Assembly (NCBI GenBank): GCA_937868485.1
Contig: CALMML010000123.1
Location: 1 to 21,717 of the forward strand
Length of the DNA: 21,717 nt
Origin: an uncultured Myxococcales bacterium
GTDB lineage: Bacteria > Myxococcota_A > Polyangia > Palsa-1104 > JAEUJZ01
Direction of reading: 5' to 3'
Shown: positions 1 through 21,717 of the stretch, piece by piece
Layout: each line of letters begins with the position of its first letter
Numbering within the stretch: position 1 is the first letter of the stretch
Translations under genes and position numbers: made by a program
The notes under the pieces: model-generated
What the model was told of the DNA's origin: nothing
Database searches by the model: none
Seen by the model: only the letters and a program-made list of their open reading frames with translations

Positions 1-1346
1 CCGCGATAGCAGTCGAGCAGGCGCTGCGGCACGCTCTGCGGTACGGACAGAAACTCACCGGACAGGTGATATTCCAGGTAGAAGCGCAGCAGGTCGGGGC
101 CACTGCGGACTCCACCTGGACCGATGCCGAGCCACACAAGAAACGGTCCCAGCAGCGCGGCGGCGGTCAGCACGATGCGGAGCTGCGCACCGAGCAGATC
201 CTTTTTGGGCCGATGCAGCAGCAGATCCACCAGCAACCAGACAAAGAGCAGCCCGCTGAGCAGGTGGATGGCCGTCGCAAGGGCCAGGAGCCCGCCGAGG
301 ATCGACTGCTGCTGCCTGGCTGAGAGACGGTCAAAGCCTGGCAGACCCAGGTCGAGCAGCCCGCGATGGTGAAGGTACAGCAGCAAAAACAGGCTGCTTG
401 CCAGCTGCATGGACTCCTTTTCCTGTCCGCACAGGACCAGCTGCCAGCGTCCACGGGCGAGCAGGTAGAGCAGGCAGGCCAGGGTCGCTGTGAGCGCCTT
501 GTGGCAAGGCTGCGGCTGGAGCGCGCGGGCCGCCAGGTAGAGGAGCGCCATGTTTCCGCCCAGGCTGAACGACTCACGAACCAGCACCGCCACGAGCGGA
601 TCATCGGTGAAGAGGAGAAACGGTGCGGTGAGCGGGATGATGAGCGGATGTGCAAAGAACAGCCAGTCGCCCAGGGCTGCTGCCCGGCCTTGGTGCAGCA
701 CGTTGGCGGTCATCAGCGCATCCCACTGCGGGTCCGCACCGAAGCGAAACAAGAGCTGCGCGGCGGTCGCAAGCATCCCGATGGAAAGCGCGGGCAAGAG
801 CGGGGAGCGGCGTGGACCCAGGCTGCGCGCAATCACCTGGCTGAGCAGCGTCACTGGGAGCAGCAGGGGCGCTGCGAGGAGCAGCAGTCCGCTGGCGGTC
901 AGGATGCCGAGCACAAAGCCGTTGTTTTCGTGGAAGAACAGGGCGGCGGGGTCGGGGGCGTGCTGACCTCGGCGGGCCAAAAAGAGTCCGCCATAGCCAC
1001 CCGCAGCGAGAGCGGTCGCCATCACCAGCAGGTGCGTCCGGTGTGAAAACGCGGCGTACTCTGTCGCCAGCGCGGAGACACCTAGCAAGATCGGCGCGAG
1101 CACCGCGAGCGTGCGCTCGGGCCGGTCGTGGTCGGTGGTCGGATGGGAACCTTGGGCGTGCTGGGTCCACTTCGCGCCAAACAATCCGCCGAGCAGCCAG
1201 CACAGGACGACGACAAACCAGGCCGTGGTGCTGGCAGACAGGCCACGCATTGCCACAAAGCCAAGCGTCACCTGGATGCAGGCGAGGGCAAAGCCGGTCA
1301 CAAACGGCTCGCCGAGGCGCTGGGCTAGGGAAGGGCGCGGTGGCAT
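1..1346 (-). CDS. Polytopic integral membrane protein, 3'-partial (at least 448 aa; runs off the window start). Family not recognised. Not in the supplied ORF track because it has no stop within the window.
   Basis: Manual reverse-complement translation from ATG (plus 1344-1346) gives MPPRPSLAQRLGEPFVTGFALACIQVTLGFVAMRGLSASTTAWFVVVLCWLLGGLFGAKWTQHAQGSHPTTDHDRPERTLAVLAPILLGV... This was checked codon-by-codon for more than 90 codons with no stop; the full run to position 1 was hand-translated without an exact stop check. No complete ORF starting here is listed, which implies the frame stays open to position 1. The sequence is strongly hydrophobic with multi-TM character and GC3-rich codons. 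It starts 10 nt after the stop of the upstream minus-strand gene, consistent with operon arrangement. Confidence 0.5.
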   Translation of the reverse strand, partial: MPPRPSLAQRLGEPFVTGFALACIQVTLGFVAMRGLSASTTAWFVVVLCWLLGGLFGAKWTQHAQGSHPTTDHDRPERTLAVLAPILLGVSALATEYAAFSHRTHLLVMATALAAGGYGGLFLARRGQHAPDPAALFFHENNGFVLGILTASGLLLLAAPLLLPVTLLSQVIARSLGPRRSPLLPALSIGMLATAAQLLFRFGADPQWDALMTANVLHQGRAAALGDWLFFAHPLIIPLTAPFLLFTDDPLVAVLVRESFSLGGNMALLYLAARALQPQPCHKALTATLACLLYLLARGRWQLVLCGQEKESMQLASSLFLLLYLHHRGLLDLGLPGFDRLSARQQQSILGGLLALATAIHLLSGLLFVWLLVDLLLHRPKKDLLGAQLRIVLTAAALLGPFLVWLGIGPGGVRSGPDLLRFYLEYHLSGEFLSVPQSVPQRLLDCYR

Positions 1347-1355
1347 GTCCTGGGG

Positions 1356-2933
1356 CTACTCGCGAGCGTAGGCGTGACGCGCCAGCAAAAGGACGCCGAG
1401 CAGGTCGCGGTCAGACAGCGGACGTACCGCGTGGATGAGGCGTCGGACCTGGGCATCGGCAAAGAGCAGGACTGCACCCTGCGGGTCACGCGCTGTGACC
1501 GCTTGCTCGACCTGCGTGGGGGAAAAGGGCAGCTTGCGGGCGGCGTAAAGGACCGGCAGACCGACGGCGCTGCTGTCCACCACCAGGATGTCGGCAAAGA
1601 CTTGGGCGGCGGACTGGGCGATTCGCTGGGCGAGCGGCTCAGACAGCGCTTCACACAGGCTGAGCGACACCACGCCACCTGGGGTGAGGTGCTCGGCGAC
1701 CTGACGATAGAACGTCGGGGTGTGCAGCAGCGCGGTGGCAATCCGATACGGTGCAGGGACATCGAGCACGATGAGGTCGAAGCGCTCGGTGCTGTGGGCC
1801 AGCGCATGTCGCGCATCATCCAGGGTCAGCGTGATGTCGTGGGGCGACAGGCGATGGACGCTGGCGAAGTGAGCAAAGCCCAGCGAGGCGACGCGGGCAT
1901 CCAGCTCGATCACCTGGACGCGATAGCCCAGGCGGTGCAAGCGGGCCGCCGAAGAGAAGCTGCCACTGCCGACCACCAGCGCGTGGCCGCGTGTCGGTCG
2001 CATCGCTCCGGGGACTTCGGCCAGCAGGACGGAAAAGGCATCGAGTGATCCCGAGCGATAGAACGGCACGCCATCGAGAAACAAGGCCGTCTCTGCGTCA
2101 TCCCGAACGACATCAATGCGCTGATGGGGGGAGTAGTCGCTGGCGAGAAGCTGCGGAGACTTGATCCCATGGACGTGCCGGAAATAGGCAGCTGTGACGT
2201 GCTGGTCGAGGTGTGAGCCAAGGCCGATGAGCGTCGCCGACCCGAGCAGTGTTCCCAGCGCCACCTTCCGACCGTAGCGAAGCAGGGCCATGACGACCGG
2301 CACAAGTAGATAGCCTGCGCGCAGCAGCTGGTAGGACGGCCCAAGCGCGATGCCGACCAGGAAGATCAGGGCTCCGGCCAGCTCTGCGGCATACAAGCGG
2401 GGCAGCGAGTCGGTCTTGGCGTACAGCGGCAGCAGCACCGCGCAGTATCCGCACGGGATCGTGATGAGCACGGTGGCCAGGATGAGGGCCCAAGCTGGAT
2501 GGGCTGTGCTGAGTGCAGCGCTGAGGGCTCGGATGCTCCAGGGGAGGGTTGCGTGCGCAAGGAACGCGACGGCGGCCCACAGGTGTTCGATGCTGCCACC
2601 AAGCGTTAGGCGGCTACCGAGCGCGTAGCCCAGGCTGGGACCCAGCAGCGTGATGAGCGTGGCGAGCAGCAGCGACAGCTCAGTGACAAAGAACGTCGAG
2701 CCCAGCTCTCGCGAGGCGACGTACTGACAGGCGAACAGGGCTGCACCACCGCTGGCCAGCACGGCGGACGCTAGGAACCCGCGTGGGAGAGACAGGGGAA
2801 GACGCAAAGCCGACGGCACAGCAGCTTTGCAGCGTAGCACAGGCGCTGCGCCTGGCTTGCCCGAAACTGTGCAGCTAGCGGGGCTGTCCGTAGAACGTGC
2901 CGCGACCGTTGGTGCCGATGTAGACGCGACCAA
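1356..2933 (-). CDS. Membrane-anchored spermidine-synthase-like (PABS / class I AdoMet-MTase fold) protein. The N-terminal ~220 aa is polytopic membrane domain and the C-terminal part is a Rossmann-like domain. The true start is probably downstream of the listed ATG.
   Basis: C-terminal domain ...RGHALVVGSGSFSSAARLHRLGYRVQVIELDARVASLGFAHF...FDLIVLDVPAPY...LTPGGVVSLSL matches the spermidine/spermine synthase-like fold. The glycine motif is VVGSGSF rather than canonical GGGDGG, so the function may differ. The N-terminus has multiple hydrophobic helices. The listed start overlaps the upstream gene by 59 nt and the first ~40 residues are low-complexity, so an internal TTG/GTG start is likely. Confidence 0.6.
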   Translation of the reverse strand: MVASTSAPTVAARSTDSPASCTVSGKPGAAPVLRCKAAVPSALRLPLSLPRGFLASAVLASGGAALFACQYVASRELGSTFFVTELSLLLATLITLLGPSLGYALGSRLTLGGSIEHLWAAVAFLAHATLPWSIRALSAALSTAHPAWALILATVLITIPCGYCAVLLPLYAKTDSLPRLYAAELAGALIFLVGIALGPSYQLLRAGYLLVPVVMALLRYGRKVALGTLLGSATLIGLGSHLDQHVTAAYFRHVHGIKSPQLLASDYSPHQRIDVVRDDAETALFLDGVPFYRSGSLDAFSVLLAEVPGAMRPTRGHALVVGSGSFSSAARLHRLGYRVQVIELDARVASLGFAHFASVHRLSPHDITLTLDDARHALAHSTERFDLIVLDVPAPYRIATALLHTPTFYRQVAEHLTPGGVVSLSLCEALSEPLAQRIAQSAAQVFADILVVDSSAVGLPVLYAARKLPFSPTQVEQAVTARDPQGAVLLFADAQVRRLIHAVRPLSDRDLLGVLLLARHAYARE

Positions 2934-5103
2934 AGACGCGCGGGTCGGCTTCCATCACCATCGCTTGGTCGCCGATGGGCTGGCTGGGGCTGTCGATGCG
3001 CAGGTAGGTGAGGCCCAGGTCTTCACTGCGGAAGATGCCGGGGACGCCGCCGATGATGCCGTAGACAAACAGGGTGGACTGGCTGCTGCCGGGGGCGGGA
3101 CGACCGAGCGCAAAGAGCTGGCAGTGGTCGATGCCTGCGACCTTGTGGAACGACAGTCCGGCGTCATCGGATCGAAACAGGCCGTTTTCGGCCAGGCAGA
3201 CAAAGACCTGTCCGCGCACGCCCGGTGTGGTCTTGACGGAGGGTCCGGGCTGTCCGCTGCGGGTGTCAAAGGGGGGCGCGGGAAGCTGGGCGGTCTGCTG
3301 GAAGTGCTGTCCGCCATCGCTGCTGACGTAAAACGCACCTTGAAGGAACAGATAGAACAGGGCGGAAGAGGTGCGGTCGGACGCGAGCGGATGGGTGTAG
3401 TCCCAGCGGTCGGAGATGGCGTTTTTGGGGGCACCTTGGCTGGGCTTCCAGGTCTTGCCGCCATCACTGGTGAAGGAGGGGATCGCGTTTTGCGGGACCC
3501 ACACCGCACGCTGACAGTCGCTGCCAGCCAAGACGATGCGGCCATTTTTGGCCTTGGCAAAGGGCAGGGTGGCAAAGCGGACAAAGGAAGCGGCTCCATC
3601 TTCGGATCGCGCACCTCGGAATGGACCGCCGCGCTCTTCGCCGACGCGCATGACGACGCTGGGGTTTGCCTCGCAGAAGTCGAGCCCGGTGGTGTCGCCG
3701 TCTTCGCCCTTGGGTCCGATCATGCGGGTCTTGGGATACGCGTCGAGATCTTCATGGCGAAAGCCATCGACATCAGCCACGCCGCTGAGCAGAGGCACCC
3801 CGGCTGGGGGACTGCGCAGGACAAACGGCTCGACTTCCTCATGGCCAGCTTGCAGGGTGGACCACGAGGAGGGCACTTGGTAGACGTCGTTGGTCTTCCA
3901 GGTTCCGTAGTAGTCGGTCAGAAACACCCGACTGGGCCGGTGCGGATCGATGAGCAGCGAGGATGTGTGTCCGGTAAAGAAGCGCTGCGGCCACCACGGA
4001 ACCTCTGCTTGACGCACGAGGGCGAGCGGCTGCCAGGATTTGCCTCGGTCGTGGCTTTCAAACAGCGGGGTCGGAAAGACATCGCTGGCGGGGGCGACGA
4101 GCAGGTGGCCCGGATCGCTTGGATCGACGCTGATTCCGCCATAGTCGTAGCGGGTCTTGCTGGTCGGCGTGATGCGGAACCAGCGGTCGGCTTGCAGCTT
4201 GTAGACGCCGCCAGGCTGGGTCTTGTCGCCGACCGACGTGACATAGAGCACGCCATCGGTGGCGAGAGCGGCGCGCTGTGGGCTACGCGGGAAGGGTCCG
4301 CTGCCAAGCCTGGCCCAGGTGACGCCTGCGTCTTGGCTGCGGAAGATGCCTTCGCCTGCGACGCCGACAAACAGGACCTGGCTCGGCTGGCCGCTCAGGC
4401 TGCTTTTGCCGTCGAATAAGACAAACGAAAGACCCAGCTCGGCGGTGCCGGTTGCGGGGAAGGACGCGACGCGAGAAAAGTGCTGGCCTTCATCGTCGCT
4501 CTTCCACAGACCATCGGTGCGTGAGCCGTAGTAGAGGATCTTGGGCTGGCTTGGATCGATGGCCAGGCGCTCTCCGACCCAGCGGAAGTTTTCGTTGCCA
4601 CCGATGGGGACGGGGAGTCCGAGCTTGCGCCACACGGTGCCGCCGTCTTCGGAGCGGTACAGACCCGAGGGCTGCGAAAGCCACGGACGCGGCAGGTACT
4701 TTCCCAGCGCGGCGTAGAGGATCTGCGGGTTTTCGGGATGGAGCGCGACGCTTTCGACGCCGTACAGGTGCCAGTCCTGGCGGGGAAAGGAGTCAAGGAG
4801 CGGCACCCAGCGCTGCGCGGTGGTGTTCCATTTGTACAGGCCGCCGACATCGGTGCGAATGTAGATCTGGTCGGGGACCTTGGGATGGATGACGATGCCG
4901 GTGACGTAGCCGCCGCCGCCCACCACGACAGAGCGCCAGGAGTAGTCGGCTGCGGGGGCCGTCCCATTGGCTTCGGGTCGCCGGGCTGTGGGCTGAGTGG
5001 GCAGCGCTGCGCAGCTTGCGACAAAGGGAGCCAGCAGCAGGACGGAGCCGCGTGCGCGGTGAAGACGCAGTCGATGCGGAGCCTTCGGCGAGGAGACTGT
5101 CAT
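2875..5103 (-). CDS. BNR/Asp-box repeat beta-propeller lipoprotein, GH74 (xyloglucanase/sialidase-like) family, 742 aa.
   Basis: At least nine S-x-D-x-G-x-T/S-W/F Asp-box motifs (SEDGGTVW, SDDEGQHF, SQDAGVTW, SHDRGKSW, SEDGAASF, SDGGKTW, SDGGQHF, SDDAGLSF, SEDLGLTY). The N-terminal WRSVVVGGGGYVTGIVIHP is typical of GH74. The signal peptide carries the lipobox FVAS|C. Confidence 0.7.
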   Translation of the reverse strand: MTVSSPKAPHRLRLHRARGSVLLLAPFVASCAALPTQPTARRPEANGTAPAADYSWRSVVVGGGGYVTGIVIHPKVPDQIYIRTDVGGLYKWNTTAQRWVPLLDSFPRQDWHLYGVESVALHPENPQILYAALGKYLPRPWLSQPSGLYRSEDGGTVWRKLGLPVPIGGNENFRWVGERLAIDPSQPKILYYGSRTDGLWKSDDEGQHFSRVASFPATGTAELGLSFVLFDGKSSLSGQPSQVLFVGVAGEGIFRSQDAGVTWARLGSGPFPRSPQRAALATDGVLYVTSVGDKTQPGGVYKLQADRWFRITPTSKTRYDYGGISVDPSDPGHLLVAPASDVFPTPLFESHDRGKSWQPLALVRQAEVPWWPQRFFTGHTSSLLIDPHRPSRVFLTDYYGTWKTNDVYQVPSSWSTLQAGHEEVEPFVLRSPPAGVPLLSGVADVDGFRHEDLDAYPKTRMIGPKGEDGDTTGLDFCEANPSVVMRVGEERGGPFRGARSEDGAASFVRFATLPFAKAKNGRIVLAGSDCQRAVWVPQNAIPSFTSDGGKTWKPSQGAPKNAISDRWDYTHPLASDRTSSALFYLFLQGAFYVSSDGGQHFQQTAQLPAPPFDTRSGQPGPSVKTTPGVRGQVFVCLAENGLFRSDDAGLSFHKVAGIDHCQLFALGRPAPGSSQSTLFVYGIIGGVPGIFRSEDLGLTYLRIDSPSQPIGDQAMVMEADPRVFGRVYIGTNGRGTFYGQPR

Positions 5104-5154
5104 GCGCGCACTATGGCGCAGATGAGGTGAGCTTGGGAACGTACAGCGGTCGTA

Positions 5155-6453
5155 CTAGGCGAGCTTGTAGAGCTGGACGGGGGCTTCTCGGCCTTTGACG
5201 GTTGCCGGAGGGAGCTTTTCAGCGGGAAACCGACCGGACGGTAGCTGAGCGATGACGGCGTCGCTGGCGAGGAGCTGGGCGGCGTGGACTTTGGTGAGCT
5301 GCTCAATGCGTGAGGCCAGGTTCACGGTGTCGCCGATGACGGTGTACTCCCTTCGTAACGAGGAGCCAACGCTGCCGGTGATGACATCGCCTGCGTGTAG
5401 ACCGATGCCGATGCGCGTGGGAGGGATCTGACCTGCGTGCGCCAGCTGGTTGACCTCTGAAATCAAGTCAAGCGCGGCCTGGACGGCGGACAGGCAGTGG
5501 TTTTCGGAAGGAAGGGGGGCTCCGAAGATGGCCAAGAAGCCGTCGCCCAGGAACTTGTTGATGATGCCGCCATGGCGGTCTACGACGGCGACCAGCGGCG
5601 CAAACAGGGTGTTTAGGAAGGCGACCACTTCGCTTGGGGTTCGGGACTCTGCAAAGCGGGTGAAGTCGCGAATGTCCAAAAACAGAACGCAGACCGGACG
5701 CAGCTCTGTGATCTGTCCGGCTTGCTCTTGCAGCAGTCGCTCTGCCACTTGGGGAGAGACATGCTGTCCGAACATGGCCATGGTGCGGTCCCGCTCGACC
5801 ACGACTTCGGCGGCGCGGATGACGCGGCGGCGCAGATCATGGCTGATGGTGGCGGCCCCGAGTCCGCTGATGGCCAGGATTCCGCTGCGCAGATAGATCG
5901 GAAAGGGAGACAGAAACAGAGAGAGGGATCCGGTGCTGGGCGTTTGCAGCAAGGCCTGGGCGAGTGCGACATACTGCGCAGCTGCGATCAGGGCAACGAA
6001 CACAGAGACACGCGCATCCAGTCGCAGAATCGACACCATGATCACGACCAGATAGAGCAGTACAGGGGGCGCGCTGAGCGCGAAGGCTGGATTGGAGACG
6101 CGCGCGATCAGAAACAGCACGAGCGAGATGCCGCTGACCTCTACCACCGAGTTGATGATCAGGAACAGACGCGGCAGACCCTGCTTGCGCTTGATCTTGC
6201 GATGCACAAAAAGGAGTGACAGCCAGCAGTAGACAGCGGCGAGCGCACTGCTCAAGCTGATGAGCGGACTGATGGGAAGGAAGGCTCCGCTTTGAACCTT
6301 GGGCGCTCCCGAGGTGAGGAACAGATACACCACCAGCGTCAGCAGAAAGCCGATGCTAAAGCCGCCGGCCATCAGCGTGGCGCGGAGTCGCTCTGCTTGC
6401 ACATATTCCAGGGCAAGCTGATCTTCGAGCGCGCGCTGCTGACTGTGATCCAT
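5155..6453 (-). CDS. Membrane-bound class III adenylate/guanylate cyclase (6 predicted TM helices plus a C-terminal CYTH-less cyclase homology domain), ~432 aa. The start has been re-set to the ATG at 6453..6451.
   Basis: Cyclase domain motifs VLFLDIRDFTRFAE, GDGFLAIFGAP, IGIGLHAGDVITGSVGS and EYTVIGDTVNLASRIE. The N-terminus after MDHSQQ... has six hydrophobic segments. The ORF-track N-terminal extension (6454..7047) is Arg/Pro-rich nonsense and overlaps the divergent EF-hand gene. Confidence 0.75.
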   Translation of the reverse strand: MDHSQQRALEDQLALEYVQAERLRATLMAGGFSIGFLLTLVVYLFLTSGAPKVQSGAFLPISPLISLSSALAAVYCWLSLLFVHRKIKRKQGLPRLFLIINSVVEVSGISLVLFLIARVSNPAFALSAPPVLLYLVVIMVSILRLDARVSVFVALIAAAQYVALAQALLQTPSTGSLSLFLSPFPIYLRSGILAISGLGAATISHDLRRRVIRAAEVVVERDRTMAMFGQHVSPQVAERLLQEQAGQITELRPVCVLFLDIRDFTRFAESRTPSEVVAFLNTLFAPLVAVVDRHGGIINKFLGDGFLAIFGAPLPSENHCLSAVQAALDLISEVNQLAHAGQIPPTRIGIGLHAGDVITGSVGSSLRREYTVIGDTVNLASRIEQLTKVHAAQLLASDAVIAQLPSGRFPAEKLPPATVKGREAPVQLYKLA

Positions 6454-6636
6454 GACCCATGATAACGGCAGGGGCAGCGGGCAGGGAATCGGACGGACGG
6501 GCTCTGCATGCGTGTCGGTGCTGCGCACAGGTGTGCTGTCAGGTGCGGAAGCTCGTACGGTGTCGGCGCATGCTGGGGGCGCCGGTAGACAAGCCGACAA
6601 AACGCGGAGAAAATGGTGGGTCTTGGGAGGGACTGA
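6454..6636. promoter_or_regulatory. Divergent intergenic promoter region between the cyclase gene (-) and the EF-hand gene (+). It contains the palindrome GCACAG/GTGTGC (6525-6536) and the direct repeat GTGTCGGnGC...CGCA (6512-6529 / 6559-6572).
   Basis: A 183-nt non-coding gap between divergent start codons. The repeats and palindrome were seen directly. The SD GGGAGGG lies 5 nt before the ATG at 6637. Confidence 0.3.
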
Positions 6637-7203
6637 ATGGAACAGTCGACGCTTTCTGCGCCGTTGGTTCGTAAGTTTTCCGCGCTGTTTGCACGCTGTG
6701 ATCGAAACGGAGACGGTGTGCTGTCCGAAGAAGACTTCCGCGCACAGGCGCAGCACATTCAACAGATCTTCGGCTGGGCGGATGATGACAGACGGACGAA
6801 GCGTCTGTTTGCGGATCGAGGGGAGCTGTTCCACCGACTGGTTTCCGGGGCCGACAAAGACCGCAGTGGAACGGTGTCTCTGCCAGAGTTTCTGCGCTAC
6901 TTCGAGCGGCAGATCGTGGTGTTCCGCGCAGCCGGGGCAGCGTCTCCCTGGCTTCTGTCTTCGTGTCGCGATCTGATCGACCTGATTGATCAGGACAACA
7001 GTGGGTCCATCTGCGCAGAGGAGTTTGCCAAGCTGCTGTCCGCACAAGGATCGAGCGCGGATGCGGCGACGCTGTTTGGGAAGCTGGATCGGAACGGAGA
7101 TGGTCGGCTGACGCTGGATGAGCTGCTGGCGCTGTCGTTTGAGTTTATGACAAGCGATGATCCACAGGCGCCAGGCAACCAGTTCTTTTGCGGGGACTTC
7201 TAG
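6637..7203 (+). CDS. Calmodulin-like Ca2+-binding protein with four canonical EF-hand loops, 188 aa, cytoplasmic (no signal peptide).
   Basis: Four 12-residue loops: DRNGDGVLSEED, DKDRSGTVSLPE, DQDNSGSICAEE and DRNGDGRLTLDE. A strong SD GGGAGGG sits upstream of the ATG. Confidence 0.75.
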   Translation: MEQSTLSAPLVRKFSALFARCDRNGDGVLSEEDFRAQAQHIQQIFGWADDDRRTKRLFADRGELFHRLVSGADKDRSGTVSLPEFLRYFERQIVVFRAAGAASPWLLSSCRDLIDLIDQDNSGSICAEEFAKLLSAQGSSADAATLFGKLDRNGDGRLTLDELLALSFEFMTSDDPQAPGNQFFCGDF

Positions 7204-7206
7204 CGG

Positions 7207-15374: not shown

Positions 15375-16265
15375 ATGAAGCGCACGCCGTTTGTGATGAA
15401 GACCGTCTTGGCCGCACTCTTTTTGACCGCAGCGACGGAAGCAGAGTCCTTCGCACTGCCGGTTGGGACTCCTGAAGAAGCGCAGCAGGCGGCTTCCCAA
15501 AGTCCAACGTGGGATGAACTGGATGCCGCAGGCGTAGACTTTACCTCGATCGTTGCGCTGTCGAACTGCTCTGGTTCGCTGGTTCGTTTTTCGACATCGA
15601 AGACCGATGACTACGCGATGGTGCTGACGAACGGTCACTGCTTGAGCGGCTTTGTTCCTGCGGGGACTGCGATTGTGGATCAGTCTTCCTCTCGTACGTT
15701 TACGCTGCTGGATGCGAGCGCGCGATCGCTTGGAACCCTGCGCGCGCAGCGAATGCTGTATGCCACGATGACGGGATCGGACTTTGCGATCTATCGACTG
15801 ACACAGACGTACGCGCAGCTTGCTTCGCGCTATCGCGTCGCTCCGCTTGTGATCTCGTCGAGTCGTCCAACGGAAGGAACTGCGATTCGGATCGCATCGG
15901 GATTCTGGAAAAAGATCTATTCCTGCTCGATCGATCGCTTCGTTCCAGAGCTACGGGAAGGAACCTGGACGTTCCGTGACTCGATACGCTTTACCCAGCC
16001 TGGCTGCGAGACGATCGGCGGAACTTCTGGATCTCCGATCATCGACTTTGAGTCGCGCGCAGTGATCGGAATCAACAACACCGGCAACGAAACCGGCGCA
16101 TCCTGCACGATGAACAACCCGTGCGAGGTCGATTCCGCAGGACGAATCTCCGCCACCAAAGGCGCCGCGTACGGTCAGCAGCTCTATCAGATCTATGCGT
16201 GCCTCGATGCCAGCAACAACATCGATCTCACCCGCACGGGCTGCACGCTGCAAAAGCCGAAGTAG
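15375..16265 (+). CDS. Secreted trypsin-like (S1 family) serine protease, 296 aa with signal peptide.
   Basis: Signal peptide MKRTPFVMKTVLAALFLTAATEA. Catalytic triad context LTNGHC (His), DFAIYRL (Asp) and GTSGSPII (Ser). The start has been re-set to ATG 15375 with the SD AAGGAGA; the track ORF began 30 codons upstream. Confidence 0.7.
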   Translation: MKRTPFVMKTVLAALFLTAATEAESFALPVGTPEEAQQAASQSPTWDELDAAGVDFTSIVALSNCSGSLVRFSTSKTDDYAMVLTNGHCLSGFVPAGTAIVDQSSSRTFTLLDASARSLGTLRAQRMLYATMTGSDFAIYRLTQTYAQLASRYRVAPLVISSSRPTEGTAIRIASGFWKKIYSCSIDRFVPELREGTWTFRDSIRFTQPGCETIGGTSGSPIIDFESRAVIGINNTGNETGASCTMNNPCEVDSAGRISATKGAAYGQQLYQIYACLDASNNIDLTRTGCTLQKPK

Positions 16266-16846
16266 TCGCAGCGGCAAGACCCAAGTACTTACTGCAGCTG
16301 TCTGTTCCGATCGGCGCGCTCCGCTTTTCAGGAAACGGCAAGTATCTGCTGGTTGTTTCGGACATCGCCCGTGTGGTGAAGATCCTGACCGCAGACACGG
16401 GTGCAGCAGTTCGGAGCATCGTACCAAAGACTGGTGATGCGTGTGCGAGTCGCTCGGTCCCTGCGCTGTCCGCTGCACTTTCGGAGGATGGAAAGACGCT
16501 GTGGACTGCGCTGCATGAAGTCCGGCAGTGGGAGCTTCGAACCGATCGATCCGCCTCGTTTGGTGCGGATGTGTTCGAGTCGTTCTTTCCTCTTGTGGAT
16601 GAGCCAATAGACAATCGGATAAGTGATCCAGCGAGCCTGATGGATAGGCCGATTGAACGTGCTCCCACGCCGATTGTGGCGCAATCGCGGCAGCCATCCC
16701 TTCTTTCTCCCAATCCTGTGCGTCTGTATTCACTGGCTTGTACGCTACTTCGCGATGTTGCATCTAAGTCAGTTGACGGAAATCTAACTGTGTCATGGGT
16801 ATCCGCGGATGAGCTGCGCGAAGCCTTGTCCGCGTGTCCCAGGTGA
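16266..16846 (+). pseudogene. Degenerate remnant of a WD40-repeat gene (two recognisable blades). It has no start codon and relaxed codon usage.
   Basis: The in-frame translation after the protease stop reads GKYLLVVSDIARVVKILTADTGAAVRSI and LSEDGKTLWTALHEVRQWELRT, resembling WD40 repeats (GxxLxSxSxDxTxKLWDxxTG). There is no ATG/SD at the beginning. Third-position GC is noticeably lower than in neighbouring genes. Confidence 0.3.
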
Positions 16847-17020
16847 GCGAACGGCTCAGTCCAAAGCGCGCTCGAACAGCGGATTTCTCGACGACAATGT
16901 GATCGGGACAGATATGATGCATCCAGCGTGCGTCATTTTGATCGCGCTGGCACGCCATGATCTTTTTCACAAATCACGAATTGATGACATCACAGCGATT
17001 CATCGCGGTATGTTGAACGC

Positions 17021-18178
17021 ATGGAAGATGCCCTTTCAGCCTTGAAAACGGAATTCCGCAACCGAGGCTGGAACCAACGCCCGGTTGGACCTGTTGTCTT
17101 TGAGCTCGCGATTCATGTCAGCTTGGCGCTGTCAGGGATTGCGATCTTTGTGCTGTGCGAGCCGTGGTGGCTGCGTGCGCTTGGCATGCTGATTTCGACG
17201 TACGGATCCGTCGGAGTCGGCACCAACACGCACACTGCAACGCACTACGCAGCGAGCCGCCATCGCTGGGTCAATGAAGTGCTGACGCACTTCGGCTACC
17301 CGTTTTTCTTGATGCTCGGTGCAACATTTTGGCGACATCGTCACATCACGCTGCACCACGCAAATCCCAACGTGATGGGGATCGATCAAGATGCGGACTT
17401 CACTCCGTTCTTTGCGAGCACGGAGCTGGAAGTCGCACGAGGAGCCGGTCTGTTTCGTCGCCATCAGCGCTATGTGTTTCCGTGCATCGCGTGGCTGAAC
17501 AGCTATCTGCGCCAGGTGGGAAGCTGGCGTCATCTGTTTCGGATCCTGCCCGACAAACAGAGACGGAAGACCGCACACTTTGTCGATGCCGCCGTGATGC
17601 TGCTGCACATCGTGGTGTGGTTTGTGATTCCTTCTCTGTACTTTCCGGTGCTTAGCGTGATCGGCTTCAACCTGCTGCGGATCGGACTGCTCGGCTATCC
17701 GCTGTACTTTGTGCTGGCCCCTGGTCACTATCCCGAAGAGGCGCTCTGTGTGGCGAAGGGAGACTGGAAAAAGGACTTCGTTCTGCAGCAGACAGCGACG
17801 ACGATCAACTACCGAACCGGGTTCTTTGGCGCGCTGATGTGCTCTGGTCTTCAGTACCAGATCGAGCATCACCTGTTCCCGGGTTACAGCCACATCTACT
17901 ACGCGAAGATGGCTCCGCTTGTGGAAGCGTACTGCATTCAGCATGGCTATCCCTATCGGATGTATGGCTGGACAGAGTCTGTCCTCAAGACGTTCGAGAT
18001 CTTTTCCAAGCCCAAGCATGTCTATGCCGATGTCGAGGAGCTGCGCGAAGCGGTTCGCCAAGAGCTTGCGCAGAAAGCACTGCCGAGTCGTCTGCCGCGC
18101 GAGCACAAGGTCGCAGTGTCCGCACTGGCGGATGGTCCCGCGCTGGCCGGACTGGGCGAAGAGTCTCAGTCCGTTTAG
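17021..18178 (+). CDS. Front-end-type membrane fatty-acid (acyl-lipid) desaturase, 385 aa, without a cytochrome b5 fusion.
   Basis: Three His boxes: HTATHY (HxxxH), HRHITLHH (HxxxxxHH) and the QIEHHLFP box diagnostic of front-end (delta4/5/6-type) desaturases. There are multiple TM helices. No HPGG cytochrome b5 motif is present. Confidence 0.75.
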   Translation: MEDALSALKTEFRNRGWNQRPVGPVVFELAIHVSLALSGIAIFVLCEPWWLRALGMLISTYGSVGVGTNTHTATHYAASRHRWVNEVLTHFGYPFFLMLGATFWRHRHITLHHANPNVMGIDQDADFTPFFASTELEVARGAGLFRRHQRYVFPCIAWLNSYLRQVGSWRHLFRILPDKQRRKTAHFVDAAVMLLHIVVWFVIPSLYFPVLSVIGFNLLRIGLLGYPLYFVLAPGHYPEEALCVAKGDWKKDFVLQQTATTINYRTGFFGALMCSGLQYQIEHHLFPGYSHIYYAKMAPLVEAYCIQHGYPYRMYGWTESVLKTFEIFSKPKHVYADVEELREAVRQELAQKALPSRLPREHKVAVSALADGPALAGLGEESQSV

Positions 18179-18353
18179 CGGCACAGCGGAGCACAGACTC
18201 CGCGTGCGACTTCGGCGTATCCCGTCCTTGTCCGTTCCTTCCCCCCAAAATAAGTACGTTTGACCAGCGATTCTGCGGCTGCCCGTTGACGAAGCGGAGC
18301 TTCTAGGGCAACCTGCGCGGCCACACAAACCTGCTTACTTACAGGAGATTCCT

Positions 18354-18779
18354 ATGGCTGACGAGACGACGCTGCTTCTTCTCAAACCGGACTGCATCAG
18401 CAAGAACCTCGCGGGTGAGGTCATCCGCCGTCTGCAAGCGCAAGGCTTCCGCCTGCGTGGCTGCAAGATGATTCAGCTCACCGACGACGTGCTCAAGGAA
18501 CACTACGCGCACATCGCCAGCAAGCCGTTCTTCCCGGAAGTGGCGGGCTTTATGAAGAGCAAGCCGGTGATTGCGCTCGCGGTGGCCGGTGACAACGTGA
18601 TCTCGCAGGTTCGTGATCTGCTGGGCCCGACGGACAGCAAGGCCGCTGCCAAAGGCACGATCCGTGGCGACTTCGGTGAAGACAAGATGGTGAACATGGT
18701 TCACGCGTCCGATTCTCCCGAGGCGGCTGCCGTCGAGCTTACCCGCTTCTTCAAAGCCGGCGAGCTGTTCGCGCTGTAG
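18354..18779 (+). CDS. ndk: Nucleoside diphosphate kinase, 141 aa.
   Basis: LLLKPDC, GFRL, HYAHIASKPFFPEV, GTIRGDFG and the active-site context NMVHASDS. The SD ACAGGAGA lies upstream of the ATG. Confidence 0.85.
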   Translation: MADETTLLLLKPDCISKNLAGEVIRRLQAQGFRLRGCKMIQLTDDVLKEHYAHIASKPFFPEVAGFMKSKPVIALAVAGDNVISQVRDLLGPTDSKAAAKGTIRGDFGEDKMVNMVHASDSPEAAAVELTRFFKAGELFAL

Positions 18780-18788
18780 TCCGCCCGT

Positions 18789-18807
18789 CGCCCCACTTCC
18801 TGGGGCG
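18789..18807 (+). terminator. Candidate intrinsic terminator downstream of ndk: CGCCCCA-CTTCC-TGGGGCG hairpin followed by GCTGCTTTCCTTTC.
   Basis: A 7-bp GC-rich stem and 5-nt loop were seen 10 nt after the stop. The downstream tract is T/C-rich but not a clean poly-U. Confidence 0.3.
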
Positions 18808-19079
18808 GCTGCTTTCCTTTCATCCGTTCCTGCTCTCGTTCCTTCCTTTTCTGCGTTCTTTCCTTCGCGCTGTACCTTCCGAACGGAACCGATGCTCGCG
18901 GGTCGATCCATCGACTGCGCCACACGGCGGCTGATTTTGCCCTTGCGTAGCGAGTCTGTTTCGGATAGACGGTATCCACATAAACACCGGTTATCGAGGT
19001 GCGCAGTCGTCCATTTTGATTCGAGTGCTACTGCGTTCGATCCATGTGACAAGCTGGATCCTATCATTTGCTTAGATTC

Positions 19080-19093
19080 TGCATAAATATGCA
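19080..19093. promoter_or_regulatory. Operator-like palindrome TGCATA-AA-TATGCA in a ~300-nt AT-rich island upstream of the reductase/sulfotransferase gene pair.
   Basis: Perfect 6-bp arms were seen directly, ~175 nt upstream of ATG 19268. The surrounding 18960-19260 is markedly AT-rich relative to the window. Confidence 0.25.
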
Positions 19094-19267
19094 ATGAAGC
19101 TGCTTTTGTCGCGCAATGTTCGCCAGGCTGAATCAGCAAAATTTTTCGATACAGGTGATAAATAAATACAGAATTGGCCTTGGTTTTCGCTCTCTGTGTG
19201 GATAAAGTTTTGATGTCGTGTTGAACACCACAGCGAACCACTTGCTTATCGGATCAAGGATCTGGCA

Positions 19268-20404
19268 ATGACATCGACCCATCTGGTGACTGGCGCAACA
19301 GGTTTTGTGGGCTCTGCTCTTGTGCTGGAGCTGCTTTCGCGGACAAAGGATCAGATCGTCTGCATCGTGCGACCCGGTCAAGTGGATGCAGCGACGCGCC
19401 TACAAAGCGCACTGCTGTCTGCCGCTGAGAGCTACGGTCTGCTGGAACGCCTGCGACGAGACATCTTTGAGCGCTGTCGTGCCGTCGCTGGTGATGTCGA
19501 GCAGCCCGATTGTGGCGTCGCGTCCCCGGAGCAGCTGACCTGCGATCAATTTTGGCATAGCGCCGCTTCGCTTCGCTTTGAAGATCGCTATGCGGCAGAG
19601 ATTACGCGGGTCAATGTACAAGGAACTGCGCATGCACTCGATCTGGCTGCCAAGGTGGGTGCTTCACAGTTTCATTACATTAGCACTGCGTATGTTGCTG
19701 GCTCGGACGAAGGACCGATCTTAGAGCAGAAGTCGAGCAGCGTACGGCGAAATAACTATTATGAAATAAGCAAAGCGCAAGCGGAAGAACTGGTGGAAGC
19801 TGATACGCGCTTTGGACGACGCATCTTTCGACCGAGCATTGTGATCGGTCACAGCCGTACGCTGGGCGCAACCAACTTCACAGGAATGTACGGATTTTTG
19901 CGTAAGCTGGAAGTCTTTCATGGACTGATGCAGCGTACGCAAGCCGGACTGATGCAGCGAAAGGCCCTGCGACTGCGGCTGGATGTCGGAGCGCAGCTTG
20001 ATCTGGTTCCGATTGATCGCGTGGTCGAAAACGCGGTCACGATTGCGCTGTCGGGTCGCTTGTCCGCAGGTGAGCTGGCCTACTTTCACCTGACCAACCC
20101 GCATGCACCGATCATGGAACAAGTGATCGCGACGATGTTTGATGTGGTGGGTCTGGCGGCTCCCGTGTTTGCGAGCGACAAGAGCGAGTTTGACTGGATC
20201 GACGACAAGTTCAACGAGCGCATCGACTTCTATCGATCCTATCTGATCGGACACAAGGTCTTCGATCGCTCCCAGGTGGCGCGCATCGTCGGGGATGAGC
20301 CGCGCAAGCCCTACGAGCTGCCGAATCACATCGTCGAACAGCACTGTCGCTGGTATCTGGATCGACTGAAACAGGAGCGCGCCGGACTTCCTGCTACGCG
20401 CTGA
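19268..20404 (+). CDS. Stand-alone thioester-reductase domain protein (NAD_binding_4 / fatty acyl-CoA-ACP reductase-like SDR), 378 aa.
   Basis: N-terminal Rossmann VTGATGFVGSALV. The motifs ...FHYISTAYVAG... and YYEISKAQAE (YxxxK) are typical of terminal reductase / male-sterility FAR domains. Confidence 0.7.
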   Translation: MTSTHLVTGATGFVGSALVLELLSRTKDQIVCIVRPGQVDAATRLQSALLSAAESYGLLERLRRDIFERCRAVAGDVEQPDCGVASPEQLTCDQFWHSAASLRFEDRYAAEITRVNVQGTAHALDLAAKVGASQFHYISTAYVAGSDEGPILEQKSSSVRRNNYYEISKAQAEELVEADTRFGRRIFRPSIVIGHSRTLGATNFTGMYGFLRKLEVFHGLMQRTQAGLMQRKALRLRLDVGAQLDLVPIDRVVENAVTIALSGRLSAGELAYFHLTNPHAPIMEQVIATMFDVVGLAAPVFASDKSEFDWIDDKFNERIDFYRSYLIGHKVFDRSQVARIVGDEPRKPYELPNHIVEQHCRWYLDRLKQERAGLPATR

Positions 20405-20483
20405 GGCATTGCGGCGCAGACTCATCCCAGACACCTCTTTGTTGCTTCGCGACAATGCGTACAGACTCTTGTAGGAATCTGCC

Positions 20484-21551
20484 ATGATCGATCAAGTCTT
20501 CGTTGTCGGAACAGGACGCTGCGGCTCGACGCTGATATCGAACATCCTGCGCCTTCATCCGCGCATCGCGAGCATCTCTGAGTTCTTTTCCTTCATCACC
20601 GATCTGGGCTGTCAGGTGTCTACCGCGTTTCCTTCCCATGAAGTGGACGGAGTGTGGCTGTGGCGGCTGATCTCGACGGCGTGGCCGCGTCAGAACCTGA
20701 TGATTCGCCACGATGTGGCGATGGATGAAGTGCTGTATCCGTTTCAAGGTGGTGGCGCGCATCGCTTTGATCGCAACAGTGGAGTTCCTGCGATCTCTCA
20801 GGTGACGCTGCCGCATCTTTCGGGCGAGCCGGACGCGCTGCTCGATGAGCTGGAGCCGCTGGTCTGTGCGCTTCCCAACGGAACGCCAGGCACGCTGTTT
20901 GCGCAGCTCTTTGAGCTGCTCGCCGTCCGTCAAGGCAGTGATGTCTGGGTTGAGCGCTCAGGAGGAAGTCTGCGCATCGCACATCGGCTGATCGAACACT
21001 TTCCGCGCGCGCGCTTCGTTCACATTGTTCGCGATGGTCGTGATGTCGCGCTGTCGATGAGCAAGCATCACGGCTTCAAGATGGTCCTGATCTGCTTTCA
21101 GCTACTGGAAACGCTGGGAGTCGATCCCTTTGTGTCGATGGAGCGTCGCTGGGAAGAAGACATGTCGGATGACCTGGCGTCGCTTCTTCCAGAGACCTTT
21201 TCCCGCGAGGCGTTCTTGGATTTTTCGACGCCGCCGCCGCTGTGTGGTCACTACTGGTCGGGAGAGATTCTGGAAGGTCTGAGCACGCTCGATTCCCTTC
21301 CGAAAGACAGGCTGCTGACGCTGCGCTATGAAGACTTTCTGACCGATCCCGCGCAGACCATCTCTCGGCTGATTCGCTACATCCTTCCCGCAGATCCTGG
21401 CGATGAAGCTGCGTTTGTGCGTCGCGCATCCAGCCTGTTGCGTGCTCCGTCTACGCGCTGGATTCACAGTGAAGAAAAGGCTCGTCTTCAGCTCGAAGAT
21501 GCTTGTCAGCCTGGGTTTTCATCACTGTCTGCACGCGGTCTACAGTGGTAG
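20484..21551 (+). CDS. PAPS-dependent sulfotransferase family protein, 355 aa.
   Basis: The 5'-PSB-like P-loop VVGTGRCGSTL at the N-terminus and the 3'-PB-like FVHIVRDGRDVALSM motif. The gene is 79 nt downstream of the reductase gene on the same strand, so the two are probably co-transcribed. Confidence 0.7.
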   Translation: MIDQVFVVGTGRCGSTLISNILRLHPRIASISEFFSFITDLGCQVSTAFPSHEVDGVWLWRLISTAWPRQNLMIRHDVAMDEVLYPFQGGGAHRFDRNSGVPAISQVTLPHLSGEPDALLDELEPLVCALPNGTPGTLFAQLFELLAVRQGSDVWVERSGGSLRIAHRLIEHFPRARFVHIVRDGRDVALSMSKHHGFKMVLICFQLLETLGVDPFVSMERRWEEDMSDDLASLLPETFSREAFLDFSTPPPLCGHYWSGEILEGLSTLDSLPKDRLLTLRYEDFLTDPAQTISRLIRYILPADPGDEAAFVRRASSLLRAPSTRWIHSEEKARLQLEDACQPGFSSLSARGLQW

Positions 21552-21597
21552 CTGCGACGGCACGCAGACGCGATTCCGCGTCATCGGACAGCAGATG

Positions 21598-21696
21598 GGA
21601 ATCGGTTCGGAATCGAGTAGGAATCGGTTAGGAATTGATCAGGAATTGATCAGGAATCGAGTAGGAATCGAATAGGAATCGGTGAGGAATCGCGCG
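21598..21696. repeat. Nine tandem copies of an 11-bp unit GGAAT(C/T)G(A/G)nnn (consensus GGAATCGAGTA), with an inverted copy CGATTCC at 21571-21577.
   Basis: Units counted directly: ggaatcggttc, ggaatcgagta, ggaatcggtta, ggaattgatca, ggaattgatca, ggaatcgagta, ggaatcgaata, ggaatcggtga, ggaatcgcgcg. The array starts 47 nt after the sulfotransferase stop codon. Confidence 0.8.
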
Positions 21697-21717
21697 CGAA
21701 GGACTACGCGAGCTTGT

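Follow-up and report, generated by a model that had tools for sequence, protein, structure and literature searches.

The window analysed here, a 21,717-nucleotide stretch of a contig from an uncultured Myxococcales bacterium, carries a two-gene operon in which a stand-alone thioester-reductase/FAR-type extended SDR (19268-20404, forward strand) is followed by a PAPS-type sulfotransferase (ST; 20484-21551, forward strand). We propose that this operon encodes a two-step pathway from an acyl thioester via a primary alcohol to a sulfate ester (an alkyl sulfate), a reading to which we assign a probability of about one in two. In the first step, the reductase would use NAD(P)H to convert an acyl-ACP or acyl-CoA, most likely bearing a fatty acyl chain from primary metabolism, to an aldehyde and then to a primary alcohol; in the second, the ST would move the sulfuryl group of PAPS to the hydroxyl, yielding a primary sulfate ester and PAP. 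The two genes are kept together in at least eight bacterial phyla, and their probable product is a sulfate ester not characterised before, for example an alkyl sulfate. The same core logic had been put forward in the initial annotation for a sulfated lipid: the conserved unit and the enzyme classes stand, and that the product is a lipid is a prediction.

The coupling of the two genes is apparent from their inheritance. At all 54 genome loci away from a contig edge whose ST is 44-81% identical to that of the window, the gene immediately preceding the ST on the same strand is a reductase; loci of the ST clade that run into the end of a contig are not counted. The 23 loci with more distant STs lack the reductase, and in a neighbour-joining tree the 57 STs that have a linked reductase group into a single clade containing no solo ST. 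Further, the pairwise distances of the two proteins correlate (Mantel r 0.90, a value reached by 0 of 999 permutations), establishing that they co-evolve; look-ups starting from the reductase found an adjoining ST in four of four cases. The intergenic gap has a median of 8 nt, with overlaps at 15 of the 57 loci; in the window it measures 79 nt, as originally described, and a terminator scan found no terminator-like site in this spacer. Since the two genes stay side by side in different phyla, the objection that the two genes might adjoin here without being linked elsewhere falls away. Natural fusions of the two in the same order also exist (P0447 and P0450), with the reductase and ST parts of such proteins respectively 26% and 34% identical to the window proteins, alongside fusions of STs to P450 and di-iron enzymes.

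The class of the reductase (378 aa) is defined by its Pfam match to NAD_binding_4 (E 6e-42); TIGR01746 and PRK07201 also match, both below their curated cut-offs. Alignments of its relatives reveal the NAD(P)-binding motif TGATGFVG, an invariant Arg35 and the catalytic residues S139-T140, Y165 and K169. The best structural matches of its AlphaFold model (pLDDT 92) are the terminal R domain of MxaA (27% identity, TM about 0.7), the CpkC thioreductase, the rice fatty acyl reductase DPW, and R domains of NRPSs and CARs; at the sequence level as well, it matches fatty acyl reductases and four-electron R domains. Its fold, its NAD(P)-binding motif, its Thr/Tyr/Lys catalytic residues and its C-terminal substrate subdomain are all held in common with the terminal R domains of the PKS/NRPS proteins MxaA, CpkC and Mycobacterium tuberculosis Nrp and with the fatty acyl-CoA/ACP reductases (rice DPW and the N-terminal half of PRK07201/FcrA-type enzymes). 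It differs in standing alone, with neither a carrier-protein nor an adenylation domain in cis. Whether such an enzyme carries out a two-electron or a four-electron reduction is not readable from sequence (bioRxiv 10.1101/2023.05.23.541938), and the alcohol is a presumed intermediate of the proposed pathway.

Homologues of the reductase are often annotated publicly as ‘nucleoside-diphosphate-sugar epimerase’, it shows weaker Pfam matches to Epimerase, GDP_Man_Dehyd and Polysacc_synt_2, and a UDP-GlcNAc 2-epimerase gene neighbours the pair at one locus (L176). These could indicate a nucleotide-sugar epimerase, dehydratase or reductase, with the ST sulfating a capsular, lipopolysaccharide or glycolipid carbohydrate. 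We regard this as very improbable: NAD_binding_4 leads the Pfam matches by about 20 orders of magnitude, and the structural ranking places sugar epimerases below thioester reductases, whose match includes the C-terminal subdomain. Moreover, our neighbourhood survey found no glycosyltransferase or polysaccharide-export genes conserved with the pair, and the ST is no closer to carbohydrate STs than to others.

The ST (355 aa) belongs to the Sulfotransfer_3 family (Pfam E 2e-21; Sulfotransfer_1, E 6e-11). Its PAPS-binding signature is complete, and alignments show a P-loop (G9-T-G-R12-C-G-S15-T16), an S32-E33 pair, the motif R183-D-G-R-D...S191 and the family motif H256-Y-W-S-G-E261. The best fold matches of its AlphaFold model (pLDDT 88) are the CurM ST, TPST, an Alicyclobacillus ST, retinol dehydratase, the Ols ST, Stf9 and Stf1, with LGS1 also in the list, and a profile search against PDB sequences recovers the same group. 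The nearest solved relatives are the polyketide/fatty-acyl STs CurM and Ols, with the protein tyrosine STs scoring equally and all of them distant (identity 12-16%, TM 0.4-0.55, large insertions). In both these groups, the P-loop has an Arg in place of Lys, as does the window ST, which also shares their 3'-phosphate-binding Arg and Ser; one Glu of the Ols ST aligns with a Glu of the window ST. The window ST differs in lying outside any PKS module and in having no thioesterase after it, and no gene for a peptide substrate is conserved alongside it. As for the concern that the ST might group with carbohydrate or protein STs, the former is not borne out, but the latter is not dispelled by the scores.

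The affinity to CurM and Ols, seen in both sequence and fold, and the presence in the fold list of retinol dehydratase and LGS1, where sulfation drives elimination or cyclisation, raise the alternative that the ST acts first. It would then sulfate a beta-hydroxyacyl-ACP and the reductase would release the chain, with the sulfate serving as leaving group and the product being an unsaturated aldehyde, alcohol or hydrocarbon; an ACP gene that comes after the ST in Terriglobia also speaks for it. We consider this order of events improbable. The resemblance is remote and is matched in score by TPSTs, which have no activating role; the ACP is missing from most loci; fatty-acid synthesis already supplies 2-enoyl intermediates; and the dedicated PAPS-supply and PAP-removal genes and anion transporter found beside the pair are at least equally consistent with a sulfated end product.

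The closest published precedent for the two-step pathway is SwfB, a fused reductase-ST protein of the swf cluster of sponge symbionts and Poribacteria, for which an alkyl sulfate was proposed as product in 2013 (Della Sala et al., PMC3908369); the combination is hence not entirely unprecedented, and our literature search found no experimental test of the SwfB product. SwfB, which we liken to the window pair by its published description and domain order, and the reductase-ST di-domain that ends coccidian type I fatty acid synthases both place the thioester reductase before the ST, as in the window. The fused proteins P0447 and P0450 reproduce the SwfB layout with an ST of the window’s family, whereas the window has two separate genes. 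The B12-radical-SAM partner SwfC is mirrored by a B12-radical-SAM gene in Terriglobia versions of the pair; no SwfA-type PKS/FAS or radical-SAM gene occurs in the window or the 10 kb downstream. A comparable operon logic, with a terminal lipid hydroxyl made by one enzyme and then sulfated, is seen in the Cyp128-Stf3 system for sulfomenaquinone in M. tuberculosis (PMC7404182), where the hydroxyl comes from P450 hydroxylation rather than, as proposed here, thioester reduction. This parallel extends to paralogues of the window ST, which adjoin P450 genes or are fused to P450. The chlorosulfolipids of chrysophyte algae are natural alkyl sulfates derived from a fatty acid via reduction and then sulfation. 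Likewise, the fatty alcohol disulfates of Entamoeba are natural alkyl sulfates formed from a fatty acid by reduction and PAPS-dependent sulfation, the latter by SULT-type enzymes (PMC6801973). Both are eukaryotic, unlike the window pair, and the likeness is one of chemistry.

In other genomes, further genes join the core: an oxygenase of the membrane di-iron, R2-like di-iron or P450 type, an ACP with a B12-radical-SAM enzyme, a BASS-family anion transporter, or PAPS-supply genes. One locus (L173) has the order cysD-cysNC-cysQ-reductase-ST in a single operon, and at another (L049) the gene just before the reductase encodes an APS kinase, a context that supports the PAPS dependence of the ST. 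At three loci (L051, L054 and L064), genes resembling the ether-lipid genes elbD/elbE (PMC9131029) lie directly upstream of the pair, and a long-chain acyl-CoA synthetase adjoins it at a fourth (L022). These, together with the ACP genes of six Terriglobia loci and the acyl-CoA-synthetase or SCP2 domains fused to more distant relatives of the reductase, make a lipid substrate plausible.

Other neighbours would likewise suit a product that is smaller, soluble and anionic. At 12-13 loci the gene immediately downstream of the ST encodes a BASS/SBF (Na+/bile-acid-type) transporter; for the recurrent di-iron partner, the closest match is GntB, a hydroxylase of free arginine. Scattered genes related to amino-acid metabolism (AstE/AspA, DapD-like, ATP-grasp, GCS2) occur beside the pair, and a Streptomyces relative of the reductase belongs to a cluster of aryl/amino-acid-like character that includes a chorismate-binding enzyme. 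The same chemistry might act instead on an acyl-CoA or acyl-ACP whose acyl part is small, polar or specialised, for example short-chain, hydroxy-, dicarboxylic or derived from an amino acid. Its product would be a soluble sulfated metabolite, such as an osmolyte, a signal or the precursor of a toxin, carried by the BASS transporter. We hold this to be possible, if on the unlikely side: the GntB match, at about 110-119 bits, is far under the cut-off of 380; no acyl-activating enzyme suited to an unusual acid accompanies the pair in a conserved way; none of the amino-acid-type neighbours is present at more than two loci; and the interpretable neighbours and fusions are of lipid type. Against the two-step lipid reading itself weigh the BASS transporter, the GntB-like partner and these amino-acid-type neighbours, the ST-less reductase relatives of Micromonospora and Streptomyces (40-47% identity), the low similarity of the ST to its solved relatives, protein tyrosine STs included, and the window operon having no ACP, acyl-activating enzyme or lipid gene.

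The initial annotation had joined to the pair a front-end desaturase (17021-18178, forward strand; Pfam FA_desaturase, E 3e-28), correctly described as having QIEHH as its third His box and, with a single Pfam domain, no cytochrome b5. All three reading frames are found at the positions given, and the desaturase is on the same strand, 1.1 kb upstream of the pair; other FA_desaturase-superfamily enzymes directly follow the ST at 11 loci. However, a complete ndk gene (18354-18779; Pfam E 1.5e-45) and a terminator-like hairpin, both previously overlooked, stand between the desaturase and the reductase. Only in L013, the closest relative, does a close desaturase homologue adjoin the pair, in a syntenic position; the single other homologue, at L070, is weak and on the opposite strand. 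The desaturase also lacks significant BLASTP similarity to the di-iron enzymes recurring beside the pair (E 0.096). With ndk and the terminator in between, and synteny limited to L013, the desaturase lies outside the reductase-ST unit, and a three-gene module making an unsaturated sulfated lipid is very improbable.

On its upstream side, the unit is bounded by the hairpin (18787-18809, forward strand; a 9-bp stem with seven G-C pairs and TGCTTTCCTT after it). The non-coding leader beyond the hairpin (18810-19267, forward strand) is the presumed promoter region of the pair; it contains no ACP-like small ORF. It had been described as an AT-rich control region with a perfect palindrome, and the former holds, with 44% G+C in the last 317 nt before the reductase against 61% in the window. 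The palindrome, AAAATTTT (19138-19145), is the only perfect one of at least 8 nt in the 488-nt upstream region, but shuffles of that region contain 1.7 on average, and it falls in a stretch that does not align with L013, an 81%-identical relative; it is no more than expected by chance. A consensus scan found no sigma-70-like promoter upstream of the pair, and no Rfam element was found there. A leader block at about 18932-18985 is conserved with L013, as is the ribosome-binding site AAGGA (19256-19260, forward strand), 7 nt before the reductase ATG; a second site, AGGA (20473-20476, forward strand), precedes the ST ATG by 7 nt.

The thioester reductase and the PAPS-type sulfotransferase (ST) encoded side by side on the forward strand of the window (19268-20404 and 20484-21551) form a conserved unit that is real, far beyond chance and uncharacterised. 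In agreement with the initial annotation, both the ORFs and their Pfam classes point to a stand-alone reductase of 378 aa (NAD_binding_4, E 6e-42), followed after a gap of 79 nt, and in a different reading frame, by an ST of 355 aa (Sulfotransfer_3, E 2e-21; Sulfotransfer_1, E 6e-11). A scan with an ST profile, restricted to one genome per species, recovered 80 loci, which bear out the predicted co-occurrence of the two genes: a reductase homologue (38-81% identity) lies immediately 5' and on the same strand in 54 of 54 non-contig-edge loci whose ST is 44-81% identical to that of the window, versus 0 of 23 loci whose STs are more distant (36-44% identical). In a neighbour-joining tree, for which the pair labels were based on tblastn results, the 57 reductase-linked STs and two contig-edge cases constitute one clade, albeit one with a short stem in a tree without bootstrap, and all 24 solo STs fall outside it. 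Pairwise distances among the STs correlate with those among the reductases (Mantel r 0.90, a value reached by 0 of 999 permutations), and therefore the two genes have travelled together. The intergenic gap has a median of 8 nt, with overlaps in 15 of 57 loci, and such short gaps and overlaps are typical of translational coupling.

The carriers of the pair are found in the Myxococcota, Gammaproteobacteria, Alphaproteobacteria and Acidimicrobiales, the Betaproteobacteria (four Nitrotoga, Nitrosomonas and Burkholderiales), the Chloroflexota (Ktedonobacteraceae and Chloroflexia), the Acidobacteriota (Terriglobia) and the Bacteroidota (Chryseolinea and Flavilitoribacter). They include cultured organisms, viz., Plesiocystis pacifica SIR-1, Enhygromyxa salina DSM 15201, Sorangium sp. 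So ce726, Flavilitoribacter nigricans DSM 23189 and Methylocucumis oryzae Sn10-6. Look-ups that started from the reductase, with homologues down to 38% identity, found an adjoining ST in four of four cases. A metagenome scan using the reductase profile with generic back-translated patterns gave only relatives of ≤33% identity, and the lack of a nearby ST in all 80 of these speaks to specificity rather than to the reverse association among orthologues. This reverse association, from reductase to ST, is not absolute: a Micromonospora relative (47% identity) is fused to a Pyr_redox_2 domain and has no ST nearby, and neither does a Streptomyces homologue (40%), which is clustered with genes for an ACP, for AMP-binding enzymes and for an enzyme that binds chorismate.

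The reductase matches PF07993 (NAD_binding_4) over residues 7-254 with 144 bits against a cut-off of 20.1, its Pfam matches to epimerases and 3-beta-HSDs being far weaker. Alignment of 18-20 orthologues revealed an invariant dinucleotide-binding motif of the TGxxGxxG type (TGATGFVG; T8, G9, T11, G12 and G15), an invariant Arg35 and an equally invariant Ser/Thr-Tyr-Lys catalytic triad (S139-T140, Y165 and K169). Its AlphaFold model (pLDDT 92) comes closest in fold to the terminal R domain of MxaA, the myxalamid synthase (27% identity, E 2e-20, TM ~0.7), and other top matches are the CpkC thioreductase, the rice fatty acyl reductase DPW and the R domains of NRPSs and carboxylic acid reductases. 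The match to the R domains includes the C-terminal subdomain, and nucleotide-sugar epimerases rank below them, at ~1e-16. The closest curated models score well under their thresholds (TIGR01746, 106.6 bits versus 213; PRK07201, 118.7 versus 549). Judging from these comparisons, the reductase belongs to the thioester-reductase/FAR (NAD_binding_4, extended SDR) superfamily, outside any curated family, and represents a new subfamily. A reading of this protein as a 3-beta-HSD acting on sterols or hopanoids was rejected in favour of NAD_binding_4 and the R-domain folds, to which it corresponds much more closely.

The ST matches PF13469 (Sulfotransfer_3) with 77.6 bits against a cut-off of 27. Across 15 sequences, the 5'-phosphosulfate-binding P-loop (G9-T-G-R12-C-G-S15-T16) and the 3'-phosphate-binding R183 and S191 are invariant, along with S32-E33, the R183-DGRD...S191 motif and a family motif, HYWSGE. 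The AlphaFold model (pLDDT 88) recovers sulfotransferase-fold proteins in 20 of 20 fold matches at E ≤ 0.001; the matches include the CurM and Ols STs, the protein tyrosine sulfotransferase TPST, an Alicyclobacillus ST, retinol dehydratase, Stf9 and Stf1, with TM values of just 0.4-0.55. The protein adopts a sulfotransferase fold and forms a distant, distinct subfamily. Its profile also matches the Ols ST, TPST1/2 and the CurM ST at E ~1e-8; the P-loop aligns with that of the Ols ST, and the invariant E33 with a Glu of the Ols ST, at the presumed position of the catalytic base in the CurM and Ols STs and TPST. In keeping with these matches, the ST could conceivably have a CurM-like activating role; however, the CurM and Ols STs sit within a PKS module, after the ACP and before the thioesterase, whereas the ST here is a stand-alone gene with neither a PKS nor a thioesterase adjoining. 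A main role as a tyrosine or peptide sulfotransferase was likewise considered and set aside: its constant partner is a thioester reductase, and the conserved neighbours include neither a precursor peptide nor an NRPS.

Gene context supports PAPS as the putative sulfuryl donor. In the metagenomic relative L173, cysD, cysNC and cysQ lie directly 5' of the reductase and ST genes in one tight operon (L173:4381-10207), which would make this operon self-sufficient in activating sulfate, transferring it and removing PAP. In another relative, L049, an APS kinase gene lies directly 5' of the reductase.

The coupling of the two activities extends to gene fusions. An exhaustive ST-profile search of 1.84 billion cluster representatives returned 407 clusters (50% identity) at E ≤ 1e-30, and among the best 150 of these are two reductase-ST fusions, P0447 (769 aa) and P0450 (750 aa), both with NAD_binding_4 at the N-terminus and the ST at the C-terminus. 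P0447 is 26% identical to the window reductase (E 3e-15) and, over the full length, 34% identical to the window ST (E 2e-45). A search with a concatenated reductase and ST profile had yielded no such fusion, the exhaustive representative search being the one that did. The same best 150 clusters hold P450-ST fusions in both orders and one 1,607-aa protein combining ST, cNMP-binding, ferredoxin-reductase and P450 domains; in another relative, P0241 (locus L177), the reductase precedes an ST that is joined to a di-iron domain of the R2-like type. More generally, the ST family follows a pattern in which a hydroxyl-generating enzyme (thioester reductase, P450 or di-iron oxygenase) is combined with an ST in an operon or a fusion. 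Among more distant relatives of the reductase are fusions with domains of the acyl-CoA-synthetase type, SCP2 or alpha/beta-hydrolases. Paralogues of the ST fused to or adjoining a cytochrome P450 (the proteins P0395, P0370, P0385 and P0497 and the loci L069, L077 and L084) resemble the cyp128-stf3 arrangement of M. tuberculosis, which follows a hydroxylate-then-sulfate logic (PMC7404182).

About 60 pair loci were examined for accessory genes by searching the ORFs of all six frames with HMMs, checking against Pfam and NCBIfam and calling ORFs by codon position. Directly 3' of the ST, 11 of these loci code for a membrane di-iron enzyme of the FA_desaturase superfamily, which among curated families is closest to the arginine hydroxylase GntB, albeit far under the cut-off, and 12-13 for an SBF/BASS transporter. 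A long-chain acyl-CoA synthetase gene adjoins the pair in one locus (L022); in Nitrotoga, such a gene is a few kb distant. In three loci, elbE-like and elbD-like genes, the latter coding for FAR-AMP-ACP-acyltransferase, are found directly 5' of the pair; this elbD domain order is that described for the Myxococcus ether-lipid operon (PMC9131029). Six Terriglobia loci have a 100-aa ACP, and of these five also have a P450, three a B12-radical-SAM enzyme and one an FAD halogenase. The Terriglobia pairs are embedded in larger clusters (L068:12705-14414, with neighbours in L056, L060 and L062) that contain between them an ACP, a B12-radical-SAM enzyme, a GntB-like di-iron enzyme and a P450, the FAD-dependent halogenase being that of L068. 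Such clusters suggest elaborated, possibly halogenated, sulfated products.

We searched the full-text literature for experiments on reductase-ST pairs of bacteria and found none. The nearest described system is SwfB of sponge symbionts, a fused thioester reductase-ST encoded in the swf cluster beside a type I PKS/FAS and a B12-radical-SAM enzyme, whose authors proposed an alkyl sulfate product, pointed out that such alkyl sulfates escape the standard lipid work-up and noted the same reductase-ST di-domain at the end of coccidian fatty acid synthases (PMC3908369). As compared with the description of SwfB, the window pair is similarly contiguous with the reductase first, but its activities are split over two ORFs rather than joined in one polypeptide. 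Moreover, neither the window nor the 10 kb downstream contains a SwfA-type mono-modular PKS/FAS or a SwfC B12-radical-SAM gene; among the relatives, only those of Terriglobia have a B12-radical-SAM gene and an ACP beside the pair. In contrast to swf, which comes from sponge symbionts, the window-type pair is widespread in free-living bacteria. It would be a version of the predicted reductase-ST module previously proposed for SwfB.

The initial annotation had seen in the reductase and ST the core of a sulfated-lipid pathway, a logic that the conserved linkage, the fusions and the gene context support, with the product itself being what we infer. The simplest reading of the conserved core would have three stages, from thioester to alcohol to sulfate: the reductase would convert an acyl thioester to a primary alcohol, and the ST would then sulfate that alcohol with PAPS, while optional oxygenases, methylases and transporters would modify or move the sulfated product. 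Whether such enzymes carry out a two-electron reduction, stopping at the aldehyde, or a four-electron one is not predictable from sequence (bioRxiv 10.1101/2023.05.23.541938). A fatty acyl substrate is favoured for the reductase because most loci are without a dedicated activating enzyme, because the strong conservation across phyla suggests a common metabolite and because the interpretable neighbours and fusions are of lipid type. The BASS transporter and the GntB-like enzyme in pair loci nevertheless leave room for a smaller anionic product instead of a lipid.

Returning to the fatty acyl substrate, we propose, at odds of roughly one in three, that the cassette is the basis of overlooked bacterial primary alkyl sulfates, i.e., SDS-like anionic lipids that bacteria of at least eight phyla would derive from ordinary fatty acyl thioesters. 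Their producers would include nitrifiers (Nitrotoga and Nitrosomonas), myxobacteria, Acidobacteriota and Chloroflexota, and the lipids would have been missed because analysis based on saponification and FAMEs does not detect them. The fatty alcohol disulfates of Entamoeba establish that such products exist in nature, with the alcohol-forming enzyme still unknown (PMC6801973). More speculatively, in the genomes where elbD and elbE precede the pair, the alkyl sulfate could act as the activated donor of the alkyl group when ether lipids are formed; in myxobacteria, this step has yet to be explained (PMC9131029). If the prediction of the pathway is right, many bacteria of environmental importance would use a compact two-gene cassette to make sulfate-ester lipids or metabolites, and attention would be drawn to a class of lipids that goes unnoticed in routine lipidomics. 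The SwfB-type reductase-ST proteins of sponge symbionts and of coccidian fatty acid synthases, long without an explanation, would gain a function, and enzymes would become available for producing biosurfactant alkyl sulfates.

The upstream desaturase (17021-18178, +; 385 aa; Pfam FA_desaturase, E 3e-28) does lack a cytochrome b5 domain and does have QIEHH for its third His box, as originally described, but its inclusion in the same module does not hold: it is a neighbour, not a component, of the reductase-ST unit. A complete ndk gene absent from the initial annotation (18354-18779; Pfam E 1.5e-45) and, 3' of it, a terminator-like hairpin (18787-18809) intervene, and thus the pair is a separate unit with its own 458-nt leader (18810-19267). 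A close homologue of the desaturase occurs beside the pair only in L013, a Myxococcales MAG that is the closest distinct genome (ST and reductase each 81% identical to those of the window), and a weak one on the opposite strand in L070; nor is it significantly similar to the di-iron enzymes that recur as partners of the pair (E 0.096). The unit in the window genome comprises exactly two genes, 3' of which lie a convergent gene for a 417-aa protein without a Pfam match and then metal-efflux genes. The pair proteins recur with identical sequence in wastewater and activated-sludge metagenome contigs and in the MAGs GCA_009612795.1 and GCA_046351615.1; together with the closeness of L013, this assigns the window to an uncultured member of the Myxococcota.

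As to the AT-rich control region with a perfect palindrome that had been proposed for the pair, the first part stands, with the last 317 nt of the leader having a G+C content of 44% versus 61% window-wide, but the palindrome as a control element does not. The sole perfect palindrome of at least 8 nt in the leader, AAAATTTT, is at chance level, with shuffled sequence averaging 1.7 such palindromes, and alignment of the upstream regions showed that it is not kept in L013. Scans of the upstream region found no promoter consensus, inverted repeats or Rfam families. An AAGGA ribosome-binding site upstream of the reductase is common to the window and L013. A non-coding block at ~18932-18985, 5' of the reductase, is also kept in L013 while the leader around it has diverged; it has no Rfam match and is a candidate regulatory site.

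Just 3' of the ST stop, the convergent intergenic region contains an 11-nt tandem repeat (21598-21692; consensus GGAATCGATTA, 8.6 copies, 82% matches), whose period approximates one turn of the DNA helix. Its copy number varies among strains that are >99% identical, L004 being one unit shorter and L003 one unit longer, and it is not present in L013. Between the trypsin-like protease and desaturase genes, there is a strain-level deletion or insertion: a 1,073-bp segment holding most of a gene for a 448-aa WD40 beta-propeller protein is missing at ~16265 of the window, as well as from L001, L002 and L004, and is present in the otherwise 99.5%-identical contigs L003 (4709-5781), L005 and L006. 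Further upstream, a 977-aa protein (7207-10140, -) with MVP_shoulder (E 1e-18), Vault_3 and Vault_4 domains is a bacterial homologue of the Major Vault Protein, which forms the eukaryotic vault particle. Tandem paralogues (10312-12042 and 12211-13884, both -), 56% identical to each other, code for Cys-rich proteins of ~560-575 aa without a Pfam match, the second of which begins with a lipoprotein-like signal when translated. A BNR/sortilin-repeat protein (2875-5103) adjoins a 630-aa protein (5155-7047, -) with a C-terminal adenylate/guanylate cyclase domain (E 9e-27).

Follow-up and report, generated by a model that had tools for sequence, protein, structure and literature searches.

The described repeats that most resemble the array reported here are the STRR sequences of cyanobacteria, the MIRU-VNTR loci and the REP/BIME elements of enterobacteria. 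STRR sequences, reportedly described by Mazel and colleagues in 1990, are said to consist of contiguous heptamers with no linker between them. MIRU units are about 46-101 bp long, have their insertion sites at start codons and carry a small open reading frame that is coupled to the start downstream. REPs are hairpin-forming imperfect palindromes whose mobilisation depends on RAYT transposases. Direct repeats of 11 bp are also recognised by PhoB, CtrA and SARP proteins, and the contingency tracts of Neisseria and Haemophilus are built from 1-7-bp units within open reading frames or core promoters, where the length of the tract sets expression. The parC site of R1 carries 11-bp repeats in two groups of five, with one ParR dimer bound per 11-bp iteron (PMC2241845), and the Omega protein binds runs of contiguous heptads (PMC3130281).

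We analyzed a stretch of 21,717 nt, called the window here, from an uncultured myxobacterium. Near its right end is an array of nine 11-bp units, which is probably one member of a family of short tandem repeats that is lineage-specific and spread across the genome. The arrays of this family follow stop codons and are comparable to STRR, MIRU or REP sequences, and their hosts are uncultured Polyangia (Myxococcota) that form a group at the level of a genus and come from activated sludge and wastewater. The properties expected of dispersed intergenic VNTRs were found: many loci, an extragenic location with no link to a class of gene, polymorphism among strains and a restricted range. Literature searches gave no description of the motif and nothing relevant on 11-bp intergenic tandem repeats.

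The family appears to be new, and it is an analogue rather than a member of STRR, MIRU or REP because its unit type, a non-coding and weakly folding 11-bp direct repeat, is different. Like STRR sequences, the arrays are restricted to a lineage, are made of very short tandem units, occupy many intergenic sites of one chromosome and have a copy number that depends on the site. Unlike STRR sequences, they have a unit of 11 bp (rarely 12) composed of a 7-bp core, a free position and a T-T-A linker, they reside in a myxobacterial host and they are tightly tied to stop codons. With MIRU-VNTR loci they share dispersal among intergenic gene junctions, minimal disturbance of the neighbours and a strain-polymorphic copy number, but their units are only 11 bp long, are non-coding and lie after stop codons in both orientations. 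The likeness to REP/BIME is in their abundance outside genes, mostly after stops, between convergent genes or within operons, with no link to gene function. Unlike REPs, they consist of weakly structured direct repeats, and their surroundings showed no transposase.

Sequence and surroundings of the array

The array occupies positions 21598-21696 on the + strand and reads, from 5' to 3', GGAATCGGTTC GGAATCGAGTA GGAATCGGTTA GGAATTGATCA GGAATTGATCA GGAATCGAGTA GGAATCGAATA GGAATCGGTGA GGAATCGCGCG. Each unit is a 7-nt core followed by 4 nt; the core is GGAATCG in seven of the nine units and GGAATTG in the other two. The nine head-to-tail copies had been seen in the initial annotation and were confirmed by the sequence itself, by a constant start-to-start spacing of 11 nt in the repeat search and by TRF, which reported a period of 11, 8.6 copies and a score of 106, which no other tandem repeat in the window equals. 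The window has 16 occurrences of GGAATYG, compared to 6.0 +/- 2.3 in dinucleotide shuffles, and not one shuffle out of 100 gave as many. Nine of these occurrences are the in-phase array and one is a single inverted copy at 21571-21577 (- strand; CGATTCC on the + strand). The unit is non-coding, with stop codons in all six frames of the array. A CRISPR array, which would have 24-48-bp repeats and unique spacers, was rejected, as it had been in the initial annotation: the unit is only 11 bp long, including a linker of 4 nt, and the neighbouring genes include no cas gene.

Two convergent stop codons are separated by a spacer of 152 nt (21552-21703), of which the array accounts for 99 nt. On the left is a sulfotransferase gene (20484-21551, + strand, 355 aa, stop TAG at 21549-21551) that matches PF13469 (Sulfotransfer_3) and PF00685 (Sulfotransfer_1) and is also called in six assemblies. 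On the right, the gene calls of longer contigs place the last codons and stop of a convergent 417-aa gene at 21704-21717 (- strand; CTA on the + strand at 21704-21706), whose protein has no Pfam match. The spacer thus has 46 nt between the sulfotransferase stop and the array and 7 nt between the array and the convergent stop. Both distances given at first, an array 47 nt past the sulfotransferase stop and 20 nt from the inverted core, are correct. The suggestion that the array may run past the window did not hold, since the longer contigs show that it ends at 21696, with the convergent stop at 21704-21706. A sulfotransferase transcript would carry the array as GGAAUCG, and a transcript of the 417-aa gene would carry it as CGAUUCC, beginning 7 nt past its stop.

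Some local structure was found around the array. A perfect 9-bp inverted repeat, detected both in the repeat search and in RNA folds, has its left arm CGCGATTCC at 21569-21577 and its right arm GGAATCGCG, which is the last array unit, at 21686-21694 (both given on the + strand), and the pair brackets the whole array. This pairing is the dominant long-range stem in the predicted RNA folds of both strands, with modest z values of -2.1 and -1.6. The inverted core is also enclosed by a small G+C-rich hairpin, GACGCG-ATTC-CGCGTC, that was read from the sequence at 21566-21581 and has no T-run behind it. An intrinsic terminator was rejected at this location because a consensus scan of 20400-21717 returned no terminator-like site and the hairpin was not scored as one. 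No sigma-70 promoter-like site was detected in 20400-21717, and Rfam gave no match at E<=1 on either strand of 21000-21717.

Other features of the window were noted as well. A lone core-like GGAATCT, within TAGGAATCTGCC, is found at 20474-20480, 3 nt upstream of the sulfotransferase ATG and in the position of a ribosome-binding site. A 977-aa protein encoded at 7207-10140 (- strand) has a Major Vault Protein shoulder and repeat domains and is thus bacterial vault-like. Beside its gene are two paralogous genes with no Pfam match (10312-12042 and 12211-13884, both - strand), whose shared stretches are about 73% identical in nucleotides.

Array alleles in the source species

When the sulfotransferase protein was looked up, it was found on numerous contigs of wastewater and activated-sludge metagenomes and MAGs, GCA_046351615.1 and GCA_009612795.1 among them. 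The contigs compared with the window were 99.4-99.8% identical to it over 5-11 kb and, therefore, belong to the same species. Among 15 independent assemblies of this species, the array had nine distinct alleles: 10 assemblies had nine units, three had eight, one had 10 and one had 11. The initial annotation had raised the prospect of a variable copy number, and this range of 8-11 units among near-identical strains bears it out. It had also named an assembly artefact as a way in which the observation could fail. This is excluded, since the array recurs between the same flanks in all 15 assemblies, which are independent and stem from different projects. The individual allele calls come from short-read metagenomes and still need confirmation at the read level.

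The first two and last two units are constant across strains, and only interior units are duplicated, lost or altered; a point difference between GGAATCG and GGAATTG is the recurrent change. Interior change with fixed ends is the pattern expected of slipped-strand mispairing or unequal exchange within the array, and interior units would be gained and lost by one of these routes. If the array does belong to a dispersed family, it would be a ready VNTR marker for typing strains of an abundant uncultured activated-sludge myxobacterium, and arrays of this kind may contribute to assembly breaks in these MAGs.

The same polymorphism is the one point in which the locus behaves like a contingency locus, in which slippage of the array would switch a neighbouring gene on or off. 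Contingency loci are likewise slippage-prone tandem repeats with a strain-dependent copy number. However, the tract is outside and downstream of both flanking open reading frames. Placed between two gene ends, it is outside the promoters and reading frames through which such a switch would act, and no promoter-like site was found in 20400-21717. Changes by an 11-bp unit would alter neither reading frame nor promoter spacing here, and the same repeat follows many unrelated genes. We consider a contingency switch highly improbable. Of the contingency microsatellite proposed at first, the variable copy number stands; the position of the array, with convergent stops 46 nt and 7 nt away, does not suit such a locus.

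At the other end of the window (1-80), two independent Logan contigs (L139 and L141) stop at one and the same base in the same gene, about 40 nt left of the window start, so several assemblies break there. Another repeat may be present just outside the window. Leftward extension of the source genome gave only short contigs, which end about 40 nt beyond the window start.

Arrays elsewhere in the source species and in MAG-84

The source species has at least three array loci in about 31 kb, and the abundance of the family in this species is judged from that 31 kb. The second array is 2.8 kb to the right of the window end (13964-13993 of L001 and equivalents) and is made of 12-bp units, GGAATCGCAGTR. 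It lies between the stop of a cation-efflux gene and the start of a gene for an OmpR-type response regulator. Its copy number ranges from one to five units in 13 entries from 11 independent assemblies.

The third array has three units of CTGCCTGATTC (reverse complement GGAATCAGGCA, three times), 24 nt after the stop of a Trypsin_2 gene, and occurs only in strains with an intact WD40 gene. At this site (window 16265-16272; 4715-5781 of L005), a strain-level indel of about 1.07 kb has an 8-bp overlap at its junction. Several assemblies with the additional sequence carry both an intact 448-aa WD40 beta-propeller gene and the three-unit array, and the window and other strains have neither.

A scan of 185,579 species-representative genomes that required four in-phase GGAATYG cores returned 67 loci. 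Unrelated organisms with microsatellites of perfect 11-mers account for most of them. A single genome, 'Myxococcales bacterium new MAG-84' (JAEUKB01), supplied 15 loci, which are spread over 11 contigs and contain 4-16 units each. These arrays have the same core as the window array, with linkers that are specific to each array. An unbiased TRF pass over their 8-kb flanks added two more arrays (L011 7128-7238; L069 6371-6447, reverse complement GGGATCTGCCA), and MAG-84 therefore has at least 17. MAG-84 and the window organism are congeners. One of its loci (L022) is the orthologous region of the window, with 78-97% amino acid identity: 97% for NDK, 78% for a reductase, 80% for the sulfotransferase and 87-89% for the cation-efflux protein and response regulator. 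The source species and MAG-84 both have a G+C content of 0.57-0.61, which is unusually low for the phylum.

The consensus over 122 units is GGAATCG-N-T-T-A, usually 11 bp long and repeated 3-16 times. Positions 1-7 are near-invariant, which is partly due to ascertainment, since the scan demanded four perfect cores; GGRATC is retained even by arrays that TRF found independently of this pattern. Position 8 varies freely (A 53, C 32, G 29 and T 8). Positions 9-11, on which the search was not conditioned, are 77% T, 76% T and 84% A. The 4-nt variable spacer described at first is thus mostly constant in the family, where position 8 alone is unconstrained. No sequence flanks are conserved between the MAG-84 scan arrays, and an inverted core is found near an array in about three of 17. 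The upstream inverted copy at 21571-21577 had been annotated correctly and is present, but it is not a feature of the family. Inverted flanking copies as a defining feature, in the manner of MITE ends, were rejected on these same grounds.

With nine units of 11 bp, the window array resembles R1 parC in unit length and number, and a replication origin or a set of plasmid-partition iterons has to be weighed for that reason. Against this, the neighbouring genes in about 31 kb include no rep, par or dnaA and are of the chromosomal housekeeping type. The composition profile, which extends up to position 21000, has a G+C content of 0.53-0.68 and no AT-rich dip that could serve in unwinding. A congener has no fewer than 17 such arrays, distributed over 11 contigs, which excludes a replication iteron, and the iteron reading of the initial annotation, which we regard as scarcely conceivable, was given up.

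Placement at the 3' ends of genes

Gene ends in MAG-84 were predicted using a codon-usage caller that was trained on the long open reading frames of the array loci and that reproduces the database gene calls of the window. The family arrays all lie between predicted genes, in both orientations. In 16 of 18 arrays, an edge is within 30 nt of a predicted gene 3' end, compared to an expectation of 7.2%, which is the share of non-array intergenic nucleotides within 30 nt of such an end (binomial p ~7e-17). In several arrays, the stop codon of the neighbouring gene is the TAA or TAG of the first unit's linker. Among 21 arrays for which the context was listed, seven are between convergent genes, 12 are between tandem genes, one is unresolved and one, an atypical GGGATCT array, is between divergent genes. 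A Pfam search of 20 flanking open reading frames gave a family match for 16 of them, so most are clearly real genes. Their functions are unrelated and include MFS, DUF4139, peptidase, IMPase, sigma-54 activators, histidine kinase, P450 and Ser/Thr kinase. No transposase or integrase was found by Pfam among about 20 flanking open reading frames, and an association with mobile elements was rejected. The 70 nt downstream of the arrays fold no better than shuffles, and terminator hairpins behind the arrays were rejected.

A dispersed repeat with no positional association had been named at first as an outcome that would refute the proposed reading. The dispersal was indeed found, together with a positional association, which is with gene 3' ends and not with a class of gene. 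If the arrays form one family, the puzzle is that one 10-nt motif occurs in tandem, almost only within 30 nt of stops and in either orientation. Should this placement be mere tolerance, the family would be a further case of repeat DNA, selfish or neutral, that has settled where a compact genome leaves a few nucleotides free. Should it be functional, through a transcription roadblock, Rho loading or insulation, the arrays would be an unusual signal at gene ends in a phylum whose terminators are poorly understood.

One functional explanation is a role in RNA that depends on orientation, with the CGAUUCC reading acting as a Rho-loading (rut) site and the GGAAUCG reading supplying AGGA Shine-Dalgarno-like motifs before the next gene. 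In E. coli, Rho-dependent terminators have C>G bubbles of at least ~80 nt with at least four (YC)N9-13 repeats, and all the tested bubbles longer than 78 bp terminated in vitro (PMC6144790). The minus strand of the window array agrees with these descriptors, which are derived from E. coli. It is 99 nt long with 35% C and 12% G (C/G 2.9), has UC/CC (YC) dimers at an exact 11-nt period and is weakly folded, at -0.11 kcal/mol per nt. The spacer also has no intrinsic terminator consensus.

The tandem gene pairs bear on the other half of this explanation. The C-reading arrays lie 35-1418 nt from the next start, compared to 3-20 nt for three of the five G-reading arrays; in the second source-species array, the final unit is likewise at Shine-Dalgarno distance from the response-regulator ATG. 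However, this contrast in distance, though suggestive, is not significant (p ~0.15 by a hand Mann-Whitney estimate, n=12). Relative to the upstream gene, seven tandem arrays read CGAUUCC and five read GGAAUCG, which is not an orientation bias. Furthermore, the Rho rules were derived in enterobacteria, and an array between convergent genes gives a C-type tract to only one of the two. Overall, an RNA-level role seems quite unlikely.

Possible recognition of the repeat unit

The architecture of the unit raises the prospect of protein binding. Each 11-bp unit, with its 7 conserved bp and an A/T-rich linker, could bind one subunit of a winged-helix protein (OmpR/PhoB/CtrA-like) or a ribbon-helix-helix protein (ParR-like), head to tail, so that the array is a phased platform. 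The resulting nucleoprotein filament would be independent of orientation and could serve as a roadblock to transcription or an insulator where genes end, for instance, or as a chromosome-organising site. The 7+4 architecture and the 11-bp period agree with this, as do comparisons with known sites. R1 parC has the same head-to-tail period, with two sets of five units there compared to nine here, and OmpR/PhoB-type boxes also combine a conserved core with a short, less conserved linker at an 11-bp period. A free position 8 next to constrained positions 9-11 is reminiscent of a binding motif with one uncontacted base and lends weak support. Both orientations at gene ends fit a function at the level of DNA, and the arrays are depleted from divergent, promoter-only spacers (1/20).

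Other observations argue against a platform. One family array has a period of 12 bp, which departs from strict helical phasing. Both the copy number and the very presence of an array vary freely between strains and species, meaning that any function would be dispensable at a given site. An unrelated 11-bp array, ACAGAGCACAG, occupies the same kind of position. The parC repeats and OmpR/PhoB boxes are located beside or across a promoter, with a single occurrence in each replicon or regulon, whereas the window array is between gene ends and is one of many. It therefore has the 10-11-bp direct repeats with core and linker of an operator array and lacks the promoter position. A phased protein platform is possible, although we consider it improbable. 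The architecture behind the transcription-factor array proposed in the initial annotation fits and is weakly supported by the conservation of the motif. A local operator does not fit, since the array would be a genome-wide feature of gene ends.

Under the reading that we prefer, a dispersed family of repeats at gene ends, the window array would have no gene-specific regulatory role and would be gene-end filler comparable to REP, STRR or MIRU sequences. Arrays would persist at gene ends because insertions are presumably tolerated there. The bias toward stop codons and the uneven constraint at positions 8-11 are not predicted by purely neutral slippage. The motif is conserved to a degree that depends on the position, a hint that a protein may recognise it. 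The motif, conserved at 10 of 11 nt, is probably the recognition site of a trans-acting factor, which may be a DNA-binding protein or a seeder of new arrays. Such recognition would explain how the motif recurs at many loci while position 8 drifts freely.

A more speculative proposal, which we rate as unlikely, gives the arrays of TTAGGAATCG an active part. They could be a hairpin-free signal at gene ends that is specific to this myxobacterial lineage, in which a dedicated DNA-binding protein, or Rho on the C-rich reading, loads on the phased units immediately behind stop codons to end or insulate transcription, with array length tuning the efficiency and slippage driving the evolution. Alternatively, the arrays could be the product of a sequence-specific activity, nicking or replicative, with GGAATC/GANTC as its target. 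In both cases, bacteria would have a new means by which gene ends are marked or generated.

Turnover and taxonomic range

Comparison with relatives shows that arrays come and go. At the position of the window array, MAG-84 has no array, and its homologue of the 417-aa protein is 38% identical and encoded on the opposite strand. The spacer between the efflux and regulator genes of MAG-84 (5889-5948 of L022) has five 11-bp units that are unlike the second source-species array in linker, period and copy number. A 10-unit MAG-84 array that follows a DUF4139 gene (L054) is missing at that site from three related species with 79-86% amino acid identity, and synteny with these species ends exactly at the array site. 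No GGAATCG arrays were found in about 55 kb from the three species.

Between the reductase and sulfotransferase genes of MAG-84 is the unrelated 11-bp array (L022 1909-2055), 13.4 copies of ACAGAGCACAG that start 1 nt past the reductase stop and end 27 nt before the sulfotransferase ATG. The equivalent spacer of the window has no array. This suggests that 11-bp arrays behind stop codons are a broader habit of the lineage, beyond the GGAATCG motif, and the ACAGAGCACAG array could reflect a more general process.

The family has a narrow range. Of the 185,579 representatives, MAG-84 (15 loci) and a single Polyangia MAG (L033) had GGAATCG arrays with a variable linker, and the remaining matches were perfect 11-mers or belonged to unrelated families. 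Across about 195 kb of loci with sulfotransferase homologues, only one (L103), which is the source-species contig, contains GGAATCG arrays, and the more distant loci have none. A metagenome scan for further alleles returned only the contig already known and distant homologues with no arrays. A link to phages was rejected, since a scan of viral sequences gave only unrelated arrays of low-GC phages and perfect 11-mers.

Tandem repeats of other kinds were encountered in these searches. Two distant sulfotransferase homologues have short arrays that start less than ~20 nt from the end of the gene: 2.6 copies of the 11-bp GACTGAACGCC (L118 1502-1530) and 5.2 copies of the 9-bp GCCTGATGA (L119 5042-5088). 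A conserved array of three units, GGAATCG(t/g)t(t/c)g, is common to about 19 IMG/VR viral contigs with a GC content of ~0.42 (L078-L080, L082-L087, L089, L092-L098 and L101), in which its flanks are near-identical. This array may be an operator or origin repeat and is unrelated to the myxobacterial family. Finally, Bacteroidales MAG130 from horse faeces has a separate dispersed element with four to five GGAATTG 11-bp units at 13 scan loci (L008, L012, L015, L017, L024-L027, L046, L047, L052, L065 and L072). Some of these loci have conserved flanks in common, as in L025 and L046, which are 93% identical over 283 bp, and inverted CAATTCC copies lie ahead of the units in several.
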